From IMG/VR virus record IMGVR_UViG_3300035659_000001: 64,000 nucleotides of DNA, one strand, 5' to 3'. How positions within the stretch are numbered: the stretch's first letter is position 1; every line of letters begins with the position of its first letter. Shown here one piece after another: positions 1 through 64,000 of the stretch. Below the pieces are notes generated by a model. It ran no database searches. It was not told the DNA's origin and saw only the letters and a list, made by a program, of their open reading frames with translations. Source of the DNA: a virus (taxonomy: Duplodnaviria > Heunggongvirae > Uroviricota > Caudoviricetes). Both the position numbers and the translations under genes were made by a program.

Positions 1-231
1 CGAACGATTTTAGGAGATGCTATTCTTGTAACATTGCAAGAGGGAATATGAGAAAACGTAGATACCGGCTTATTGGTGTGATAAAAATAAATTGAATATA
101 TTGAAGAAGATTTTCTTTTGTAAAGAGCCAATAGACGATGTAAAATGTATTGGTTGCAAATATAGAATGGAAGAAAAGAAAAAAAACCTTTACTGATTGT
201 TTATTTTATGATATAATTTATCTATAAAATA

Positions 232-486
232 ATGGAGGGCTTAATGATAAATATAGATACTGATGATACTGATGCTGATATCATTGCTAAAATATTTTTT
301 TCTTATTACCACAATATACAAAAAAATGAATTTTTAATTCATAACACATTTAATAATGTGATAAACACTTTAGCTGGAAATGAAATACTTCAATTAAAAG
401 AAAACGTAGCAAAAATCATGTTAAATGGTAAACATGTCACAATCAAAAAAATAAATGAAAACTCAACTAAATTACATTTTAATTAA
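232..486 (+). CDS. hypothetical protein
   Basis: ORF track, 84 aa; no recognisable motif. Confidence 0.5.
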   Translation: MEGLMINIDTDDTDADIIAKIFFSYYHNIQKNEFLIHNTFNNVINTLAGNEILQLKENVAKIMLNGKHVTIKKINENSTKLHFN

Positions 487-642
487 GAAAAAAATCATCT
501 GCAAAATTTACTTAATTCTTGAGATTTCAATTCATAAAACAGCAAACAATTTCATAAAACTATTAAAATCAATAGGTTATACGGCCATTTATTGTGCCTG
601 CACACTAAAAAGTGTTGATTATACATATAGGAGGAAGATATT

Positions 643-813
643 ATGACACTTGGTGATAACTTTTCAAACATAATGAGCATGAATGAAGTACTTGATTTAA
701 TCGCTAGTGAGCGCAATCAGATTCATTCAAACATGTCATTTGAAAATGAAATTGAAATGAATATTTTGATGAATCTTTATGAAACCAATTCAATTGAGCC
801 GAAGGATTTATGA
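643..813 (+). CDS. small acidic hypothetical protein (56 aa, not in ORF track)
   Basis: GGAGGA RBS before ATG 643; MTLGDNFSNIMSMNEVL...EPKDL*; stop overlaps the next ATG (ATGA). Confidence 0.55.
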   Translation: MTLGDNFSNIMSMNEVLDLIASERNQIHSNMSFENEIEMNILMNLYETNSIEPKDL

Positions 814-1076
814 TATCAACTATGAACTATATCCTTGATGACGATGAAATTACAGTGGAATTCAATTACACTCCACCTTGCCCAGGCTCTCGCGGTGATT
901 ACGGCCTGCAAATGGAACCAGATGATCCAGCAGATGTTGAATTAATTGAAATCAAAAATGCTAAAGGTAACATAATCGATATTGATTCGCTCGATAAAAA
1001 AGTCATTTCAATAATTGAAGAAGCTTGTTTTAATTATCTTGCAATCAATGACCAAAACGACAAGGATTACGATTAA
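810..1076 (+). CDS. hypothetical acidic phage protein
   Basis: ORF track; coupled to the upstream ORF. Confidence 0.6.
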   Translation: MISTMNYILDDDEITVEFNYTPPCPGSRGDYGLQMEPDDPADVELIEIKNAKGNIIDIDSLDKKVISIIEEACFNYLAINDQNDKDYD

Positions 1077-1133
1077 GATTAATACAGAAGGAATCCCTTC
1101 ATATTTTTAACATAACTTTTTTTGGAGGTTTTT

Positions 1134-2492
1134 ATGAAACATCTTTTCTTATTCGTGCTTTTATGCACAAGTCTTGTGTACCCAATCAACATTTCTATCA
1201 ATGTCCATTACGACTACTTAGACCGTCCTATTTGCATGACTACTAAGTTCGTTGTAAACGATAAGGACACTACTAACATTAACAATTATATTAATAACCC
1301 ATTTACAGTTTATGACTCGATAATAACTTTCAAACTAACTGTTCCAGCTCCCTGGTCTGGCAATATCAAAATAATCAGGAAAAAATTTACTTTCACTAAC
1401 ACAACATTTAATATTACTAATGCTACTACAGATACTAACATCGAAACATACGCTAAAATCAAACTTGTCACGATCATTGGCAAAACAATTGCTGCTAACG
1501 GTGACCCGTTGTCTATCAAAATTATAATACCACCGGCACATATTGTATATAGCAAAAATGGAACTTATATAGCATCATTGACTCAAGGCATGGGCTGTTT
1601 TTTCTATATCTATAGACAGCCTAATCCCGAAACAACAATTGCATTTGGTGAAATCAAATCAACAGATTTCAATCATTCAAGATTACTAGAAGTTGATTCG
1701 ATCATTGTCATTCAAGCTGACTTCTTAACTAAAAAAACTTATGCATTAACAGACACAATATTAGGTCCTGACTACATAGCACCTCTAGAAAAATTAACAG
1801 GCAAAATTCTATCAGGTAATGAACCCGTCAGCGATGTCATAATAAAACTTGTCGGCAACACTAACTTATATGACACAACAAACTCACTTGGTGAATTTTC
1901 TTTCATGACTTCACCTCAATTCAACGGCTACATCATTCCATTCAAATCAAATTGCACTTTCACACCTTCTAATATTCAAGTCACTAACGTAAACACTCCC
2001 TTACTCTTCAAACTCAATTCAGGAATTCCTGAATTCACTTGCAAAACTTCTGACACTATCATAGAATCAAATACTATCGGCTACATATTCAACATCAACT
2101 ATAACAACCCGACTTCTCTTAAAGACACTATCAGTGTTCTAAAACTTCCATCTTGGCTCACTTTCACTAACAACAAACTCATCGGCATTAACCAGGCTAC
2201 TTCTAAATACGACACCATCAAACTTGCTCTCAAAATCAATAACATAAACGTTGATACTTTAACTCTAACCCTATACATGCCCAACATAGTATCAATAATT
2301 ATTCCAATAATAACTCTTACTAAATATCATATCATATCACAGATTGCTTTATACGATCTCAAGGGCCGTCTAATAACCATCTGCAATCCTAAAGACTTAA
2401 ACAAAATAATGTCATCAAAATCCAAAATGATCGTCATCACTAAAGCCTTCACTAAATCATTCTCTCTCATCAACAAATCAATCTCTAAATAA
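1134..2492 (+). CDS. secreted beta-rich protein with carboxypeptidase-regulatory/Ig-like domains and a T9SS-CTD-like C-terminus
   Basis: GGAGG RBS; signal-peptide-like MKHLFLFVLLCTSLVYP; TGKILSGNEPVSDVIIKL..DTTNSLGEFSF; LPSWLTF; C-terminal IALYDLKGRLI. Confidence 0.6.
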   Translation: MKHLFLFVLLCTSLVYPINISINVHYDYLDRPICMTTKFVVNDKDTTNINNYINNPFTVYDSIITFKLTVPAPWSGNIKIIRKKFTFTNTTFNITNATTDTNIETYAKIKLVTIIGKTIAANGDPLSIKIIIPPAHIVYSKNGTYIASLTQGMGCFFYIYRQPNPETTIAFGEIKSTDFNHSRLLEVDSIIVIQADFLTKKTYALTDTILGPDYIAPLEKLTGKILSGNEPVSDVIIKLVGNTNLYDTTNSLGEFSFMTSPQFNGYIIPFKSNCTFTPSNIQVTNVNTPLLFKLNSGIPEFTCKTSDTIIESNTIGYIFNINYNNPTSLKDTISVLKLPSWLTFTNNKLIGINQATSKYDTIKLALKINNINVDTLTLTLYMPNIVSIIIPIITLTKYHIISQIALYDLKGRLITICNPKDLNKIMSSKSKMIVITKAFTKSFSLINKSISK

Positions 2493-2499
2493 TAACTCA

Positions 2500-2524
2500 A
2501 GTTGGCGTAGAAAATACGCCAACT
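2500..2524 (+). terminator. hairpin after the secreted-protein gene
   Basis: AGTTGGCGTA-GAAAA-TACGCCAACT, perfect 10-bp stem; no U-tract. Confidence 0.5.
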
Positions 2525-2588
2525 CTAAACAAAAGGAAAACAGCCACTTTTGGTCTATAATGTGATTATATTTTTAAAGGAAAAATCT

Positions 2589-2879
2589 ATGAAACGTGAA
2601 GTAGAAACTGACAACACCAGAATCATGAAAAAGAAACTAAAAGCTTTAACTGCCGTCAAAAAAGTCAAAGCAAAAAAAGAATTAGGCGATCCATCAACAA
2701 TCAGTTTTCACAAACAATCAAAAATCACTGAAGATTTTGAAACTTGGTTCTTAATAAACAAATCATCACTATCATCTGACTATATTGAATATGTTTATGA
2801 AACAAAACGCTCTAACAATCCCGTCCTTTTCTTAAAAGCTTGGGCAAAAACTATTTATGAAACTAATAGGAGTCTATAA
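2589..2879 (+). CDS. hypothetical protein
   Basis: ORF track 2550-2879; AAGGA RBS favours ATG 2589. Confidence 0.55.
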   Translation: MKREVETDNTRIMKKKLKALTAVKKVKAKKELGDPSTISFHKQSKITEDFETWFLINKSSLSSDYIEYVYETKRSNNPVLFLKAWAKTIYETNRSL

Positions 2880-3307
2880 TGCGTTATAAATTAACAGATA
2901 AAGTATACCTCTTTGTTTATGGCACGCTATTAAATTCCCAATCTAACTTCTATAGACTAGGTCAAAACGCTAAACTAATCTGCACCGGTTCTATAAGAGC
3001 AAAAATGTTCACAACAGGCTCTTTCCCTTATATCATGTTCTCAAACTCTTCTAAAAACATAGTTCATGGTGAATTATATCAATTACCCTACAACGTAATC
3101 ATTAATAACATCGATCGTCTTGAAGGCTACAAAATCAACTCGCTATCGTCACTATACTTCAGAAAAAAAACTATTGTCAATTCAAATCTTAACGTAAAAT
3201 TTAATGCATTCGTCTACATTGCCAGCTCTTTCTTACACAAAACAACACATGGCAATCCCATTCCCTCAGGCAACTGGAAACTACCGCAAGAAATACTCGC
3301 AATATAG
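2879..3307 (+). CDS. gamma-glutamylcyclotransferase (AIG2-like) family protein
   Basis: LFVYGTL, VHGELY, IDRLEG and AFVY motifs. Confidence 0.85.
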   Translation: MRYKLTDKVYLFVYGTLLNSQSNFYRLGQNAKLICTGSIRAKMFTTGSFPYIMFSNSSKNIVHGELYQLPYNVIINNIDRLEGYKINSLSSLYFRKKTIVNSNLNVKFNAFVYIASSFLHKTTHGNPIPSGNWKLPQEILAI

Positions 3308-3475
3308 ATTTGAACGCAAGTTGATAAAAAGAATTCAACAAATATCGAATGTGTTCCAGAAACTGTCACTCGCTCCAAAAATGGCCGTTTACCATTTGTA
3401 CACTACTCTATCTCGCGTCCAATGCTGCTTACTATAGCGCGCTAAACGGCGCATTCTACTACACATAACTCGCTA

Positions 3476-4010
3476 TCGTCTTGTTTTCTGATAGGCGAGC
3501 ATTTTTGCGATTTAAAAACTACTCTCTATGTGGCTTTTTTCATTACTTTTTTTCAATTAATGCACACTCACTGTTATCATTTACAAATAATACTGACTGT
3601 AAAGGGTCTTGTTTTTTTGTTACTTACTTTTTAAATCGTAAACACTGTCATTTTCTTCTCGCAAATCTATTTACATAATGACAATAATACTTACGACGCT
3701 TTAACAGTACTTTCTATCACAACATAATTTCAATATAGCGTTACTAGCTACGTTTACAAATGATAAATGCTACAGAGTTCATTCTTTTTACAGTGTCTAT
3801 TTTCGTCTGGTTTCTAGATAGGCGAGCATTTTTGCGATTAAAAAACTGTTCTTATACGACTTTTATCACTACTTTTTTTCTATTAACCACACTCACTATA
3901 CTCATTTACAAATAGCACTAACTGCGAAATCTTCTACTTGCGGCCACTTACTTTTTAAATCGTAAGCGATGTCTTCATCATTTTACAAAGCTATTTACAA
4001 GATGGCAATA
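3476..4010. repeat. degenerate ~210-bp direct duplication (copies at ~3476-3686 and ~3803-4010)
   Basis: Shared blocks GATAGGCGAGCATTTTTGCGATT, CACACTCACT, CATTTACAAATA, ACTTACTTTTTAAATCGTAA, CTATTTACA in the same order. Confidence 0.85.
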
Positions 4011-4243
4011 GTTCTATTCTTACGCCACTATGACAATCTATTTACAATATAGCAATCGCTACTGTTGCAGGCTACATCATTTACAATAGGCAATCGATAG
4101 CGTTGCCGACTGCTCTATTTTACTAATTTACAACATGGCAATAGATTCGTCTGCACACATTACGTTTACAACAGGAAATCTCTTTACTTCAATTTACAAT
4201 AGGCAATGCGACATCAAAGCTGGCTTCATTTACAAAGGGCAAT
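3994..4243. repeat. array of 7 iteron-like motifs TTTACAA-N2-3-(G/A)G(C/A)AAT
   Basis: Motif starts at 3994, 4041, 4080, 4127, 4165, 4193, 4229. Confidence 0.75.
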
Positions 4244-4350
4244 CATCTTTTATAGACTTCTAATAAAGTAGCGAGGTCGTGCAGAATTTGCAAATTATTG
4301 ACGCGTGTGTAGCGGGTATAGGGGTGTGGGCCTAGTTAACGTCGTTGTGA

Positions 4351-4429
4351 GGTCTTCGCTTCGAGTGCACGCAAGGTAGGTTATAGGGTTATTTATAATA
4401 AGGGTCTTCGCTTCGAGTGCACGCAAGGT
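4351..4429. repeat. perfect 27-bp direct repeat x2
   Basis: GGTCTTCGCTTCGAGTGCACGCAAGGT at 4351-4377 and 4403-4429; degenerate copies near 4493 and 4567. Confidence 0.9.
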
Positions 4430-4761
4430 GTGTATTCAGGTTATAAATTAAAGAAGTGGTGAATCTTTTCTGTTTTTAAATAAGTATAGAAAGGTTTTCG
4501 CTTACAAGTACGTGTGGTAAGTAATTGGAGTATAATTTATTGAAGTAGTAATTGGGTAGAAGGGATGGCCTTTTACGAGCACGCGCAGAGGTAATGATTG
4601 AGATGAGATATATAGATTGGGTATATAGATGTTTTATAAAATAGTGATATAGTATAGAGATAATTAGAATAGGGTTAATAAAATATAAGGAGAGAGAGAA
4701 TAAAGCGTATGTTCATGGTCGTGCAGCTCAATATTGGAGAAACGTTATTGATGAGAAGGGT

Positions 4762-5190
4762 TTGAAGTCTCAGTTAGAGCAAAAGAAGCAATCTTTGACG
4801 CCTAAAGAGATGAAGGGTATGAGAGTTCAGCAAGCTATAGATAGTCGTGATATAGTTGAGATAGAGGGTAAGAAGAGAGTGAAGACGTCGTTGCCTGTTG
4901 TGAATAGAGCTGATGAGATATGGAGTGGGTTAGATGAGGGTAAGAAGAAGCGGTTGTTGAATGTGTTTAGGTCGATAAAGGGTGAGAAGGAGAGAGAGGC
5001 GTTGGTGAAGAGTTCAATAGGTGATGTGTATAGAGCGGTTGATAATCGAGATATTGAGATTGATGATATGCCGGGATTGAGTGGGTTAGCAGTAGATGCA
5101 GGTGATATAAGGGATTTTAGTAAGATGTTAGGGAGGTATGGGAAAAGGGGAGATTATGGGAAGTGGCCGTTGAAGGGAAATGAGAGTTAG
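4762..5190 (+). CDS. hypothetical protein (frame open upstream to 4648)
   Basis: ORF track; start uncertain. Confidence 0.5.
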   Translation: MKSQLEQKKQSLTPKEMKGMRVQQAIDSRDIVEIEGKKRVKTSLPVVNRADEIWSGLDEGKKKRLLNVFRSIKGEKEREALVKSSIGDVYRAVDNRDIEIDDMPGLSGLAVDAGDIRDFSKMLGRYGKRGDYGKWPLKGNES

Positions 5191-5256
5191 AGAGGAGAGG
5201 AGAGGATCCGTTTGGTGAGTATAAATAGGAGTAGTTGATATATAGTAGTGAAAGGT

Positions 5257-5287
5257 AGGGAGCTTTATAGGAAGTTCCCTTTTTTTG
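5257..5287 (+). terminator. rho-independent terminator
   Basis: AGGGAGCTT-TATAGG-AAGTTCCCT followed by a T-run. Confidence 0.7.
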
Positions 5288-5485
5288 ATTTCGTCGTCAA
5301 GAGAGATTAGAGTTTTCGTGTGGTTTTTTTAAGTTGTGTTTGTTGAGTATTTTGAGGCAGTTGCCGCAAGTGATTTTGTTAGTGTTGTTAGTAGTGACTC
5401 TGTGGTTGAAGCCGCAGATAGATTTGGTTGAGTTGAGTCGTTTGCCGTGGATGACCCATTGGTATTTTGGCATGTTATTTATTCC

Positions 5486-5692
5486 TTATATGAAGAGGTG
5501 CCATAATCCGTTGCAGTTGTAATTTTTTTGTTTATTGCAGGTGAAAGTTTCGCCGATGATAGGGTCTTTGGTAAGTGATGATGATTGGATAATTGCGTCA
5601 ACGCGTAGTGTATAGCGCTCCCATTCATTGTCGCTTGTGTTTTCGAGGATTGTGACTTGCATGATGCAGCCGTCTTCATGATATGTTGGCAT
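5486..5692 (-). CDS. hypothetical protein
   Basis: ORF track; same strand as neighbours. Confidence 0.5.
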   Translation of the reverse strand: MPTYHEDGCIMQVTILENTSDNEWERYTLRVDAIIQSSSLTKDPIIGETFTCNKQKNYNCNGLWHLFI

Positions 5693-5755
5693 ATTATTGA
5701 TTTTCTTTTGGGTTTGTTATTAAAGTTTGATTTTTTGTTATAAAAAATATTGTTT

Positions 5756-6325
5756 TCATACATTTTTAAAGTTAGAATAAAGTGTTCTTTGCATTATGCT
5801 ATCCATCGTTTTTATTGCGTCTATAAGGTGCATCATACTTTTATCAGGAAATTCTTTTTGGAACTTTTCGAATATAGATCCTAAGATAGACATGTTTAAA
5901 AGTTTGTTTTTTGCTTCAGTTTTGCTGTTTGCAGAAGCAACTGCTATTTTTATTTGAGCATAGTTTTCAGCAACCCAGTCAAGTAGTTTTTTTAATTCAG
6001 TATATGTGTGTTCATCTAGCATATAGTATTCACGGTCATTTTGTTTTTCTATGAGTTCAAATGCTATTTTGAGTTGATCAATTCTGCTATTTATAATCAT
6101 GATTTTGTTATCTTTGACAACATATATGTTGTTATTCCAGAGGCAGCAGCAATTGCCTCTATTGGGATATTTTATTTCAAAGTTTTCAATAGTTTGTCGT
6201 ATTTCAGAGAGATTTTTTTCGTGTTCTTTACGTTTGATTGCTTTTTCAGCTTCTTGTTTTTTACGTTTTTCTTCAAATGGTTTTGAAACTTTTTTCATTA
6301 GTTTTTTGATTTGTTTATCATTCAT
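5756..6325 (-). CDS. hypothetical protein
   Basis: ORF track, 189 aa. Confidence 0.65.
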   Translation of the reverse strand: MNDKQIKKLMKKVSKPFEEKRKKQEAEKAIKRKEHEKNLSEIRQTIENFEIKYPNRGNCCCLWNNNIYVVKDNKIMIINSRIDQLKIAFELIEKQNDREYYMLDEHTYTELKKLLDWVAENYAQIKIAVASANSKTEAKNKLLNMSILGSIFEKFQKEFPDKSMMHLIDAIKTMDSIMQRTLYSNFKNV

Positions 6326-6909
6326 AGTTGAATGTCGTCTCCTGGCTTTCTGTTTTTAACAGCTTTGATTATTTTTGTTATGAAGTCAATATTATTGTCA
6401 TATACATAAACATTTGTGTGAACAAAGTCAATATTCCAGAGTTGTTTTGGCATGATCACTATACCTCTCGGTCTGTGTTTGAGCCATTCAGTAATATAGG
6501 GCGGGTAGTCATCAAATAGTAGTTTGCCATAGATGAGTCCTTTATTACGAGTGATAGTGATATCAAGTTCTGGAACATTTTTTTTGCACCATCTTACTTT
6601 GTGAGACCAGGAGATGGGATTGTCTTTTGGGCCTTGTGAGAGGATAGTCATATAGAATCCGATGTTTTTTAGTATTTCGATTATTTTGAAACCTGATTCT
6701 ATTTTTGGTAGGTTTTCCCACCAATCACCTTGTGCTCTTATTAGATCCATTCTATTAACAATATGTTTTGGATGTTTTTTATGCAAACCTGTTTTGTAAA
6801 TTTCTTCTTCAGGCGCTCTTAATAATTCAAGAGAATGTTCCATTGCTTGATCAAAGTCTGCAATAGTGCCATCCATGTCAATAAGTGCTACGTTAGAGAG
6901 GTCTTTCAT
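6322..6909 (-). CDS. 5'(3')-deoxyribonucleotidase, HAD/NT5C family
   Basis: IDMDGTIADF motif I, W..LP, K..W, LFDD motif IV, WN; probable start MKDLS. Confidence 0.85.
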   Translation of the reverse strand: MKDLSNVALIDMDGTIADFDQAMEHSLELLRAPEEEIYKTGLHKKHPKHIVNRMDLIRAQGDWWENLPKIESGFKIIEILKNIGFYMTILSQGPKDNPISWSHKVRWCKKNVPELDITITRNKGLIYGKLLFDDYPPYITEWLKHRPRGIVIMPKQLWNIDFVHTNVYVYDNNIDFITKIIKAVKNRKPGDDIQL

Positions 6910-7418
6910 TCTATGCCGTCCATTTCTGGTTGATTTAGCTCTGACCATGATTTCCAAGTTGGTTCAGTATTTTCAGTTGTGTAGACTTCTTTTCTTGGTA
7001 TAATTGGTTGCCAGAATTGACCACAAAATAATCTATAGTGCCAGACGTCTAGTTGTTTTCCTGTGTCTGAGAATGGTGGTTCGCACCAAAGCATGTTTTT
7101 ATATGATGAGAAGAATAGTTCAATCCATTCTTGAGTAAGTTTAGAGTCTTTTGGTTTTGATTCGCGACTAATGGGATCGTGGAATGAAAGTGATAAATGC
7201 CAGCAACGCTCATAGTCAGGATTTTTCCACCAACCGCAGGAATGCATTCCTTGATCTCTTGTGAACATGAGAGTTGTTCCAGAAGATAAGTGAAAGCCTT
7301 GACATGATGTAGCATAAGTGTAAGTGCGTGGAGTGCCGTCATAAAAACCTGTAGAGGACTGTTTTTTTAGATAGTCGATGACTGATGATTTGAGCCAAGT
7401 ATTGTCAAACATTTTCAT
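6906..7418 (-). CDS. hypothetical protein (Trp/His-rich, WHLSLS motif)
   Basis: ORF track, 170 aa. Confidence 0.65.
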   Translation of the reverse strand: MKMFDNTWLKSSVIDYLKKQSSTGFYDGTPRTYTYATSCQGFHLSSGTTLMFTRDQGMHSCGWWKNPDYERCWHLSLSFHDPISRESKPKDSKLTQEWIELFFSSYKNMLWCEPPFSDTGKQLDVWHYRLFCGQFWQPIIPRKEVYTTENTEPTWKSWSELNQPEMDGIE

Positions 7419-7590
7419 GTTTAGTTTCCGATTGATTAGCTATAAAATCGAATTTTGGTTTTATTGTTTTTAAATAGTTACAGACTGGACATGTTTGTTT
7501 GTTTTTTAAAGTTGTAAAATGAGCGCGACAAGACATGGAAACGGAAACAGTATTGTCGTAATCAAGAGTGAATTTTATTTGGTCATTCAT
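7405..7590 (-). CDS. small zinc-finger-like protein
   Basis: CxxH...CPVC. Confidence 0.45.
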   Translation of the reverse strand: MNDQIKFTLDYDNTVSVSMSCRAHFTTLKNKQTCPVCNYLKTIKPKFDFIANQSETKHENV

Positions 7591-7593
7591 TTG

Positions 7594-7914
7594 TTATTCC
7601 GATTGTAATAAAGAGAGAGCATCTTTTTTATTTGATATCCAGAGATCGAGGAATGCATATAGATCATCATCTTTTGGATAAGCTTTGAGAACCTTATCAA
7701 TAAGTGATGAATCGTTTTCATCGATTGTGACTGCAAGTATAGCAGCTATTTTTGAAAAGGGCATACCGGATAAAATTTCATTTGGATTTGGGCCTGATGC
7801 TGTAAGTAATAAAGGTGAGCCTTTTGAACTTAGCATGGTATTTTCTAGAACAGTGTCTATGTTTTTTTCTGCTAATACAAAGTACGAATAAGAAGCGTCC
7901 AATAGAACTTTCAT
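7594..7914 (-). CDS. hypothetical protein
   Basis: ORF track. Confidence 0.5.
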   Translation of the reverse strand: MKVLLDASYSYFVLAEKNIDTVLENTMLSSKGSPLLLTASGPNPNEILSGMPFSKIAAILAVTIDENDSSLIDKVLKAYPKDDDLYAFLDLWISNKKDALSLLQSE

Positions 7915-8263
7915 TTCGTTTTCAGAACCTGTGAATGTTGTTTCATCAATGCAATTTAGGACTAAGTGTTTTGTTAGCGTCTATTAATTGACCACCAAAA
8001 GCAAGTTCATATCTACACAATGATTGAAGAGCAGAACCAACTGATGTTTGGCGTTCATTTAGATCAAATGATTCAGTTCCTCGTGTTCTTGTAGATTTTA
8101 TAGTTATCATTTTAGCTTTCTTGAGGTTGTGCAGTTTCTTCTTCAGATAATATAGTGTTTACCATTTCAGGAAAAAGAAAAGGAACTGAAGCTGTTTGAC
8201 AATATTGATCTTTAAATAAAATGATTGTTGTAATGGTCCATGGTTTGTTCTTTTTTATTATCC

Positions 8264-8503
8264 TTAGTCATCTTTAACTCTGAAATTAAAGTCTCCATAA
8301 GACTCTTCATTTGGATGTCCTATTCTAGCAACCATTTTACCGTTAAGGTGTTCGTGTTCGATTAATTTGTTGACATAAGTTGATAAATATTTCAAGTGTC
8401 TTTGAGTTCTGACAAGTTCTATTTGTAATGATTCTATACGTTGTTGATCGTTCATTTCAGACCATTTTTTATCTCGCACAGCTTTTGTTGTTCCGTCAGA
8501 CAT
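8264..8503 (-). CDS. hypothetical protein
   Basis: ORF track; GGAGGA RBS on the minus strand. Confidence 0.6.
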   Translation of the reverse strand: MSDGTTKAVRDKKWSEMNDQQRIESLQIELVRTQRHLKYLSTYVNKLIEHEHLNGKMVARIGHPNEESYGDFNFRVKDD

Positions 8504-8514
8504 TTTTCCTCCAG

Positions 8515-9036
8515 TTATTTAGCATCCAGAAAGTCGTAATCAAAAAGAGTTTTTTGACCTGTTTTTGTATCAACATGATAAATTTCGCGGTAGAAAATAG
8601 TTACTGTTGAATCTTTTTTCATACGTTGCCATAATGATTTGTGCTTTGCTTTTGTGCCTTCTATTACAAATTTAGTTCCATGTTCACATTCAAACATTAC
8701 GCCGTATTTTGCAGGTATTTCATTAATAGCATCATTATAGTATACTTGAGGCCCTGAATTGCGTTGACGCTTTCCATAGTTATTACCACTATAAGAAGTA
8801 TAATAATTATCATCATCATCGTCATAATAATTATCATCGTCATAATTATTATAAAGATTATTATTGTTGTTTGTGACTGTAACAGATCGTGTATGAGTAA
8901 CTTGAGCAGCCGTATAAAAGCAATCAGCTACTCTACCTTTTTCTGATAAAGTGCCTGAATATTCAGTTTTATAGCATCCAGTAAAGATTGCAATAGTGAT
9001 TAGAACTGTTAGAAATTTGTTCATATTTTCCTCCAA
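8515..9036 (-). CDS. putative lipoprotein with N/D/Y low-complexity insert
   Basis: MNKFLTVLITIAIFTGC lipobox-like N-terminus. Confidence 0.6.
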   Translation of the reverse strand: MEENMNKFLTVLITIAIFTGCYKTEYSGTLSEKGRVADCFYTAAQVTHTRSVTVTNNNNNLYNNYDDDNYYDDDDDNYYTSYSGNNYGKRQRNSGPQVYYNDAINEIPAKYGVMFECEHGTKFVIEGTKAKHKSLWQRMKKDSTVTIFYREIYHVDTKTGQKTLFDYDFLDAK

Positions 9037-9066
9037 TTTAAATTTATAAAATAATCAATTATGATG

Positions 9067-9408
9067 TCATAGTTCTTTAATTTCTATATTTAAATGTTTT
9101 TGAAGCCATTCAGCGACTAAATGTCGATGACAAAATTTGTCTGATGCTTCCCAACACAGTATGACCGCATTTTCTCCTAACTCTTGAGCAATTTCTAAAG
9201 GGTCTAATAAATCGAGAACTTCTTTATAATATTGTTTAGTATAGAATTGTATGTCGTTATCTTCTTTGAATTTTTTGAAAAACCAATATTTTGGTGCTAA
9301 TTTTTTGTATTGTCGGCCCTTGTACCATACGGGTGCTTTGCCTGCAATAGAAACTGCATTGGGATTATTTGCAGATTTAGCAAAGTATGAGGTTTGAATA
9401 TTTGTCAT
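9067..9408 (-). CDS. DUF488-like protein
   Basis: TSYFA, KLAP, ILCWE..D.FCHRHLVAEWL; probable start MTNIQ. Confidence 0.75.
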   Translation of the reverse strand: MTNIQTSYFAKSANNPNAVSIAGKAPVWYKGRQYKKLAPKYWFFKKFKEDNDIQFYTKQYYKEVLDLLDPLEIAQELGENAVILCWEASDKFCHRHLVAEWLQKHLNIEIKEL

Positions 9409-9490
9409 TATGATTTCTGGTCGTTTTCTCTTGGTAATCCAGAGCATATATTGAATTTTTTACCATCAAGTTCGCATTCATAATTATTTG

Positions 9491-9736
9491 TTAATGGATT
9501 TCAGCATGGTCATTACTACTTAAAGTTTCAGGCCACATATTTTCTGGAGTTTTAATTTCTAATTTTTTAAATGAGTCAGCTATTATTGATGTAACATGTC
9601 GTTTAAATGCAATTTGACATTTTCTGGTATTGAAAATGAAATCAAAAAACGATATTTTTAATTCTCTATAAAACGATCTTCTATATACAATATAGTACGC
9701 TAGTAATGACATCAAAAATGCAAGTAAAAAAAACAT
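9491..9736 (-). CDS. hypothetical membrane protein
   Basis: Hydrophobic N-terminus. Confidence 0.45.
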   Translation of the reverse strand: MFFLLAFLMSLLAYYIVYRRSFYRELKISFFDFIFNTRKCQIAFKRHVTSIIADSFKKLEIKTPENMWPETLSSNDHAEIH

Positions 9737-9760
9737 AACAGTACAAGCATAAAAGCTGTG

Positions 9761-10786
9761 TCATAATATCTCCAGTTCATTTGGAATAAGTTTTTCTCTA
9801 AGCCAGAATTGAGATGTTTTTACATGAGATTTTCTGACCCATTTTGCGCAACATCTTCTATAGTCTTTGAATGTTATTTGATCAGCTAGTCTGATAACAT
9901 AACCTTCAACTTCATCTTTTGATTGTTGTTGATATTTATTAAATGCATCAGTTATTTCAGATTTTGTAGTAGACGTCCAGATACCTTTAAAGACTACGGG
10001 AACCACTTGAAGATTAAGTATTTCAGCGTATTGAATAGTATCATTCCAAGATAGAGAGATGTTTGCGTCATTCCATATTGAGAATATATAGAAATAAGAT
10101 TTTAGATGATGATAATGAATTGAATGCTTTGCATATAGATTTTCACCACAAATACGCCAACCAGCTGGTATTTCATGAGCAATTTGACCATGAAGTGTTT
10201 TGACCCACGATCTGCTTTCGTGATGTTTAGAATCTATAGATCTTGCATGAATATAGTCAGGATATAAGTTTGTATTTTCACCGTCAAGTTTGATTGTAAC
10301 GACAATTTCTTTGTTTAAAAAGAAATCTACATTATCATGCATTCTGTCATCATTTTGTAGATTTTCACTCCATGACACATGATAAGTTCTTGGATATTTT
10401 ATGTACGGTAGAAAAGTATCTTTAATAGATTGAGGTAGAATTTTTTGTACAGCTTCAGTATTAAATAATTCTCCTTTTATTCTTGCTCCTGATGGCAATA
10501 TTATATTGCCCCATTTGTCATAGTTTTCATCATTAAAGAAATGATCGGGTAAAATTATATTTTGAATTCTTGCTGAATATCTAAGTTCACTACAAGAGAG
10601 ATTTGTTTGTTCAGCTAATATATGACACAGATCACATAAACTAACGCCATTGTCAATATAATAACCTCCATCAGACCATAGAGATCGATCAATAATATGG
10701 TGAACAGCTGTTGCTAGCTGTTTACAAGTAACGCATAGATTATCATCTCTATGAAGAACTGATGAATTGAAAGAATCTCTATCCAT
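9761..10786 (-). CDS. HNH domain fused to an ATP-dependent RNA ligase-family domain
   Basis: N-term RD..CVTC..VHHI..NGVSLCDLCH; C-term KYPRTYH, IKLDGEN (motif I), ICGEN, EGYVIR, AKWVR. Confidence 0.85.
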   Translation of the reverse strand: MDRDSFNSSVLHRDDNLCVTCKQLATAVHHIIDRSLWSDGGYYIDNGVSLCDLCHILAEQTNLSCSELRYSARIQNIILPDHFFNDENYDKWGNIILPSGARIKGELFNTEAVQKILPQSIKDTFLPYIKYPRTYHVSWSENLQNDDRMHDNVDFFLNKEIVVTIKLDGENTNLYPDYIHARSIDSKHHESRSWVKTLHGQIAHEIPAGWRICGENLYAKHSIHYHHLKSYFYIFSIWNDANISLSWNDTIQYAEILNLQVVPVVFKGIWTSTTKSEITDAFNKYQQQSKDEVEGYVIRLADQITFKDYRRCCAKWVRKSHVKTSQFWLREKLIPNELEIL

Positions 10787-10982
10787 ATTAATTTAATCAA
10801 ATTGCTTATCAATGATAGGTCATCGAATAATTAGCCATTTTAGTTCTTCAATGTTGCAGCCACCACTACAATTTGTCCAGCTATTTTTGAGTGCAACTGA
10901 TGGAAAAACTCCAGTTACAAGTTTGACGATTGCTCTGGCAGATGTCAAACCTGATTTAGTCTTTCTGCAGATCCAGAAGCAA

Positions 10983-11426
10983 TTAATGCTTGGGATTTGA
11001 GTAACTATCGTATTGACGTTCAAAACGTACAGTTTCATAATAGTTTTCTGCAATATGTATTAATTCTGGAAATTTATTTAGACATCGTAATAATGTTAAA
11101 GCTTCAGGACTATATTGTCCGTTATACCATTTAGAAAATGTTTCACGAGGAAGTTCTAAAATTCTTTCAACATTTGATATAGTATAATCGCTTAATTGCA
11201 ATTTATCTATTATCGTTTTGACTGATTGTGCTTCAGCTAATTGTATAGCTTTTAGTCTAACTCTTTCATCTGTTATATCTATTTCACTTAAACAATTATT
11301 ACAAAATTCAGTTACTTGTTCGTAAACTGCGTCAGGTCCAAAAACTATTTTTAATGACACACTTGCTTTTTTAATTTTAACATTAGATGAATTGCAAACT
11401 TGACAGTTCATATCTTTTTCATCCAA
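10983..11426 (-). CDS. MqsA-like zinc-ribbon + HTH antitoxin/regulator
   Basis: CQVC...CNNC, then ERILELPRETFSKW..G..SPEALTLLR. Confidence 0.65.
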   Translation of the reverse strand: MDEKDMNCQVCNSSNVKIKKASVSLKIVFGPDAVYEQVTEFCNNCLSEIDITDERVRLKAIQLAEAQSVKTIIDKLQLSDYTISNVERILELPRETFSKWYNGQYSPEALTLLRCLNKFPELIHIAENYYETVRFERQYDSYSNPKH

Positions 11427-12247
11427 TTAAATGCTATTTGTTCTTTTAATTTGTTTGTAAAATATAGTTGAGCATTTGATTTAGGTAAATTAATTTTTAC
11501 GACGTTATTTTTGTTTCTGGTTTTAACGCTAACATGAATAACGTCATTTATTATTTCAAAACTTATTACATTCTTTTTTATTAATGTTGTTGTTTTATCT
11601 TGGTATGTAACTTTGAACCATTTAGAATCATCATTTATTACGATTGTTTCTCTACATTTTTTCTTATATTCAAATAATGAAGGTCCTTGAATTGTTCTTT
11701 CATGCTTTATGCAAACTTTATTTATAGCAATTAATAATTTGTTTATGTTTTCATCACCAAAACAAACCATCCAATCATTACAACAAACCCCATTACCATT
11801 GTCGATTGAATCTTTGTCATCACGAAAACATGGTTCAGTTTCAGTTACATCCCACCAAAAGTTAATATGCATGTCCCAATTACTTTTACATTCTAAATAC
11901 TCTTTAATACATACACGTTCTTTTGTACGAAAAACATTGGGATTTGAAATTAAAGCTTCTATCACCGATTTTAATTCTTCAAATTGACTTTGTCGACATA
12001 ACAAATATAGCTTATCATCATTTTGATCTTGAATACCTATAGTATTAATAACATATTGTGACCATGAATATGTCATTCTTCGTAATGAATGAGCTAAAGC
12101 ACCGAATTCAAATTCTGAAGAACCCATGTAATCATATCGTATTAATGAGTCAAGACCTTCAATTTGCTCAGTAGTAATATCTCTAAACATTCCTCGTTGA
12201 ATTAAGTTGGGTATTTCTATAGTTTTAAAGTCCATAATATTATCCAC
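11408..12247 (-). CDS. conserved hypothetical phage protein
   Basis: DYMGSSEFEFGAL motif. Confidence 0.65.
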   Translation of the reverse strand: MDNIMDFKTIEIPNLIQRGMFRDITTEQIEGLDSLIRYDYMGSSEFEFGALAHSLRRMTYSWSQYVINTIGIQDQNDDKLYLLCRQSQFEELKSVIEALISNPNVFRTKERVCIKEYLECKSNWDMHINFWWDVTETEPCFRDDKDSIDNGNGVCCNDWMVCFGDENINKLLIAINKVCIKHERTIQGPSLFEYKKKCRETIVINDDSKWFKVTYQDKTTTLIKKNVISFEIINDVIHVSVKTRNKNNVVKINLPKSNAQLYFTNKLKEQIAFNWMKKI

Positions 12248-12290
12248 AGTTAAAGTAAGCTAGAAATTTCATTCAAAGCGTCAGCAGTTT

Positions 12291-12599
12291 TCAATCTTCG
12301 GACCTTAGGTCTTTCAATTTTAACTCAAGAGCTTTAATTTTTTTATCTTCAACAGTCCACTTGATGATTGCAACTTTAAGCTTAAAATCATCAATCCATT
12401 CTTCAATAGAAAAACCATTAATTTTAATCTCCTTTAATCTATTAGTGTAACATTTGGAAAATGTTTTTTTTGCTAATTCTTCAGGTGAGCAGTTTTCAGA
12501 ATATTTTTCTTTTAAGCTTTTACACATATCACACATTTCAGCATTAGTTGCAGGATCACGATTACACCAAATATGATGACCATTATTCGTCTGGTACAT
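12291..12599 (-). CDS. hypothetical protein
   Basis: ORF track. Confidence 0.45.
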   Translation of the reverse strand: MYQTNNGHHIWCNRDPATNAEMCDMCKSLKEKYSENCSPEELAKKTFSKCYTNRLKEIKINGFSIEEWIDDFKLKVAIIKWTVEDKKIKALELKLKDLRSED

Positions 12600-12867
12600 T
12601 TTGTTTATTTAGTAATTTTAAACTTTCTTCATATTCATATAAACTTGTTTTCGTACGTTGAATAACATCTTTAAGAAAATTTTTTATTCTGACAGCTTGT
12701 TCATCTGTGACTTGAACAGTGTCATAGCACGAAAATTGAATCTTTTTTGATTCATCATTTACTTCATGACAAATGAGTCTTGTATTAGCAAAGCCTTCAT
12801 ATTTATATTGTACATCATTTTTAAAAAATATACCATCATAAACATGTGCTATACTGATATTTTTCAT
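12583..12867 (-). CDS. hypothetical protein
   Basis: ORF track. Confidence 0.55.
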   Translation of the reverse strand: MKNISIAHVYDGIFFKNDVQYKYEGFANTRLICHEVNDESKKIQFSCYDTVQVTDEQAVRIKNFLKDVIQRTKTSLYEYEESLKLLNKQNVPDE

Positions 12868-13059
12868 TCTGCTGCCAGTTTTTGAAAAAAAGTGTCTATC
12901 ATTTTTACTATAAACTGTCGCTTTGCTTCATATTTTGTAGGCCTAATTGCTTTTAATGTAACACAAAGATTGTTAAACTTCAATATTTCACGAGCTTTTC
13001 CCGCTTTTGAATAAATTATATCACCAACTTTAAGTGATGACTATTCTTCAAATGTCATA

Positions 13060-13791
13060 TTATCCTATATGCTCAGTATTGGACATTTTAAAACCACATG
13101 TTTTACATACGTATATTTTTAAAATGTTGTCAATAGATAATTCTTTAGCATCTATATCAAAATTTGTACCATAACATTTTGGACAAACTTCTTTGAATTC
13201 TTTTACTGAACAACCCATACTAATATGTTGAAGCTCATATAATTTACTCCAACATTCTTTACATAGATTTATTAATTGAATACCATAAACTGTTGAAACA
13301 CATGCTTGCTTTTCTGCATAATTTGAGCATTCTTTTACAGCACATTCAGTTGACATTGAACTTGAGCATAAACTGTGATTTATATGTGCCTTGATGTCTG
13401 AAATTATTTTTGAATGATCGAATGCAAGAACAGGAAGTTTTTCAAGAGAGAACCATTGAAATTCTTTTGCATCGTCTGCTGCTTTAATATTTAGTGAGCT
13501 AATAATTACAGGTTCAATTATAGTTACGAAACAAACTGAAATGACTCTTTGCCGAGGATCTCTCAATGGCTGACTATACACTTTAAATTGTTGCAATGAT
13601 ATTGAGTGCTTGACAACATCTATTGAAGTTTCTTCAAGCAATTCTCTTTTAGCTGCAGTTTCAACTGCTTCATTTTCCTCAATAAAGCCGCCAGGAATAG
13701 CCCAGCAATCTTTAAATGGATCATTTTTTCTTTTGATGAGTAAGATATTGTTGTTTGAAATTATCGCAATGTCAACAGTAATTGCTAGCAT
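13060..13791 (-). CDS. NUDIX hydrolase (ADP-ribose pyrophosphatase/NrtR-type) with C-terminal Cys-rich zinc domains
   Basis: WAIPGGFIEENEAVETAAKRELLEET Nudix box, RDPR, AADDA, LAFDH; CxxC pairs at the C-terminus. Confidence 0.9.
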   Translation of the reverse strand: MLAITVDIAIISNNNILLIKRKNDPFKDCWAIPGGFIEENEAVETAAKRELLEETSIDVVKHSISLQQFKVYSQPLRDPRQRVISVCFVTIIEPVIISSLNIKAADDAKEFQWFSLEKLPVLAFDHSKIISDIKAHINHSLCSSSMSTECAVKECSNYAEKQACVSTVYGIQLINLCKECWSKLYELQHISMGCSVKEFKEVCPKCYGTNFDIDAKELSIDNILKIYVCKTCGFKMSNTEHIG

Positions 13792-14270
13792 TATTTAATC
13801 CGTTTCATGAAAGTAAGTGAGGATTTTTTGATAATATTAGATTTGAATATTTGTGCTATATTTTCATTAGGATTTTTCATGCGCTTCTCTTGGTCTTTTG
13901 CTAATTTATATTTTTCTTTACTAAGATCGGCATGTTTTAATCTTTTTACACTTAATACAATAATATTGTTTGTCTGATTGTCAATTTTATTTACTTTACC
14001 GACAAATGAGCCTTTTGTAGTGTATAGACAATATTTAGTAAATGTACGATCACTAAAGCCTATTGATAATGAAGTTTTGTCTAACATCTTTCTTATTTTT
14101 GCAATTTGCTGTGGCACTCGCTTCAATGAAATTTGAAACATTTTTGCAACTTGCTCTTTAGAAACACAAGCACCTTGTGAAATAGAACTAATAAATAATC
14201 TTTCAAGACTAGTAGGTTTTCGTATCCGGTACTTGCATAGTCGATATTCAGTTGGATATTTTTGATTCAT
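13791..14270 (-). CDS. basic putative DNA-binding (HTH-like) protein
   Basis: VSKEQVAKMFQISLKRV..QIAKIRKML. Confidence 0.45.
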   Translation of the reverse strand: MNQKYPTEYRLCKYRIRKPTSLERLFISSISQGACVSKEQVAKMFQISLKRVPQQIAKIRKMLDKTSLSIGFSDRTFTKYCLYTTKGSFVGKVNKIDNQTNNIIVLSVKRLKHADLSKEKYKLAKDQEKRMKNPNENIAQIFKSNIIKKSSLTFMKRIK

Positions 14271-14290
14271 AGTGTCAATGTCTCTTAAAA

Positions 14291-15337
14291 TTATCTGAAA
14301 GAAAAGCTTGAGCCTGCATAAGGATCATTTCTTAACGACTTAAGTTTTTGTATTGGAGCTTTTTCACCTTTTGAACTGACCAGTGACAAATATATATAGT
14401 GATCATTTCCATGAGCAACGCCCTGACCAATAAAATCACTATTTTCAAGCTTTAGCATTGTCAGTTCATTAATGTTGTCCAATTTTGATGAGGTGACTTC
14501 TGCACTAATTGATGAATTAATAGCTGATTCAAGATTACCATAAAAATCATTTTTCATTGTAGAATACGCAGCTACTAAGTCATCTAATGATGAAACGCTT
14601 GCTGCATTAATTGATGGATTTATTTCTACAGAAGTTCCATTATCAGCAAGTCTTATTGCTTCTGCTCCATAACTGTCTCGAATTAATGCTCTCCATAGTT
14701 TTTTCCATGAATCATATTTTGGCATTATATCAATTGCTATTAATTCATTGTTAATGAACACAATAGCACCGACTTGTTTTTCGACAGGTTCAAATTGTGC
14801 GACAAATTGAGACAATTTATCTTCAAATTTTGAATAGAACATAAACAGACCATCATTTTTACAATCAATTTTATTTGACCATTTGCTTAATGATTCCCAT
14901 AATGTGCCTGTGTCTGCAGATCTATCTGTATTTTTCTTTAAGGCAATGCCTCTCAATGAAGGTGGCAATATTTTAAAACTTGATTGATCAAGCTTTGTGC
15001 AATCAAACGTACCACATTGACGTGATTGCACGCAGTTTGCTGGAACTGCTTTTGAAGTTTTTGAGTTAAGTAATTTGCCGAATGGAATTGTTCTATCTTG
15101 AGCTTTTTGATTAGGCTCAATCATCGTCCATCCTTGCAAAACAATACCAATATGACCACTTGAATTTTGAAATTCCATTGAATTATATGCGACATCCTGT
15201 TTTAATGTGACTTCATTAACGTCAGCTACATTAGTGAATTCAGTTTCACTTATAATGGGAATGACTGTCATATTGGCAACAGATTGAATGTTTTTTCTAT
15301 CGACTGTGTAACCTTTTAGTACATCTTTAATTTGCAT
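14291..15337 (-). CDS. ARPP-1/DUF6569-like protein
   Basis: NMTVIPI, AQDR, VPANCVQ, QFE.V..QVGAIVFIN. Confidence 0.6.
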   Translation of the reverse strand: MQIKDVLKGYTVDRKNIQSVANMTVIPIISETEFTNVADVNEVTLKQDVAYNSMEFQNSSGHIGIVLQGWTMIEPNQKAQDRTIPFGKLLNSKTSKAVPANCVQSRQCGTFDCTKLDQSSFKILPPSLRGIALKKNTDRSADTGTLWESLSKWSNKIDCKNDGLFMFYSKFEDKLSQFVAQFEPVEKQVGAIVFINNELIAIDIMPKYDSWKKLWRALIRDSYGAEAIRLADNGTSVEINPSINAASVSSLDDLVAAYSTMKNDFYGNLESAINSSISAEVTSSKLDNINELTMLKLENSDFIGQGVAHGNDHYIYLSLVSSKGEKAPIQKLKSLRNDPYAGSSFSFR

Positions 15338-15592
15338 TTATTGCCTCTTTTCTAAACTGTCAAGTTTATATAATTCTCGTTTAACTTTATTTGAAAACGT
15401 TGATGAATGAATTGCTTTTGCAATAGCTTTAGCGTTTATGCTGTCATTATCATGTCTTACAGCATTTTTTACTTCATTAACAACATTGCATTGAACTACT
15501 TGCTTATACACAATGCACACAACATAAAACATTATTGCTGCAAGCATCGCTACTAATGTACTTGTTAGCATCTCTTTAAAATGTTTGTTCAT
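15338..15592 (-). CDS. small membrane protein
   Basis: One hydrophobic helix. Confidence 0.55.
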   Translation of the reverse strand: MNKHFKEMLTSTLVAMLAAIMFYVVCIVYKQVVQCNVVNEVKNAVRHDNDSINAKAIAKAIHSSTFSNKVKRELYKLDSLEKRQ

Positions 15593-17250
15593 TTTGATTC
15601 CAAAATGTTATTGCCAGATAATAAGCTTTTGACTGCTTGCGGCATTAATCTTAAAGCTTTGTCACTTTGCAATGTCAGTAAATGATTCAAGTACTTTGTT
15701 GCTGCAAGCAACGGTCGTTGTTTTGCAATAGCTAAAAACATTACTTCATTAAGTGATGATATTGATCGTATTCCAACTGATGAAGCAATATTTGAAATTG
15801 ATCTAACATCTTTTGCTTCAGCTGCAAACACTGGATTAAAATGCAATACCATTAATTTATTTTTAGTGTCAATTTTACTCTTATATGTAAACAATATTTG
15901 ATGAACAGCTCCTGCAAACGGTGCATTCTCATATCCATCACCTATCATTACTATAGTTGTACAACCGTCTTGTAATGCTTTAATTAATGCATCGCTATAA
16001 TTAGATTGGTCTTTAAGCAATGGAAATAAATATTTATCATCACTTTCTGACGTTTTATATTCTTTAAAACCATTTGAAACATGTTTTAGTATTGCACTTA
16101 TAGCCATACCACGAAGTAATGGATGAAATTTTTGATCATCAGTGCCAATCATACTCTTTGATGTATCTAAAATAACTGCAACATTATCTAAAGTAAAAGA
16201 TAAATGTTTTGCGATTGCTGTAGCTTTTTCATCAAGCAACTGTTTAAGTTTTGTAACTGACATAGGCAGTTCTGTCTTATTCATTACAGCTGAATGCAGA
16301 TAAATAAGAGAATCCATAAGATCAGTTTTTCTTATATCAAAGCCAGTGCTTGCTCCAGCGGCTTTTACCGATAGGTCTTTTGTGCGTTTTTCTTTTGCTG
16401 TGAACTGTCCGCCTTCATTTGAGAATAAATTTAAAAATTGCTCAGATGTAAGGCTGAATTTTTTAGTAAAACCTTCAGCAACAGTTACAGGTAATTTTAC
16501 CAACTTACTTTGATCACCGTTTTGTACATCAACATAGTCTTTTATAAGTTCAGGACATTTATCATATTCATTATATTTTAAATATCTCCAAATAAATGTT
16601 AGCATTTCTTTGTCTTCATTTTCAAAACGACTATAATTAATATGAGAATGTCTAAGAATTCTTTTGAAATCTTTTCTGTATTTAATAGCCCATAATGGCC
16701 AGTTTTTTTTATTTTTACGAAGATATTCATGAATTAAGAAAATGGCTCGTTTCTTTGTAACTCTCTTTTCTTGAAGCATTGAAAAGAAGTCGAATACTCG
16801 AGTTACAGGCATATTTTCAAATATCTGTAAAATTAATTCGTTCTCCCACATTGTTTGTTGTGAGTATTGATGTGTGATGCCTTTACTATCTTTATACATA
16901 TCAACAGCTTTTTCTGAGTGCTCAATTAACGTCCAGGCAATCAATTGTTTATTAACGTCATTAGTGCCTTGTGGTAACATCATCAACGTATAAAATGGTC
17001 TAACAGCATTAAAGATAGGCTCGTGCATGCTCGCTAATGACTGTTGTTGTTCTTCAGCCATGTTGTAGAATGTTGATTTGCCTATATTAGTTTGAACGGC
17101 AGAGATAAAGGATAACAACATGTCTGGTGCTAATTGACCTTGTGATTGTTCGAACAATTTTACGGATACGTTCTTTTTAACGACAGGTTTTGTTGTTACT
17201 TTTGTTGTTATTTTAGTTTTTTTCTTTTTTTCAACTGAAGATTTTTGCAT
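15589..17250 (-). CDS. vWA-domain protein with helical N-terminus (TROVE/Ro60-like architecture)
   Basis: VAVILDTSKSM (DxSxS) and IVMIGDGYEN MIDAS motifs. Confidence 0.65.
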   Translation of the reverse strand: MQKSSVEKKKKTKITTKVTTKPVVKKNVSVKLFEQSQGQLAPDMLLSFISAVQTNIGKSTFYNMAEEQQQSLASMHEPIFNAVRPFYTLMMLPQGTNDVNKQLIAWTLIEHSEKAVDMYKDSKGITHQYSQQTMWENELILQIFENMPVTRVFDFFSMLQEKRVTKKRAIFLIHEYLRKNKKNWPLWAIKYRKDFKRILRHSHINYSRFENEDKEMLTFIWRYLKYNEYDKCPELIKDYVDVQNGDQSKLVKLPVTVAEGFTKKFSLTSEQFLNLFSNEGGQFTAKEKRTKDLSVKAAGASTGFDIRKTDLMDSLIYLHSAVMNKTELPMSVTKLKQLLDEKATAIAKHLSFTLDNVAVILDTSKSMIGTDDQKFHPLLRGMAISAILKHVSNGFKEYKTSESDDKYLFPLLKDQSNYSDALIKALQDGCTTIVMIGDGYENAPFAGAVHQILFTYKSKIDTKNKLMVLHFNPVFAAEAKDVRSISNIASSVGIRSISSLNEVMFLAIAKQRPLLAATKYLNHLLTLQSDKALRLMPQAVKSLLSGNNILESK

Positions 17251-17649
17251 TATTGTCTCCTATATATAATTAAGTATTATTCGTTAATCATTATATTTTG
17301 CAAAGCTGATTAAAATTATAATAAACATTATTTTGCAACAGCTTTACGATTCTTAAAACAGTAGAACAAACTATGCAACTATATGAATCATTACAATGTG
17401 TAACTTCTCTCTTCAATGTTTCTATTTACAGCTAGATTATGTAAATAAAATCTTTATCAATTAATCAATTTTAAATGGTGATAAATTAAAAATATGAAAA
17501 ATGAAGAAGACAAATTAATTGATTTTATTAATGAACCAAAAATATCATTACAACAATTATGGTCAGAACCTTTAAGAGAATCAATCGTATTTATGAATAA
17601 AGAAGATTTTGATGAATTAGCAAAATTTGCTGAGACAGAATGAGGAACT

Positions 17650-18258
17650 ATGCCACTTTATAATAATCCAGAAGAATTACTACAAGACGCAATAAAAAAA
17701 GGTCTTGTAAATATTGAATATTGTGTCATTGAAACTAATCAAGCTACTATTCATGTGCCTCATAGTCTTCACATTTTAGATGAAGTAAAGTGGTCTGATT
17801 TTCTTAAACATATTGTTAGTAATTCAGATTGTAAACAAGAAATTGATTATGCAGAAAATGCTTTAAAAGTATTTTATAGATATCAAAAAGAATTTATTGC
17901 TAGTAATGCTACTGTAATTTCCATTGATGATATTATCAATTTAACTATTACATTAGATAGATGTGAATCTGTTGATGAATTTTTAAGTTTACTGAATATT
18001 GTTAAAGAAGAAAAGAAAATTAAAAAAAAGAACAAATCAACTTTAAGATGGAAAAAGCCTGTATTTGTAAATGATTTTTATAGATATCATTCGTACGACA
18101 CAGACTGGTACATTCAAAGACAACTAATATTTAAAGCTTCAGGTGGTATAATGTACTACTACTCTATATTTAATTCTTCATCAAATGAAATAGCTAGATT
18201 TGATAAATTAAAGGATGCAAAAAAACGTATAACTGATTTTATCAAGAAATTTGCATAG
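17650..18258 (+). CDS. hypothetical protein
   Basis: ORF track; GAGG RBS. Confidence 0.6.
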   Translation: MPLYNNPEELLQDAIKKGLVNIEYCVIETNQATIHVPHSLHILDEVKWSDFLKHIVSNSDCKQEIDYAENALKVFYRYQKEFIASNATVISIDDIINLTITLDRCESVDEFLSLLNIVKEEKKIKKKNKSTLRWKKPVFVNDFYRYHSYDTDWYIQRQLIFKASGGIMYYYSIFNSSSNEIARFDKLKDAKKRITDFIKKFA

Positions 18259-18284
18259 CTATTATCATCCATAAGGAGTAGAGT

Positions 18285-18518
18285 ATGGGTGCTGATTTTA
18301 AAGAATTTATAGACGCTGAAAGACAAGCAATTGAAGTTGCAAAATGGATTCAAGGTGAAAAGATTCAATCAGATCCAGGCAAACCTTTTGCTGCGCAATG
18401 GATACAGCAGCATGCAAAGAATTTCAAAGAAGCATGGGACAAGTCATGTTGTAAATTGTGCAAAAAAAAATGTAAACATAATAACATAATTGATTGCAAT
18501 AATTTTGAACAATCATGA
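18285..18518 (+). CDS. DUF4032-like small protein with Cys tail
   Basis: I..AKWI.GEK...DPG.....WI..HA..F. Confidence 0.45.
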   Translation: MGADFKEFIDAERQAIEVAKWIQGEKIQSDPGKPFAAQWIQQHAKNFKEAWDKSCCKLCKKKCKHNNIIDCNNFEQS

Positions 18519-18784
18519 TTAAAACATATTTAATAGTAAAACATGTAAATGGTATTCATGCAAGACCATCATCTCTTATTGTAAGAAAATTAGAATCATT
18601 TGAATCATCTGTAACATTTACATGTGAAAATACTACTGTTGATGCTAGAAGTATATTGTCATTATTAAGTTTGTCTGCTGATCACAATGCTGAAATAGAG
18701 GTTATTATTAAAGGTTACGATGAGAATCAAGTGTTAGAAATGTTAACAACTATTTTTGAAAACGAGTTTATTGAAGCATTTTAA
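18515..18784 (+). CDS. ptsH: HPr-family phosphocarrier protein
   Basis: GIHARPSS (His15) and VDARSILSLLSL (Ser46); 89 aa. Confidence 0.9.
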   Translation: MIKTYLIVKHVNGIHARPSSLIVRKLESFESSVTFTCENTTVDARSILSLLSLSADHNAEIEVIIKGYDENQVLEMLTTIFENEFIEAF

Positions 18785-19350
18785 AATGAAGATTAGGTTT
18801 TATTTCTTCGATCAAAGATCTTTTTACTGCAGTTATTTAAAATAACCTCGACATATAAGGTAATTGATTCAATAAAATTCACATAATAATGATAAAAGTT
18901 TCAAGAATGTCAAGGTTTTTATGAAAAAGTTGTGGATATAAACAGCTTAAGGCATTTTGTTTGATATAAAATATTAAACAAATCTAAAAACTTTATTAAA
19001 GAAATCCTATACAATTTAGAATTTTTTATTGTAATTTTTAATTTAACAACTTATTAAAAGTAACATTAGCAATAAATTCTTCCAATGACTTATAGCTAAC
19101 AATAATAAACTAATTAAATTTAAAATTACAAGAAAATTATATATCAAATACATTTTTAATTTTACAAATATCATAAAGAATATAATCTTAACATATTTTT
19201 CTTTCTTTTCATTGTGAAGTCACTTGATTAAGTAAGTCTTAAATAAATGACTGCAGCAAAAAGATTTTTAATCGAAGAATAAGAATATGTTTAAGAATAC
19301 TTAAATCTTAATTGTTGTTTTGCATATTATAAGATTAAAACGGAGGACTT

Positions 19351-20214
19351 ATGAATATACCTAATGCAAGCGATTTTGTTACTACTACTTCTGCTATAAC
19401 ATCTTTTAGATTGGATGTTTCTGCAGGTACTGCTACAAGTATTGGTTATTATGTTTCAGATGATGTTGAAACGAATAATGAAACTTTAATAATGTTTCCA
19501 GATTACATTAAACCAACAAACGTTTATAGAAAAGTACGACCAAAGTTTTCAAAGAAAAAACGTGGCGACGTTTCAAATGCTAATCATCCAGATAATAGAC
19601 TCAAAGTTTTAGAGCCTATAGTCATTTTTAAATTCATTAAAAATCGTTTTAACTTACTACAACAGAAAAAGCTTAGTACAAGACTTGAAAAAGTCTGTGA
19701 GTTGCTACAAGTCGCAGAATCATGTCAACAGATTGCTCTTCGCGATAAAATAAAAGAAAAATTTGGTAAATTCTTGCGTGAACAAGAGATAATTTCATGT
19801 GGATTTACCCATTATATTGATAAAGTTACTCTTCAACGTTTTATTGACAGAAGTAGTAAAAAAATTATTAAATTGACGAAGCTTAAAAACTACATAAGAG
19901 TGATTCCCAAAAATGTGAGAGTAAAACTTGAAAGAGCTCAAAAAGCTAAATTGTTTGATGAATATGTTGTTTTACATACAGATCCAGACAATAAAGCTAT
20001 TGAAAAAACAAAAGAAGAAAAGAAAGACCCAATTCTTTTTGGCATTGTTAATGAATCACTTTTATATTATGTAGTAGGTGACTGGGTTGATAAATATTGT
20101 GATATCACAATGGATAAAATTTTTGCAGAACTATCAGAAGATAAAGATAATTTTGAAATTGAACCTGATGTAAAAGTTGCTTTAGATAATGTTATGTCAG
20201 AAGAGCATGAATAA
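19351..20214 (+). CDS. conserved hypothetical phage protein
   Basis: C-terminal KKDPILFG...YYVVGDW motif, shared with 24313-25131. Confidence 0.65.
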   Translation: MNIPNASDFVTTTSAITSFRLDVSAGTATSIGYYVSDDVETNNETLIMFPDYIKPTNVYRKVRPKFSKKKRGDVSNANHPDNRLKVLEPIVIFKFIKNRFNLLQQKKLSTRLEKVCELLQVAESCQQIALRDKIKEKFGKFLREQEIISCGFTHYIDKVTLQRFIDRSSKKIIKLTKLKNYIRVIPKNVRVKLERAQKAKLFDEYVVLHTDPDNKAIEKTKEEKKDPILFGIVNESLLYYVVGDWVDKYCDITMDKIFAELSEDKDNFEIEPDVKVALDNVMSEEHE

Positions 20215-20975
20215 TGTTTACAGCTGAAGAATGGAAATTAATTTCATTAGGTGCAATTGAAGAAGTTAAGCAAACAGTTTCGTCTGATAGAGTTGAAGAG
20301 ACTCAATTTTTAAATAAATGTATTTCTCATTTACAAAGTCTTGATGCTTTTAAAAAGCGATATAATTTTGGTGAAGATGTAGATTTAGATTTTTCTCCAG
20401 AACACAAAAATGGATTTAAAGTATTAGACTCAAGAATAAAGGTGCTTTTAGATTTTATTGTCAAGTATAATGCCAAGCATGTTCTTGATGTAGGTTCTAG
20501 AGCAGGTTATTTACTTTTTCCTGGTTTAAACTTAGGTATAATAGAAAGCGCAGTTGGAGTTGAAGTTGAAACTAAATTTCATTTGTTATGCGAAAAAGTA
20601 AAAAATTATTTTGATTTTAAAAATGTAGAGTTTTATAATCAAATGTTCGAAGAATTTCAAACTGATAAAAGGTTTGATGCAATTGTTATGAGCGAAGTTT
20701 TGGAACACATAATAGATCCTGAATTTGCATTATCAAAAGCGAAAGCATTACTGAATCCATCAGGCATTATTATTATAACTGTGCCGGTAGATAGAATGCC
20801 AGTAACTCAGAATGAAATTGATATAGCGTTGTCATGGGAACAAGTAGAACATGTGCATTTGATAACTCAAGATAAAATGAAGCAAATGACTTTTAATGTT
20901 GGTTTATCTATTGTAGAAGTTTTAACGTTAACTGGTTTTTTTACTGTTGATATTTATGTTTTGAGGTCAGTATGA
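20214..20975 (+). CDS. class I SAM-dependent methyltransferase
   Basis: VLDVGSRAG, GVE, FDAIVMSEVLEHI, LNPSGIIIITVP. Confidence 0.88.
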   Translation: MFTAEEWKLISLGAIEEVKQTVSSDRVEETQFLNKCISHLQSLDAFKKRYNFGEDVDLDFSPEHKNGFKVLDSRIKVLLDFIVKYNAKHVLDVGSRAGYLLFPGLNLGIIESAVGVEVETKFHLLCEKVKNYFDFKNVEFYNQMFEEFQTDKRFDAIVMSEVLEHIIDPEFALSKAKALLNPSGIIIITVPVDRMPVTQNEIDIALSWEQVEHVHLITQDKMKQMTFNVGLSIVEVLTLTGFFTVDIYVLRSV

Positions 20976-21190
20976 CAGATCAACAAATAAATGAAGGTCA
21001 TTATTTTGAATTAATGGATAGAGTTCATGTAATTACATGTAATATTAATGATCATGTTTTAGAACATCCATTAACTGAAAAACTAGATAATGTAAAAAAA
21101 TTAATAGATGAAGCTATCGACAAATTAAGCGAAGCATATCAATTAATTGGTCAAGTTTTACCAATTGAAACAGATTCAAATGGAGATTAA
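20972..21190 (+). CDS. hypothetical protein
   Basis: ORF track. Confidence 0.6.
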   Translation: MTDQQINEGHYFELMDRVHVITCNINDHVLEHPLTEKLDNVKKLIDEAIDKLSEAYQLIGQVLPIETDSNGD

Positions 21191-21192
21191 TT

Positions 21193-22632
21193 ATGGCAAA
21201 GTTCAAAGAAGAAAAGATTAAAGAATTCGATGACAAGTATGATCCTCAAAAAAGTGGTTTTACTGAAACAAAACTGTTTAAAGTACTGTTCTGCGGCAAT
21301 GTAGAGGGCAATAACAATAAATTCTATTGTCTTGAATTACAGTATAATCCAAAAACAAGTCATTACCGATTGTTTTCTCATTATGGCAGATTAGGACAGT
21401 CTGAAATATTTGGACTTCGTGATGTTGATTTTGATACAAATAAGCCTGTGGCAGATTATTCTGTTATAGAAAAAGAATTTAATGCGATAATTAAGAAAAA
21501 GTTGACAGGCAAGAATATCAAAGATGATCGTGGTGTTGAAGATTCAAGACGCGAGAATTATCAGGAAGTTGCTACATTTTCTCCAAAAGTTGGTTCTCCC
21601 AATATTCGTGATAAGTCGACTGTTATTCAAGTCAAATCAGTTCCAATTGATACATCAACAATTAAAAATTCAAAAATAGTAAAATTAATTGATCAAATTG
21701 TTGAAGAAAACGTGCACAATATCACGTCATTAACATCATTAACTCTTACTTCAAATGGTTTTGAAACACCTCTTGGACCTGTAACAAAAGAGCATGTACA
21801 TAGAGCGAAGTCAGCACTTGATGTTTTGAAACCACTAATGAAAGATGACAAACTAGATCAAGACAATCAAAAAGTAAGAGAGGCTAATAACTTATATTAT
21901 TCATTGATACCTCATTCATTTGGTCATAAGATTACAATAAGTGATTGGATATTAGATGGCGCAAAGTTGATGCAAGAATATGATTTACTAGATCAACTTG
22001 AATCGGCTGTTCAGATGGGTTCTTCATTAAATAAAAATGCATCGCAAAAATTGTCAGCAATTGGTGTTGATATTGATGAAATACAATTAAATGATAAAGA
22101 GTTTCAAAGACTTGAATATTATGTTACATCTTCAAGAGCGAGTAATCATAGAGGATCTGATGTTTGGAATTATAGAGTAAAGAACATATATCAGATTAAG
22201 ATACCTCAAGAGAGAACAAGGTTCGAATCTGCAAAAGACAAATATGGCAATGTTAAAGAATTGTTTCATGGATCTAGAAATTGCAATATTTTAAGTATAT
22301 TGAAAAACGGATTAATTGTTCCGTCATTTAATGCATTGTGCGCAGGTAGGATGATGGGCGACGGCCTATACAGTGCTTCTAATAGCACGAAATCATTGAA
22401 CTACTCGACTGGTTGGTGGGGCGGCACTAAAAACAAATATAACAATGCATTTTTATTTATTGTAAATTTTGCAATGGGTAAATCGTACATTGTCAAAGGA
22501 CCAACGAATAAACCACCAATAGGATATCATAGTATATGGGCTCAAGCAGGAGGATCACTATACAATGATGAATATATAGTGTATAATTTGAATCAAGCAA
22601 CGATAACTCATTTGATTGAAATGGTTAAATAG
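21193..22632 (+). CDS. PARP-family ADP-ribosyltransferase (WGR + regulatory + catalytic domains)
   Basis: NNNKFY..E, YGRLG (WGR-like); YYSLIPH (regulatory); LFHGS, GRMMGDGLYSA..KSLNY, LYNDEYIVY (H-Y-E triad). Confidence 0.92.
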   Translation: MAKFKEEKIKEFDDKYDPQKSGFTETKLFKVLFCGNVEGNNNKFYCLELQYNPKTSHYRLFSHYGRLGQSEIFGLRDVDFDTNKPVADYSVIEKEFNAIIKKKLTGKNIKDDRGVEDSRRENYQEVATFSPKVGSPNIRDKSTVIQVKSVPIDTSTIKNSKIVKLIDQIVEENVHNITSLTSLTLTSNGFETPLGPVTKEHVHRAKSALDVLKPLMKDDKLDQDNQKVREANNLYYSLIPHSFGHKITISDWILDGAKLMQEYDLLDQLESAVQMGSSLNKNASQKLSAIGVDIDEIQLNDKEFQRLEYYVTSSRASNHRGSDVWNYRVKNIYQIKIPQERTRFESAKDKYGNVKELFHGSRNCNILSILKNGLIVPSFNALCAGRMMGDGLYSASNSTKSLNYSTGWWGGTKNKYNNAFLFIVNFAMGKSYIVKGPTNKPPIGYHSIWAQAGGSLYNDEYIVYNLNQATITHLIEMVK

Positions 22633-23344
22633 ATTAAACATATTAACAAGGAGTTTTATGGATACAGTTATGATCATTGAGTCTACTGTAAGTGAATTTG
22701 TTAAAGCTAAGAAGTTGTTTACGTCTGTTGACATTGCCAACGCTATTAAATCGAACGGTACTTGGGTTCGTAATAATGTTGTTGCTGATTGGCTTAGAAA
22801 AGAATTTACTAATTTCATGAGCAATCAGGTTAGCGACTATACGACAACTGTTATTACAGTTAATTATGGAAGTGATCGTGCAGCGTTATATCATCCATTG
22901 TATGAGTCTCCTATGAATTACATGAACAGTAATCTTGAAGCAATTGATCCTTTCAAATTTAAAGATATAAGTGGCTATGCTATGGATGATGATAGAGCAA
23001 AGCCTGAAAATGTTAAAAGCTCATCTTTTTTCAAATGTACATCAGTTAGTGCAAGTGAAAATACAGTTATGAATACTAATGTAGTTAAAAAAGTGGGCGT
23101 TAACATTCCTCATAAAGTATATAAAAGTGTCGATAGACTTCGTGTACCTGCGTCTTTGGTAAAAGCAGTCGGCATGGCACCATATTCAAAAGTAAAAACA
23201 ACAAAGATTTCGATTGTTGTACCTGATACTTTGAGAGTTCATTCAGATGGCAGAATTAGTTTACCTAGAAATTGTACTAAATTAGGGTCAGGACCAATTA
23301 AGGTTGGAGTTGTAGACGGTGTAATTGATATTCAGAAAATGTGA
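22616..23344 (+). CDS. hypothetical protein (AbrB-like DGRI at the C-terminus)
   Basis: ORF track; FTSVDI...LY motif. Confidence 0.6.
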   Translation: MKWLNRLNILTRSFMDTVMIIESTVSEFVKAKKLFTSVDIANAIKSNGTWVRNNVVADWLRKEFTNFMSNQVSDYTTTVITVNYGSDRAALYHPLYESPMNYMNSNLEAIDPFKFKDISGYAMDDDRAKPENVKSSSFFKCTSVSASENTVMNTNVVKKVGVNIPHKVYKSVDRLRVPASLVKAVGMAPYSKVKTTKISIVVPDTLRVHSDGRISLPRNCTKLGSGPIKVGVVDGVIDIQKM

Positions 23345-23955
23345 TGATGAAACAATTCAAAGAATTTATTGATCAAGTTGTTACATGGAAAACGTGTTCT
23401 GTAAAAGAGTTTATTGTTTCATTCGTTTACAACTCTTATCATCAATATTGGCGGTATTACCACAATCTAAATCATATTTATCAATGTTTAAATGAATTTG
23501 ATAGTATTGCTGGTTATATTGATCATGGTCATGCATTTCAATATGCATTGTGGTATCATGATGTTATATATGTGCCTGGTTCAAAATGTAATGAAGTTAT
23601 GAGTGCAGATATTGCTGAGTTTCATGCTAAATTGTTAAATATATATAATGAATTTGGATTGTTAGTTTCAGCATTGATTACAGATAATAGAAAGATTTTA
23701 AAAAATGATTGTGATTTTTTTCATGATGTAGATTATAGTATATTTGGTAAACATCATGACATGTACTTTAAATATGCTTTAGACGTATGTACAGAATTTA
23801 GTTATGTTGTTGATAAGTCTGTGCTTATAAAAAAACGACAAGAGTTTTTGAAAAAATTATTAAAAGCAAACGTTTTTAGAACTGAATATTATAAAGATAG
23901 ATGTTTAAAACAAGCTGTAGAAAATATTCAGGAAGAATTGAGAATGTATAAATGA
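23341..23955 (+). CDS. HD-superfamily metal-dependent phosphohydrolase
   Basis: RYYHNLNHI, WYHDVIY, NE..SA, D.DYSIFG. Confidence 0.85.
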   Translation: MMMKQFKEFIDQVVTWKTCSVKEFIVSFVYNSYHQYWRYYHNLNHIYQCLNEFDSIAGYIDHGHAFQYALWYHDVIYVPGSKCNEVMSADIAEFHAKLLNIYNEFGLLVSALITDNRKILKNDCDFFHDVDYSIFGKHHDMYFKYALDVCTEFSYVVDKSVLIKKRQEFLKKLLKANVFRTEYYKDRCLKQAVENIQEELRMYK

Positions 23956-24037
23956 AAAATTCGTTGAGTGATCATAAAAGTATGAGGTTTTAAATTAGCA
24001 TTGTCATAATATTCAAAACATTCATATAAGAGATTTT

Positions 24038-24313
24038 TTGATGAAGAATATGGATTATGGTTGGTCAATGCATGAAAGTATTGTAGTTGCAGCAAATTAT
24101 GATTTTACGCTTGCAGATCAATCATGGGAAAAAGCTTGTGAAATGTGCAAACAGGACACGCATTGTTTTGCACTTTGTAGTGGGTTTACGATTAGACTAG
24201 TGCTGATTGATTATGAATTACAAGGTTATGAAAAATTTGTTTTTTATGACTATATAGAAAAATTGTGGAGAGACGTTAACGAGTTAAAATTAAAACATGA
24301 GGAGGTTATTTAA
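24038..24313 (+). CDS. hypothetical protein
   Basis: ORF track. Confidence 0.5.
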   Translation: MMKNMDYGWSMHESIVVAANYDFTLADQSWEKACEMCKQDTHCFALCSGFTIRLVLIDYELQGYEKFVFYDYIEKLWRDVNELKLKHEEVI

Positions 24314-25131
24314 TGGCAAAGAAAAAAGTAACGTTTAAGTCGTGGCTATTTACTGTGATTTGTGCTATTTTTAGATTTAGATATGTTGAAGTATCTAAAA
24401 GAATAGAAGATCAAGAAGATGAGAGTAATCAATTGATCGATTCAGATGACAATTATTTTATAGATGTTAGACCTACAACATTAAACGTTGGCAGTGGTTC
24501 TATAAATTTTACTAGCATTAGTAGTATAGGTGGAGATGAAAGTGATAGTGAACATGTAAAAGATGTAAACCGGCAAAAGATTGCAACTATAAAAGTAGCT
24601 ATTAAACCTAAAGATGTATTAGTAGAACTTGAAAGAATGCCAACGCAATGGTCGATGCAAGGTATTGACGAAAAAATTGCGTTATTAAAGGATAAGCTAA
24701 GTCTTATACACGACAATTATGCAGCAAAAAGAGATGTCTCATTGTTGCTGATAATGTTGCAGAATAGAAAGAAATATTATGATAAGGCAAAAGACGGTCA
24801 AATATTTTGGCAATATTTTGCTAAATATGACATAACAAATGAAGCAAATATCAACAAACTACTCACTAAATACGGTTTAGTAATGGAAAAGTCAGATATA
24901 TTTATTCCTGAATTTCCGACGGACGCCATTAATGCAATGAAAGAATTTTCAGAAAAATGTAAAGAGCTGTGTGATAGAGAGCCAATATTTTATGTCATAG
25001 CAACTAAAGAAAGTTTTAATAAGAAATATGAAAAACGTGATCCTATATTATTAGCTCAATCACCTTTTGGTTTTTATTTTCATATTCTTGGCGCTTGGGA
25101 TAAAGAGATGCTATATTTACCTGAACTGTAA
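24313..25131 (+). CDS. conserved hypothetical phage protein
   Basis: GGAGG RBS; KRDPILLAQSPFG...LGAWD. Confidence 0.7.
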   Translation: MAKKKVTFKSWLFTVICAIFRFRYVEVSKRIEDQEDESNQLIDSDDNYFIDVRPTTLNVGSGSINFTSISSIGGDESDSEHVKDVNRQKIATIKVAIKPKDVLVELERMPTQWSMQGIDEKIALLKDKLSLIHDNYAAKRDVSLLLIMLQNRKKYYDKAKDGQIFWQYFAKYDITNEANINKLLTKYGLVMEKSDIFIPEFPTDAINAMKEFSEKCKELCDREPIFYVIATKESFNKKYEKRDPILLAQSPFGFYFHILGAWDKEMLYLPEL

Positions 25132-25207
25132 GGGAAAGCTTCCAAAATGCATTGAGGATTGAAAAAGTGGATTCCTAAAGACAAGCTTTATATCAAAAGG
25201 AATAAAA

Positions 25208-25411
25208 ATGTTTAAAACGAAATGTCATCTTTTAGATGTATGGGAAAAAAGGAAATTTACGCAGGACGGAATACGTGAAAATGCGGAAATCGAATGGAAG
25301 AAACATGTTGAAAAACATCTTAAAATGAATCCTGGTTGTGATATATCTAAAAACGAAATGTGTAAGCATTGGTTTATTTTAGGTTTTATCGCGGCATACG
25401 AGCCACAATAA
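25208..25411 (+). CDS. hypothetical protein
   Basis: ORF track; AGGA RBS. Confidence 0.55.
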   Translation: MFKTKCHLLDVWEKRKFTQDGIRENAEIEWKKHVEKHLKMNPGCDISKNEMCKHWFILGFIAAYEPQ

Positions 25412-25568
25412 TGCTGTGTGACAGAAAGGCTTCAAAGCTTAGACACGCAGATTGCGATTTAAATCGATCGATTGATGTGCTTGCCGTACGGTTCAAAATT
25501 GGTGATTAACTTAAAACTATTTTAAAAAATTCAGTATCTTTATTTGATGAGCTGTAGCAGGAGTAGTT

Positions 25569-25835
25569 ATGCTAAATAAATTTGAAGTGCGTGCTTTTTT
25601 TAATACATTACGCGTTATTGAAACACCTATAGAAGTTTCGTCATCATTTTTGAAAGAGTTAAATGAATTTAATGATGACATTAAAACATTAGAATATGAT
25701 GTTGAATTGAAGCCGGGTGTAATTTACAACATTATTGATGGTGAATTTGAAGGCAAACAATTAATTTATCATAAAAAAATCATTTATATTCTTGAAGATG
25801 AGCTTGATTCTTATGATGACGCAACCTTCACCTAA
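25569..25835 (+). CDS. hypothetical protein
   Basis: ORF track; AGGAG RBS. Confidence 0.6.
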   Translation: MLNKFEVRAFFNTLRVIETPIEVSSSFLKELNEFNDDIKTLEYDVELKPGVIYNIIDGEFEGKQLIYHKKIIYILEDELDSYDDATFT

Positions 25836-26106
25836 AAAACGACAAACGTTCGAGCAAATGTTAATATCTAAAATTTTAGAGGACTGTGTACAAAATAATG
25901 ATCAAGAATTAATTGACGCAATTAAAGGTCATACACGTTTTAGTAGATTAATAAAAATATTTTCAGAGTTTATGTCGCCGCTATTTAATCAATCATACTC
26001 AGTTAAGTCAGTCAAATACGAAAACAACATTCTTCATATAACTACAAATTCAGGTCAGCAGTTAACTTTTTCTGATTTTGACATTACGCAAATTACAAAA
26101 TCTTAA
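25792..26106 (+). CDS. hypothetical protein
   Basis: ORF track; real start probably MMTQP. Confidence 0.55.
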   Translation: MKMSLILMMTQPSPKKRQTFEQMLISKILEDCVQNNDQELIDAIKGHTRFSRLIKIFSEFMSPLFNQSYSVKSVKYENNILHITTNSGQQLTFSDFDITQITKS

Positions 26107-26334
26107 TCTACAATTAATGTAAATAAACGCCTCTGTCAGTCATAAAATTTTAACTATGATTGACATGTCAAAAATTTCAAATTTGTCTTATGTTAATAAT
26201 AATATTCGTAGAATTGTATCGCAAAAATCTATTTGTCGACAATTAGGTATTTGTGAGTATCTTTATAAAGGCGCGCTTTACCTATTTACGATCTTGTTTT
26301 TAACAAAACATATAAATATTATAATGACTGTCAA

Positions 26335-26793
26335 ATGATATCTCATGCTGTAAGATCTTCAAGAATAGTATTACCATTATTTGAACTTTCAACATATAAA
26401 GAAATAGATATAACAAATAAATATTGTGATGTTGATGAACAAATTGCTGGCGACATAATTGCTCAAGAGTGCGCATTATTATTAAAGCTATTAACTCATA
26501 ATACGATTATTAAACATGTACAACATAGTTTAATAGATTACAAGTTAATTTTGAACAATGATAATATGAGCAATTTATTTGAAGACGGTCATGTTATGAC
26601 AATTGATAATTTAGAATTGTTTCTTTTTACAATTAGACAAAATATTCAAGCTATACCGTGTGATGATCCTTACAATCTAAAAAAAGGATTTGCTTGTAAT
26701 GAAGTTGTTGGAATGATTATGAATGATGATGTAGAAATTAATATGTCTATGGGACATAGAATAAATAAATTTGAAATTTTAATGGGAGTGTAA
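26335..26793 (+). CDS. putative truncated major-capsid-protein paralogue (P-domain-like)
   Basis: RIVLPLFELS..EI.I, I.AQE..LL.LL, IRQNI...DDP....GF..NE..G resemble recalled huge-phage HK97-fold MCP segments. Confidence 0.45.
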   Translation: MISHAVRSSRIVLPLFELSTYKEIDITNKYCDVDEQIAGDIIAQECALLLKLLTHNTIIKHVQHSLIDYKLILNNDNMSNLFEDGHVMTIDNLELFLFTIRQNIQAIPCDDPYNLKKGFACNEVVGMIMNDDVEINMSMGHRINKFEILMGV

Positions 26794-26794
26794 A

Positions 26795-27520
26795 ATGAAA
26801 ATAATGGGAGTTGATATCTCGTCGAGGTCCTCGGGCTGGTCGATTATTGAAAATGACAAATTACTTGAGTATGGATTAATTGTGCCGCAAAGTAAATCTA
26901 TGACTAATGCACAAAAAATGTATTTGTTCCAGGTTGAATTACGTAAAATTATTGATGCAAAACAACCTGATGAAATTGCAATTGAAGACGTTATTCAAGT
27001 AAGAAGTATAAGTGTTCTCAAATTACTTGCAAGATTCAATGGAATTGCAATAATTGAGTCATATAGATATACACAAAAAGAGCCTGATCTGTATGAACCG
27101 TCAAAATGGAAATCGATAATGGGCTGTGGCGGAGGAGCAAAGAAGTGCGAAGTACAATTGTTTATATGTCAGAAATACAATTTATTGTTACTTGAAAAAA
27201 TTGCAACTTATCAAAAAAGAATTGATGAAGCAAAAGAATGTTTTGGTGGTTGTTGTGATGATGTACGTAAACAAGTAAAATTAGTAAAAAAAGAATTAAA
27301 GAAATGTAAAGATGAAAATAGGAAATTACAAATTGTTCAAGAAATAAAATCTTTACAAGAAAAATTTGTTAGTGTTAAAAAAAGTAGTAAAAAAAATACT
27401 TCTGAAGTTTTTGATAAAATAAGTATGGACATTTATACTGCTACAGGTATCAATGAGGACATTGCAGATTCACTCGGTGTTGCTATTTGCCATCAAAAGT
27501 TAAAAGAAAGAAATAAATGA
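26795..27520 (+). CDS. RuvC-like Holliday junction resolvase with coiled-coil insert
   Basis: IMGVDIS..SSGW, IAIED, P..WK..MG.G.A.K, EDIADSLGVA. Confidence 0.85.
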   Translation: MKIMGVDISSRSSGWSIIENDKLLEYGLIVPQSKSMTNAQKMYLFQVELRKIIDAKQPDEIAIEDVIQVRSISVLKLLARFNGIAIIESYRYTQKEPDLYEPSKWKSIMGCGGGAKKCEVQLFICQKYNLLLLEKIATYQKRIDEAKECFGGCCDDVRKQVKLVKKELKKCKDENRKLQIVQEIKSLQEKFVSVKKSSKKNTSEVFDKISMDIYTATGINEDIADSLGVAICHQKLKERNK

Positions 27521-27888
27521 GTAATGAAAAATTTAAATTAATTACAGGTTCATTATTAAAAGTAAATGATAAGCCAGTTAAGCATGTTCAAAAGAAACAA
27601 TGTCAGTCAAAATTTTTGATATTAGCAGGTAATAAGTTAAAGTTACAAAAAGAAAATAAAACTAAGAAGTTAACACAAAAACAAAAAGAATTATTAATAG
27701 CAGAGTTGTTACAAACATCTGAAGGTCGTCAAAGACTAGCTGAATCATTAATACAACCACTTAGATTACGTAGAGATTACACAAGCTTTGCTCGAAATGC
27801 ATTTACGGTTCAATCTCTTCCTGAAGGTGCAATTCATGTTTTTGATAATTCTTCAGCTCTTTCTTCAAGCGATTTAAGTTCTAGTTAA
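27517..27888 (+). CDS. protein carrying a major-capsid N-arm-like segment
   Basis: LQTSEGRQRLAESLIQPLRLRRDYTSFARNAFTVQSLPEGA..VFD resembles the recalled N-terminus of a huge-phage MCP. Confidence 0.5.
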   Translation: MSNEKFKLITGSLLKVNDKPVKHVQKKQCQSKFLILAGNKLKLQKENKTKKLTQKQKELLIAELLQTSEGRQRLAESLIQPLRLRRDYTSFARNAFTVQSLPEGAIHVFDNSSALSSSDLSSS

Positions 27889-27918
27889 AGTGAAGTAAAT
27901 TTCATAAAATAATATAAT

Positions 27919-28275
27919 ATGAAAAATAGATATGAAATTAATGAAGATGGTATCATTCCGCTTATTTTAAATGACATTAAAGTAGTTTATTCGAAAAATG
28001 AAATAAATACAAATTTACTACTTAATAAAGTTTTGGGTACAAAAAATTTACAAATAACACAAATAGATGATTTACAATTGTCAAATTTTTTAACTAATTT
28101 AAATGAAAGTAAGTTAATGATGCCTGACGGTACTGATTCTTTAGTGTGGTTGAAAAAACGTATATCCAAAAGGTTTGATCAATCTTTAACGCAACGAGGA
28201 CAAATATGGGAAGACATCTCTAGTAGGTATAGATTTATTTTAGCACAAATAGATGTTATATTAGCAACACGATGA
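27919..28275 (+). CDS. hypothetical protein
   Basis: ORF track. Confidence 0.55.
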   Translation: MKNRYEINEDGIIPLILNDIKVVYSKNEINTNLLLNKVLGTKNLQITQIDDLQLSNFLTNLNESKLMMPDGTDSLVWLKKRISKRFDQSLTQRGQIWEDISSRYRFILAQIDVILATR

Positions 28276-28352
28276 AAATAAATTGTTTAAAGTTCTTTTA
28301 TCTTTTGTCTTAAATTATCTAAAATTTTAAAAATAAAACGGAGAAGATTAAA

Positions 28353-31300
28353 ATGAATTTAAATAAATTCAAAGTTGTTTCGCAAGGGCAGCAAAAATCA
28401 ACAATTCTTAGAACAAAAATTGCATACGAAAATTGGGAAAGCAAATACAGATATAATAATGAGACGCCTGTCGGTACAGCTGTTAGATGTGCAAAGACAT
28501 TAGCTTCTATTGAAAAAGAACCTGAAAAATGGTATAAGTTATTTTTACAGACATTATTGAAATTTGATGGTGATATTGAAATTGATGAGAATGGTTTTCC
28601 AAATAAAGAGCCTTTAGGTTTTAAAGCTACACTTGGTGGAAGAATTACTGCAAACATCGGCACATCCTATAAAAATGCTACATTAATGAACTGTTTTATA
28701 AACGGACCTGTTTCTGGCGCTACAATTTCTTATAATAGAAAATCAGAGGATGATTCAATATCTTATAATGTTAGTATGAAAACTGATGATAATCCTGATG
28801 ATTTGTCTAATATCTTTTTAACTATATTAGAGCAAGCGAAAACTTTAGCATCTGAAGGTGGTTATGGAATCAATTTTGGATTTATTAGACCTAGAGGATC
28901 TATAATAAAGGGCACTGGAATTAAACATCCGGGTATTGTTTCATATATGAAAGTTTGGGATGCAGTTTCAGATTTAATTGTCAAAGGAGATGAAGACGGA
29001 TACATTGATAAACTTAAAAATCATTTAGATGAATCACAAATAAAAGACTTGACAATCATTACAAAAGCAATGGCTAGAAAAGGTGCGATGCTCGCAGCGT
29101 TGCCTGTATCTAGTCCAGACATTGAAGAGTTTATTCGTGCAAAACAAGTAAAAGGTGTATTAACTAAATTTAATATCTCTGTTTTGATAGATGATAAATT
29201 CATGAACGCGGTTATTTATGATGATTTTTATGATTTGCATTTTAAAGGCAAGACATATAAACGTGTAAAAGCTGTCGAATTATATGATCTTATTATGACG
29301 TCAGTTTATAATAGAGCTGAACCTGGTGCATTATTTTATGACAATATGCATAAGAGTAATCCAGTAGCTTATTTAGGTCATTGTGATTCTACAAATCCAT
29401 GTATTATTGGTAAATCTAGACTTGCAACTATTAAAGGATTAATGTCAATTGAAGCATTAGCTAGAAATGGTAAAGATGTCGAACTATTTTCTTATAATAA
29501 AAATAATAATGAGTATGAAATAAAAATTGGTAGAAATCCTAGAAAAACTGGTGAAAGAAAAATAGTATGGAAATTGACGTTTAAAGATGGGTCATGTTTT
29601 GTTGCGACGCCTACTCATGAAATATATTTACAAAATGGTGAGATAAAGCAATTACAGTTACTAGTTACTGGTGATAAAATTTGTACATTTGATTCTTTTA
29701 AGCCGTTTGAAGTTGATTGTGTGGCATATTATGGGCTTGAAGATGTGTATAATATAACAGTAGATGATAATTATAATTATATAGTAATAACTGATGGTGA
29801 TAAAAAAATTGAATCAAGTGGGATTGTTGTAAAAAATTGCGGTGAAGTTCCTGGTCTATCGTCTATAACAACTGTTTGTTTATTAGGTTCATTAAATTTG
29901 ACGCAATATGTTTTTATAGAAAATGATAGTGTAGGTTTTAATTGGGAAGAGTATATTAAAGATATATCTATTTTTGCAAGAATGCTTGATAATGTTAATG
30001 ATATTGCAAATGCACCGTTACCATCATACGAATATGTTGTTAAGAAAATGAGGCAATTCGGCATGGGCATTAGTGGTCTTGGATCAACATTAATGATGTT
30101 GGGGATGCCGTATAATTCTAAACAAGCTTTGGAATTTACAAAACAAGTTTGCGAATTAAAAGAGAATCATGTATGGCAAGCGTCTGCAATGTTAGCTAAA
30201 GAAAAAGGAACGTTTGAGGCATACAATGCTGAAAAATTTCAGAATACTGATTATTTTAAATCTGATAGATTATGGGACAAGACAAAGTTGATGATCAAAG
30301 CTTATGGTGTCCGTAATTGTAAGTCTACGACAGCTCCGCCGCTCGGAAACTCATCTATGATTTGTGATAATGTGTCAAATGGAATTGAGCCTGTGTTTTT
30401 GTTAGAGTATGAGAGAAAAGTTATATGTAAATGGCCTGAAGGATTAACAACTGAAAATGTTAAAGATGTGTTAAAGTATCATAAAAAGGCAGATTTTGAA
30501 TATTGGCGTGGTGAATACAGTGGTGCTGAATATTATTATGAGCCGCATAATAGAGGTTTATGTGAAATAAGTGTTGTTAGAGATTATGGTTATCAGTGGT
30601 TATTGGATAATTTTCCTAAAAAAGATCATTCACAGTATCTTACAACTACAAAAGATTTGTCGATACATGATCATATTGCAATTCAAAAAGTTGTGCAATA
30701 TTATTGTAATCAATCAGTTTCAAAAACATGTAATGTTCCAAAAGATTATTCATTTGAGGATTTCAAAAAATTATATATTAATGCATGGTTAAATGGTCTA
30801 GTTGGTTTTACAGCTTATAGAGATGATTGTATGGAGTCTGTTATTTCAAGTTTTGAAAAAACACTTGAAAAAGAAACTATTATTAAAAAAGATATCAAGT
30901 TACCTGAAATATTTATTAATGGTCCTACAAGAATTATTAAACGTGAGGGTATAAAATTTTATATTCATTTTAGTTATTTGCCTGAAGACACTGAGATGAA
31001 ATTTCCTATTTGTTTGTGGCTTTATAGTAATAGTAGAGAATTTGGGCAAACAAAAATATGTAATCGAGCATCAAGAAAATTAGCACATTTAGCATTAGAA
31101 AAAGGAATTGACTCTAATTTAATTGTACAATGTGTTAGTAAAGCTCAAAAAGACTATTCTTATAATAGACTTGGTAGAATGGTATCTTTATGTTTACGAC
31201 ATAATGTTAAGCGTGAAGATATTTTAATTGCGTTAGTTGGAATTGAAGGAGATTACATTTCCTCTTTATTAACTGCTGTTAGAAAATTTATTGCTTTAAC

Positions 31301-31418
31301 TTTGAAAGACGGAACTCATATTAAATTAAAATGTGGAAGTTGTGGAAGTACAAACACAATTATAGAGAGCGGCTGCACGAAATGCGTAGATTGTGGGTCG
31401 CAAGCATGCGGAGGTTAA
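28353..31418 (+). CDS. nrdJ: class II (adenosylcobalamin-dependent) ribonucleotide reductase, intein-containing
   Basis: GGRI.AN, TLMNCF, GGYG.N, R.GAM, FNISV, AEPG, NP[intein]CGE, CLLGSLNL, TAPP.G, SNGIEP, SVSKTCN, C-terminal zinc ribbon. Confidence 0.92.
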   Translation: MNLNKFKVVSQGQQKSTILRTKIAYENWESKYRYNNETPVGTAVRCAKTLASIEKEPEKWYKLFLQTLLKFDGDIEIDENGFPNKEPLGFKATLGGRITANIGTSYKNATLMNCFINGPVSGATISYNRKSEDDSISYNVSMKTDDNPDDLSNIFLTILEQAKTLASEGGYGINFGFIRPRGSIIKGTGIKHPGIVSYMKVWDAVSDLIVKGDEDGYIDKLKNHLDESQIKDLTIITKAMARKGAMLAALPVSSPDIEEFIRAKQVKGVLTKFNISVLIDDKFMNAVIYDDFYDLHFKGKTYKRVKAVELYDLIMTSVYNRAEPGALFYDNMHKSNPVAYLGHCDSTNPCIIGKSRLATIKGLMSIEALARNGKDVELFSYNKNNNEYEIKIGRNPRKTGERKIVWKLTFKDGSCFVATPTHEIYLQNGEIKQLQLLVTGDKICTFDSFKPFEVDCVAYYGLEDVYNITVDDNYNYIVITDGDKKIESSGIVVKNCGEVPGLSSITTVCLLGSLNLTQYVFIENDSVGFNWEEYIKDISIFARMLDNVNDIANAPLPSYEYVVKKMRQFGMGISGLGSTLMMLGMPYNSKQALEFTKQVCELKENHVWQASAMLAKEKGTFEAYNAEKFQNTDYFKSDRLWDKTKLMIKAYGVRNCKSTTAPPLGNSSMICDNVSNGIEPVFLLEYERKVICKWPEGLTTENVKDVLKYHKKADFEYWRGEYSGAEYYYEPHNRGLCEISVVRDYGYQWLLDNFPKKDHSQYLTTTKDLSIHDHIAIQKVVQYYCNQSVSKTCNVPKDYSFEDFKKLYINAWLNGLVGFTAYRDDCMESVISSFEKTLEKETIIKKDIKLPEIFINGPTRIIKREGIKFYIHFSYLPEDTEMKFPICLWLYSNSREFGQTKICNRASRKLAHLALEKGIDSNLIVQCVSKAQKDYSYNRLGRMVSLCLRHNVKREDILIALVGIEGDYISSLLTAVRKFIALTLKDGTHIKLKCGSCGSTNTIIESGCTKCVDCGSQACGG
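29400..29837 (+). mobile_element. 146-aa mini-intein in the RNR active-site motif
   Basis: CIIGKSRLAT...ATPTH (block B)...EDVYNITV..GIVVKN/C; no room for an endonuclease domain. Confidence 0.9.
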
Positions 31419-32494
31419 AAGTTGTGGTTGAATGCAAAATTTGTAACAAAACTTATAAAAGCAATGTATCTGGAGTATTAACTAACCATGTTCTTAATGT
31501 TCATAATATGACGTTGCAAGATTATATAGTAGTATTTGAATACAAGAATATTGAACCCAAATGCGAGTGCGGATGTGGTAACAGACCAGTTTTTAGACGA
31601 AGTAAATTTCTTAAATATGCTGAAGGTCACAAAACAGTTAATAATTTTAAAGAACAATATATTAAATCTTTTGGTGAGCCTAAATGTTTAAATTGTGGTA
31701 AATTATTAAAATTTAAAAGAAAAAGAAGAAAAGTTGCAAAATTTTGTTCTCATAAATGTGTTGGAGCATTCAATAAACAAATAATAATTGATAAAATGAG
31801 ACCTAAAATAATTGAAAAATGGAAAGAAAAAGATTATAGAAAATTAAAAGTACAACAAGCAAAAGAAATGTGGAAAATTGAGGGATTTGCAGAAAACATT
31901 AAAAATAAACGGAAGATAAGATTTCAAAATACAGATTATAAAACACAATATATACAAAAACATAAAGATTGTTGTACTACTGAAGTAAAACAGAAAATTA
32001 GTAATACTTTAAAAGTTATTCTTAAAAATACTAAATATAAAAAATTTAGAAGTGATTATTTAAAACAACAGTGGCAAAATAAAGAATATGTTGACAAGTT
32101 AATGAATAGCTTAAAATTAACATTAAAAAATAGATTATCAAAGCTTCATGTTAAAATAAGAACTGAACTAAATTTAGATAAATATGGCTTTCAATCGGAA
32201 CAACACATTAATAGATATATAGTTGACGAAATAAATAAAGAAAAAAAAATAATAATTGAAATAAATGGTAATTATGTGCATGCAAATCCAAGACTTTTTA
32301 AAGAAAATGATATTATCAGATTGCCGTCGCAACAATACACTGCTCAGCAAAAATGGAAAAAAGATAATGAAAAAATAAATAATTTAAAACAAATGGGTTT
32401 TAGAGTATTAGTCATTTGGCAATATGATTTTTTTAATAATTTGCAAGATGTTAAAAACAAGCTTAATAGCTTAATAGATGATAGTCATTTGTAA
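31331..32494 (+). CDS. free-standing homing endonuclease (zinc fingers + Vsr/DUF559-like PD-(D/E)XK domain)
   Basis: CKIC..H, CECGCG, CSHKC; VDE...IIEINGNYVHANP...GFRVLVIW; real start probably ~31420. Confidence 0.78.
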   Translation: MWKLWKYKHNYRERLHEMRRLWVASMRRLKVVVECKICNKTYKSNVSGVLTNHVLNVHNMTLQDYIVVFEYKNIEPKCECGCGNRPVFRRSKFLKYAEGHKTVNNFKEQYIKSFGEPKCLNCGKLLKFKRKRRKVAKFCSHKCVGAFNKQIIIDKMRPKIIEKWKEKDYRKLKVQQAKEMWKIEGFAENIKNKRKIRFQNTDYKTQYIQKHKDCCTTEVKQKISNTLKVILKNTKYKKFRSDYLKQQWQNKEYVDKLMNSLKLTLKNRLSKLHVKIRTELNLDKYGFQSEQHINRYIVDEINKEKKIIIEINGNYVHANPRLFKENDIIRLPSQQYTAQQKWKKDNEKINNLKQMGFRVLVIWQYDFFNNLQDVKNKLNSLIDDSHL

Positions 32495-32542
32495 ATAGTT
32501 TATAGTGCATTTATTAATTTTAAAATTAAAGGAAAAATTTAT

Positions 32543-33007
32543 ATGAATGATCCAAAGATGTATGTAGAAAAATTATTTGAAGATGCAAAATTGCCCGTTA
32601 GAGCAAATCCAACAGATTCAGGTGCAGATGTATTTGCTTATAAATTTGAAAAATTTGACGATGATGTTACAACTATAACATTGGGTTCTAGACAAAGAGT
32701 ATTAGTAAATACTGGAATATCTGCTACTGTTGGTCTTGGTTATGAAATTCAAGTCAGACCTCGCAGCGGAAACGCTCTTAAAAAAGGACTCACAGTTTTA
32801 AACACACCGGGCACAATCGATGAAGCTTACAGAGGCCCTATCGGCGTGATAATAATCAATTTAAGTGATGAGCCTCAAATAATTACTGTTGGTGATAAAA
32901 TTGCTCAATTAGTTGTATGTCCCGTCATTTTAGCTGAAATTATAGAAGTTGATTCTTTAAATATAACTGAAAGAAATGAAGGTGGCTTTGGTCATACAGG
33001 AACTTAA
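32543..33007 (+). CDS. dut: trimeric dUTPase
   Basis: SGAD, QVRPRSG, PGTIDEAYRG, KIAQLV, RNEGGFGHTG. Confidence 0.97.
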   Translation: MNDPKMYVEKLFEDAKLPVRANPTDSGADVFAYKFEKFDDDVTTITLGSRQRVLVNTGISATVGLGYEIQVRPRSGNALKKGLTVLNTPGTIDEAYRGPIGVIIINLSDEPQIITVGDKIAQLVVCPVILAEIIEVDSLNITERNEGGFGHTGT

Positions 33008-33024
33008 CAAGAAAGGGTGTCAAA

Positions 33025-33654
33025 ATGCGTAGTTTAATTGCTTTTTTATTGTTTTTAGTAGTGTCTTTTTTTAGCTGTTCAAATCAAACATCAACAACTT
33101 CAAATTCTTATGGAGGTAACATGCTTGTTATAACAAATCAATCAGAACATCATGTTTTTATTGACTACAATCAACCAATATCATTGTTTGTAGAGGCAAA
33201 TGGCGAAGGTGAATTATCGTATCAATGGAAAATATCAGATGAAAATGGTGATTTTGTAGACGTTCTTGGAGCAACAAGTACTACTTTTTCAAAACCATCA
33301 GCTGAATTAGAAGATCATGGTAAAATGTATGTTTGTGTTGTAGCAGATGCAAGTACATCTGTTGAAAGCAATTACATGATTACTATGATAGACAAAATAC
33401 CTCCTGTTATGGTAGTTCAACCTGAAGATGTGACAATTAATGTTGGTGAAACACTTAACTTATATTCAGAAGCAGCAGGAACAGAGCCGCTTAATCCAGT
33501 ATGGAAGAAAAATGGTATTGAAATTCCTGAAGCAACTAGCAATTTACTTGAAATATCAAATGTTCAATTATCTGATGCTGGACAATATACTTGTGAAATT
33601 AGTAATGATTTTGGTGCAGTAATATCTAACACTATTACAGTTACTGTATATTAA
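33025..33654 (+). CDS. lipoprotein with two Ig-like (I-set) domains
   Basis: FFSC lipobox; YQW, D.G.Y.C, W.KNG..I, SDAGQYTC. Confidence 0.82.
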   Translation: MRSLIAFLLFLVVSFFSCSNQTSTTSNSYGGNMLVITNQSEHHVFIDYNQPISLFVEANGEGELSYQWKISDENGDFVDVLGATSTTFSKPSAELEDHGKMYVCVVADASTSVESNYMITMIDKIPPVMVVQPEDVTINVGETLNLYSEAAGTEPLNPVWKKNGIEIPEATSNLLEISNVQLSDAGQYTCEISNDFGAVISNTITVTVY

Positions 33655-33670
33655 AATAGGAGAGTTATAT

Positions 33671-33817
33671 ATGCCTCGCTGTTTACATTGCAGTCATGAA
33701 TATGAAGTAAAAAAAGACGAAGTTGATGATGGTTTTTGTTCTTTTGAATGTTGGGAATCTGTAAATTGCGGAGAGCCTGAAATGCTTGAAAAAGCATTTG
33801 TTATTGAAGAAGATTGA
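33671..33817 (+). CDS. 48-aa zinc-finger protein (not in ORF track)
   Basis: AGGAG RBS; MPRCLHC...GFCSFECW. Confidence 0.6.
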   Translation: MPRCLHCSHEYEVKKDEVDDGFCSFECWESVNCGEPEMLEKAFVIEED

Positions 33818-33964
33818 ACGTAATTGCTGTTTGACATAGCTGCTACTGTTTTTAAATGTAAATTGTTGTTATTTTTGTGTAAATAATAAAAATAACAACG
33901 TTCATAATTAATAATGAACGGATATTTATGATAACTTTCTTATTTTTTGTATTATGTGTTATTT

Positions 33965-34978
33965 ATGAATACTTTAAAATTAAAATATCAAACTAATAAA
34001 GAGTCTAAAAACATCATTTTAAATTACATGAAAAATCAAAATAATGTAATAAAATTCCTATACAATAGATTACAAGAGAACAAATTACTCTCACAAATAC
34101 AGCTCACTTCACTAGCTAATTCCATGAACAACATTTTCATAGACTCTTGGTTCAAACAAAGTGCTATGTATAAAGCTAAAGAATTGGATGAGAATGAAAA
34201 AGTGATATTTGGTGGCAAGAAATTGTTTTTTGAACGACTTAAGAAAAGAATAACAAAAGAAGAATTTCAAATAAAAAAATTGCTACCATTACATATTATT
34301 GGTGAGGCTTGCAAGAGTGGTAATCGTAAGTTTGAGTTTAATATTATTGAAGAGAATAAATTAATATTTAAACCTTGTTTTAAAACAAAAATAGAGCTTC
34401 AATTACCCAAATTAAGAAAAAACTACCAAAAAATACTATTTAAATTAGAACAAGCTACTACTGACAAAAAGTTACCAGTTACTATCTCGTTAGATTTAGA
34501 TTTTATTTATATCACTTACGATGAGAATTTTCTAAAACAAGAAATTGCAAGCAAAGTTAAAAATAGAATCATGACGCTTGATTTAAATCCTAATTTTATA
34601 GGTTTTTCCATAATTGATTGGAAAGAAGAAGATAGTAAGAGTATAATAAAGACGGGCTGTATAAGTATCAAGCAATTAAATGATAAACAATTTGAATTAA
34701 AAGATCTCAAAGTAAGTAGCGAAGATAGTAGAATGAAATATTTAGTCAATAAAAGAGTATTTGAAACATTTGAAGTAGCTAAATATTTAGTTAACATGGC
34801 TAGGCAATATCATGTAGAGAGTTTTGGTATAGAAGAATTGTCAATTAAGTCGAGTGACAAGGGAAAAGGAAGCAAGTATAATAGGTTAGTGAATAATTTA
34901 TGGAATAGAGGGAAATTAGTAAGTAATATAGAAAAGCGACTAAATATTTGTGGTATTAAACTAAGTGAGTTTTTATGA
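33965..34978 (+). pseudogene. tnpB: TnpB/Cas12f-like RNA-guided nuclease, C-terminally truncated
   Basis: RuvC-I LDLNP..IG and RuvC-II IEEL present; zinc finger and RuvC-III missing. Confidence 0.72.
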
Positions 34979-36198
34979 ACAAATACCTTAAAATAGGTGA
35001 TAAACTCAGAATGTCTACAAAACTAATAATTGCGTCAGATCTTCATATCGGAGAATATGCTTTTGGCAAAATTGATCCAGAAACAGGACTTAATACTCGC
35101 TTATTAGATTTCTTAGATAACTTTAATCAAGCAATCGATATTGCAATAACTAAAAAAGTTAATGCATTTATAATTGTTGGTGACATTTACAGAGTTAAAC
35201 ATCCCAGTTCTAAAATAAGAAAACAATTTGCTACTAAACTCACAAAAATCATTCAAGCGAATATCAAAGTAATACTAATAACTGGCAACCATGACATGAC
35301 AACTAGCTCAGACGGTGCTCATGCTATGTCTGAAATGGAAGAGTTGTCGCCTCTAATTGATCAATTAACTGTTGTGTCTTCACCGTCAATAATAGATATA
35401 GATAATACAAGATTATATTGTTTACCGTTTGTAAATAGAGGTGAGCAAGAACTATTGACGCCTGAAGATTTTTTAAAATTTCAAAAACAAAAAATTCAAG
35501 AGTTTAATGATGTTAATGATAATGATTATTACTCTATATTTTTTGGTCATTTTGGAACTGATAAATCAGAAGTTGGTAATAGCTTTGATTTAGACATGTC
35601 GTCTAATGAATTTGAAAACATGGTACAATTGTCAGATTTTGGAAAAAAATGGACAAAAATCTATCTTGGCCACATTCATAAACATCAAGAATTTAATAAT
35701 ATTGCGAGACATGTTGGATCAATTGGTAGAGTTGATTTTTCAGAAGAAGATGAGCAAAAAGGTTTTTATTTTTATGAAGATGGTTATGATGAATTTATAC
35801 CAATAAAAGATCGAGAATTTAAAACATTTCAATTAAATTTGAAAGATGAGCAATGTAAAGAGCAATTAAACAAGTTTTTTAAAGACATACAAAAAATTGA
35901 TTTGTCAAATTCAATCGTAAGAATAAAAACAAACGTTATACAGACATATTATCCTCTTGTAAAATTTGATAAAATTGAATCATATCTAAGAGCTAATTGC
36001 TGGCATTTTACTAATATAGATATTAATGTAATTGCAAAAGAAGATATTAATGAGAATGTTGAGAAGATAACTAGTACTGATTTACCAATTGAAGCTTTGA
36101 AAAAATATGTTGAAAAACATCCTGATAGATATAAAGGTATTGAAGAAAAAATGATTACTAAGGGTCGAGAAATTTTAACAATCGTGAAAAATAAATGA
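34975..36198 (+). CDS. SbcD/Mre11-like exonuclease subunit
   Basis: SDLHIG, VGDIY, TGNHD, GH, YLGHIHK, GS....FSE. Confidence 0.9.
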   Translation: MNKYLKIGDKLRMSTKLIIASDLHIGEYAFGKIDPETGLNTRLLDFLDNFNQAIDIAITKKVNAFIIVGDIYRVKHPSSKIRKQFATKLTKIIQANIKVILITGNHDMTTSSDGAHAMSEMEELSPLIDQLTVVSSPSIIDIDNTRLYCLPFVNRGEQELLTPEDFLKFQKQKIQEFNDVNDNDYYSIFFGHFGTDKSEVGNSFDLDMSSNEFENMVQLSDFGKKWTKIYLGHIHKHQEFNNIARHVGSIGRVDFSEEDEQKGFYFYEDGYDEFIPIKDREFKTFQLNLKDEQCKEQLNKFFKDIQKIDLSNSIVRIKTNVIQTYYPLVKFDKIESYLRANCWHFTNIDINVIAKEDINENVEKITSTDLPIEALKKYVEKHPDRYKGIEEKMITKGREILTIVKNK

Positions 36199-37778
36199 AA
36201 ATTGATTATGTAGAAAAACATACTATTTTTGAAACTATTGTCGGTAGTCAAGCTTACGGCATTGATACTCCTGAATCTGATATTGATAAAGCTGGTGTAA
36301 TGATACCAGATCAAGCATATTTTCTGGGTCTAAATAGATTTGAACAGTTTGACGATTATCCTGAAGAAGATAAAGTCATGTATGATATAAGAAAAGCTTT
36401 AAAACTTATAGCAGACAACAATCCAAACTGCTTAGATTTATTATGTTCGCCAGAGCGGTGTATAACGAAAATGACACCGTATTGGCAAGAAATTGTCGAA
36501 AATAAAGATTTATTTATATCTAAAAAAGCAAGATTTACTTTTTCGAGCTATGCAATTGCTCAATTAGAACGAATAAAAATGCATCGCAAGTTTTTATTAG
36601 CTCCGATAAAAAATAAACCTTTACGATCTGATTATGGATTGCCTGAACATTCATCATTTCCATCTGTGCAATTGAAATCTATAGTTCAAGCTACAATGCA
36701 TGACTTTTTAATGGAAGAACATAAAGAAGACTTTTTTCATGAATTAGACGGTATTTATGGTGATTATTTAATGCCATTGTTTGCAAAATTTTCAAAAGAA
36801 ACTCATAGAAATGTTGCAATGGAATGGATTCAAGAAACTCAAAAATCACAAATCAACACGCTATTGCATTTAGGACCTTCTTATATTAAAGAAGAATTCA
36901 TAGATTTAGCTGAAAAAGAGCTTAGATATTTTGTTGCAAATCAAGAATATGAACGTTATCAGCAATGGTCAAAGACACGAAACCCTAAAAGAGCTATTCT
37001 TGAAGCAAGATTCGGCTATGACACTAAACATGCCGGGCATCTTGTGCGCTTAATGAGAATGGGAGTTGAGATATTGCAGACTGGAAAAGTTAATGTTGAT
37101 CGAACACAAATTGATTCTGTTGAGTTGAAAGAGATTAAAAATGGTGCATGGTCGTATGAGCAACTAGAACAATATGCTAAAGATACAGATAATAAATTAA
37201 CTGATTTATATAATTCATGCAAATTACAAAAATCAGCTCAAATTGAAAAAATAAATGAATTATGTATAAAGATTGTAGATCAGTATTTATCTACAACAAA
37301 AAAGAAAATAAGAGACAAAACTATAACTACACTTGCTGCCGATTGTTTTGCTGGTTTAGAAGCACATGATACTGTAGTTTCAAGACTTTACATAAGTAAC
37401 AATTTAATGACAAAAGATTTTTTGAAATACGCTAATGATTCATACGATAACCGTATATGGGGTGCAAATCTTCAAGTAATGAATGACGTTGAAAATACTA
37501 TAATTGTTAAGTCAGAATATAAGTGTGGTAGTTTTTCACAAACATCATTGTTTAATGATAATGAAATAATAGAACCTATACGTCATGGTGATAAAGATCC
37601 AACTTGTTCAGTTTGCAAAATTATTAAAAAATTAGGATTACAATCAAATGTGTCAACGAAAAAAGTAATTGAATTATTAGATTATGAACATTGCCCTCAT
37701 TGCTATGGTAGTTTTTCATTCTCAAAACCTGAAAATGCAATTTGTCCATTCTGTAAAAAGTCAATAATAGGAGAATAA
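36195..37778 (+). CDS. Pol-beta-superfamily nucleotidyltransferase (YcgL/RlaP type) with C-terminal extension
   Basis: VGSQAYG..TPESDID, NNPN, YDTKHA.HLVRL, L.EIK.G; extra ~160 aa ending in CxxC pairs. Confidence 0.87.
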   Translation: MKIDYVEKHTIFETIVGSQAYGIDTPESDIDKAGVMIPDQAYFLGLNRFEQFDDYPEEDKVMYDIRKALKLIADNNPNCLDLLCSPERCITKMTPYWQEIVENKDLFISKKARFTFSSYAIAQLERIKMHRKFLLAPIKNKPLRSDYGLPEHSSFPSVQLKSIVQATMHDFLMEEHKEDFFHELDGIYGDYLMPLFAKFSKETHRNVAMEWIQETQKSQINTLLHLGPSYIKEEFIDLAEKELRYFVANQEYERYQQWSKTRNPKRAILEARFGYDTKHAGHLVRLMRMGVEILQTGKVNVDRTQIDSVELKEIKNGAWSYEQLEQYAKDTDNKLTDLYNSCKLQKSAQIEKINELCIKIVDQYLSTTKKKIRDKTITTLAADCFAGLEAHDTVVSRLYISNNLMTKDFLKYANDSYDNRIWGANLQVMNDVENTIIVKSEYKCGSFSQTSLFNDNEIIEPIRHGDKDPTCSVCKIIKKLGLQSNVSTKKVIELLDYEHCPHCYGSFSFSKPENAICPFCKKSIIGE

Positions 37779-37780
37779 TA

Positions 37781-38614
37781 ATGGTTTTAACTGGTCTGGA
37801 AATAATAAATCAAGTAAATTTAGGTAACATTTTTATTAGTGATTTTGATAAAAAACGAGTGAATCCGAATTCATATAATTTACGTTTACATAATGAACTG
37901 AAAACTTATAATAATGTTGCACAAGATTATTTAAACACAATGCCTATAAAATTTTTAGACATGAAAAAGCAAAATGATACAACTACTATTATTATTCCTG
38001 AAGAAGGAATGATTCTTTATCCTAATATTCTTTATCTTGGTCGAACTCTTGAAATGACACGAACAAATGGATTTGTACCTCAAATTGAAGGTCGAAGCTC
38101 TATTGCAAGATTAGGAATAGACATTCATAAAACTGCTGGATGGGGTGATGATGGATTTGAAAATTATTGGACATTAGAAATTGTAGCTACGCATCCAGTA
38201 AAGATATATCCATTTGTTGAATTTTGTCAGATCATTTATATGAAAACTTTCGGTGATAATTCAATAAAATACAAAGGTAAATATCAAAAAACAAACAGTA
38301 TTGATGTTAGTAAAATATATGAAGAATTTAACAATCCAATTGAATTGTATTATTGTGACAATCCCAGTCATATAACAAAAATTGTTTTGCCGACGGGTGA
38401 AACAATTTATCGTGAAAAAGACACTATTGATTTTTTTAAAGTTCGACCATTTATCGGTCACGATTTAGTTTTATTTGTATCATGTAGTGTGACGTCTGAT
38501 TATGTTAAAGAGCCCGAAGTAAAAAAATTATTGTCAGTCGAAATAGATAAAGATTTGTCTAGTAAATATAGCAAAGACATTTACTATTTGCATTATGATA
38601 AGAAGGTTCTATGA
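37781..38614 (+). CDS. dcd: dCTP deaminase
   Basis: NPNSYNLRL, EGRSSIARLG, TAG.GD.GF...WTLE, Y.GKYQ. Confidence 0.93.
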   Translation: MVLTGLEIINQVNLGNIFISDFDKKRVNPNSYNLRLHNELKTYNNVAQDYLNTMPIKFLDMKKQNDTTTIIIPEEGMILYPNILYLGRTLEMTRTNGFVPQIEGRSSIARLGIDIHKTAGWGDDGFENYWTLEIVATHPVKIYPFVEFCQIIYMKTFGDNSIKYKGKYQKTNSIDVSKIYEEFNNPIELYYCDNPSHITKIVLPTGETIYREKDTIDFFKVRPFIGHDLVLFVSCSVTSDYVKEPEVKKLLSVEIDKDLSSKYSKDIYYLHYDKKVL

Positions 38615-38829
38615 AGTTATATGGTTATGAAGAAGTTCGCGAAAATTTGTTGACAATGCAAGAAGTTTCAATTTGTGCTAATTCAGAAGAATTGATGATG
38701 ATTAGTAGATTTTTCTTAAAAGCTTCACGAAGATTTTCAGAAGCTTCATCAAGAGAAAGTCATATTCATTTTAAAGATTTTACTAATAATCAAAGCTTGC
38801 CAGTAGACATTGTGATCGTTAAAGAGTAA
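38611..38829 (+). CDS. Imm32-like immunity-family protein
   Basis: MKLYGY...EVSI.A..EEL..I..F...A......H.H..D pattern. Confidence 0.55.
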   Translation: MKLYGYEEVRENLLTMQEVSICANSEELMMISRFFLKASRRFSEASSRESHIHFKDFTNNQSLPVDIVIVKE

Positions 38830-38867
38830 TTTACAAAGACTTTGATTTTTCATTTGACTATCTATCT

Positions 38868-39515
38868 ATGAATGCAAATATTTTACCTCAATACAATGTA
38901 ATGTATCTTGACAAAGACTTGCTAGATGAAACAGGAAATTTAAAAATTTTAAATTCATCGTTTTATTCAAATATTCCAATAGAACATTTAATAGTATGGT
39001 GTCATCATAAAGGTATTTATTGTTTACCGACAACTGAGTTAATTGAGTGGCTAAAGCCACATATAATTCTTAATAAAACAATTGAAATTGGCGCTGGCAA
39101 TGGTGCTATAGGTCGTGAGCTTAATGTTCCGATAACAGATGCTTGTTTGATGAGAAAGCCTGAAATAGCTATGTATTATAAAATAATAGGACAGCCTGTT
39201 ACAAATTATCCAGATGACATTATTGAACTTGATGCTGTTAAAGCAATTGATTTTTATAAGCCGTCAGTTGTGATTGGTTCTTGGATTACTCATAGATATG
39301 AAGAAGAGCAGAGTCATCGAGGTGGCAATGCGTATGGCGTAGATGAAAATTTTGTTATTGAAAATGTCAATAAATATATTATGATTGGTAATGAAAGTGT
39401 TCATAAATTAAAACCAATTCTTGAATTATCACATAAAGAATATAAATTTCCGTGGCTTTACAGTAGATCGTTAAGCTATGAAAATAATGTAATTTATGTT
39501 TGGGAAAAAGTATGA
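38868..39515 (+). CDS. methyltransferase-like protein
   Basis: PT.ELI.WL...IEIGAGNG. Confidence 0.6.
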   Translation: MNANILPQYNVMYLDKDLLDETGNLKILNSSFYSNIPIEHLIVWCHHKGIYCLPTTELIEWLKPHIILNKTIEIGAGNGAIGRELNVPITDACLMRKPEIAMYYKIIGQPVTNYPDDIIELDAVKAIDFYKPSVVIGSWITHRYEEEQSHRGGNAYGVDENFVIENVNKYIMIGNESVHKLKPILELSHKEYKFPWLYSRSLSYENNVIYVWEKV

Positions 39516-39698
39516 GAATAAAGTCAACTCACATGCTACCAAAATGTAAACATTGCGGTAAAGAGCGCGGATTACACTTAGCGAGGACGTTTCATTGTCC
39601 GTTGGATAAAATTACTAGAACTACTAGAACTGGTATAACTGCTTTTCATCGCAGTTAAGTATATGAGCCAAAAATTGTCGATAAAATAAGGAGTAAAA

Positions 39699-40301
39699 AT
39701 GTTAAATAAGTTATTACAAAAACCAAAAAAAATAGATCATGTTATGTTTGCAACTGGTTGTTTTTTGGGAATATTTCCAGAGGGTAGTATATTTGGCGAC
39801 TATAAGTATATTTTTGAAACTGAAAATGAAATTAACAGTATGTTGCAGTCAATAATGTCGTCGCTTCAATTAAAAGGCATGATTTTTTATATGGACGCAG
39901 ATCATGTTGTATGGAATGATGATTTTAAAGTGAATACATTTTTACAAGAGAAAGAAAAGCAAAAAGAGAATAAGAAATTATTAGCAAAAAAATCAGCTAT
40001 TGCTAAGAGTGCTTTAAGAAAATTTGTTAATGTTTCTCAAATAATTGAAGGCTGTGGATTAAAAGTAAAAGTTAAAAGTGTAGATGCTGCTACTATGAGT
40101 ATTTATACAACAGTCATTTCAAACGATAAGTGGGAACATGTTTTTGATGTAAATGAAGAAGTGATGTGGCACTTTAATAGTTGCGATAATGAGAATTTTA
40201 TTATTTTTGAGGCTGATTCAAAGAATCAAGAAAATGGTCAAGGCGCTCAGAGTTTGTTATATATTATTGATGGTAAATGTTCTGTTGAGAGAGATTCTTA
40301 A
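39699..40301 (+). CDS. hypothetical protein
   Basis: ORF track; AGGAG RBS. Confidence 0.6.
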   Translation: MLNKLLQKPKKIDHVMFATGCFLGIFPEGSIFGDYKYIFETENEINSMLQSIMSSLQLKGMIFYMDADHVVWNDDFKVNTFLQEKEKQKENKKLLAKKSAIAKSALRKFVNVSQIIEGCGLKVKVKSVDAATMSIYTTVISNDKWEHVFDVNEEVMWHFNSCDNENFIIFEADSKNQENGQGAQSLLYIIDGKCSVERDS

Positions 40302-40337
40302 GGAGTTTATAGATTTTTAATAAAACTGATACTTTAT

Positions 40338-40583
40338 ATGAAACATTTTACCATAATTCAACATGAGTTTTTAAAAATTGCTAAAACTACGTATTACAAT
40401 AAATGGTGGAACATGCCATTATTGCGGCAACAAATGTACCTTGAAGATCATCCAAAATCTAAAAAACAAATATCAGGCAAACCAACAAAAAGAAAAAGAC
40501 GTAAACTTAAAATCAAACATTTAAAGACGTTTACTCATTTAACGAATCAATTACCTCATAAAACAATACCAACTATTCGTTAA
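40338..40583 (+). CDS. MKHLA-leader family protein 1 (leader plus basic tail)
   Basis: MKHFTIIQHEFLKIA...W..M....Q..YL..HPKSK. Confidence 0.7.
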   Translation: MKHFTIIQHEFLKIAKTTYYNKWWNMPLLRQQMYLEDHPKSKKQISGKPTKRKRRKLKIKHLKTFTHLTNQLPHKTIPTIR

Positions 40584-40828
40584 GAACGCATTACTCGAAT
40601 TATTGCAGTGGGATTGTACATTGCAAAACCAACAATTTCTTGCATAGTCCAATCTTGCAAAGGTGGTGTTTCATGGACGATATCATCATCAAATGTACTC
40701 GACTTCTATTTCATCATTAGCTAAAAAAAATAAATTTTTCATTTGACTTAATTTTTGTTTAATAAATATTATATATATATATATGCAACTGCAAAATTTA
40801 ATAAAATTTAAGAATAGGATGGATTGTT

Positions 40829-42385
40829 ATGAAACATTTAGCTACTATACAATTTGAATTTTTAAAATTAGCTCGTAAATGGGATGATTTATCGTTAGAA
40901 GAACAAAAGGGCTATTTATCTAGACATCCAAAAACAAAAAGAAGAATCACAGCTAAGCCTGAGCAAAGTCGAGACAATGAGTCATTACCTGAAAAATCAA
41001 CTGTTGAAATGAGTAGTTCTCTAGCTGAAAGAAAAATGCAAAGAGGTTTAGTAGTAAAAATCAAGAATAAATATTATAAGCTTGATGATAACGGCAAATT
41101 GTGGTCATCTAAATTTGAAAGCACTAATTGGACTGTTGATGAAGCTCAAGAAATACCGCAAGGTAGTGGAACAATTGAAATTATTGGTCCTCAATTACAA
41201 ACGTTTACTAAAACTGATAATGCATTTTTTAAAACAACGAAACCAATTCCTGCATGGGTTCAAACTGGCTATGCACCGTCGAATGAATTTTATGGTAATG
41301 CTCAAATTCAAAAAGCAATTTATGATCGTAAAATATTGCCTGAGGGAACGCCTATTTTAATTCTTGTAGGTGGTGATTTTGTAGGACCAATGGATAAAAG
41401 GCAAAAAGTTAGATTCACTGATCCAGCTGCAGATCCAGGATTATTTGAAAAAAATTATGCTTATGATGCTACAAAAGTTCAATTGCCATTATCTGCATTA
41501 GCTACAACTACGCCTTCAGGTCAAATTATTAAAAAGCCTGTAAAAATGGAATTGCCGCCATTACAGAAAAAAGATGAGAAAAAACCTAGTGAACTCTTGA
41601 AGATGCTATATCCTAAAGTATATCCTAAAGAAGAAGCACCTAAACAACCTGTTAAAGAGCAACAGCAAGAACCGAAAAATGTTGTGAGTCAAGCAACAAA
41701 TTTTATGAAGAATTTAAGTTTTACAGGTAAAGATGAAAGTAATGTTGATATTTCTAGAAGTGCAGATGGTGTAAGTGTGCGATCTATTAGCAAAAGTTTT
41801 AGATATTTGGGTAATTGGATATCTAGGCCTGGTGAAGAAGATGATGATTATCCAGAATTAGATCGTGATTCATATAATAAATTAAAACAGCAATTTACTG
41901 ATAAAGTAAAAGCACAACCTTGGTTTGATGAAAAGACTATGACACTTCAAGTGATACCTCAAGAAAAATCATGGTTAGATTTTCAAATAACATTTAATTC
42001 GTCAGAAAAGCTTGAGTCAATTGAACAAAAAATAGAAAAACCAATTGAATCAAAAACTGAACCAAAAGCAGAACTAAAGCCACAGCAAGTTGTAAGACCT
42101 GCAAAAAGTATGACAAAGTCTCAACTTATGAATCTTTTAAAAGAAGCTTTTATTGATGAACCATCTTATAGCAACAAAAAAGGCGGATTTGTTTTTAAAA
42201 GTGGCTATTTTTATAGACTGGGAGGAAGTCCTCAAAAACTTGCTGAAAGTGTAAAAGCTAAAACTACAGCTTTGGGATTAACGCCAAAAATAGTTGATAC
42301 AAGTGATAATTGGCATGCATGGCCAAAAGATAGTTGGTTTGAAGCTGTTGTGTCTTTTGATCAAATGAAATCTAAAGAAGAATAA
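40829..42385 (+). CDS. MKHLA-leader family protein 2 (multidomain)
   Basis: MKHLATIQFEFLKLARKWDDLSLEEQKGYLSRHPKTKRR. Confidence 0.8.
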   Translation: MKHLATIQFEFLKLARKWDDLSLEEQKGYLSRHPKTKRRITAKPEQSRDNESLPEKSTVEMSSSLAERKMQRGLVVKIKNKYYKLDDNGKLWSSKFESTNWTVDEAQEIPQGSGTIEIIGPQLQTFTKTDNAFFKTTKPIPAWVQTGYAPSNEFYGNAQIQKAIYDRKILPEGTPILILVGGDFVGPMDKRQKVRFTDPAADPGLFEKNYAYDATKVQLPLSALATTTPSGQIIKKPVKMELPPLQKKDEKKPSELLKMLYPKVYPKEEAPKQPVKEQQQEPKNVVSQATNFMKNLSFTGKDESNVDISRSADGVSVRSISKSFRYLGNWISRPGEEDDDYPELDRDSYNKLKQQFTDKVKAQPWFDEKTMTLQVIPQEKSWLDFQITFNSSEKLESIEQKIEKPIESKTEPKAELKPQQVVRPAKSMTKSQLMNLLKEAFIDEPSYSNKKGGFVFKSGYFYRLGGSPQKLAESVKAKTTALGLTPKIVDTSDNWHAWPKDSWFEAVVSFDQMKSKEE

Positions 42386-42407
42386 AATATTTACAAAGGA
42401 ATTTATT

Positions 42408-43574
42408 ATGAAACATTTAGCCAGTATCTTGAATGAATTCATTAAAATTGCAATTGAATCTGATTGGTGGAAAAAACTTGCACCAGAACAACAAAAAGAA
42501 TACATTAGACAACATAGACAAACAAAACTTAAGCCTGTTTTAACTGACGAACAAAAGCATACAAGAGAACTTTTGACGTCAATCCCAAAAGAATGGAAAA
42601 ATGAGTTAGTTAGACAACATGGTGCAGGAGAATCATCAAAGATTGAACAACTTCCTGACGTATTAAAACCTAGACAATTAAAAAATTTATTTGATGGAAC
42701 AAACATAAAAGCTATTATTGGTTTTAAAGCAGGCACGCCAATTACAGAAAAAGTACCAATATTTTATATTAAACCTGCTTACGAAAAAGATAAATTTGAA
42801 GCTCAAATTCTTAAAGAAGACAACTCTGTTAAACCCATTACTAAAACTGTTACTAAAAACAATAGACGTAATCGTTATAATCCAACTTTTAGTTATCAAA
42901 AAAGAGATTTAAGAATGACGAATATTGTTGAATCACTTCCTGATCAAGCATACACGGTTTTTGCTATTAGATCAGACGAAGAGAGATCAAAGATTCATCA
43001 AATGCGTGAAACGACAAAATCAACGACTAATATTCGTGACATTGAATTGAAATTAATATCAAATACAATCAAACCAATGTATGACTTTTATAAAACAAAA
43101 TTAGAAGATAACATCAGCAAACTTTCACAGCAAGCAGTACCTTCATTTGAAAGTGTTATAAGTGGTGTTAATGACATGAATGAATTGCCTGTAGTAAAAA
43201 ACACTATGGATACTATTAGTCAATTAAATAATAAATTGTCAAATTTGTCGTCAGATGTGTCAGCTTTTAAATATTATCATTTGCCCTCTCAAGGAAAATT
43301 ACTTTCTGAAAACAAATATGAAATTAAAGGTTTCTTAAATAAAGTTAAAGAAATAAAGAACAAGTATGTGCAAGATAGAAAAACTTTAATAGTAGATTTG
43401 TTAAAACGTAATCAAATTGATGAAGCGAACAAACAATTACAAGAATTTGATAGTAATGATCCTACTATTCAAGCGTCTTTAAATTTTATGAACACATTAA
43501 AAGAAAAGAAAAGAAATAATCAGCCTTATAATGAAGAATTAGCTCAAATTAAATCTTCACTTTCATGGCATTAA
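42408..43574 (+). CDS. MKHLA-leader family protein 3
   Basis: MKHLASILNEFIKIA..WWKKL..EQQKEYI..H. Confidence 0.8.
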   Translation: MKHLASILNEFIKIAIESDWWKKLAPEQQKEYIRQHRQTKLKPVLTDEQKHTRELLTSIPKEWKNELVRQHGAGESSKIEQLPDVLKPRQLKNLFDGTNIKAIIGFKAGTPITEKVPIFYIKPAYEKDKFEAQILKEDNSVKPITKTVTKNNRRNRYNPTFSYQKRDLRMTNIVESLPDQAYTVFAIRSDEERSKIHQMRETTKSTTNIRDIELKLISNTIKPMYDFYKTKLEDNISKLSQQAVPSFESVISGVNDMNELPVVKNTMDTISQLNNKLSNLSSDVSAFKYYHLPSQGKLLSENKYEIKGFLNKVKEIKNKYVQDRKTLIVDLLKRNQIDEANKQLQEFDSNDPTIQASLNFMNTLKEKKRNNQPYNEELAQIKSSLSWH

Positions 43575-43582
43575 ATAAATAT

Positions 43583-43642
43583 GGGGGTGTCAGGTTTCGA
43601 CACAAGATGAGAAATATAAAGTGCATGTAGAGGATTGTCGTT
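43583..43642 (+). ncRNA. ssrA: tmRNA 5' fragment (rest not found)
   Basis: GGGGGTGTCAGGTTTCGAC...GTGCATGTAGAG fits the tmRNA 5' consensus; runs straight into the stop of a convergent gene. Confidence 0.7.
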
Positions 43643-43643
43643 A

Positions 43644-44387
43644 TTACAAAACTTCAATACCATAGTATTTTGCATCACTTTTAAGAATATCTAAGTTAAT
43701 ATTTAAAAAAGACGAAATTAATGTTTTATATTCGCCTTTTATTTGAAAACTCTTCATTCTAAATATATTTTCACTTGTCAATATACAAATGACATCTCTA
43801 GCATAAATTTTAGTACGTCCAGTATCATTTATCATGCTACCTATAGTAATACTATCATTTATAAAACAAAACTCCATATTCATTGTGTCATTATATCGTA
43901 CTACAAAATAATCATAAGGAACATATTTAGCAGTATCAGACAATAATGGAAATATAAAACTAAATGTATAATTAGTGTCTTTAAAAGTTCCAGTTATATT
44001 TTTCAACCACAATATGTTGTCAAATCGTTTAGAACATCTTTTAATAATAGACGGCTTACTCTTATATACATTAATATTCACATCACAAGGACTAAGCCAC
44101 CAAGAACTTGAAATGTTTAATTGAGCTTTATATGAACTATCAGTTTTATTACTAAATAATAAATTTGAATAATAACCATATTTATTAGTATCAGACACTG
44201 ACTGTGTCCATAAAAAAAGTTTCAAACCTTTTTTTATATTAACTGTTTGTGATATAATACTATTGTTACCATTAGCATCATTAAATTGCCATGTAATAGA
44301 ATATTTTCCGGGTTTAGATAATAAAGTATCTGAAAATACTATATTACTAATAACAAAATTTGTCAATATAATTAATAGATAGCGCAT
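43644..44387 (-). CDS. secreted protein with HYR-like N-terminal segment
   Basis: Signal peptide; DTLLSKPGKYSITW.F.D.NGN shared with its neighbour. Confidence 0.6.
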   Translation of the reverse strand: MRYLLIILTNFVISNIVFSDTLLSKPGKYSITWQFNDANGNNSIISQTVNIKKGLKLFLWTQSVSDTNKYGYYSNLLFSNKTDSSYKAQLNISSSWWLSPCDVNINVYKSKPSIIKRCSKRFDNILWLKNITGTFKDTNYTFSFIFPLLSDTAKYVPYDYFVVRYNDTMNMEFCFINDSITIGSMINDTGRTKIYARDVICILTSENIFRMKSFQIKGEYKTLISSFLNINLDILKSDAKYYGIEVL

Positions 44388-44956
44388 TAGTTTATTGTAG
44401 TGTCTAGCAGTATTTGTATTATTCTTCCAGTTATAGTATCTCCACCAACACCTCCTCCACTACAATTATCTAAAGCTTTAGGACACTTTAAAGTATATGT
44501 TGAGTCTACTGTAATAGTGGGTAAAGGATTAACAATAGAAACAGGAGGAATAGTATCTTTAACTCTAACAATTTGACTCTGATAAGATTTATTTTTACCA
44601 TCATCATAATACCATGAAATAATAAAAGTGCCCTGTTGATTATAAAATAAAGGACTTACTGTCTTACCTTTAATAACTCTTTTAAAAAAACGATCATACG
44701 CTGTCGGCGTATCTGTAACTGTTATAGAACATTGCGCTTTAATAGTATCTAATGGAATTTTCTGAGGAATCGGTGCTGAGGTGTCTTTTATAAAAACAAT
44801 TTGAAGAACTGTCGCAGTGTTTCCATTTAAATCATCAAAACCCCATGTAATTGAATATTTACCTAATTTTGATAATAAAGTATCTGTGAAAGCAAACAAA
44901 TTACTAACACTTACTATTAATGTAAGCATAAACAACGCAATTACTTTAGAACGCAT
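44387..44956 (-). CDS. secreted HYR/Ig-like repeat protein
   Basis: Signal peptide ending LFA; DTSAP, PTAYD, G...I.W.YDDG, KDTIPP, P.A.DNCSG. Confidence 0.65.
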   Translation of the reverse strand: MRSKVIALFMLTLIVSVSNLFAFTDTLLSKLGKYSITWGFDDLNGNTATVLQIVFIKDTSAPIPQKIPLDTIKAQCSITVTDTPTAYDRFFKRVIKGKTVSPLFYNQQGTFIISWYYDDGKNKSYQSQIVRVKDTIPPVSIVNPLPTITVDSTYTLKCPKALDNCSGGGVGGDTITGRIIQILLDTTIN

Positions 44957-44976
44957 ACAACCCCCAATTTAAAATG

Positions 44977-46428
44977 TTATTCTTTACATATAAAATTCTC
45001 AAATGACCACATATTTTTACTCATTTGTGAACTTGGATTTTCTTTAAAATATTGATAAAAATCATTCACCGGAGTCCAACTTGATTCAGTTGAAACAAAT
45101 TTACCTAAATATGGTTTAGCTATCTTTAAAACATACTCATACGGTAAATCTTCAGGCACACAGACACCTTTATTAGGATTATCAATCATCCATAATATAG
45201 CTGCAATAGCTCCTATTGCAACTTGCACTGTCGTTGCACTTTGATGCTTAACTAACTTTCTTGCACTATTTATATCTAAAATACTTCCTGTCCACCATGA
45301 ATTATATTTATGACCCATTATCAAAGCACCAAGTCTATCCTCACCACTTACAATTTCATTATTCATTATTCTCAACTTAGATTGCATCTTATAATTGTTA
45401 CAACGAAATTCTTGTAATGATGCAATTGTACTATCACATGGTAAATATACATAATGAACAGTTGGTCTGTAAACAATTTTATTATTCTCGCTAACAGTTA
45501 AATACTTTGAAATAGTATAAGCTTCACCATGTCTCACAAGCATTCCAGTAATATTTTGATTTGGCACCCATGATTTTACATTGACATTTATACCCATCTT
45601 AGCTAAAAAAATCTTATTTTTATCTCCATATTCAGGTACATAAGCATTTAATGGAATAGCATCTTCATGAGTGCCCCACCCTAATTCAGCACAAGCTGTA
45701 CCTTCTTCTCTAAATCCTTCAAGACTCCAAGTACCGACAAATTCATCAACTAGCTTAGGCTTATTTGTTATTTGAGTATCTCTTTCACTACAATGAATAA
45801 CTTTGACGCCCAATAATCTTGCTAATAATGGAAATTTTATTTTTTCGTTTTTACTCAATATATCAATAATACTATTTTTATTTGTCATTGTTGAATCACA
45901 TAACATTTGATTAGCAATGTCAACTAAGCCTTGCTTAACGAAACTTGATATCAATCCTGGGTTAGCACCGTGTTCAATAATAGCAGTTGTAGAATTCTTA
46001 TTCCATGAATTAATCATCATCTGCAACTTATGATGTCTATAATATAATGATTTTTTGTCAATTGTACAACCAAATAAATCTTCTGTATCCCATACTTCAG
46101 TGGACGTATTTAAATACATCACACTATTATCATGACACCATTTTACAATGTCATTACAATCTATACTATAACCCAAATCAACTAATATATCATTAGACTT
46201 TACATACTTTGATAATATATCGTTGATATTTTCTTGCGCGATTTTTTCTTTTATGTATGTTAAACCACAAATTGTAAATTTTTCGAGGTCTTCACTTTTA
46301 TCTTGAAAATCAATGATTGTGACTCTGTCCACTGTTATGTCTACGTGCTTTAGTAATAATGGTAGAAAACATTGTGAGACAGAGCCGTAGCCAATTACGA
46401 TGATTCGATTTGCAAATTTTATCTTCAT
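44977..46428 (-). CDS. hss: homospermidine synthase
   Basis: GYGSV, HGANPGLIS.FVK, IHCSERDTQ, EFVGTWS.EG, HGEA, RPTVHY.Y.PC, W.GS.L, AT..QVA. Confidence 0.93.
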   Translation of the reverse strand: MKIKFANRIIVIGYGSVSQCFLPLLLKHVDITVDRVTIIDFQDKSEDLEKFTICGLTYIKEKIAQENINDILSKYVKSNDILVDLGYSIDCNDIVKWCHDNSVMYLNTSTEVWDTEDLFGCTIDKKSLYYRHHKLQMMINSWNKNSTTAIIEHGANPGLISSFVKQGLVDIANQMLCDSTMTNKNSIIDILSKNEKIKFPLLARLLGVKVIHCSERDTQITNKPKLVDEFVGTWSLEGFREEGTACAELGWGTHEDAIPLNAYVPEYGDKNKIFLAKMGINVNVKSWVPNQNITGMLVRHGEAYTISKYLTVSENNKIVYRPTVHYVYLPCDSTIASLQEFRCNNYKMQSKLRIMNNEIVSGEDRLGALIMGHKYNSWWTGSILDINSARKLVKHQSATTVQVAIGAIAAILWMIDNPNKGVCVPEDLPYEYVLKIAKPYLGKFVSTESSWTPVNDFYQYFKENPSSQMSKNMWSFENFICKE

Positions 46429-46497
46429 ACATCTCCTTTCATATTCAATATAAATAAATTGATTAGTGAGATACTAATTAAAAATCAGTTTTCTGTT

Positions 46498-47679
46498 TTA
46501 AACAGACTTAAATTCCCTACTCTCCATAGGTACATATATTCCATTACACTGACCTACATGCTTAATCGTCTTTGCTGCTTTAACATCTCTATCTTCTACT
46601 AAACCACAACTACACTTATACACTCTATCACTCAATGCTATCTCGTTAATATTACCACACATGTAGCACATTTTAGTTGACGGAAACCATTTGTCTATAA
46701 CAAAAACGTTTTTGTTATATTTCAGTTTTGACTTAACTAATCCCATACAACTATGTTGCACAAACTTACCATACTTCTTGTGCCATTCGTGTAATTGCTC
46801 ATCTTGAATGTATATTTTATTGTAGTTTACTGATAAATAATTAACAATTTTATTGGTAGCATCTTTTTTTCTATTTGTATTATGTTCATATTCTCTTTTA
46901 ATCTTTATACAAGTTTTGTATCTATTGTTTGAACCCTTAATTTGTTTTGCTAATTTTTGTTGCAAGCGTTTAAGTCGTTCAGTTTCTTCAACAAACACAT
47001 TAAATATCTCACCATCAGATGTCACTAAATTATTCTTTATACCAAAATCAATTCCTACATCTCCTTTCACTTTATTTTTTATCATTTCTGGTTTAATAAA
47101 TTCATAACAAATTAATTTAATATAATAGCCTGAAGCTTTTTGTATCAATTTAGCATTTGCTATTTCATAACTTTCTTTTATTTGTTTTAACCCATACACT
47201 ATCAACGGCTTTTTTATGCCATTGATTTTTATTTTGTTTTTTGATATTATTTTATGTGTCACATTATATTGTGACAAGTCTATACTATTGTACGACGACT
47301 TAAATTTTAATCGTCCAACTTTAGTACCATTATTTTTGACTTTTGTTAATGTATGAATATTTTGATGTAATATTTTTACTACATCTTGTTTGTTTTTAGC
47401 TGGTAGATATTTTAGTTCTTTTTGTTCCAATTGTTTGTCTTTATTTAGAATAGTAATTGTAGCAATTTTAGAACTAATACTAAATGGGTCTTTTTGTGAA
47501 AGTATAAAATTATAAAGCCATTTAGCTTCAGTAAAGAACATTTTTAATGAAGTTGATTGTGTTTTATTTAATTTTGAATAATCAATTTTAAGCTCTATAC
47601 TTTTACAACGTTGAGTTTGTCGTTTTAATCGAGTTAATTTTAAAGTCTCTTTTGCTTTTTCTATTTTTGCTTTATTCAT
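46498..47679 (-). mobile_element. tnpB: TnpB RNA-guided endonuclease (IS200/IS605/IS607-type), no TnpA adjacent
   Basis: GIDFGIK, IQDE, PSTK.CY.CG..C.CG..DRDV.AA. Confidence 0.9.
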
Positions 47680-47786
47680 TTATATAATAGCTTATATATA
47701 AATAAAGTATTACATTAAATTTTCTAATATATTTATATTACGCAAATATAAAAGGTTCATGAACTAACAAGCGAGGTAAACAAAAC

Positions 47787-48371
47787 ATGAAGCATTTAGC
47801 TACAATACAAAGTGAGTTTTTAAAACAAGCACGTAGTTGGGATGATTTGTCAATAGAAGAACAAAGAGAATATCTCAACGAACATAGAAAAAGCAAAAAA
47901 AGATTAACTGCTGGACCAAAGAAACCTGATTTTTGGTTATGGATTCGTGGCAAAAAATTTAGAGACTCTGTTACTCATAAAGAAACACCTTTCATTTTAT
48001 TGCCTACAGATCAAAAAGCTGCAATTAGAAAACAATACGACGATGAAGAAGAAAAAAGAATACAACAAACTAAAGAAAAATTTGAAGAAGATCAAAAATT
48101 AAGACAAGAGAACGAAGAAAAGCGAAAAGAAAATGCAAAGTCGCCAAGTCATAGAGACTATAAATGGACACAATCAAGATTACAAAAACTTACTAAATTA
48201 TTTGGTGATGATGCTAAGAGAGATTTAGGTAAGCAAGCTTTCGAAGATAGTGTTCATGATTTAGCTCAAGGATTTTTGTATGATCATCCTGGCGTAAAAA
48301 CATATTTAAAAAGAGAAGGTATTGAAGAACCATATCAACTTGAATATATAGCAGATATGATTTATAATTAA
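47787..48371 (+). CDS. MKHLA-leader family protein 4
   Basis: MKHLATIQSEFLKQARSWDDLSIEEQREYL. Confidence 0.8.
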   Translation: MKHLATIQSEFLKQARSWDDLSIEEQREYLNEHRKSKKRLTAGPKKPDFWLWIRGKKFRDSVTHKETPFILLPTDQKAAIRKQYDDEEEKRIQQTKEKFEEDQKLRQENEEKRKENAKSPSHRDYKWTQSRLQKLTKLFGDDAKRDLGKQAFEDSVHDLAQGFLYDHPGVKTYLKREGIEEPYQLEYIADMIYN

Positions 48372-48379
48372 GGAGTATC

Positions 48380-48862
48380 ATGAAACATTTAGCAACTATT
48401 CAAACAGAATTTACTAAATTAGCTCATAAATGGGATGATCTTTCTTTGGATGAACAACGACAATATCTCAAACGTCATCCAAAAACAAAAAGAAGACTCA
48501 CAGCAAGACCAAAAGGCACATCTCATACTACAAACTTTAATCCTGAACAAAAAACTGTTCAAGCTTTCTGGGATAACAAACAAAATTTTGCTAAACAATA
48601 TTTAACAAATATAGGTGAAATATTAAAATCTTCTTTTCCAAACGTTAAATTGTCTGAAATTGAAAATGAGTCTAATGCATTTGGTGAAATAAAAATAGTT
48701 AAATTTAGTGAACCTATAAGCATTGGCTCTTCTCATTATGACATTGGTATAAATCTTGACTATCCAAAAATTAGATGCAAAAATATAGAAAGTAATACAA
48801 ATCTTGATAGTCAACAACCAATTTCTTTAATTAACAAAATAAAGAAACTCTCAAAAGGTTAA
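48380..48862 (+). CDS. MKHLA-leader family protein 5
   Basis: MKHLATIQTEFTKLAHKWDDLSLDEQRQYLKRHPKTK. Confidence 0.8.
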   Translation: MKHLATIQTEFTKLAHKWDDLSLDEQRQYLKRHPKTKRRLTARPKGTSHTTNFNPEQKTVQAFWDNKQNFAKQYLTNIGEILKSSFPNVKLSEIENESNAFGEIKIVKFSEPISIGSSHYDIGINLDYPKIRCKNIESNTNLDSQQPISLINKIKKLSKG

Positions 48863-48865
48863 AAA

Positions 48866-49564
48866 ATGAAACATTTAGCTACAATACAAAGTGAGTTTTT
48901 GAAACAAGCTCGTAAGTGGAATGATCTTTCATTAGAAGACCAAAAAGCTTATTTGAAAAGACATCCAAAAACTAAAAGAAGACTGACAGCAAGACCAAAA
49001 TCTGCTCCTAAATCTGGAGTTTATGATTCAGAAACGCAAACAGATGAAATTGACAAGTTCATACAAAAATTTAGCGATAAATATGATAGTGCTATAGAAA
49101 TATGGATGTCAGATGAAAACAAACAAAAATTATATAAAATGTATAAGTCTGGCAAATACAATTTCAAAAGCGTTATACAAGACACAGATGATTTCATAAC
49201 TTGGGTTGATAATTCTAGTAATATTGATCAATTTATTAAAAACAAAAAAGACAAAGGCTGGCAATTATTTGATAGTGAAAATAATATGGATCAACACGAA
49301 TTTATTTTTTATAAAACAAAATCTAAAATTGAAGATCCACATACTGTTACATTAGATACTGTTTTTAGTTCACAAAAAGATGAACAACGTATGAAAAGTC
49401 AAGCTGAAAAAAACGGCGTTTCTGTCAAAATGACAAATGATAGAGCAACGCTTAAAGGTCCTAAAGACAAACTAATCAAAATCATTAATAAATTTTATGA
49501 TGACGGTAGTGGTGATTTATCCCATTTACATAATCTTATAAAACCATTAAAGAAAAATAAGTAA
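48866..49564 (+). CDS. MKHLA-leader family protein 6
   Basis: MKHLATIQSEFLKQARKWNDLSLEDQKAYLKRHPKTK. Confidence 0.8.
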   Translation: MKHLATIQSEFLKQARKWNDLSLEDQKAYLKRHPKTKRRLTARPKSAPKSGVYDSETQTDEIDKFIQKFSDKYDSAIEIWMSDENKQKLYKMYKSGKYNFKSVIQDTDDFITWVDNSSNIDQFIKNKKDKGWQLFDSENNMDQHEFIFYKTKSKIEDPHTVTLDTVFSSQKDEQRMKSQAEKNGVSVKMTNDRATLKGPKDKLIKIINKFYDDGSGDLSHLHNLIKPLKKNK

Positions 49565-49665
49565 CATTTCTACGCTTTTTGACGTGAATATATTTTTGAG
49601 AATAATTGTACACTTTGATGAAAATGTAATATATTATTACCATAAGATAAGACTTAAAAATTTAG

Positions 49666-49700
49666 AAAGCTCCGTTGGACAACCACCGGAGCTTTTTTTT
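49666..49700 (+). terminator. rho-independent terminator
   Basis: AAAGCTCCG.TGG-ACAA-CCA.CGGAGCTTT + T-run. Confidence 0.8.
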
Positions 49701-49703
49701 GCT

Positions 49704-50588
49704 ATGTATAAATGTTATATTTGCAATAAAATGTTTGAAAAATATGATCAATTAGGTGGTCATATATCTGGTAAGCACAATGAAAGTGCAAGAAGACAAA
49801 GAGTATTATCAAGAATTAAAGAAAGAATATTTGTTTTTAAAATATGTAAAAAATGTGGCAAATTATTCAAAGTAAAAAGAACTGTTAATAAAGAGGGATT
49901 GCAACATATATCAAAAAGGGAACGAAATTATTGCAGTAATCAATGTTCAAAAAGCAGACAGTTGACGGCTGAAACAAAATTAAAAATTTCAAAATCATGT
50001 ACTGGTAAACAGTCGCCCAGAAAAGGAATAACGACAAAGATTAAAGTTTTTAAGTATTGTTTAAATTGTAAAAAACAGATTAAATTAAATTCAAAATATG
50101 GATATTGTATTCATTGTATAGGTAATGCAAAGGAATTATGTAAAAAGCAATCTGATATATTAAAAGAAGCATATAAAAATGGTAGAAAAATTTATGGTGG
50201 TAACAGAGCTAAATGGTACAAATATAAAGACATAAAAGTTCAAGGTACGTTCGAACTAAGAGCATGTTATATACTTGATGCCATGAAATTAGCAGGATTA
50301 ATTAAAGATTGGAATTATACAAATGATAGAATTAAATATTTTGATGAAAATAATAAGCAACGATCATATCTATTTGATTTCAAACTTATTAATTTAGATA
50401 ATTCAATAAATTATATTGAAGTTAAAGGGTATATAAAATCGTTAGATAAGATAAAATGGAAAGCTGCTGAAGAACAAAATTATATATTGAAAGTTTGGCA
50501 GTTTAAAGAATTAAAACAATATGAAAATCAATTTAATATCAAACGATTTAAATTGATTAAAAGATCTTTGAAATCTCGGATAGAATAG
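49704..50588 (+). CDS. zinc-finger + TnsA-like PD-(D/E)XK homing endonuclease
   Basis: YKCYIC..H...H, several CxxC; QGTFE, YLFDF, YIEVKG. Confidence 0.75.
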   Translation: MYKCYICNKMFEKYDQLGGHISGKHNESARRQRVLSRIKERIFVFKICKKCGKLFKVKRTVNKEGLQHISKRERNYCSNQCSKSRQLTAETKLKISKSCTGKQSPRKGITTKIKVFKYCLNCKKQIKLNSKYGYCIHCIGNAKELCKKQSDILKEAYKNGRKIYGGNRAKWYKYKDIKVQGTFELRACYILDAMKLAGLIKDWNYTNDRIKYFDENNKQRSYLFDFKLINLDNSINYIEVKGYIKSLDKIKWKAAEEQNYILKVWQFKELKQYENQFNIKRFKLIKRSLKSRIE

Positions 50589-50605
50589 CTAAGAACATAA
50601 ATTAT

Positions 50606-50678
50606 GGTGTAGATAGTTCAGCGGCTAGAACGCTTGGCTGTGAACCAGGAAACCTCAGTTCAACTCTGAGTTTACACC
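50606..50678 (+). tRNA. tRNA-His(GUG)
   Basis: Cloverleaf with G-1, loop CT-GTG-AA, C73. Confidence 0.9.
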
Positions 50679-50704
50679 CTTAATTTTTAATAGTTAATCA
50701 ATAC

Positions 50705-50779
50705 GGGACATTGGTCTAGTTAAGTTAAGACACTGCACTGTCACTGCAGAAATCAGGGATGCAAATTCCCTATGTCCCG
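50705..50779 (+). tRNA. tRNA-Asp(GUC)
   Basis: CTGCA-CTGTCAC-TGCAG; T-loop TGCAAAT. Confidence 0.88.
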
Positions 50780-50792
50780 CTTTAATATACTT

Positions 50793-50866
50793 AGGCGTAT
50801 GGCTCAATTGGGACAGCATCAGTTTCCAAAACTGACATTTTCGCAGTTCGAATCCGTGTGCGCCTG
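50793..50866 (+). tRNA. tRNA-Trp(CCA)
   Basis: TCAGT-TTCCAAA-ACTGA; imperfect T-stem. Confidence 0.85.
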
Positions 50867-50871
50867 TAAAT

Positions 50872-50946
50872 GCGAGCGTAGCATAGAAGTCATGCTCTTG
50901 CCTTCCAAGCAAGCACACATCGGTGCGAATCCGATCGCTCGCTCCA
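50872..50946 (+). tRNA. tRNA-Gly(UCC)
   Basis: CTTGC-CTTCCAA-GCAAG; encoded CCA. Confidence 0.9.
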
Positions 50947-50961
50947 ATTTTATTAGTTTAT

Positions 50962-51035
50962 GACCCAGTAGTGTAGCTGGTTAACACGACACATTTTCAA
51001 TGTGTAAATCGCCTGTTCGATCCAGGTCTGGGTTA
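50962..51035 (+). tRNA. tRNA-Glu(UUC)
   Basis: ACACA-TTTTCAA-TGTGT; GTTCGA T-loop. Confidence 0.88.
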
Positions 51036-51070
51036 TTAAACTTTAACATTTATTTATAAGTTCATATCTT

Positions 51071-52264
51071 ATGGAGGTAATTATGAACTTATGTAAATGT
51101 GGTAGAGAATTTTCAAATAATGGTGCATTTCAATCTCATATTAAAGTTTGTGATCACAAAATAGATTTTAATAAAATAAGAGAATTGTATAATAGTGGAT
51201 TACTAATATCACAAATTATGAGATTATGTTGCTGCAGCAAAACAGTTGTATACTATGCTATAAAGAATGAAGCTAAAAGATCTAAATCTGATATAGCAAT
51301 ACTAGCTCATAAAGACATGAATAGACGATCAATTAAAATTAATTGCAAGGTTTGCGAAATTTGTAATAGATCAATAAGTGTATACAATTTTAAACGGCAT
51401 TATGATTCTCATATTCTTGAAAAAAATTATACTGCAGAACAATTAAAAATAAGATGTCTTTATGATGATGAAAATTCTATACATGATATACTTAAAATGG
51501 GATATGCTAGATCATTAGTAAGAAAAACATTGCATGGACATAGAAGATGTATATCTGAAGCCGGCAAATTAGCTCATAAAACAAAAACTGATAGTTTTAA
51601 ACTTAATGAAATAGCAAAAGATAAAATTCGTAAAGCACGATTAAGATATTTGAAAGAACATCCCGAGGACACAGCTTGGAGAACAAAAAACATATCTTAT
51701 CCAGAAAAAATTTTTAAAAATATAATTGAAAATAATAATTTAACAAAACAATATGATGTAGTCAGAGAATATTCAGTGTTTCCGTATTTTATAGACTTTG
51801 CTTTTGTAAATATTAAATTAGCAGTTGAAATTGATGGATCTCAACATTGGTTAAAAGAAAGTAAAATTAAAAGAGATAAAGAAAAAACTGATCATCTTAT
51901 ATTAAAAGGTTGGAAAATATATAGAATACCTGAATTTAAATTGAAAAAAGAGTTTGAAGAGACTAAACTGCAATTTTTACAACATTTAAAATCAATTGAT
52001 GTACAACCTAAACTATTTACATTTGACAATGAAATTATTGAATATGAAAAAATAAAACAGCAAAAAAGATTACAAAAAGAATTACAACAACAAAAAAGGC
52101 ATAACTTGCAGCAATTAATAATAAATAATCGAATTATGGATGTGAAAAAAAATGGTCAAGATTGGGGTTATATTTCTAAATTGTCTAAGTTATGGAATGT
52201 TTCTCATACACAAGTTCGAAGATTTTTAGAAAAATATTGTCCTGAAATGTATTTTGTGAGTTAA
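51071..52264 (+). CDS. DUF559/Vsr-like homing endonuclease
   Basis: SYPE, REY...YFIDFAF...LAVEIDGSQH, RD...GWKIYRI. Confidence 0.8.
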   Translation: MEVIMNLCKCGREFSNNGAFQSHIKVCDHKIDFNKIRELYNSGLLISQIMRLCCCSKTVVYYAIKNEAKRSKSDIAILAHKDMNRRSIKINCKVCEICNRSISVYNFKRHYDSHILEKNYTAEQLKIRCLYDDENSIHDILKMGYARSLVRKTLHGHRRCISEAGKLAHKTKTDSFKLNEIAKDKIRKARLRYLKEHPEDTAWRTKNISYPEKIFKNIIENNNLTKQYDVVREYSVFPYFIDFAFVNIKLAVEIDGSQHWLKESKIKRDKEKTDHLILKGWKIYRIPEFKLKKEFEETKLQFLQHLKSIDVQPKLFTFDNEIIEYEKIKQQKRLQKELQQQKRHNLQQLIINNRIMDVKKNGQDWGYISKLSKLWNVSHTQVRRFLEKYCPEMYFVS

Positions 52265-52318
52265 CTTTTAACAAGGAGGTCTTATGCGGCATTAATTACT
52301 TAAACAAAGGAGTATGAG

Positions 52319-52579
52319 ATGTCACATAGTTTTCGTGCGCCATGGTTCGTCGATGGGTACGGATCAACACGTAAAAAATGGCAAAAACGGTATGCAAACA
52401 AAAGAGTTCGTAAAACTCTTGATGTACCAAATGGCAAAGCATATCGAAAAATTACTGACCCATGGAATATCGTAGATTATCGTTTCAGTTGGAATGCTCA
52501 TCCTATTTATTACTTTTCTTTTAACGGAGAAATGAAGGTCATCGAACCTACGCCTAAATGGAAAGCAATAAGAAAATAA
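52319..52579 (+). CDS. basic hypothetical phage protein
   Basis: KR.ANK.VR...G..Y.K....W.I.D. Confidence 0.65.
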   Translation: MSHSFRAPWFVDGYGSTRKKWQKRYANKRVRKTLDVPNGKAYRKITDPWNIVDYRFSWNAHPIYYFSFNGEMKVIEPTPKWKAIRK

Positions 52580-52584
52580 TTTAT

Positions 52585-52675
52585 ATGTCAGAGGCTACTA
52601 TCGGTTGTGTAGCAACAGTCTGTAAAACTGTTCTCATTTGAGTAAACATTGGAAGTTCGACTCTTCCCTGACATA
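52585..52675 (+). tRNA. tRNA-Tyr(GUA)
   Basis: ACAGT-CTGTAAA-ACTGT, long variable arm, GGAAG-TTCGACT-CTTCC; acceptor/D junction atypical. Confidence 0.78.
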
Positions 52676-52686
52676 TTTGTAAACTC

Positions 52687-53082
52687 TTGATATTTTTTAT
52701 AGAAAACAATATGATTTTATTACATGAAGATAAACAAAAAATTAGAGAACTATATCAGTCAGGGTTATTAAATAAAGATATAGCCAAATTAGGTTATAAT
52801 GATAGACAAATAAGCAAGGCAATTAAAGATATTAGACGAAGTAGACATCAAACATTACTAATATCTTATGCTAAAAACAATAGAAAGAATGTTTTAAATT
52901 CTTTTACATTAAAAAATAGATGTGATAAATGTAATAAATTTTTTAATAAAGGTAATTTTGATCGACATACATGCATTAGTGATAAAATAATCGACGAAAT
53001 TTATAGTTTATATAAATCAGGTTTGTCTCATAGAGACATTAAAAAACTCGGATATAACAATCAATCAATGCTAAACCTATAA
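52687..53082 (+). pseudogene. N-terminal part of a homing endonuclease (paralogous to 51071 and 54660), truncated
   Basis: IRELY.SG..., CDKC.K.F...NF.RH.C repeats; no nuclease domain. Confidence 0.65.
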
Positions 53083-53198
53083 TTGATGAGCAAACGAATA
53101 AACTATCTGAAACTATTAATAGTGGTAAATATGATGATCTTGGCAATATTGCCGCTGAGTTTGATTGGCGTTTACACTCAAAATTAACTATAGATTCT

Positions 53199-54071
53199 TT
53201 GAATGATCCAAAAAGCATAGCTGCTAATTTGAAAAAATATATCGCTAATAAATCTAGTTATGAAACAGATAGTAGAATTCGTAATGAATGGCGCGAAGAA
53301 CATCCTATAGGTACAAACACTGAACCTTTTAGTGGTGGTGTTGAAGAAGAAGATGAACAGGAAATAGAAAAACATGTGAAGGTTAGTCCTAAATTAGTTA
53401 AAGACTTTATAGATGCAATGTCTAAACATTTTCAAGCAGTTGATGAACATAAACAAAAATATGACGAATTTACAAAAACTGAAGAGTTTAAACAAACAAA
53501 TAAAAAGGCGCTTATTCAGCAAAGTTTGAAACGCGGTATAAGTTATGACAAGAATAAATTTAAATTAACATCAAAAGGTATCAAACCTACTGATCCAATT
53601 GCTAAAACTTTTAAAGCTAGTTTTAATTATCCTGAAGTTACTGATGATGATACACCAGAATCTTATGCTAAAAAGTTGCAAGAACGTTTAGATTTAGTTT
53701 CTGGAAAAATACCTGCGCCTAAACATGAAGCTTCTGGCTCATTTTATGATTGGGGACAAGCTGTTGATTGGGGTGATGATACATCTTCAGAACTATTTAC
53801 ATTAGATCCAGATAATGCAAATGATTTGGCTGATCAATTAGATGAAATATCTAAATTAATAACTAAGAGTCCAAATGCAACTAGTCAATCAGATAATGAT
53901 ATATCTATAGATCTGTATGATCCAACTATAGATGACGCACAGCCAACTGAAAATAACACAATTGGTAGCTTTACTATTGATATTACAAAAACAGATCCTC
54001 AATATTATAAAGATGCAGCTGTTATGGTCAGAAAATATAAAGATTTTGCTTTTGACACTGAGATAGATTAA
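53199..54071 (+). CDS. acidic hypothetical protein, probably 5'-truncated
   Basis: Frame stays open upstream to ~53060 with no ATG or RBS. Confidence 0.6.
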   Translation: MNDPKSIAANLKKYIANKSSYETDSRIRNEWREEHPIGTNTEPFSGGVEEEDEQEIEKHVKVSPKLVKDFIDAMSKHFQAVDEHKQKYDEFTKTEEFKQTNKKALIQQSLKRGISYDKNKFKLTSKGIKPTDPIAKTFKASFNYPEVTDDDTPESYAKKLQERLDLVSGKIPAPKHEASGSFYDWGQAVDWGDDTSSELFTLDPDNANDLADQLDEISKLITKSPNATSQSDNDISIDLYDPTIDDAQPTENNTIGSFTIDITKTDPQYYKDAAVMVRKYKDFAFDTEID

Positions 54072-54077
54072 TATTTA

Positions 54078-54112
54078 AATTCCATGTGAACTATAAATGT
54101 TCACATGGAATT
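54078..54112. terminator. 14-bp stem hairpin
   Basis: AATTCCATGTGAAC-TATAAAT-GTTCACATGGAATT. Confidence 0.55.
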
Positions 54113-54190
54113 ATGATGCACATTTTTCTACTATAAAATCTACATTACTTTCGTCTAAATCTACATTACTTCAATATTTCAAAAATACAC

Positions 54191-54278
54191 TGCGCAGTCC
54201 AGTAGCCTGGTTAGCTGGGGAGCCTCATAAGCTTCTGGTCCCATAAGGACCTCGTCGGTTCAAATCCGACCTGCGCTA
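54191..54278 (+). tRNA. tRNA(CAU), Met/fMet-like, with long variable arm
   Basis: GGAGC-CTCATAA-GCTTC; 1:72 mismatch; extra arm GGTCC-CATAA-GGACC. Confidence 0.75.
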
Positions 54279-54287
54279 TTTATTCAT

Positions 54288-54447
54288 GTCTCTGTGGCAT
54301 AGAGGATGTGCACCAGAAAAAACGGAGCTGGCACTTTAAAAGAGACAATAGACATTTTCTTTTTGTAGATTTTTATGTGCGGCAGGAATCGCGTTTCCTA
54401 ATGGAATATTTATTATTGTTACGTGAGTTCGATTCTCACCAGAGACA
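54288..54447 (+). ncRNA. tRNA-like RNA with a ~110-nt segment in place of the anticodon arm
   Basis: GTCTCTG/CAGAGAC acceptor, GCAT/GTGC D-stem, GTGAG-TTCGATT-CTCAC T-arm. Confidence 0.65.
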
Positions 54448-54457
54448 AAAATCATAA

Positions 54458-54537
54458 GCCCTAATGGAGGAATTGGAAGACTCGCAACTTTTAGAAAGTT
54501 GTGCGAAAGCGTGTAGGTTCAAGTCCTACTTGGGGCA
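54458..54537 (+). tRNA. tRNA-Leu(UAG)
   Basis: CAACT-TTTAGAA-AGTTG; variable arm. Confidence 0.9.
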
Positions 54538-54659
54538 ATATATTCAAAGTAAAATTGATGAAAAAATTAGTATAAAATTTAAGCTCAAGCAGCGGAAAGC
54601 AGATACAAGGTAAAAATGTTTCTAATTCTGATATTGAGTATTTTATGAAATGAAATTTT

Positions 54660-55811
54660 ATGAATAAAATTATGTGCGATAAATGTAAGAAGTCATTTAG
54701 TAAGTCAAATTTTAGTAGACATGTTTGCCCTAGTGATGATGATATTAACAATATTAGAAACTTATATAGTGCAGGCTTAACTTTAAGACAAGTTAAAAGA
54801 AAAGGATATTCGAGACATTTGATTGATTATGCGTTAAAAGATTGTTGCACATCTCTAAGCAGAGCAATGACGCTTTCTCATAAAAATAAGCCTCGTAAAT
54901 TATCAGATACAACAAAAGAGAAAATACGTCAAAAACAAGTGGCATATTTAAAATTAAAAACAAGAGAAACAGCAATTGAACGTAGGCAAAAAGGAAAAAT
55001 GAGTTATGGAGAACAATGGTTGCATGATTTATTTGTTAAAAATGATATTTATAAAAAATATGATGTTGTAAATGAGTATTGTGAGTATCCATATTTTTTG
55101 GATTTCGCTTTTATAAACGAAAAAGTAGATGTTGAATTTGATGGTAATTGGCATTTTGTAAAAAGTGGTCAAGATCATGATAGAAAGCGCGATGAATATT
55201 TACAACAAAAAGGTTGGAGAATATATAGAATAGCTCATCATGAAATTAAAAACTTTAATTTACAATTATTAATTGAATTTATAGGAAATGCAAATAAGAA
55301 AAAACATTCTTATGAATTAATTAAATATTGTGATCTTCGCAAAGAAAAGAAATTACAAAACATAAAGAAAAAGCAACAAAAAAAACAACAAAAATTTCAA
55401 GAAAAACAAAAGAGAAAAATTAATGCAAAAAATATTAAAAAAAGTTTAATTGAGTATAAAGAATTAATTATACAACAATCAATAAACAATGTATTTAAAT
55501 CAAACATTGATTTTTCAAAATTTGGTTGGGTGAATAAAGTTGCTAAAATAATAGGACAACATCCACAAAAAGTTAATAAATGGATGAAAAAATATATGTT
55601 TAGTTTTTATAAAACTAAATGCTTTAAAAAAGTAAAACATAACAAGACAATAACAGATGTGATTCTAAATCAAATAATAGATGATTACAAAAACAATGTC
55701 GCTTTATATCAGATTTGTCAAAAATATAATTTAGGTAGTAAAAAAATTAATAGATTACTATTAAATAACAATATTAATCTTAGAAAAAAAGGATATAATT
55801 TTACACGATAA
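54660..55811 (+). CDS. DUF559/Vsr-like homing endonuclease
   Basis: SYGE, NEY...YFLDFAF...VEFDG.WH, DRKRD...GWRIYRI. Confidence 0.8.
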   Translation: MNKIMCDKCKKSFSKSNFSRHVCPSDDDINNIRNLYSAGLTLRQVKRKGYSRHLIDYALKDCCTSLSRAMTLSHKNKPRKLSDTTKEKIRQKQVAYLKLKTRETAIERRQKGKMSYGEQWLHDLFVKNDIYKKYDVVNEYCEYPYFLDFAFINEKVDVEFDGNWHFVKSGQDHDRKRDEYLQQKGWRIYRIAHHEIKNFNLQLLIEFIGNANKKKHSYELIKYCDLRKEKKLQNIKKKQQKKQQKFQEKQKRKINAKNIKKSLIEYKELIIQQSINNVFKSNIDFSKFGWVNKVAKIIGQHPQKVNKWMKKYMFSFYKTKCFKKVKHNKTITDVILNQIIDDYKNNVALYQICQKYNLGSKKINRLLLNNNINLRKKGYNFTR

Positions 55812-55835
55812 ATGTTCTCTTAAGTTGTACAAAAC

Positions 55836-55860
55836 AGAAGTTCAACTCTTCTCAATCCCA
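55836..55860 (+). pseudogene. tRNA 3' remnant (T-arm plus acceptor 3' strand)
   Basis: AGAAG-TTCAACT-CTTCT-CAATCCC-A with no 5' half. Confidence 0.5.
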
Positions 55861-55865
55861 TTCAA

Positions 55866-55949
55866 GCTCGCGTGACGCAACAGGCAGACGTAACAAACTT
55901 AAAATTTGTCGACCAAACGGTCATACCAGTTCAATTCTGGTCGCGAGTA
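55866..55949 (+). tRNA. tRNA-Leu(UAA)
   Basis: ACAAA-CTTAAAA-TTTGT; variable arm. Confidence 0.9.
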
Positions 55950-55957
55950 TGTTTCTT

Positions 55958-56041
55958 GCTAAGATGGCGGAATTGGCATACGCTCTATGTTCACCATAGT
56001 CCTCTTCAAAGAGGGTAAGAGTTCAAGTCTCTTTCTTAGCA
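55958..56041 (+). tRNA. tRNA-Leu-like with a 5-nt anticodon loop (TTCAC)
   Basis: Leu-type D-arm, variable arm and A73; CTATG-TTCAC-CATAG. Confidence 0.65.
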
Positions 56042-56050
56042 TTTATTACA

Positions 56051-56152
56051 TTAAGGTGAGAGACAGTGGGCGGTCAGTCCACTCGTGGATAAAAGGAAAC
56101 TTTCCGAAAGGTTCCATCGGTCGTCTAACTACGTAAGACACTCACCTGTTAA
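56051..56152 (+). ncRNA. circularly permuted tRNA-like RNA (YrlA/Y-RNA-like topology)
   Basis: AGGTGAG/CTCACCT closing stem encloses a T-like arm, a looped acceptor-like stem and a D-like arm, in that order. Confidence 0.55.
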
Positions 56153-56163
56153 AATTCATTTTT

Positions 56164-56238
56164 GGGCCCGTAGCTCAGTTTAGTAGCAGCATTTCACTTT
56201 TAATGAAAGGGTCGACAGTGCAAATCTGTCCGGGCTCA
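56164..56238 (+). tRNA. tRNA-Lys(UUU)
   Basis: TTTCA-CTTTTAA-TGAAA; T-loop TGCAAAT. Confidence 0.88.
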
Positions 56239-56324
56239 TTATTCAAGTTTCTCGTCTTCCGCAATTACAAGTAGGTTCAAGTTCACACAGATAATATTCA
56301 TTTGATAATTCGATAACACGTAAA

Positions 56325-56407
56325 GGAGTGTTAGCATAACTGGTAATGCACCTGATTTGAGATCAGGCGCCCGAAAGGGCTTGTGGGTTCGAGTCCTACA
56401 CTCTCCG
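56325..56407 (+). tRNA. tRNA-Ser(UGA)
   Basis: CCTGA-TTTGAGA-TCAGG; variable arm; G73. Confidence 0.9.
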
Positions 56408-56431
56408 TTATTACATGTTCAAAGGATTCAA

Positions 56432-56932
56432 ATGATTTGGCATGAAAATGAAGAATTACTTAAAAAGCTTGTAATCGAATCTAGATCTTATGCTCAATTA
56501 TTAAGAAAAATTGGTTTGCGAGATTCTGGATGCAATTATCTTACATTAAAAAGAGCGTTATTAAAATTTGGAATTGAATTTATAGCTGCTAATGAAAAAG
56601 TCATTTCAAAAAAAATGACGATGGAAGAAATATTAGTTGAAAATTCAACTTATGCAAATACTAAAACACTTAAACTGCGACTACTTAAAGACCACTATTT
56701 TGAATATAAATGTTACAGTTGTAATAATACTAAATGGTTAGGAAAGAAAATACCTTTACAATTAGAACATATAAATGGCTGTAGAACTGATAATAGATTA
56801 AAAAATTTATCTTTACTTTGTCCTAATTGTCATGCTCAAACAGAAACATATTGCGGTAAAAATAAAGGTAAATATAAACATTTTATGATTCTAAAAGACA
56901 ATAGATACAATGAATTGCAAGAAAAAAAATAG
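56432..56932 (+). CDS. HNH homing endonuclease (C-terminal part continues in the -1 frame)
   Basis: CYSC...LQLEHING...DNRL.NL..LCPNCH; start moved downstream of tRNA-Ser. Confidence 0.85.
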   Translation: MIWHENEELLKKLVIESRSYAQLLRKIGLRDSGCNYLTLKRALLKFGIEFIAANEKVISKKMTMEEILVENSTYANTKTLKLRLLKDHYFEYKCYSCNNTKWLGKKIPLQLEHINGCRTDNRLKNLSLLCPNCHAQTETYCGKNKGKYKHFMILKDNRYNELQEKK

Positions 56933-57160
56933 AAAAGAAATTAGAAAGAAAAGAAAAACGATTAAGACAACAAGAAGAAGCATTGGTAAGACAAACTGAA
57001 AAATCAAAATTGAATGAAAAGCAATTATTAATAAATAAAAGAATTGAAGATGTAAAACGTGTTGGTCAAAAATGGGGATATATTTCAGAATTATCTGGTT
57101 TATGGAATATTTCACATACATCTGTTAGAAGATTTCTAGAAAGACATTGTCCGGATTTAT
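56929..57160 (+). pseudogene. frameshifted C-terminal module of the HNH gene
   Basis: WGYISELSGLWNISHTSVRRFLERHCP matches the C-terminus of 51071-52264. Confidence 0.65.
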
Positions 57161-57608
57161 TCCCTCTTTTAAATATAATAATTATGTGTTTGTATCTAAA
57201 AGAAACATTGATAAGCGCGATATAAGTTTTAATAGTTTTGTACAAACTTGTCTTGACATAGGCTACAGTGATTTTCTTTTAAGTAATGTAGAAGAATTAC
57301 AAGTTCATTATATAGGTAACTGCAAACCCTCAGTTGATACGCCCATACAGTTATTGTTGTATCAATACTATAAACATATAAGATTTATGATTCATTCGCA
57401 TACGTATATAAAAAATGCATCGTTTACACATGAAATTATACCTTGTGGTGCTATTGATGAATTTTATGAAATCATCAAGATATTTCCTGATTATACTCTT
57501 ACTAATATACAACTTAATTTAAAAGGTCATGGTTCAATTGTAATGGTAAGACATTTAGAAGACTTAAGAAACATTCAATATATACCACGAATAATTCCGG
57601 AAATTTAA
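57147..57608 (+). CDS. class II aldolase/adducin-like protein, probably 5'-truncated
   Basis: KPSVD, MIHSH, PCG..E, LKGHG. Confidence 0.55.
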   Translation: MSGFIPSFKYNNYVFVSKRNIDKRDISFNSFVQTCLDIGYSDFLLSNVEELQVHYIGNCKPSVDTPIQLLLYQYYKHIRFMIHSHTYIKNASFTHEIIPCGAIDEFYEIIKIFPDYTLTNIQLNLKGHGSIVMVRHLEDLRNIQYIPRIIPEI

Positions 57609-57830
57609 AATGAAAAATTGTGATGAACACGAAATGTTTGTAATGAAGGGCTGTTTTCCAGCTGAGTTTCTTAGATCAATAGGCATGATTGAAGCAGAAA
57701 TTCCTACATAACGAAGAAATTCGTGGTATTCAAGCTTTGCCTGATGGACCAATTAGCATTAAGCTTTTAGAACGTTTTCAACAAGGAAGTCAATGATGAT
57801 TAAAGACTTAATGGAAGAGGAAGATAAATA

Positions 57831-58592
57831 GTGCTAATGAAAAAATCTAAACTTTATATTAAAAAGATAATTATAAAAAGTAAAAAACATTATGGAATAA
57901 TTTATTGTGCTGAAAATAAGATTAATAAAAAGAAATATATCGGACAAACTATTTTGTCTTTAGAAAAAAGAAAAGCGAAACATGAAAAAAGAAGCAAGTC
58001 AATATACCCTTTTCATAGAGCTTTAATTAAATATGGTAATGACGCTTTTATTTGGTCTGTATTAAAAAAATGTAAAAGTTTAAACGATCTAAATAAAAAA
58101 GAAATTTATTTTATAAAAAAATTTAAAATTAGAGAATTTGGTTATAACCTTGCTCCGGGAGGAAATGGATTTATTCCAGAGAAACATAGCAAAAAACATT
58201 CTATTAGAAGCAGAGAAAAAATTAGTTTAGCTGTTCAAAAGTCATTAAAAAATCCTATTACTAAATTAAGAAAAGCAATAGCAACAAAAAGATACTGGTT
58301 AAAGCCTGAGTCTCATGAGAAATTAAGTAAAGCTATTAAAAAACTATGGCAAAACAAGGATTATCAAGATAAGATAACTCGATCGCAGTCTGAAAGGTTT
58401 AAAAAGTTATGGCAAACTGATGATTATAGAATGAAACAAGCTGAACTACACAAACAAAGATGGTTAAATAAAGCTGACGCTGAAAAAATGTTGCGAGGAT
58501 TTAAAACTCAATTTAAAGACCCAAAAAATCGTGAAAAACAAAGTAAAAGATTAAAAGAATATTGGATAAGAAAAAAAGGAAAAATAGAATGA
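57831..58592 (+). CDS. GIY-YIG (Seg-like) homing endonuclease
   Basis: GIIY..ENKIN.K.YIGQT, R...H, E..FI, GYNL..GG. Confidence 0.88.
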   Translation: MLMKKSKLYIKKIIIKSKKHYGIIYCAENKINKKKYIGQTILSLEKRKAKHEKRSKSIYPFHRALIKYGNDAFIWSVLKKCKSLNDLNKKEIYFIKKFKIREFGYNLAPGGNGFIPEKHSKKHSIRSREKISLAVQKSLKNPITKLRKAIATKRYWLKPESHEKLSKAIKKLWQNKDYQDKITRSQSERFKKLWQTDDYRMKQAELHKQRWLNKADAEKMLRGFKTQFKDPKNREKQSKRLKEYWIRKKGKIE

Positions 58593-58795
58593 ATGTTTTC
58601 TTAGGAAGTATATTTAATTTTATTGAAAATCAAAAATTAGATGGCATAATGAATGCAGCAAATGGCATTGGAGTAATGGGTGCAGGGATTGCCGGTGCAA
58701 TTAAAAATGCAGGAGGATATGAAATTCAAGCTGATGCTTTTCATGTTTGTAAGAAATTAGATCTTAATTTCAAGTTGTGTAGTTCCTCAATGTAA
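58589..58795 (+). pseudogene. macrodomain N-terminal fragment
   Basis: GIMNAANGIGVMGAGIAGAIKNAGG; similarity ends ~58760. Confidence 0.75.
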
Positions 58796-58966
58796 ACTAG
58801 CTTTTTCTGGTCAAGAAATACCATTTAAAGTTTCATATTCTGACAATAAATTATTTTTCTCTTATTTTGCTAAAACAAATAAGCATGAATATTTAATTAC
58901 AATATCACAAGATACAGTATTTAAGACTTTTATAGACTCTAGTCATTCCGAGAAAGGAAATGAAAA

Positions 58967-59158
58967 ATGGAAGCATATCAAGAGCGAGTAGTTTTAGAGA
59001 AAAATGAACTTGACGAGAAAATCAGTAAGCTGTCTACTTTTATTAGTTCGGAAAAGTTTTCGAGCGTAAAAGAAGACGAAGTCAATCGTCTTAGGAATCA
59101 GCTTTCTATTATGATTGATTATTCAAATATTCTTGGCGAAAGAATCTCAAACTTTTAA
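58967..59158 (+). CDS. crAss001_48-like small coiled-coil phage protein
   Basis: YQERVV.E..ELD.KI.KL..FI...L..QL..M..YS.IL.ERI. Confidence 0.7.
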   Translation: MEAYQERVVLEKNELDEKISKLSTFISSEKFSSVKEDEVNRLRNQLSIMIDYSNILGERISNF

Positions 59159-59540
59159 ACCGAAGAGGCGCAACGGGATAAAAAAGATTGTAGTTCAAAA
59201 CGTCAAGCCTTTGGCGGACGTTGTATGCCATAATTTTTCATCTGGAGATTATATGCCCGCCGAAGAGTTCTATCAACCGAATGAGTCAGGATCATTTACT
59301 TATGTTTTACAAAACAATAAATTAGCAAAGATAAGTATTGTTGATATCATAAACAAGCAACAAGAATCTTTTGAGATTAATTCTATACAAATTGAAAAGT
59401 AATAATTATTTTATAATTTCTAAAATAATACATGGTAGTGATTATCGGAAGTGCTCTTGGAGTTGTCTAGTTGTAAATAGAAACGTTGAAGAGAGAAGTT
59501 ACTTTTGTAACGATCAATAATTAGCAAATATTGTACTCTT

Positions 59541-59573
59541 AGTGGTCAATGATCATAATGGTTATTGACCACT
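59541..59573. terminator. hairpin just upstream of the leader peptide
   Basis: AGTGGTCAATGATC-ATAAT-GGTTATTGACCACT. Confidence 0.5.
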
Positions 59574-59594
59574 TAATTTAACAAAAAGGATTGT

Positions 59595-59708
59595 ATGAGT
59601 TTCATTATTCGATTTTTACTTGAAGCATTTGCAACATCTGTTGTACTAGCCACAATTGCAACGTTTGCTATTACAGTGATTAATACAAGGAGATCACATA
59701 GAACTTAG
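59595..59708 (+). CDS. putative attenuator leader peptide (Ile/Thr/Ala/Arg-rich, 37 aa)
   Basis: AAGGA RBS; MSFIIRFLLEAFATSVVLATIATFAITVINTRRSHRT*. Confidence 0.65.
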   Translation: MSFIIRFLLEAFATSVVLATIATFAITVINTRRSHRT

Positions 59709-59769
59709 AGGTCAACTAAATACAAGGAAATATTTAAAGGGCCTCTAAAATGATTTAGGGGCCCTTTTT
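59705..59769 (+). promoter_or_regulatory. attenuator (antiterminator/terminator pair)
   Basis: Terminator AAAGGGCCTCTAAA-ATGA-TTTAGGGGCCCTTTTT; TTAGAGGTC (59705-13) can pair with GGCCTCTAA (59740-48). Confidence 0.7.
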
Positions 59770-59781
59770 ATTTGGTAAGGT

Positions 59782-59964
59782 ATGAAATATATGGAAAAAT
59801 TAATAGCTTTATTCTTGATATTACTGAATTGTTCTAGTAGTTTAGAGATAATAACCGATTCTATCCGAAATGTTCAAGAAATTAAAAGCAAAAAACAAAT
59901 TGTTAGAATAGATTCGACAATTGTTGATGGCAAAAAATTCTATGACGTACATTATAGGAACTAA
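59782..59964 (+). CDS. small lipoprotein-like protein
   Basis: LIALFLILLNC. Confidence 0.5.
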   Translation: MKYMEKLIALFLILLNCSSSLEIITDSIRNVQEIKSKKQIVRIDSTIVDGKKFYDVHYRN

Positions 59965-60033
59965 ATTATTATGACTTATTTGCTTGAAACAAAATTTTTA
60001 CAATATGATACGTTTACTGTTTAAGGAGCATGT

Positions 60034-60627
60034 ATGACCTCGGTTATTGTTTTAACTAGAGACTATCAATTTTGGGGAGAAATTGATTTAGAATCTAAAG
60101 GCAGACAAAGATTTTGGAAGTTATTATCAAAAGAAAAAATAGAAATCTTAGCTGCAGATGAATATGAAGAAATAGGTACTACATCTTTTAAAGTAAAAAA
60201 ACCGTTTGTTATTCGCTTACTAAAATTTGTAGGCTATAAAATAAAGAAATCAGAGATTAATTGGAGTGCTGAAGCTATTTTTGCAAGAGACAATAATGTA
60301 TGTCAATACTGGCATTATAATGAATATAGTAAGTCATTTAAATACCGTTGCAAAGATGGCGAAAGAACAATTGATCATTTAGAACCGAGGTCAAGAGGCG
60401 GAGAAAATACGTTTGAAAATACGGTCTGTGCATGTCATGACTGTAACGTGAATATTAAAAAAGATAGACCGCTAAAAGATACTGGTCTAAAATTAATAAG
60501 AAAGCCGTTTGTGCCAAAACAGAATAAAGATGATTTTGCAATTATAAAATTTGCGTATAATCCTAATAAACTATCACATAGAATATATGTTGAAAGAATA
60601 TTGGGAGGAGAAGTTTTAGGAGATTAG
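60034..60627 (+). CDS. HNH endonuclease (McrA-like)
   Basis: P.VIRL, IFARD...CQY, TIDH..PRSRGG..TFEN.V.AC..CN. Confidence 0.88.
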   Translation: MTSVIVLTRDYQFWGEIDLESKGRQRFWKLLSKEKIEILAADEYEEIGTTSFKVKKPFVIRLLKFVGYKIKKSEINWSAEAIFARDNNVCQYWHYNEYSKSFKYRCKDGERTIDHLEPRSRGGENTFENTVCACHDCNVNIKKDRPLKDTGLKLIRKPFVPKQNKDDFAIIKFAYNPNKLSHRIYVERILGGEVLGD

Positions 60628-60691
60628 CTCAGACAGTTAGAGCACAGTCCTGATAAGACTGAGGTGACTGGCGCGATACCAGTATCTCCTA
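60618..60691 (+). tRNA. tRNA-Ile(GAU)
   Basis: CAGTC-CTGATAA-GACTG; atypical T-loop CGCGATA; overlaps the HNH stop. Confidence 0.85.
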
Positions 60692-60763
60692 TTTTTACAA
60701 TTTTAGAGTTGAATATGAACTTTATTTGTGACAATTAAGACAATTATGAAACAAGGAGCTTTT

Positions 60764-60940
60764 ATGATTGATGCTAAAATGTTAGTAGATAGTCAAGTTT
60801 GTGTTTCATTTGCAGAAGCTAGAAGTTTAATACAGAGTATGTCTGAAGAAAAACTAGTGCAACTATTGAAACAAAAGCAAGATCAACAATGGGGTCGTAA
60901 ACTTAAAAAATCTGTTAGATTAGTATGGCCTGAATTATGA
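60764..60940 (+). CDS. hypothetical protein
   Basis: AGGAG RBS. Confidence 0.55.
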   Translation: MIDAKMLVDSQVCVSFAEARSLIQSMSEEKLVQLLKQKQDQQWGRKLKKSVRLVWPEL

Positions 60941-61188
60941 TTTATGTTGATGATTTGAAACAATATGATACTAAATTGAAAAATAAAACATGGTGTCATT
61001 TATGGGCTGATGATGTTTCAGAGTTACATGAATTTGCTCAGAAAATAGGTTTAAAACGCGAGTGGTTTCAAAATAAAAAATTATTTGCTCATTATGATTT
61101 AGTGTTAAATAAAAGAATATTAGCACTTGAAAACGGAGCAACATATATTAATTTAAAGCAATATTTAAAAACAAAAGTGCTACAGTAG
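60937..61188 (+). CDS. DUF4031-family protein
   Basis: IYVD, WCHLWAD..ELHEFA..IGLKREWFQ...HYDL...R..A...GA. Confidence 0.85.
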   Translation: MIYVDDLKQYDTKLKNKTWCHLWADDVSELHEFAQKIGLKREWFQNKKLFAHYDLVLNKRILALENGATYINLKQYLKTKVLQ

Positions 61189-61251
61189 CTCAATTAGTAG
61201 AGTTCATCCTTTGTAACGATGATGTTGCGGGTGCGAGTCCTGCCTGTAGCT
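61179..61251 (+). tRNA. tRNA-Thr(UGU)
   Basis: CATC.-TTTGTAA-.GATG; T-loop TGCGAGT. Confidence 0.83.
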
Positions 61252-61256
61252 TTTAA

Positions 61257-61292
61257 AACACGAGGTTGACAGTGCAAGTCTGTCCAGATCCA
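61257..61292 (+). pseudogene. tRNA 3' half (possibly Ala: U70, A73)
   Basis: AA-CACGA-GGTT-GACAG-TGCAAGT-CTGTC-CAGATCC-A with no 5' half. Confidence 0.55.
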
Positions 61293-61303
61293 TTATAGAT
61301 TTT

Positions 61304-61383
61304 GCCCGTATAGTCGAGTCTGCCTTCTAAGTAGATAATCGTAATTGGAACTGAAAATACTGGTTCGAATCCAGTTACGGGTA
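61304..61383 (+). tRNA. atypical tRNA-Arg(UCU) lacking a canonical D-arm
   Basis: GCCCGTA/TACGGGT, TCTGC-CTTCTAA-GTAGA, ACTGG-TTCGAAT-CCAGT. Confidence 0.72.
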
Positions 61384-61460
61384 TTAATTTTTTAAAGAAA
61401 GTGAGATATTTTTCTAAAGAAAGAATAGGTCAAATTTAATCCGAGTTAATCAATATCATA

Positions 61461-61482
61461 AAAAGCCAGATTTCTGGCTTTT
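61461..61482. terminator. bidirectional terminator-like hairpin ending the tRNA operon
   Basis: AAAAGCCAG-ATTT-CTGGCTTTT. Confidence 0.65.
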
Positions 61483-62187
61483 GTTACGTCTAGAGCATTT
61501 TAAAAAGATATTTTGAACAAAACAGCCCCCATAATATCGTGCGCGCGTATAGACACGTGATTCAATGAAAATAAATTTTTCGATCAAGTTAAAACTTGAA
61601 TGTCCATTTGTAAACCTAGCAATAACGACAGCTGCATGCTATTCTAAATTCTTTGTTTACATTTTGCGAAGAGTTACTTTTCTTATGAAAAAATGGCAAA
61701 TTATAAATTGAAAATGCCTGTTTCTAACGCGATGCGTGCGCGCTAGTGCGATGTGCGCGTACACGCGCGAAAACAGACAATTACGATCTCTGCACGTGAA
61801 AGCTGCAACTAAAAATTATAGTGTGTTTACATTTAGGAAAAATTTGATGAATGTGGACAGTTGGTTTTGTAGTATCGCGATAATTTACATCTACGCGTTG
61901 AGAAATGTCAGTTGTCGTAGACTTTGTAGAAAAATTTAAAAATGAGATACTATTTAGTAATAACATTATAATTAGAATTTAAGTCGCCCAGTTCATAAAA
62001 AAAAAGTTTTTTAAGCATTCGTAAACTTTTGTTGAGAAAATGCATATAAAAAAATGAGCCTTTCGAAGAAAGGATCATGTCATTATGTACTCAAAAATAA
62101 GTCTATTCGTAAGTTAAGATCTAAGAGTTTCAATGAATACTCGATTAACATGAAATCTTGTAATTTATATAATTGTAAGCCGACAAA

Positions 62188-62910
62188 ATGCGAATATTTA
62201 TAACTGGTGATACTCATATACCTTATGATATTAGTAAACTTAATTCAACTAATTTCTCAGTTCAAAAAACGTTTAAAGAAGAAGCTGCTATAGTGATAGT
62301 ATGTGGTGATTTTGGTTTATTATGGAAAAATTATCTAGATAATGAAGAAGCATACTGGACTAAATGGTTGAATGAAAGAATGTACACTGTAGCATTTATT
62401 GATGGAAATCACGAGAACTTTGCTAGGTTGAATAGATTGTCTGAAGTAGAGATGTTTGGTGGTAAAGTTGGTAAAGTAAGTGACAAGATATATCATTTGA
62501 AAAGAGGAGAGATTTATAGCATAGATGGTAAGAAATTCTTTTGTATGGGCGGAGCTAGGAGTACTGATAAAAGTAGCAGGATTGTGAATATTAGTTGGTG
62601 GAAAGAAGAAGAGCATTCATATAAAGAGATTGAAAATGCATTGAGTAATTTAGAGAAGAACAATAATGAAGTAGATTATATAATAGCGCATACATTACCA
62701 GTAACTATGATATATAAATATTATGAGATTATTAAAGATGACGAGATACAGGAACAATACATTAAAGATAATATCGAAGATTCAGTTGCAAAGTTTTTGC
62801 AAGAAGTTTGTAATAAAGTGAAGTTTAAAGAGTATTTTTGTGGACATTTTCACGATGATAAGCAAATAGGTAATTTCAACATATTATTTGAAAAAATAAT
62901 TGAGATATAA
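62188..62910 (+). CDS. calcineurin-like metallophosphoesterase
   Basis: TGDTH, CGDFG, DGNHE, AHT.P, GHFH. Confidence 0.92.
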   Translation: MRIFITGDTHIPYDISKLNSTNFSVQKTFKEEAAIVIVCGDFGLLWKNYLDNEEAYWTKWLNERMYTVAFIDGNHENFARLNRLSEVEMFGGKVGKVSDKIYHLKRGEIYSIDGKKFFCMGGARSTDKSSRIVNISWWKEEEHSYKEIENALSNLEKNNNEVDYIIAHTLPVTMIYKYYEIIKDDEIQEQYIKDNIEDSVAKFLQEVCNKVKFKEYFCGHFHDDKQIGNFNILFEKIIEI

Positions 62911-62965
62911 TAAAAATATGTTTCTTTGACTAAAATGATATATATTAAGTATAGGTGATGAAATT

Positions 62966-63043
62966 ATGAAAAATCTTAATTCAAACAGTTTATATCGGCT
63001 AGGTCAACGACAACCGCGACCAAAAGGCAAGAATAATGTTTGA
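62966..63043 (+). CDS. putative attenuator leader peptide (Gln/Pro/Arg block, 25 aa)
   Basis: AGGTGA RBS; MKNLNSNSLYRLGQRQPRPKGKNNV*. Confidence 0.7.
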   Translation: MKNLNSNSLYRLGQRQPRPKGKNNV

Positions 63044-63109
63044 GTGAGATAGTGTAGAAGTTATTGAATAAAAAAAGAGTCTCACTTGAAAAAGAGGGAC
63101 TCTTTTTTT
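63039..63109 (+). promoter_or_regulatory. attenuator (antiterminator/terminator pair)
   Basis: Terminator AAAAAAGAGTCTCACTT-GAAA-AAGAGGGACTCTTTTTTT; TTTGAGTGAGA (63039-49) can pair with TCTCACTTGAA (63080-90). Confidence 0.75.
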
Positions 63110-63121
63110 ATTTGGAATAAA

Positions 63122-63194
63122 CGGGGCGTAGCTCAATTGGCTGAGCACATGATTTGGGTTCATGCGGTTATCAGTTCGACTCTGATTGCCCCGA
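63122..63194 (+). tRNA. tRNA-Pro(UGG)
   Basis: CATGA-TTTGGGT-TCATG. Confidence 0.92.
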
Positions 63195-63225
63195 TAAATC
63201 ATTGGATTAATGATTGAAAATATAC

Positions 63226-63300
63226 TGGAGCATGGTGTAATTGGCAACACAGAAGCCCTTGGAGTTTCTTTTCATGGTTCGAGTCCATGTGCTCCAGCCA
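63226..63300 (+). tRNA. tRNA-Gln(UUG)
   Basis: GAAGC-CCTTGGA-GTTTC (C33); U1:A72; encoded CCA. Confidence 0.88.
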
Positions 63301-63545
63301 ATTTTGAAATTATTAGAAAATTATAATGATAGTGAAATATTATCTAAGATAAAAAAACTACTGTAGTCTTCTTCAATTTATTTTAATCTTTTACAAATTT
63401 ATTTTCTTTTCATTGTAAAACTATTTGATTTAAATAACTTAATTAAGAGATTATTTTATGTTAAAAGTTTTAATAAACTAAATTTGTTCATCAACATTTA
63501 GTTTTTGATTTTAAAGCTTGTAAATTGATTAAAGGGAGTATAGTT

Positions 63546-63725
63546 ATGAATGCTAAAGAAGTAATTATGGAATTGGGTTTCACGAATGAAGAGGAGTTTA
63601 ATGCTCTTGTAAATTCTTTGGATTTGACAAAGCCCGGCGCAGTTGAAAAGCTTAAGACGTGGCAAACGACTAATCTTACAAAAGCATCGTTGTTGAAGTT
63701 GAAAGAAGAATTAGATAAGACGTAA
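63546..63725 (+). CDS. hypothetical protein
   Basis: GGGAG RBS. Confidence 0.6.
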   Translation: MNAKEVIMELGFTNEEEFNALVNSLDLTKPGAVEKLKTWQTTNLTKASLLKLKEELDKT

Positions 63726-63766
63726 TCATTACGAAACATAATTAAGATTTTAGAAAGAAGGTAGAC

Positions 63767-64000
63767 ATGTATCATACAAGTCTCATTGACAATGATTTAT
63801 ATAAATTTACTATGGAATGGGCAGTTTGTAAGTTATATCCGGATTTGAAAGTTCGGTATACTTTAATAATTAGAGACGACGTAGAATTTCCTGTAGGTTT
63901 TGCAAATCGATTAAAAGAAATTGTAGATAGTTATAGAGGACTAACACTTAAAAAAAATGAGAAAGATTTTCTTAGATATAAGTGTTATTATTTACCAAGT
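63767..64000 (+). CDS. pncB: nicotinate phosphoribosyltransferase (partial; runs off the window)
   Basis: MYHTSLIDNDLYKFTMEWAV..LYP...V.Y....R....FP.GF...L. Confidence 0.8.
   Translation, partial: MYHTSLIDNDLYKFTMEWAVCKLYPDLKVRYTLIIRDDVEFPVGFANRLKEIVDSYRGLTLKKNEKDFLRYKCYYLPS

Follow-up and report, generated by a model that had tools for sequence, protein, structure and literature searches.

Reduced and N-arm-only copies of a phage-G-type major capsid protein gene flank a RuvC resolvase gene in a huge phage

Introduction

What are pieces of a major capsid protein (MCP) gene doing on either side of a Holliday-junction resolvase gene, among the replication genes of a huge phage? The question is raised by a 64,000-nucleotide stretch of DNA, called here the window, from a virus of the Caudoviricetes (IMG/VR record IMGVR_UViG_3300035659_000001). 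The window has a G+C content of about 29% and is huge-phage DNA. An earlier note on this DNA, made from the sequence alone, had described two short open reading frames as stand-alone fragments of an MCP, neither of them able to build a shell. Capsid proteins are major triggers of bacterial immunity, and capsid interfaces drive head assembly. One of the two genes, with a product of 123 amino acids, is a small object with which to ask whether pieces of a shell protein serve huge phages as regulators, adaptors or decoys. The other has been caught in the middle of decay, with intact and broken alleles in one sample series, which helps to separate pieces that are under selection from debris. We compared both genes with known capsid proteins, with their orthologues and with related genes in other huge phages.

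Results

Layout of the locus

Positions 26335-27888 hold three tightly packed ORFs on the plus strand, ORF A, a RuvC gene and ORF B, and the description of two short ORFs flanking RuvC was confirmed at 26335-26793 and 27517-27888. ORF A proved to be the tail of a longer, frameshifted gene, which we call A'. The features of the locus are as follows.

26156-26793, plus strand: gene A', a reduced paralog of the phage-G-type MCP, frameshifted in the window
26156-26338, plus strand: upstream remnant, a 60-aa ORF; its codons 1-39 are native A', and an out-of-frame tail comes after them
26273-26274, plus strand: 2-nt GC insertion that shifts the frame of A' (GGCGCGC here, GGCGC in intact alleles)
26335-26793, plus strand: ORF A, 152 aa, the downstream remnant of A'
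26795-27520, plus strand: RuvC-type Holliday-junction resolvase (PF02075, phrog_159) with an inserted Lys-rich segment
27517-27888, plus strand: gene B, 123 aa, with two tag-like motifs, a Lys-rich linker, an MCP N-arm and a short Ser-rich tail

A gap of 1 nt separates the stop codon of A' from the start of RuvC, and the stop codon of RuvC overlaps the start codon of B in the sequence ATGA. The order A'-RuvC-B was kept in all three lineages in which the locus was seen, and B is present on contigs of up to 262 kb in the source index. The resolvase matched PF02075 with E=2e-13 (50.9 bits, against a cut-off of 22.2) and scored under the NCBIfam equivalog cut-offs, indicating a divergent phage RuvC-like enzyme; it shares only 50% amino acid identity with its orthologue in the diverged lineage L002. 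Neighbouring genes that could be matched to families encode a PARP-like protein, a methyltransferase, an intein-bearing RNR, a dCTP-deaminase-like protein, an RlaP-type nucleotidyltransferase, an RNA ligase, a Nudix hydrolase and a transposase, and a relative's record of the region additionally carries a dUTPase. Profile scans of the surrounding genes gave no match to an MCP or to any other virion family, in keeping with the earlier statement that no virion genes lie nearby. A', RuvC and B form a tight operon-like block among the nucleotide-metabolism and repair genes of the huge phage. A scan for promoters and terminators gave counts no higher than those in shuffled sequence. Recoding of stop codons was rejected as a means of fusing B to the next ORF, since two stops intervene, and of fusing A to the ORFs upstream of it, where there are many stops.

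Gene B carries an MCP N-arm

Comparison of both ORFs with profiles of HK97-fold capsid proteins, which the earlier note had proposed, gave significant similarity for B and for A. When an MCP HMM built in this analysis was searched against the 1141 stop-to-stop frames of the window, the frames of B and A were the top two matches. The resemblance of 27517-27888 to an MCP N-arm, noticed at first in the sequence, was borne out by matches of B to phrog_2522 ('major head protein', E=1.8e-10) and to NF042927 (E=2e-8, profile positions 2-59 only), and by an hhalign run in which the families of B and of the MCP were aligned (99.2%, E=1e-19). A tblastn search with B led to the MCPs of Tunturiibacter phage Tunturi_5, Bacillus phage G and an uncultured 485-kb phage; in BLASTP, the Tunturi_5 MCP was 48% identical to B over residues 7-63 (E=4e-14). 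The homologous stretch was located as follows.

27670-27852, plus strand: N-arm homology of B (B residues 52-112), matching MCP residues 4-67 in hhalign and HMM positions 2-64 in the search of the window

A 50-residue Lys-rich segment lies ahead of the arm, and the protein ends 11 residues past the arm, in the short Ser-rich tail. These 11 residues leave no room for an intein fragment, and protein trans-splicing of B was rejected on this ground. B keeps nearly all of the residues that are invariant in the arms of true MCPs, which argues that the binding interactions of the arm may have been kept as well. Orthologues of B (n=3) include P0002 and P0003, which have the same synteny, and no close relatives of B were found in IMG/VR.

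Gene A' is a reduced copy broken by a frameshift

The earlier note had treated ORF A as a free-standing fragment. It is instead the tail of a 208-aa gene that starts at 26156 and is interrupted in the window. An intact allele, P0008, is 208 aa long as called in its source and 211 aa when read from the ATG at 26156, and it aligns without mismatch to the window frames 26156-26272 and 26275-26790, on the two sides of the GC insertion. DNA alignment showed that the insertion is present in the window and in L001 and is absent from L005 and from the diverged L002; the window and L005 are identical over the aligned stretch except for the insertion. The broken allele was found in at least four assemblies (the window, L001, SRR11721628 and SRR11721627) and the intact allele in two (L005 and SRR11719878), all from one sample series. 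The TGA codon that ends the 60-aa upstream remnant overlaps the ATG of ORF A (ATGA), so that both pieces might still be made. Since ORF A is the tail of a frameshifted whole copy, the true order of the locus is a reduced whole copy, RuvC and an N-arm-only copy, rather than a C-terminal piece, RuvC and an N-terminal piece.

The ORF A frame matched the MCP HMM with E=1e-9 in two collinear stretches (HMM positions 57-105 and 243-279). In BLASTP, residues 21-92 of intact A' matched residues 41-109 of phage G gp27 (E=4e-8) and residues 153-193 matched gp27 residues 238-278 (E=1e-7), and P0008 matched phrog_2522 with E=1.3e-5. By hhalign, the A' and MCP families aligned over 180 columns (95.7%, E=9e-9), with A' 17-196 placed on MCP 36-287. 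Relatives of ORF A are few: a search of 1.8 billion cluster representatives yielded only two proteins, of 208 and 116 aa, and a word-index search added forms of 208, 211 and 174 aa.

Relative to MCPs, A' has five deletions amounting to about 90 residues in total, which remove the first helices of the N-arm and two stretches each of the spine helix and the A-domain. ORF A itself contains the P-domain strand, a shortened spine helix, a reduced A-domain, the C-terminal P-domain strands and a C-terminal extension. The P-domain strand, spine helix and C-terminal strands had been recognised in 26335-26793 from the start; the accompanying view that N-arm and A-domain are lacking did not hold, as the intact gene retains the distal N-arm and a reduced A-domain, besides gaining the C-terminal extension. 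An AF2 model of A' had a mean pLDDT of 37, and a true MCP modelled from a similarly shallow alignment reached only 40.

Taken together, these matches show that A' and B derive from a phage-G-type HK97 MCP gene, the source family being that of the Bacillus phage G MCP gp27 (PDB 6WKK; NF042927, capsid_Caudo_2; PHROG 2522). Both genes are too incomplete to count as MCPs. Against the curated NF042927 cut-off of 80 bits, the true MCP P0011 scored 148 bits and B only 33.5 bits, A' gave no match at E<=0.1, and the complete set of N-arm, E-loop, P-domain, spine helix and A-domain is present in neither B nor A'. Two further candidates were rejected. A' is not the real MCP of the phage, in view of its null alleles, its dN/dS of 0.70 (below) and the roughly 90 missing residues, and an MCP gene split by insertion of RuvC is incompatible with the overlap of A' and B in the MCP region that they cover.

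Selection on the genes of the block

We computed dN/dS between the window lineage and L002, with the following values.

A': 0.70
B: 0.30 (at dS 0.57)
RuvC: 0.31
Downstream 118-aa ORF: 0.13
RNR: 0.11

B is under purifying selection and is maintained. The evolution of A' is close to neutral, and part of the population carries the gene in knocked-out form; the N-terminal half of A' gave a ratio of 1.3 and its C-terminal half 0.49, both from small counts. A related lineage has an intact A' (P0009) together with a 95-aa in-frame deletion allele (P0007). The ratio of 0.70, along with the frameshift and deletion alleles, means that A' is dispensable and probably decaying.

A short motif shared by A' and B

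B has two N-terminal copies of the motif [KR][FY]x[ILV][ILAV]xG, and A' has a single C-terminal copy, which lies past the end of the MCP homology. A regex scan placed the copies as follows.

27529-27630, plus strand: B motifs, KFKLITG (27529-27549) and KFLILAG (27610-27630)
26767-26787, plus strand: A' C-terminal motif, KFEILMG

Among the 281 ORFs of the window, only one other, of 54 aa, contains the motif. The three copies in A' and B compare with 0.007 expected from shuffles, a figure to be read with the fact that the pattern was defined post hoc. The A' motif is conserved in P0005, P0009, P0010 and P0007, and the motifs of B are conserved in its orthologues.

A possible third piece

A further stretch resembling MCP was seen in the C-terminal extension of the RlaP-type nucleotidyltransferase.

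37332-37490, plus strand: possible MCP-like stretch resembling the A-domain, residues 380-432 of the nucleotidyltransferase

It matched the MCP P0011 in BLASTP (E=1e-4) and was the third-best match of the MCP HMM in the window (E=0.015), with no match to phrog_2522 at E<=0.1. It is a weak candidate for a third MCP-like piece.

Tagged and partial capsid genes in other huge phages

Proteins comparable to B were found elsewhere. P0004, a 204-aa protein from contigs of 442 and 590 kb, begins with the tag M-S-R-Y-S-I-A-L-G-K-K-P-P, which is followed by a basic linker, the arm, the E-loop, the P-strand and half of the spine helix. In the locus L178, P0004 comes first in a tandem array and is followed by two full-length MCP paralogs, which bear a similar tag and score 175 and 108 bits on NF042927, and an untagged MCP is encoded about 29 kb away. 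The motif of A' and B resembles the tag of P0004 and its array, and in the alignment the second motif of B occupies the columns of P0004's N-terminal tag. Over the arm, the identity of B is 62% with P0004, compared with 45-53% for most true MCPs and 39-40% for the MCPs of phage G and Tunturi_5. These identities suggest that B groups with tagged MCP paralogs of the P0004 type; a tree of the 62-residue arm was unresolved. A scan of IMG/VR with P0004 returned ordinary MCPs, and the three apparent N-terminal matches that we examined were not tagged MCPs.

An 82-aa ORF on a high-GC contig consists of a basic segment and the arm only. B-type proteins share derived residues across phages whose loci have G+C contents of 43%, 56% and, in the window, roughly 29%. 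Additional ORFs containing MCP pieces were present in two of the five IMG/VR huge-phage records searched, namely an arm within a 236-aa protein, a permuted two-piece protein of 360 aa and a 155-aa A-domain piece; a common acidic tail ends two of these three proteins. Phage G has no such extra pieces, and Tunturi_5 gave one weak match. LAGLIDADG endonuclease insertions were found at two sites in the N-arm coding region of MCP genes of other phages. Literature searches on huge phages found no papers on fragments, paralogs or decoys of capsid proteins, and tagged capsid pieces outside the head module are apparently an undescribed habit of phage-G-type huge phages.

Discussion

A tentative reading of B and A'

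The pattern of conservation in B leads us to favour, tentatively, a reading in which B is a tagged N-arm mimic that binds to the capsid protein or procapsid of its own phage, and A' a paralog in decay. The arm of B would sit where an MCP N-arm is normally received, whether on that capsid protein, on its capsomers or on the procapsid, and the motif and basic segment would link B to a second partner. With RuvC and B translationally coupled, one role of B may be to recruit the resolvase to heads in which branched DNA is being packaged; T4 endonuclease VII acts in this way by binding the portal. The coupling, considered alongside the reportedly portal-bound T4 resolvase (PMC9958956), suggests by analogy that RuvC could be tethered to the head. 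The B-type proteins of other phages (P0004, an L242 ORF and an L091 ORF) do not adjoin RuvC, so the argument for tethering the resolvase comes from the synteny of one narrow clade. A' would most likely be a redundant, decaying paralog of the same kind as B. Separately, a mimic that binds the MCP could equally poison assembly.

A broader and more doubtful proposal is that the B-type proteins of huge phages in general are conserved mimics of a capsid interface, built from a portable tag and an N-arm, that act either as antagonists of the host's capsid-protein sensors or as adaptors that dock enzymes, in this case RuvC, on assembling heads. If this were true, a fragment of a capsid protein would in either role be put to a use not described before.

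Other explanations

It is rather unlikely, although several observations would fit, that B, together with intact A', is an immune decoy or antagonist that occupies sensors of the CapRel, Avs7/Dsr1 or Lit type early in infection without activating them. Host defences that sense the MCP do exist and read conserved HK97 surfaces (PMC9712102; bioRxiv 10.64898/2026.01.04.697583); the pieces in A' and B copy the most conserved stretch of the MCP and are encoded among replication genes rather than late genes, and the loss alleles that recur in A', with its rapid evolution, would suit a gene in an arms race. However, the known sensors are activated by the MCP or by a peptide of it, and a fragment could trigger them rather than block them. 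Avs7, moreover, envelops the P-domain, A-domain and E-loop, all of which are absent from B (bioRxiv 10.64898/2026.01.04.697583), and a phage-encoded MCP decoy was found neither in our literature searches nor in that study.

Both ORFs could alternatively be functionless leftovers of partial MCP duplications, produced by illegitimate recombination or by homing-endonuclease activity at the N-arm. The near-neutral ratio of A', its frameshift allele and the deletion allele P0007 are what such an origin would leave behind, and the LAGLIDADG insertions at two N-arm sites suggest that the DNA there is recombination-prone. This account suits A' well but does not suit B, which keeps an open frame, the MCP-invariant residues and a dN/dS of 0.30 at a dS of 0.57. 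The terminal motif is also conserved, and the derived residues of B-type proteins are common to phages of differing G+C. As an account of both genes we consider it distinctly unlikely.

Still less probable is that the pieces are weapons, co-assembling with and poisoning the MCPs of related huge phages that infect the same cell. Twelve aligned MCPs of uncultured phages are 73-91% identical to one another, with 544 relatives found in all, so that a single mimic could affect many competitors, but, given that conservation, the poisoning would probably extend to the MCP of the phage itself. Finally, a role at the level of DNA, in which the ectopic arm beside the resolvase is a diverged template for repair after a homing endonuclease has cut the N-arm region of the MCP gene, is highly improbable. 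In other phages the MCP is interrupted at two sites of the N-arm by insertions that bear endonucleases, and B spans both sites uninterrupted and adjoins RuvC. Against this, selection on B acts at the level of protein, its identity to MCP N-arms is only about 50%, so that gene conversion from B would rewrite the arm, and the tags and basic linker are given no role.

Comparison with known systems

The closest point of reference is the MCP of phage G, gp27. B matches its residues 4-67 and A' is collinear with about residues 36-287; B, however, is an arm only, A' is without about 90 residues, and both carry additional terminal motifs. Unlike phage-G-type MCPs, A' and B lie outside the head module and score under the family cut-off, and A' is dispensable.

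Accessory MCP paralogs with roles in assembly are familiar from the T4 vertex protein gp24 and from the MCP homologues with which phage-inducible chromosomal islands redirect capsid size. Like A' and B these are derived from MCPs, and they act via capsid-protein interfaces, as we propose for B. They build into shells as full HK97-fold proteins, whereas B cannot, and A' is truncated and dispensable.

CapRel (PMC9712102), Avs7/Dsr1 (bioRxiv 10.64898/2026.01.04.697583) and the Gol peptide of T4 gp23, which acts with Lit and EF-Tu (PMC3014915), illustrate that a piece or a monomer of an MCP can be a biologically meaningful ligand. CapRel, Avs7/Dsr1 and Lit are host systems that are triggered by the MCP, unlike the phage-encoded A' and B, and Gol stems from a different MCP family.

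A Holliday-junction resolvase tied to the head is exemplified by T4 endonuclease VII (gp49), which is reported to bind the portal and to clear branched DNA during packaging (Golz and Kemper 1999, as cited in PMC9958956). According to that account gp49 contacts the portal directly, whereas an adaptor role for B would be read from the structure of the operon.

The T4 capsid-targeting sequence found on internal proteins (PMC3012670) is, like the motif of A' and B, a short portable terminal peptide carried by several proteins. The two have no sequence similarity, and in the window the motif is limited to two MCP-derived genes and the one 54-aa ORF.

In the tagged MCP paralogs of L178, an N-terminal tag, M-x-R-[FY]-x-I-A-L-G-K, precedes a basic linker and an MCP-like part. 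The tag of B differs in being diverged, duplicated and not at the very start of the protein, and that of A' is at the C-terminus, but the arrangement of tag, basic linker and MCP-like part is broadly common to these paralogs and B.

Copies and pieces of the major capsid protein in other huge phages

Copies and parts of the phage-G-type HK97 major capsid protein (MCP) were found at the following loci:

L178:3914-6684, three tagged MCP paralogs in tandem (204, 332 and 385 aa)
L091:1216-1926, minus strand, protein with part of the MCP only
L093:754-1836, plus strand, 360-aa protein with part of the MCP only
L242:106-2279, 82-aa ORF and gene for a 585-aa protein (contig of 56% GC)

All three paralogs of the tandem array begin with M-x-R-[FY]-x-I-A-L-G-K and end in a Gly-Gly-Arg-like tail, and the same phage also carries a normal MCP (L229), ~29 kb from the array. 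The L091 and L093 proteins, both encoded by one 312-kb phage, share an acidic C-terminal tail (...EEDLF), and the 360-aa protein contains two MCP segments in swapped order. The 82-aa ORF of L242 consists of a basic segment and the MCP N-terminal arm, and nothing else; the protein encoded directly downstream looks, by eye, TROVE/vWA-type.

Other genes of the window

36195-37778, RlaP-type nucleotidyltransferase with a C-terminal extension
28353-31418, large subunit of RNR (1021 aa)
31331-32494, next ORF after RNR, with a DUF559/Vsr-like endonuclease domain

The extension of the nucleotidyltransferase weakly resembles the A-domain of the MCP, with E=1e-4 by BLASTP and E=0.015 by in-window HMM, and had no PHROG match; it is possibly a third capsid piece of the window. 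RuvC, which has a Lys-rich insertion of ~90 residues ahead of the last catalytic motif, was only 50% identical (dS 1.4) between the window (26795-27520) and a diverged related lineage (L002:816-1541), whereas the genes flanking it were 71-93% identical. This difference suggests that the RuvC allele may have been replaced, or that a mosaic junction lies here. Since the RNR large subunit is 875 aa long in a related contig, the greater length of the window copy is consistent with an intein in it.

Probable homing elements in the arm-coding DNA

L238:2771-4789, MCP gene with an insertion after ~codon 32 (also L237, L239, L241 and L243-L245)
L246:3524-5398, second insertion site in the arm, after '...DYLSVG'

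Several huge phages from metagenomes have an MCP gene that is split after ~codon 32, where '...LAAS' is parted from 'IQPLR...'. The ~1.1 kb insertion (L238) carries the gene for a LAGLIDADG homing endonuclease (PF03161, E=2e-19) and is probably an intron; a comparison with Rfam gave no family over threshold. The L246 insertion contains another ORF, of ~326 aa, that looks LAGLIDADG-like by eye. The conserved arm-coding DNA of the MCP appears to be a hot spot of homing-element insertion.

Follow-up and report, generated by a model that had tools for sequence, protein, structure and literature searches.

A likely codon-matched leader-peptide attenuator ahead of a phage tRNA operon

We analyzed a 64,000-nucleotide stretch of viral DNA (the window) in which a short leader ORF and an intrinsic terminator precede a block of tRNA genes (Table 1). 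Judged from its sequence and from folding models, this arrangement is likely to be a multivalent, codon-specific leader-peptide transcription attenuator that gates a phage tRNA operon. The features of such an attenuator that are present include a short ORF with a ribosome binding site (RBS), enriched codons that match the tRNAs, an intrinsic terminator, and a mutually exclusive antiterminator whose 5′ strand a ribosome finishing the leader would cover. A preliminary description of this DNA had proposed a codon-matched attenuator, and all of the comparative tests that we ran support that proposal, the regulation itself being predicted from sequence and folds.

The window has 30% G+C. It carries genes for ribonucleotide reductase and dUTPase and many of the HNH/GIY-YIG type, and its 17 tRNA genes fall into three groups. 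It reads as part of a very large phage, and the closest loci retrieved lie on viral contigs of 330–467 kb.

Table 1 Features of the leader and tRNA block in the window
Feature	Position	Strand	Remarks
15-bp hairpin directly 5′ of the leader RBS	59541..59573	+	Overlaps the weak sigma70-like site; not present in the close relative L002
Leader Shine-Dalgarno AAGGA	59586..59590	+	From sequence; kept in L002, homology begins here
Leader ORF, 37 codons	59595..59708	+	Ile/Thr/Ala/Arg 20/36 codons; also a called gene in an independent assembly
Predicted antiterminator 5′ strand, TTAGAGGTC	59705..59713	+	Over the stop codon; pairing, co-variation, folds
Predicted inner A-U stem in spacer	59717..59736	+	Stacks within antiterminator; whole fold −14.8 kcal/mol
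Intrinsic terminator, 14-bp stem and T tract	59736..59773	+	~−20.5 kcal/mol; 5′ arm 59740–59748 common to antiterminator
60-aa ORF	59782..59964	+	Occupies the site of tRNA(CAU) in relatives
HNH endonuclease gene, 197 aa	60034..60627	+	Family occurs within or beside large-phage tRNA arrays
tRNA-Ile(GAU)	60618..60691	+	Canonical; overlaps HNH stop codon
58-aa ORF	60764..60940	+	
DUF4031 gene	60937..61188	+	
tRNA-Thr(UGU)	61179..61251	+	Canonical
Orphan tRNA 3′ half (T arm and acceptor 3′ strand)	61264..61292	+	Nearest to the window's tRNA-Lys(UUU)
tRNA-Arg(UCU)	61304..61383	+	No normal D arm, long extra region; Rfam 37 bits
9-bp hairpin, T runs on both strands	61461..61482	+	−12.2 kcal/mol
Sister unit: 25-codon Gln/Pro/Arg leader, predicted antiterminator over stop, terminator (63071–63109), tRNA-Pro(UGG), tRNA-Gln(UUG)	62966..63300	+	

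The leader ORF and its predicted RNA switch

The leader had been described as 37 codons long, with five ATT, six Thr (four ACA) and five Ala codons and with AGG-AGA..AGA near its end. The codon count agrees, with five Ile codons, all of them ATT, and four Arg codons (CGA, AGG, AGA and AGA). Ile, Thr and Arg together fill 15 of 36 codons (p = 7.5e-4), where the long ORFs of the window have a background of 17.9%, and with Ala the count is 20/36 (p = 1.3e-5). A match between leader codons and local tRNAs beyond chance is thus borne out for Ile, Thr and Arg, with Ala unmatched in the window's block. The codon bias is not accounted for by hydrophobicity: among 604 hydrophobic stretches of 36 residues taken from related loci, not one has as many as 20 Ile/Thr/Ala/Arg residues.

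The strong terminator claimed at 59736–59769 is present as a 14-bp stem at 59736–59767 followed by a T tract, and it is one of four clear + strand terminators in the 64 kb. The 9-bp pairing said to cross the TAG stop is there as well: TTAGAGGTC (59705–59713) can pair with 59740–59748 in the terminator 5′ arm, with one G-U, and only 0.25% of the 30-nt windows of the whole window pair equally well with that arm. The antiterminator fold is the minimum-energy state until the terminator 3′ arm is nearly complete; the terminator then wins at equilibrium, by ~6 kcal/mol when complete, and the switch must therefore be kinetic. Our modelling consisted of equilibrium folds of shortened RNAs with the ribosome footprint masked, not kinetics, and on these terms the switch boundary in the window falls with the ribosome between codons 33 and 36. 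In the folding models the helix over the stop blocks the terminator unless a ribosome gets to the last codons. Folding found no pause hairpin or anti-antiterminator at the locus.

In the proposed mechanism, RNA polymerase would transcribe the leader and a ribosome would load at AAGGA, with leader translation assumed to be coupled to transcription in the host. Fast reading of the Ile, Thr, Ala and Arg codons would bring the ribosome over 59705–59713 before the terminator is complete, a step in which the fold is modelled and the kinetics are conjectural; the terminator would then fold and transcription would end near 59770. With a tRNA uncharged, cleaved or scarce, slow reading would leave the ribosome behind, at codon 33 or earlier, so that 59705–59713 would pair with 59740–59748, as in the modelled fold, and the terminator would not be nucleated. 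The predicted read-through would allow transcription of the HNH/tRNA-Ile/tRNA-Thr/tRNA-Arg unit, and the new tRNAs would speed the reading of their cognate codons and close the loop.

Orthologous loci and the leader peptide

With the leader plus three upstream in-frame codons as the query (40 residues minimum), we found one homologue of the peptide, P0002, among 5.8 billion proteins and 1.8 billion cluster representatives, and it lies in the same context. The contig that encodes it (L002) keeps the RBS, ORF, antiterminator, terminator and downstream genes and has unrelated upstream DNA; compared with the window, its reading frame and stop position are kept and both indels within the ORF are in frame. 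A wider set of loci was anchored on the neighboring HNH gene, and its selection is hence blind to leader content. In six more distant loci (L003, L006, L007, L010, L011 and L012) the corresponding slot holds a 26- to 44-codon ORF, then a terminator and then tRNA(CAU), which is truncated in L006; in L003, L007, L010 and L012, where the contig continues, Ile, Thr, Ala and mostly Arg tRNAs lie downstream. The six syntenic peptides cannot be aligned to that of the window, and 8–11 of the last 14 codons in their leaders specify Ile, Thr, Ala or Arg. As a minor point, an internal ATG occurs in the leaders of the five relatives whose block begins with tRNA(CAU) and is absent from the window's leader, a weak observation that amounts to a single event.

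All eight orthologous loci have a short ORF with a Shine-Dalgarno sequence (SD) and a stop-to-terminator gap of 30–39 nt, and in all eight the antiterminator begins at the stop or ≤5 nt from it and pairs with the terminator 5′ arm although the arm sequences differ. In the models, the antiterminator probability is 0.85–1.0 in 8/8 loci when the ribosome is placed 5 or 10 codons short of the stop, and with a ribosome at the stop the antiterminator is gone and the terminator forms, again in 8/8. The window's strand pairs with its own arm at −13.9 kcal/mol; with the arms tested from five distant orthologues the value is −3.9 to −8.0. Across 29 units, own-arm pairing is −11.9 against −8.0 for swapped arms, a difference reached in 0 of 100,000 permutations. 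By sequence comparison, then, conservation lies in composition and geometry and not in a protein, and the comparison supports a reading in which the peptide would be a by-product and selection would act on codon content and stop-to-terminator geometry.

The preliminary description had cautioned that the leader might simply encode a small membrane protein, in which case the terminator would only close the upstream transcript and the tRNAs would have their own promoters. The window's peptide is hydrophobic (maximum KD19 2.15) with a basic tail, its sole homologue is hydrophobic too (2.01), and there are weak promoter-like sites inside the block. Against this stands the outcome of our search for conservation as a membrane protein, which gave the one homologue in the same context, unrelated peptides in the relatives, and no Pfam match. 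The syntenic ORFs are not hydrophobic (maximum KD19 −0.02 to 1.13) yet keep both the Ile/Thr/Ala/Arg bias and the switch, which argues strongly against the caveat and already largely refutes it; the 0/604 hydrophobic windows that match the leader's composition point the same way. In addition, in five relatives a tRNA begins 14–41 nt past the terminator, so there is little room for a promoter. We therefore regard a membrane protein with an incidental terminator as extremely improbable; a side role of the window's peptide in the membrane is possible.

The tRNA block and its correspondence with the leader

The tRNA-Ile(GAU) and tRNA-Thr(UGU) genes claimed for the block are both present and canonical. 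The supposed Ala-like 3′ half at 61264–61292, by contrast, best fits the 3′ half of the window's own tRNA-Lys(UUU) (27/33 nt), and we rejected its Ala identity on scores of 43 for tRNA-Lys(UUU) vs 26 for the best of ~30 phage tRNA-Ala genes; the window's block therefore has no tRNA-Ala. The Ala codons of the leader are probably an inheritance from an ancestral block, tRNA-Ala being present there in L003, L007, L010 and L012. As for the tRNA-Arg(UCU), the gene is real but its normal D arm is missing; the same odd build occurs twice in L086, with anticodons UCU and CCU, and is thus a conserved form. Two facts count against codon-matched attenuation at this locus, namely that Ala makes up a quarter of the bias in a block without tRNA-Ala and that the tRNA-Arg is structurally odd. 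The hairpin claimed at 61461 exists and is probably the end of the tRNA unit.

The block ahead of that hairpin also holds four protein genes, including those for the HNH nuclease and DUF4031. The terminator is ~850 nt from the first tRNA, with the 60-aa ORF and the HNH gene, absent from the preliminary description, in between. We considered the HNH gene as the regulated target and rejected it, because HNH position varies among blocks while leader content follows the tRNA set. No close relative of this HNH protein was found in cultured phages, the best being ~35%. On one close-relative contig there is ~100 nt extra between the HNH gene and the next gene, which is space for one more tRNA.

The best sigma70-like site before the leader, TTGTAC-17-CATAAT, is a weak 8/12 match; a clear promoter is thus missing ahead of the leader, which also counts against the attenuator reading. 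Many related leaders have strong dedicated sigma70-like promoters. Inside the block there are four 9/12 sigma70-like sites (59882, 60465, 60955 and 61120), and such sites occur here at the chance rate. Five relatives have the promoter-like motif TCTACG-N10-TGAT ahead of their leader, and there is no copy of it before the window's leader. Together with the loss of tRNA(CAU) and tRNA-Ala, the tRNA fragment and the atypical tRNA-Arg, this last finding would suit a decayed relic, a switch that works in relatives and whose regulation has gone here with the loss of tRNAs and promoter. The window's first tRNA block, which has a terminator without a leader, would suit it as well, and this block contradicts, as far as the genome was read, the claim that each tRNA operon has its own sensor. 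Decay is nevertheless very improbable, given that RBS, frame, stop position, antiterminator and terminator are kept in comparison with L002 despite non-homologous upstream DNA, that both ORF indels preserve the frame, and that the tRNA-Arg build is conserved in L086.

The attenuator reading finds further support in other blocks. The sister unit at 62966 had been said to share the architecture and not the sequence, and indeed the layout is equal and the sequences are unrelated; its leader has 0 AGR:3 CGN Arg codons vs 3:1 in the leader studied here. For a broader survey we defined a unit by a terminator of ≤−10 kcal/mol, a tRNA within 1.2 kb and an ATG ORF of 12–60 codons ending 24–46 nt upstream, with the leader start picked by SD energy. 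A leader was present at 41/47 terminators ahead of tRNA blocks (31/36 after removal of duplicate loci), and a leader-like ORF at 6/49 control terminators, two of which resemble leaders with tRNAs off the contig or further away.

Permutation of leader codons against downstream tRNAs gave a strongly positive result: over 29 distinct units the own-block enrichment sum z is 82, the null is 5 ± 8, and 0 of 200,000 permutations reached the true value. Since the units are related by descent, this global p overstates their independence, and a within-genome swap is fairer; there, each of the 6 multi-block genomes scores highest with its true pairing (p = 0.0017, or ~0.014 counting three clades). Block compositions differ by clade (Pro/Gln/Arg; Lys/Arg/Val/Trp/Asp; Thr/Lys; Ala/Glu/Asp/Ser/Gly), and the leaders follow. 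The correspondence extends to Arg codon class, with 13 AGR:6 CGN in leaders of blocks that have only AGR-reading tRNA-Arg and 3 AGR:24 CGN where there are only CGN readers (Fisher p = 1e-4, uncorrected for kinship). This match lies in synonymous choice, and so peptide function cannot explain it.

These comparisons bear on a rival reading, in which the attenuator would be coupled to translation but respond to ribosome speed in general or to ribosome arrest (as in host shut-off, abortive infection or exposure to antibiotics), its codon content being only loosely tuned or an ancestral leftover. Without a ribosome the modelled antiterminator has a probability of 1.0 in the window and 0.86–1.0 in the orthologues at mid-terminator length; no trp-like protector hairpin is therefore predicted, and any failure of translation should give read-through, as a general sensor would require. 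The dispersed control codons of the leader, which form no long runs, and the Ala codons that remain in a block without tRNA-Ala also favor it. However, leaders within one genome split the amino acids block by block and Arg codon class tracks anticodon class, and a general sensor needs neither several leaders nor such a match, which makes it unlikely. On the codon-specific reading, we are somewhat inclined to a wider view in which large phages run a tRNA-pool feedback: each block would stay off until ribosomes lag at the codons it decodes, at the level of isoacceptors, and the leaders would sense depletion of host tRNAs (by an anticodon-nuclease defence, for example) and trigger their replacement, a design that would recur in unrelated phage lineages and that has not been described for tRNA genes of cells.

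Relation to known attenuators and significance

Some leaders in Escherichia coli respond to more than one amino acid; thrL controls via Thr/Ile codons and the ilvGMEDA leader via Ile/Val/Leu. The pheM leader of pheST and other aminoacyl-tRNA synthetase attenuators give cellular control of synthetase proteins, and they resemble the predicted system in that the translation apparatus is fed back through the supply of charged tRNA, unlike it in that the targets here are tRNA genes, in a virus. T-box riboswitches bind tRNA directly without translation, and tRNA status decides between termination and read-through. The outcome proposed here is set by tRNA status in the same manner, but the conserved part is an ORF with an RBS, and a T-box at this locus was ruled out, since the Rfam search gave no T-box match at any E value up to 5. 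The element belongs to none of the Rfam leader families, Phe_leader (22.2 bits) and Thr_leader (21.8 bits) both being below the cut-off of 55.

In the E. coli pheL/pheA, trpL and hisL leaders, ribosome position selects the antiterminator (2:3) or terminator (3:4) (PMC3082878), and in our models it likewise decides between two helices. Unlike those leaders, this one has no 1:2 pause or protector hairpin that we could find and no long single-codon run, and its predicted untranslated default is read-through where theirs is super-attenuation. Another parallel is Corynebacterium ilvB uORFC-75-1, a short uORF in which codons for several control amino acids are over-represented and at which stalling is predicted to give read-through (PMC11109978). 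That system and ours share a multi-amino-acid uORF and an alternative helix against the terminator 5′ arm; they differ in that its targets are biosynthetic enzymes and ours phage tRNA genes, and in that the antiterminator strand here overlaps the stop codon itself.

Our search of full-text literature, in which subscription journals are poorly covered, found no precedent for attenuation of tRNA genes by leader peptides. The best reading is that the mechanism is known and that its target, a phage tRNA operon, is undescribed in the literature found. The presence of tRNA genes in phages has long lacked an agreed explanation, and a counter to tRNA-cleaving host defence (VapC, PrrC, colicin-type nucleases) has been proposed (PMC10264068); in the abstract of that paper, which addresses this question, demand-sensing control of tRNA expression does not figure. 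The attenuator may serve to rescue the phage from depletion of tRNAs, which would agree with that proposal.

Should tRNA blocks prove to be induced when their own codons are decoded slowly, the tRNAs of phages would act as a rescue on demand instead of a constant supplement, and the hypothesis that they counter tRNA depletion would become directly testable. It would also be the first case, as far as we found, of tRNA genes under leader-peptide attenuation, and it would account for the grouping of tRNAs in these arrays. The leaders would then provide a natural readout of tRNA availability, and the annotation of many small "hypothetical proteins" in such arrays would have to be revised.

By inspection, the Caulobacter phage phiCbK (record JX100813) has two similar units, with leaders at 49540–49677 and 51341–51439. 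In the first, a 45-codon ORF rich in Ala/Ser/Thr/Leu/Pro/Lys and a terminator precede Pro/Lys/Leu/Ala/Ser tRNAs; in the second, a 32-codon ORF rich in Arg/Val/Gln/Ile/Phe, which begins a few bases after a sigma70-like promoter, precedes Phe/Val/Ile/Gln tRNAs. As a cultured phage with the same layout, phiCbK offers a test system.

Sequences upstream of the leaders and the terminator of the first tRNA block

The first tRNA block of the window is preceded by a terminator whose shape and tail are those of the attenuator family's terminators (Table), and neither a leader nor an antiterminator was found at this site. A reading frame from GTG 49584 crosses the terminator and continues into the ORF that follows. 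The terminator could mark simply where the upstream operon ends, or it could be an attenuator that has decayed or been rewired. The motif TCTACG-N10-TGA(T/A) is common to this region (49569) and to five fetched viral loci (L003 7226, L006 407, L007 5014, L086 9618 and L087 9558); in the relatives it lies ~20–35 nt 5′ of the block-2 leaders, and it is a candidate phage-specific promoter. A hairpin lies immediately 5′ of the window leader's RBS and is missing from L002, the close relative that keeps the leader. In other loci several leaders lack an SD and begin 7–10 nt past a strong −10 box; these are leaderless versions of the same attenuator element.

Table. Coordinates of features in the window and in fetched viral loci
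Feature	Locus	Position	Remarks
Terminator region	Window	49569-49700	Ahead of His/Asp/Trp/Gly/Glu/Tyr/Met/Leu/Lys/Ser tRNA block
15-bp hairpin	Window	59541-59573	Immediately 5′ of leader RBS
SD-less leader	L033	9297	
SD-less leader	L046	8235	
SD-less leaders	L047	4348, 7627	
SD-less leader	L067	1979	
SD-less leaders	L070, L074		
tRNA-Arg(UCU)	Window	61304-61383	No normal D arm; long extra region with D-loop-like motif
tRNA-Arg (UCU and CCU)	L086	17809-17886, 18831-18911	Same build without a normal D arm; D-loop-like motif in long extra region
tRNA-like gene, anticodon UCA	Window	55957-56042	SeC by ARAGORN
tRNA(CAU), initiator-like	Window	54191-54278	Variable region enlarged
tRNA, anticodon UUA	L087	3432-3505	Within large phage tRNA array
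tRNA-like gene	L003	8797-8865	Anticodon arm shortened; position is that of tRNA-Arg in relatives
Matches to tmRNA and group I intron	L086	16324-16935	Overlapping Rfam matches; 416-kb phage contig

Unusual tRNA genes

The odd build of tRNA-Arg is conserved between the window and L086, with paired changes between their genes, and so this form without a normal D arm is probably a real, unusual tRNA build. Other odd genes are listed in the Table; the UCA gene could be a Sec tRNA, an opal suppressor or a mis-called tRNA, and the UUA tRNA is a possible ochre suppressor.

The HNH gene and other window regions

The stop codon of the window HNH gene (60034-60627) overlaps tRNA-Ile, and members of its family lie inside or adjoining tRNA arrays in most close relatives (L003-L093); the family is possibly a homing nuclease specialised on such arrays. 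The apparently non-coding segment 61500-62050, which had no homologue among the fetched loci, carries palindromic CGCG-rich patches amid AT-rich DNA. Within 40829-49564, several ORFs with unrelated bodies have in common an N-terminal segment of roughly 45 residues.

What the first reader, a model, noticed from the sequence alone, without database searches (positions are those of the whole stretch)
61304..61383. tRNA-Arg(UCU) with the D-loop moved to the 3' side of the anticodon arm
Seen: acceptor, anticodon and T arms are intact, but only 8 nt (TAGTCGAG) link acceptor and anticodon stems. The 23-nt variable region contains TCG-TAATTGGA-ACTG. TAGT can pair with ACTG and CGA with TCG, extending the anticodon helix and bulging out AATTGGA, a typical D-loop with the conserved GG. 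Inference: a rewired tRNA that keeps the L-shape but could evade nucleases or modifying toxins. The upstream leader has AGG/AGA codons, which suggests it is functional.
Basis: partly seen in the sequence, partly recalled or inferred. Interest (0 to 1): 0.72.

Follow-up and report, generated by a model that had tools for sequence, protein, structure and literature searches.

The report
Phage arginine tRNA with rewired D-arm
This 80-base phage gene is very probably a working arginine tRNA (it would read AGA) that is not a cloverleaf. It has no D hairpin; a short 5' strand pairs around the anticodon arm with the long "variable" region, which carries the D-loop motif. At least 187 phage genes share this design, gene finders mostly miss it, and I found it in no paper.

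Summary
Window 61304-61383 (+) has a 7-bp acceptor stem, an 8-nt linker, a normal UCU anticodon arm, a 23-nt variable region, a normal T arm and discriminator A. Rfam scores it 37.2 bits (threshold 29) with the D arm deleted, and ARAGORN misses it.

It is not a decayed gene. Pattern scans of IMG/VR gave 187 distinct genes of the same layout: 144 Arg (UCU, UCG, ACG, CCU, GCG, CCG), 39 Ile (UAU, GAU) and 4 with other anticodons.

- **Proposed pairs:** they covary. 10-48 is GC/AU/CG, 11-47 is CG/UA/AU, and 13-37 is GC/AU/CG.
- **Independent checks:** an unbiased mutual-information scan and RNAalifold both recover the same helices.
- **Tertiary pair:** position 41 pairs with 55 (A-T 135, G-C 35), which looks like the canonical 15-48 pair.
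- **Charging marks:** they follow the anticodon class. A follows GG in 134/144 Arg genes, and the discriminator is A in 39/39 Ile genes.
- **Local context:** this is the only Arg tRNA among 17 tRNAs in the window, and AGA is 63% of Arg codons.

Not shown: expression, charging, the L-shape, and any escape from nucleases. The "upstream leader" argument fails.

This scan has reported the same class on other DNA many times. I found no paper describing it.

The parts
61304..61310 (+). Acceptor stem, 5' strand (GCCCGTA; positions 1-7)
   Evidence: Pairs with 61376-61382. All 7 pairs covary in the family.
61311..61318 (+). 8-nt linker T8 A9 G10 T11 C12 G13 A14 G15, in place of a D hairpin. It is the 5' strand of the composite helix.
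   Evidence: Sequence. Pairs 10-48, 11-47, 13-37 and 14-36 covary; 8, 9 and 12 are invariant.
61319..61335 (+). Anticodon arm: stem TCTGC/GTAGA, loop CTTCTAA, anticodon TCT at 61326-61328 (Arg, reads AGA)
   Evidence: All 5 stem pairs covary. CTTCTAA is the commonest loop of the UCU class (49 of 79).
61336..61338 (+). TAA hinge between the anticodon stem and helix 3 (positions 33-35)
   Evidence: T33 and A34 are conserved. RNAalifold pairs G15 with U33.
61339..61341 (+). TCG (positions 36-38): 3' strand of helix 3, pairs with C12 G13 A14
   Evidence: In the set not selected for CG, 12-38 is CG 73/73 and 13-37 is GC61 AU8 CG3 GU1. 14-36 is paired in about 60%.
61342..61349 (+). TAATTGGA (positions 39-46): D-loop-like bulge with A14-, R15-, G18G19- and A20-like bases
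   Evidence: TA and GG are near-invariant. Position 41 covaries with 55. A follows GG in 134/144 Arg genes.
61350..61353 (+). ACTG (positions 47-50): 3' strand of helix 2, pairs with T8 A9 G10 T11
   Evidence: 10-48 is GC25 AU15 CG2 and 11-47 is CG30 UA5 AU4. 9-49 and 8-50 are invariant, so they cannot be tested.
61354..61358 (+). AAAAT tail (positions 51-55). The last base is the Y48-like partner of position 41.
   Evidence: Near-invariant A run. The 41-55 pair is AT135 GC35 GG7 over 187 genes, with 0 of 2000 shuffles as high.
61359..61375 (+). T arm: ACTGG / TTCGAAT / CCAGT
61376..61383 (+). Acceptor stem 3' strand TACGGGT plus discriminator A. No CCA is encoded.
61460..61485 (+). Hairpin AGCCAG-ATTT-CTGGCT followed by a T run. 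It is the probable end of the tRNA-Ile / tRNA-Thr / tRNA-Arg transcription unit.
   Evidence: Read directly. The consensus terminator scan did not list it, so this is inferred.

Best explanation
Window 61304-61383 encodes a functional elongator tRNA-Arg(UCU) of a conserved, mainly phage-borne structural class that is not a cloverleaf. The acceptor, anticodon and T arms are standard. There is no D hairpin.

The 8-nt strand after the acceptor stem runs straight into the anticodon stem. It pairs with two segments of the long region that follows the anticodon arm: G10 T11 (and possibly T8 A9) with ACTG, and C12 G13 (A14) with TCG. The secondary structure is therefore a three-way junction whose long limb is anticodon stem, hinge, then a 4-5 bp composite 'D-stem'. 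The D-loop motif (T-A-R-NN-GG-A) is an 8-nt bulge on the 3' strand.

Shown here: the helices, by covariation, and a 15-48-like tertiary pair.

Inferred: the RNA is transcribed with tRNA-Ile and tRNA-Thr, trimmed, given CCA, charged by the host ArgRS (through C35, U36 and the A after GG acting as A20), and used to read AGA, the phage's main Arg codon. Why this wiring is kept is unknown. Escape from a host tRNA-targeting enzyme is one possibility; a neutral, inherited rearrangement is another.
For: 1. **Family.** 187 distinct genes of this layout occur in 132 IMG/VR loci, plus LR756502 and four cultured Pseudomonas phages.

2. **Covariation on a gap-free alignment of 43.** 95.5% of cells are paired, against 66% in shuffles and 36-48% in slid controls. 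Pairs 10-48 and 11-47 have 17 and 9 double changes.

3. **Set not selected for CG.** 13-37 is GC61 AU8 CG3 GU1. In the 7-nt-linker Arg subclass the two central pairs are CG17/TA9/AT1 and GC15/CG7/AT3/TA1. In the Ile subclass the third pair is AT15/TA9/GC6.

4. **Independent recovery.** The unbiased MI/APC scan ranks only the proposed pairs plus 41-55 at the top. RNAalifold predicts the same helices.

5. **Tertiary pair.** The 41-55 pair is AT135 GC35 GG7, with 0/2000 shuffles as high.

6. **Identity marks follow the anticodon class.** The discriminator is A in 39/39 Ile genes but mixed in Arg. A follows GG in 134/144 Arg genes but only 3/39 Ile genes. A20 for ArgRS and A73 for IleRS are E. coli identity elements by my own knowledge.

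7. **Anticodon loops** copy those of the matching ordinary isoacceptors: CTTCTAA, CTACGAA, CTGATAA.

8. **Non-redundancy.** Only 12 of 144 rewired Arg genes have an ARAGORN tRNA with the same anticodon in the fetched locus. The loci hold a median of 6 other tRNAs.

9. **In this window** it is the only Arg tRNA among 17, and AGA is 343 of 542 Arg codons.
Against: There is no expression, end-mapping, charging or decoding data for this gene or any relative. No RNA run holds it.

Pairs 8-50 and 9-49 never vary, so they are untestable. The Ile subclass cannot form them in the same register.

Pair 14-36 is unpaired in about 40% of genes.

In this subclass only one base (A46) lies between GG and the paired base 47. 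That is hard to reconcile with a canonical G19-C56 elbow contact, so the 3D shape is not established.

An earlier scan note says part of the same claim 'fell' on a later check; it does not say which part.
Confidence: 0.75

Rival explanations
1. It is a tRNA-like RNA that is made but not used in translation. Examples would be a decoy that soaks up a host tRNA-targeting nuclease, a modification enzyme or ArgRS, or a regulatory RNA.
For: The layout departs from every tRNA known to work on bacterial ribosomes. The elbow geometry is uncertain. The window also encodes an RNA-repair-type nucleotidyltransferase (RlaP) beside a metallophosphoesterase, a weak hint that RNA damage matters to this phage.
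Against: A decoy would not need intact, class-specific identity marks, covarying acceptor and anticodon stems and isoacceptor-typical anticodon loops across six Arg and two Ile anticodons. The genes are usually the only carrier of their anticodon in the array. Here the anticodon matches the dominant Arg codon.
Confidence: 0.12
2. It is a working tRNA, and the rewiring is specifically selected because it removes the D hairpin that a host anti-phage tRNA nuclease or modifying toxin recognises.
For: The class is almost confined to phage contigs: 95 viral loci against 10 hits in one genome for each of 185,579 species, and the hits I parsed sit in tRNA arrays, several on MAG contigs. It is confined to a few amino-acid classes. 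By my own knowledge, phage tRNAs are known to counter tRNA-cleaving defences.
Against: No defence that reads the D arm of tRNA-Arg or tRNA-Ile was identified or tested here. The anticodon loops, the usual nuclease targets, are left canonical. Inheritance of a neutral rearrangement explains the distribution equally well.
Confidence: 0.2
3. It is a decayed tRNA gene: a pseudogene that lost its D arm and gained junk in the variable region.
For: ARAGORN fails on it, and Rfam matches it only with the D arm deleted.
Against: The layout is conserved in 187 distinct genes from very different phages, with GC content ranging from about 41% to 63% among the scored hits. Compensatory changes occur in the very segments that would be junk, and the motifs TA..GG and TGAAAAY are invariant.
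Confidence: 0.03

Closest known systems
Canonical class I bacterial and phage tRNA-Arg(UCU) (Rfam RF00005; for example E. coli argU or phage T4 tRNA-Arg, from my own knowledge)
   Same: 7-bp acceptor stem, 5-bp anticodon stem, loop CUUCUAA, 5-bp T stem with TTCGAAT loop. It also has U8, an A14/R15-like TA-R, G18G19, an A20-like base and a 15-48-like covarying pair. Rfam scores it above threshold.
   Different: There is no D hairpin. The 3' strand of the D-stem and the D-loop lie after the anticodon arm, so the anticodon arm sits inside the D-stem. The result is a three-way junction instead of a four-way one, with a 23-nt 'variable' region.
D-armless mitochondrial tRNAs (for example metazoan mt tRNA-Ser(AGY); review PMC4394434)
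   Same: There is no D hairpin, and the anticodon helix is extended by pairing between the 5' connector and nucleotides 3' of the anticodon arm.
   Different: Those tRNAs are shortened and have lost the D-loop GG and usually the canonical T-loop contact. They work only with mitochondrial machinery. This gene is full length (80 nt), keeps the D-loop motif and a canonical T loop, and occurs in phages of bacteria.
Class II tRNAs (Leu, Ser, Tyr) with a long variable arm
   Same: The region between the anticodon arm and the T arm is long.
   Different: Their variable region forms its own hairpin and they keep a D arm. Here the region pairs with the 5' linker and has no hairpin of its own.
allo-tRNAs and other 8/4 or 9/3 tRNAs (Mukai et al., PMC5389517)
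   Same: They are a precedent that bacteria and phages carry tRNAs departing from the 7/5 cloverleaf, found by metagenome mining.
   Different: Those are still four-arm cloverleaves with altered stem lengths. Here the chain order of the D-arm parts is changed.

Membership tests
tRNA (Rfam RF00005 cloverleaf) | Score at or above the curated gathering score | tested here: met
   37.2 bits against 29.
tRNA (Rfam RF00005 cloverleaf) | 7-bp acceptor stem, 5-bp anticodon stem with a 7-nt loop (U33, purine 37), and 5-bp T stem with a TTCRANY loop | tested here: met
   Sequence. All three stems covary in 43 homologues.
tRNA (Rfam RF00005 cloverleaf) | D hairpin (stem 10-13/22-25 closed by the D loop) between the acceptor and anticodon stems | tested here: not met
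   Only 8 nt lie there. The Rfam alignment deletes the D arm. The partners of 10-13 lie 3' of the anticodon arm.
tRNA (functional definition) | Processed, CCA-tailed, aminoacylated and used by the ribosome | not testable with these tools
   No RNA run holds the stretch. Only indirect marks are available.
Rewired phage Arg/Ile tRNA class (informal; defined here and in earlier notes of this scan) | 7-8 nt linker starting TA; a composite helix of linker with two segments 3' of the anticodon arm; a TA-R-N(1-3)-GG bulge between them; a TGAAAAY tail; and an R/Y pair between the bulge and the last tail base | tested here: met
   The window gene has the commonest geometry, 8-nt linker and 23-nt region, shared by 84 of 187 genes. 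It scores 92.7 bits with model R1.
D-armless mitochondrial tRNA | Truncated tRNA (about 55-65 nt) with a short connector, a short variable region and loss of the D-loop/T-loop elements | tested here: not met
   The gene is 80 nt with a 23-nt region carrying TA..GG, and has a canonical T loop.
Class II tRNA | The variable region forms its own stem-loop, and a D arm is present | tested here: not met
   There is no self-hairpin. The region pairs with the linker. True class II hits of the same pattern scan look different.
Permuted or split tRNA gene | The 3' half is encoded upstream of the 5' half or on another locus, so the acceptor strands are not at the gene ends | tested here: not met
   The acceptor strands are the two ends of one 80-nt gene, and they covary.

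The most novel reading that the evidence does not exclude
Bacterial RNase P, CCA-adding enzyme, ArgRS/IleRS, EF-Tu and the ribosome routinely accept a tRNA that is not a cloverleaf. Phages keep this three-way-junction design for Arg and Ile because it makes their own tRNAs invisible to a host defence or toxin that reads the D arm.
Probability: 0.2. Interest if true: 0.9.

Novelty: new variant of a known kind. Interest (0 to 1): 0.8.

Why it matters
The cloverleaf is treated as universal for tRNAs used by bacterial translation; departures from it are thought to be confined to mitochondria. A large, covariation-supported family of full-length phage tRNAs with a different chain topology would do four things.

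- It would show how much of the cloverleaf the bacterial machinery really needs.
- It would reveal tRNA genes that ARAGORN missed here, so phage tRNA and codon-usage analyses under-count Arg and Ile. ARAGORN overlapped only 20 of 187 genes and named 7 of them correctly.
- It would offer new scaffolds for orthogonal tRNA engineering.
- It would give a testable lead on phage-host conflicts over tRNA.

Cultured Pseudomonas phages carry members of the family, so the question can be tested directly.

Tried and rejected
- **Near-identical DNA in the phage collection:** none. blastn with another family member as query also found nothing at E <= 1e-3, because short tRNA queries are weak.
- **Whole genome of the window:** none is held.
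- **Expression:** no RNA holder is listed for the stretch; all nine runs are sediment-metagenome DNA. Laying four of them gave contigs only. The near-identical contigs showed no differences inside the gene. One more distant relative replaces the three tRNA stretches with unlike sequence that I could not read. This says nothing about expression.
- **Literature:** eight searches and one paper read found no description of this layout. The library does not cover most subscription journals.
- **Upstream 'leader' as evidence of function:** rejected.
- **Other odd tRNAs of the window sharing the rewired layout (Tyr, Met, 'SeC', Ile, Pro):** rejected. Each folds with a D hairpin, and model R1 scores none above 24 bits.
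- **Alternative reading that the long region is a class II arm or an intron:** rejected for lack of a self-hairpin and because it pairs with the linker.
- **Earlier scan notes:** I could not find which part of the earlier claim 'fell'.
- **3D modelling:** no RNA 3D tool was available.

Full report
**1. The observation.**
Window 61304-61383 (+) reads GCCCGTA | TAGTCGAG | TCTGC CTTCTAA GTAGA | TAATCGTAATTGGAACTGAAAAT | ACTGG TTCGAAT CCAGT | TACGGGT | A. The acceptor stem (7 bp, G1.U72), the anticodon arm (UCU) and the T arm are standard. Only 8 nt lie where a 17-19 nt D arm belongs, and 23 nt follow the anticodon arm.

Rfam's tRNA model matches at 37.2 bits (gathering score 29). It does so by deleting the D arm and inserting 20 nt in the variable region. 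ARAGORN other tRNAs in 50.6-63.3 kb but not this one.

**2. Context.**
The window is a 30% GC phage-like contig from sediment metagenomes. It encodes ribonucleotide reductase, dUTPase, dCTP deaminase and many HNH and GIY-YIG homing endonucleases scattered through a tRNA cluster.

The gene lies in an ORF-free stretch, 52 nt after tRNA-Thr(UGU) at 61179-61251. A hairpin plus T run follows at about 61460-61485. It is the only Arg tRNA among the 17 tRNAs of the window. AGA accounts for 343 of 542 Arg codons in 52 long ORFs.

**3. Relatives.**
- blastn found the same layout in the 642-kb uncultured phage LR756502 and in four cultured Pseudomonas phages: Bitten, ventosus, UAVern and vB_PF_Y1-MI. In the four Pseudomonas phage records no annotated feature lies under the match (LR756502 carries no annotation at all), and in each it sits about 80 nt upstream of an ordinary tRNA-Arg(ACG).
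- In LR756502 a second gene of the same design, with anticodon GAU (Ile), lies directly upstream.
- Three pattern scans of IMG/VR and a stem-based parser gave 187 distinct genes in 132 loci. The anticodons are TCT 79, TCG 30, TAT 27, ACG 22, GAT 12, CCT 8 and GCG 4, plus one gene each with TGT, CCG, CTT, CAT and TAC; the TAC parse looks like a misread ACG gene.
- 84 of them have exactly the window's geometry.
- The same family-specific pattern hit only 10 contigs among one genome for each of 185,579 prokaryote species. Most are MAG contigs, and the loci I checked contain tRNA arrays.

**4. Structure.**
Shuffles give 66% and slid controls give 36-48%.

| Pair | Counts | Source |
|---|---|---|
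| 10-48 | GC25 AU15 CG2 | |
| 11-47 | CG30 UA5 AU4 | |
| 8-50, 9-49 | never vary | |
| 12-38 | CG 73/73 (set selected without reference to CG) | |
| 13-37 | GC61 AU8 CG3 GU1 (same set) | |
| 14-36 | about 60% paired; G is always opposite C, T opposite A or G, and C opposite G | |

- In the 7-nt-linker Arg subclass the two central pairs are CG17/TA9/AT1 and GC15/CG7/AT3/TA1. In the Ile subclass the third pair is AT15/TA9/GC6.
- A mutual-information scan over all column pairs, with no structure supplied, puts only the proposed pairs at the top, plus one extra pair, 41-55.
- RNAalifold independently predicts helices 8-11/47-50 and 12-13/37-38.
- Over all 187 genes the 41-55 pair is A-T 135, G-C 35 and G-G 7, with 0 of 2000 shuffles as high. 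Position 41 follows an invariant TA, and position 55 is the base just before the T stem. The pair therefore behaves like the canonical R15-Y48 pair, with A40 as A14 and G44 G45 as G18 G19.

The secure conclusion is a three-way junction. The D-stem is built from a 5' strand (10-13) and a split 3' strand (37-38 and 47-48). The anticodon arm closes one end, and the D-loop motif bulges from the 3' strand.

**5. Signs of function.**
- The anticodon loops are those of the matching ordinary isoacceptors: CTTCTAA, CTACGAA and CTGATAA.
- The base after GG is A in 134/144 Arg genes but in only 3/39 Ile genes.
- The discriminator is A in 39/39 Ile genes but A, G or T in Arg genes.
- From my own knowledge, A20 is the main non-anticodon identity element for E. 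coli ArgRS and A73 is one for IleRS. These class-specific marks are what charging would require.
- Only 12 of 144 rewired Arg genes have an ARAGORN-called tRNA with the same anticodon in the fetched locus, so they are normally not duplicates.

**6. What is not shown.**
There is no evidence on transcription, processing, charging or decoding. The 3D shape is inferred. In this subclass only A46 separates GG from paired base 47 (99 of 117 genes); ordinary tRNAs have at least two bases there, and the Ile subclass has 2-3.

Whether T8 and A9 pair with G50 and T49 or make U8-A14-type contacts cannot be decided. The Ile subclass cannot form those pairs in the same register.

The selective reason is unknown; nuclease evasion is untested. 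The 'leader' at 59596-59709 is a small hydrophobic peptide ORF with its own terminator, 1.6 kb away, and gives no support.

**7. Comparison and novelty.**
The gene works like a class I tRNA-Arg but fails the defining D-hairpin feature of the cloverleaf. It resembles D-armless mitochondrial tRNAs only in its extended anticodon helix, and class II tRNAs only in length. Eight full-text searches found no description.

Earlier notes of this scan report the same class on many other genomes and also found no paper. One note says part of the claim fell on a later check, without saying which part. My own tests back the fold and the family, not the L-shape or the adaptive story.

**Verdict:** a real, conserved structural variant of tRNA, undescribed as far as I could search. 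It is very probably functional (0.75). Interest 0.8.

Noticed in passing
window 55957-56042 (+): An 86-nt class II-like tRNA that ARAGORN labels SeC, with anticodon UCA. Rfam does not reach threshold. RNAfold gives its 'anticodon' hairpin only a 5-nt loop. It could be a UGA suppressor, but TGA ends 16 of 52 long ORFs, so no general recoding is evident.
   Followed up: partly
window 34975-37778 (+): A metallophosphoesterase (SbcD-like) is followed by a 527-aa protein with an RlaP domain (RNA-repair-pathway nucleotidyltransferase). No RNA ligase was seen nearby. This may be a phage RNA-repair or tRNA-maturation module.
   Followed up: partly
window 52584-52676, 54191-54278, 60617-60692, 63122-63194 (+): Four tRNAs (Tyr 93 nt, Met 88 nt, Ile-GAU, Pro) are called by ARAGORN but stay below Rfam's threshold. 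They have D hairpins but irregular D or T loops; for example, the Ile T loop is GCGATAC.
   Followed up: partly
window 61252-61303 (+): The spacer between tRNA-Thr and the rewired tRNA-Arg holds an anticodon-arm-like hairpin, GACAG-TGCAAGT-CTGTC, with no other tRNA parts. It may be a remnant of a lost tRNA.
   Followed up: no
window 59596-59767 (+): A 37-codon ORF encodes a hydrophobic peptide, MSFIIRFLLEAFATSVVLATIATFAITVINTRRSHRT. A 14-bp terminator hairpin follows directly. It looks more like a small membrane peptide gene than an attenuator leader.
   Followed up: partly
family-wide (IMG/VR loci; window 61304/61382): G1.U72 wobble at the top of the acceptor stem occurs in 54 of 144 rewired Arg genes, the window's gene included. 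That is unusually frequent for a first base pair.
   Followed up: no
L119:3840-3919 (-), and genes in L146, L204: Single genes of the same rewired layout carry other anticodons: UGU (Thr), CUU (Lys) and CAU (Met or Ile2). The design may therefore not be limited to Arg and Ile.
   Followed up: no
window 46498-47679 (-): A 393-aa transposase (phrog_506) lies inside the phage contig, next to a saccharopine-dehydrogenase-like gene at 44977-46428.
   Followed up: no
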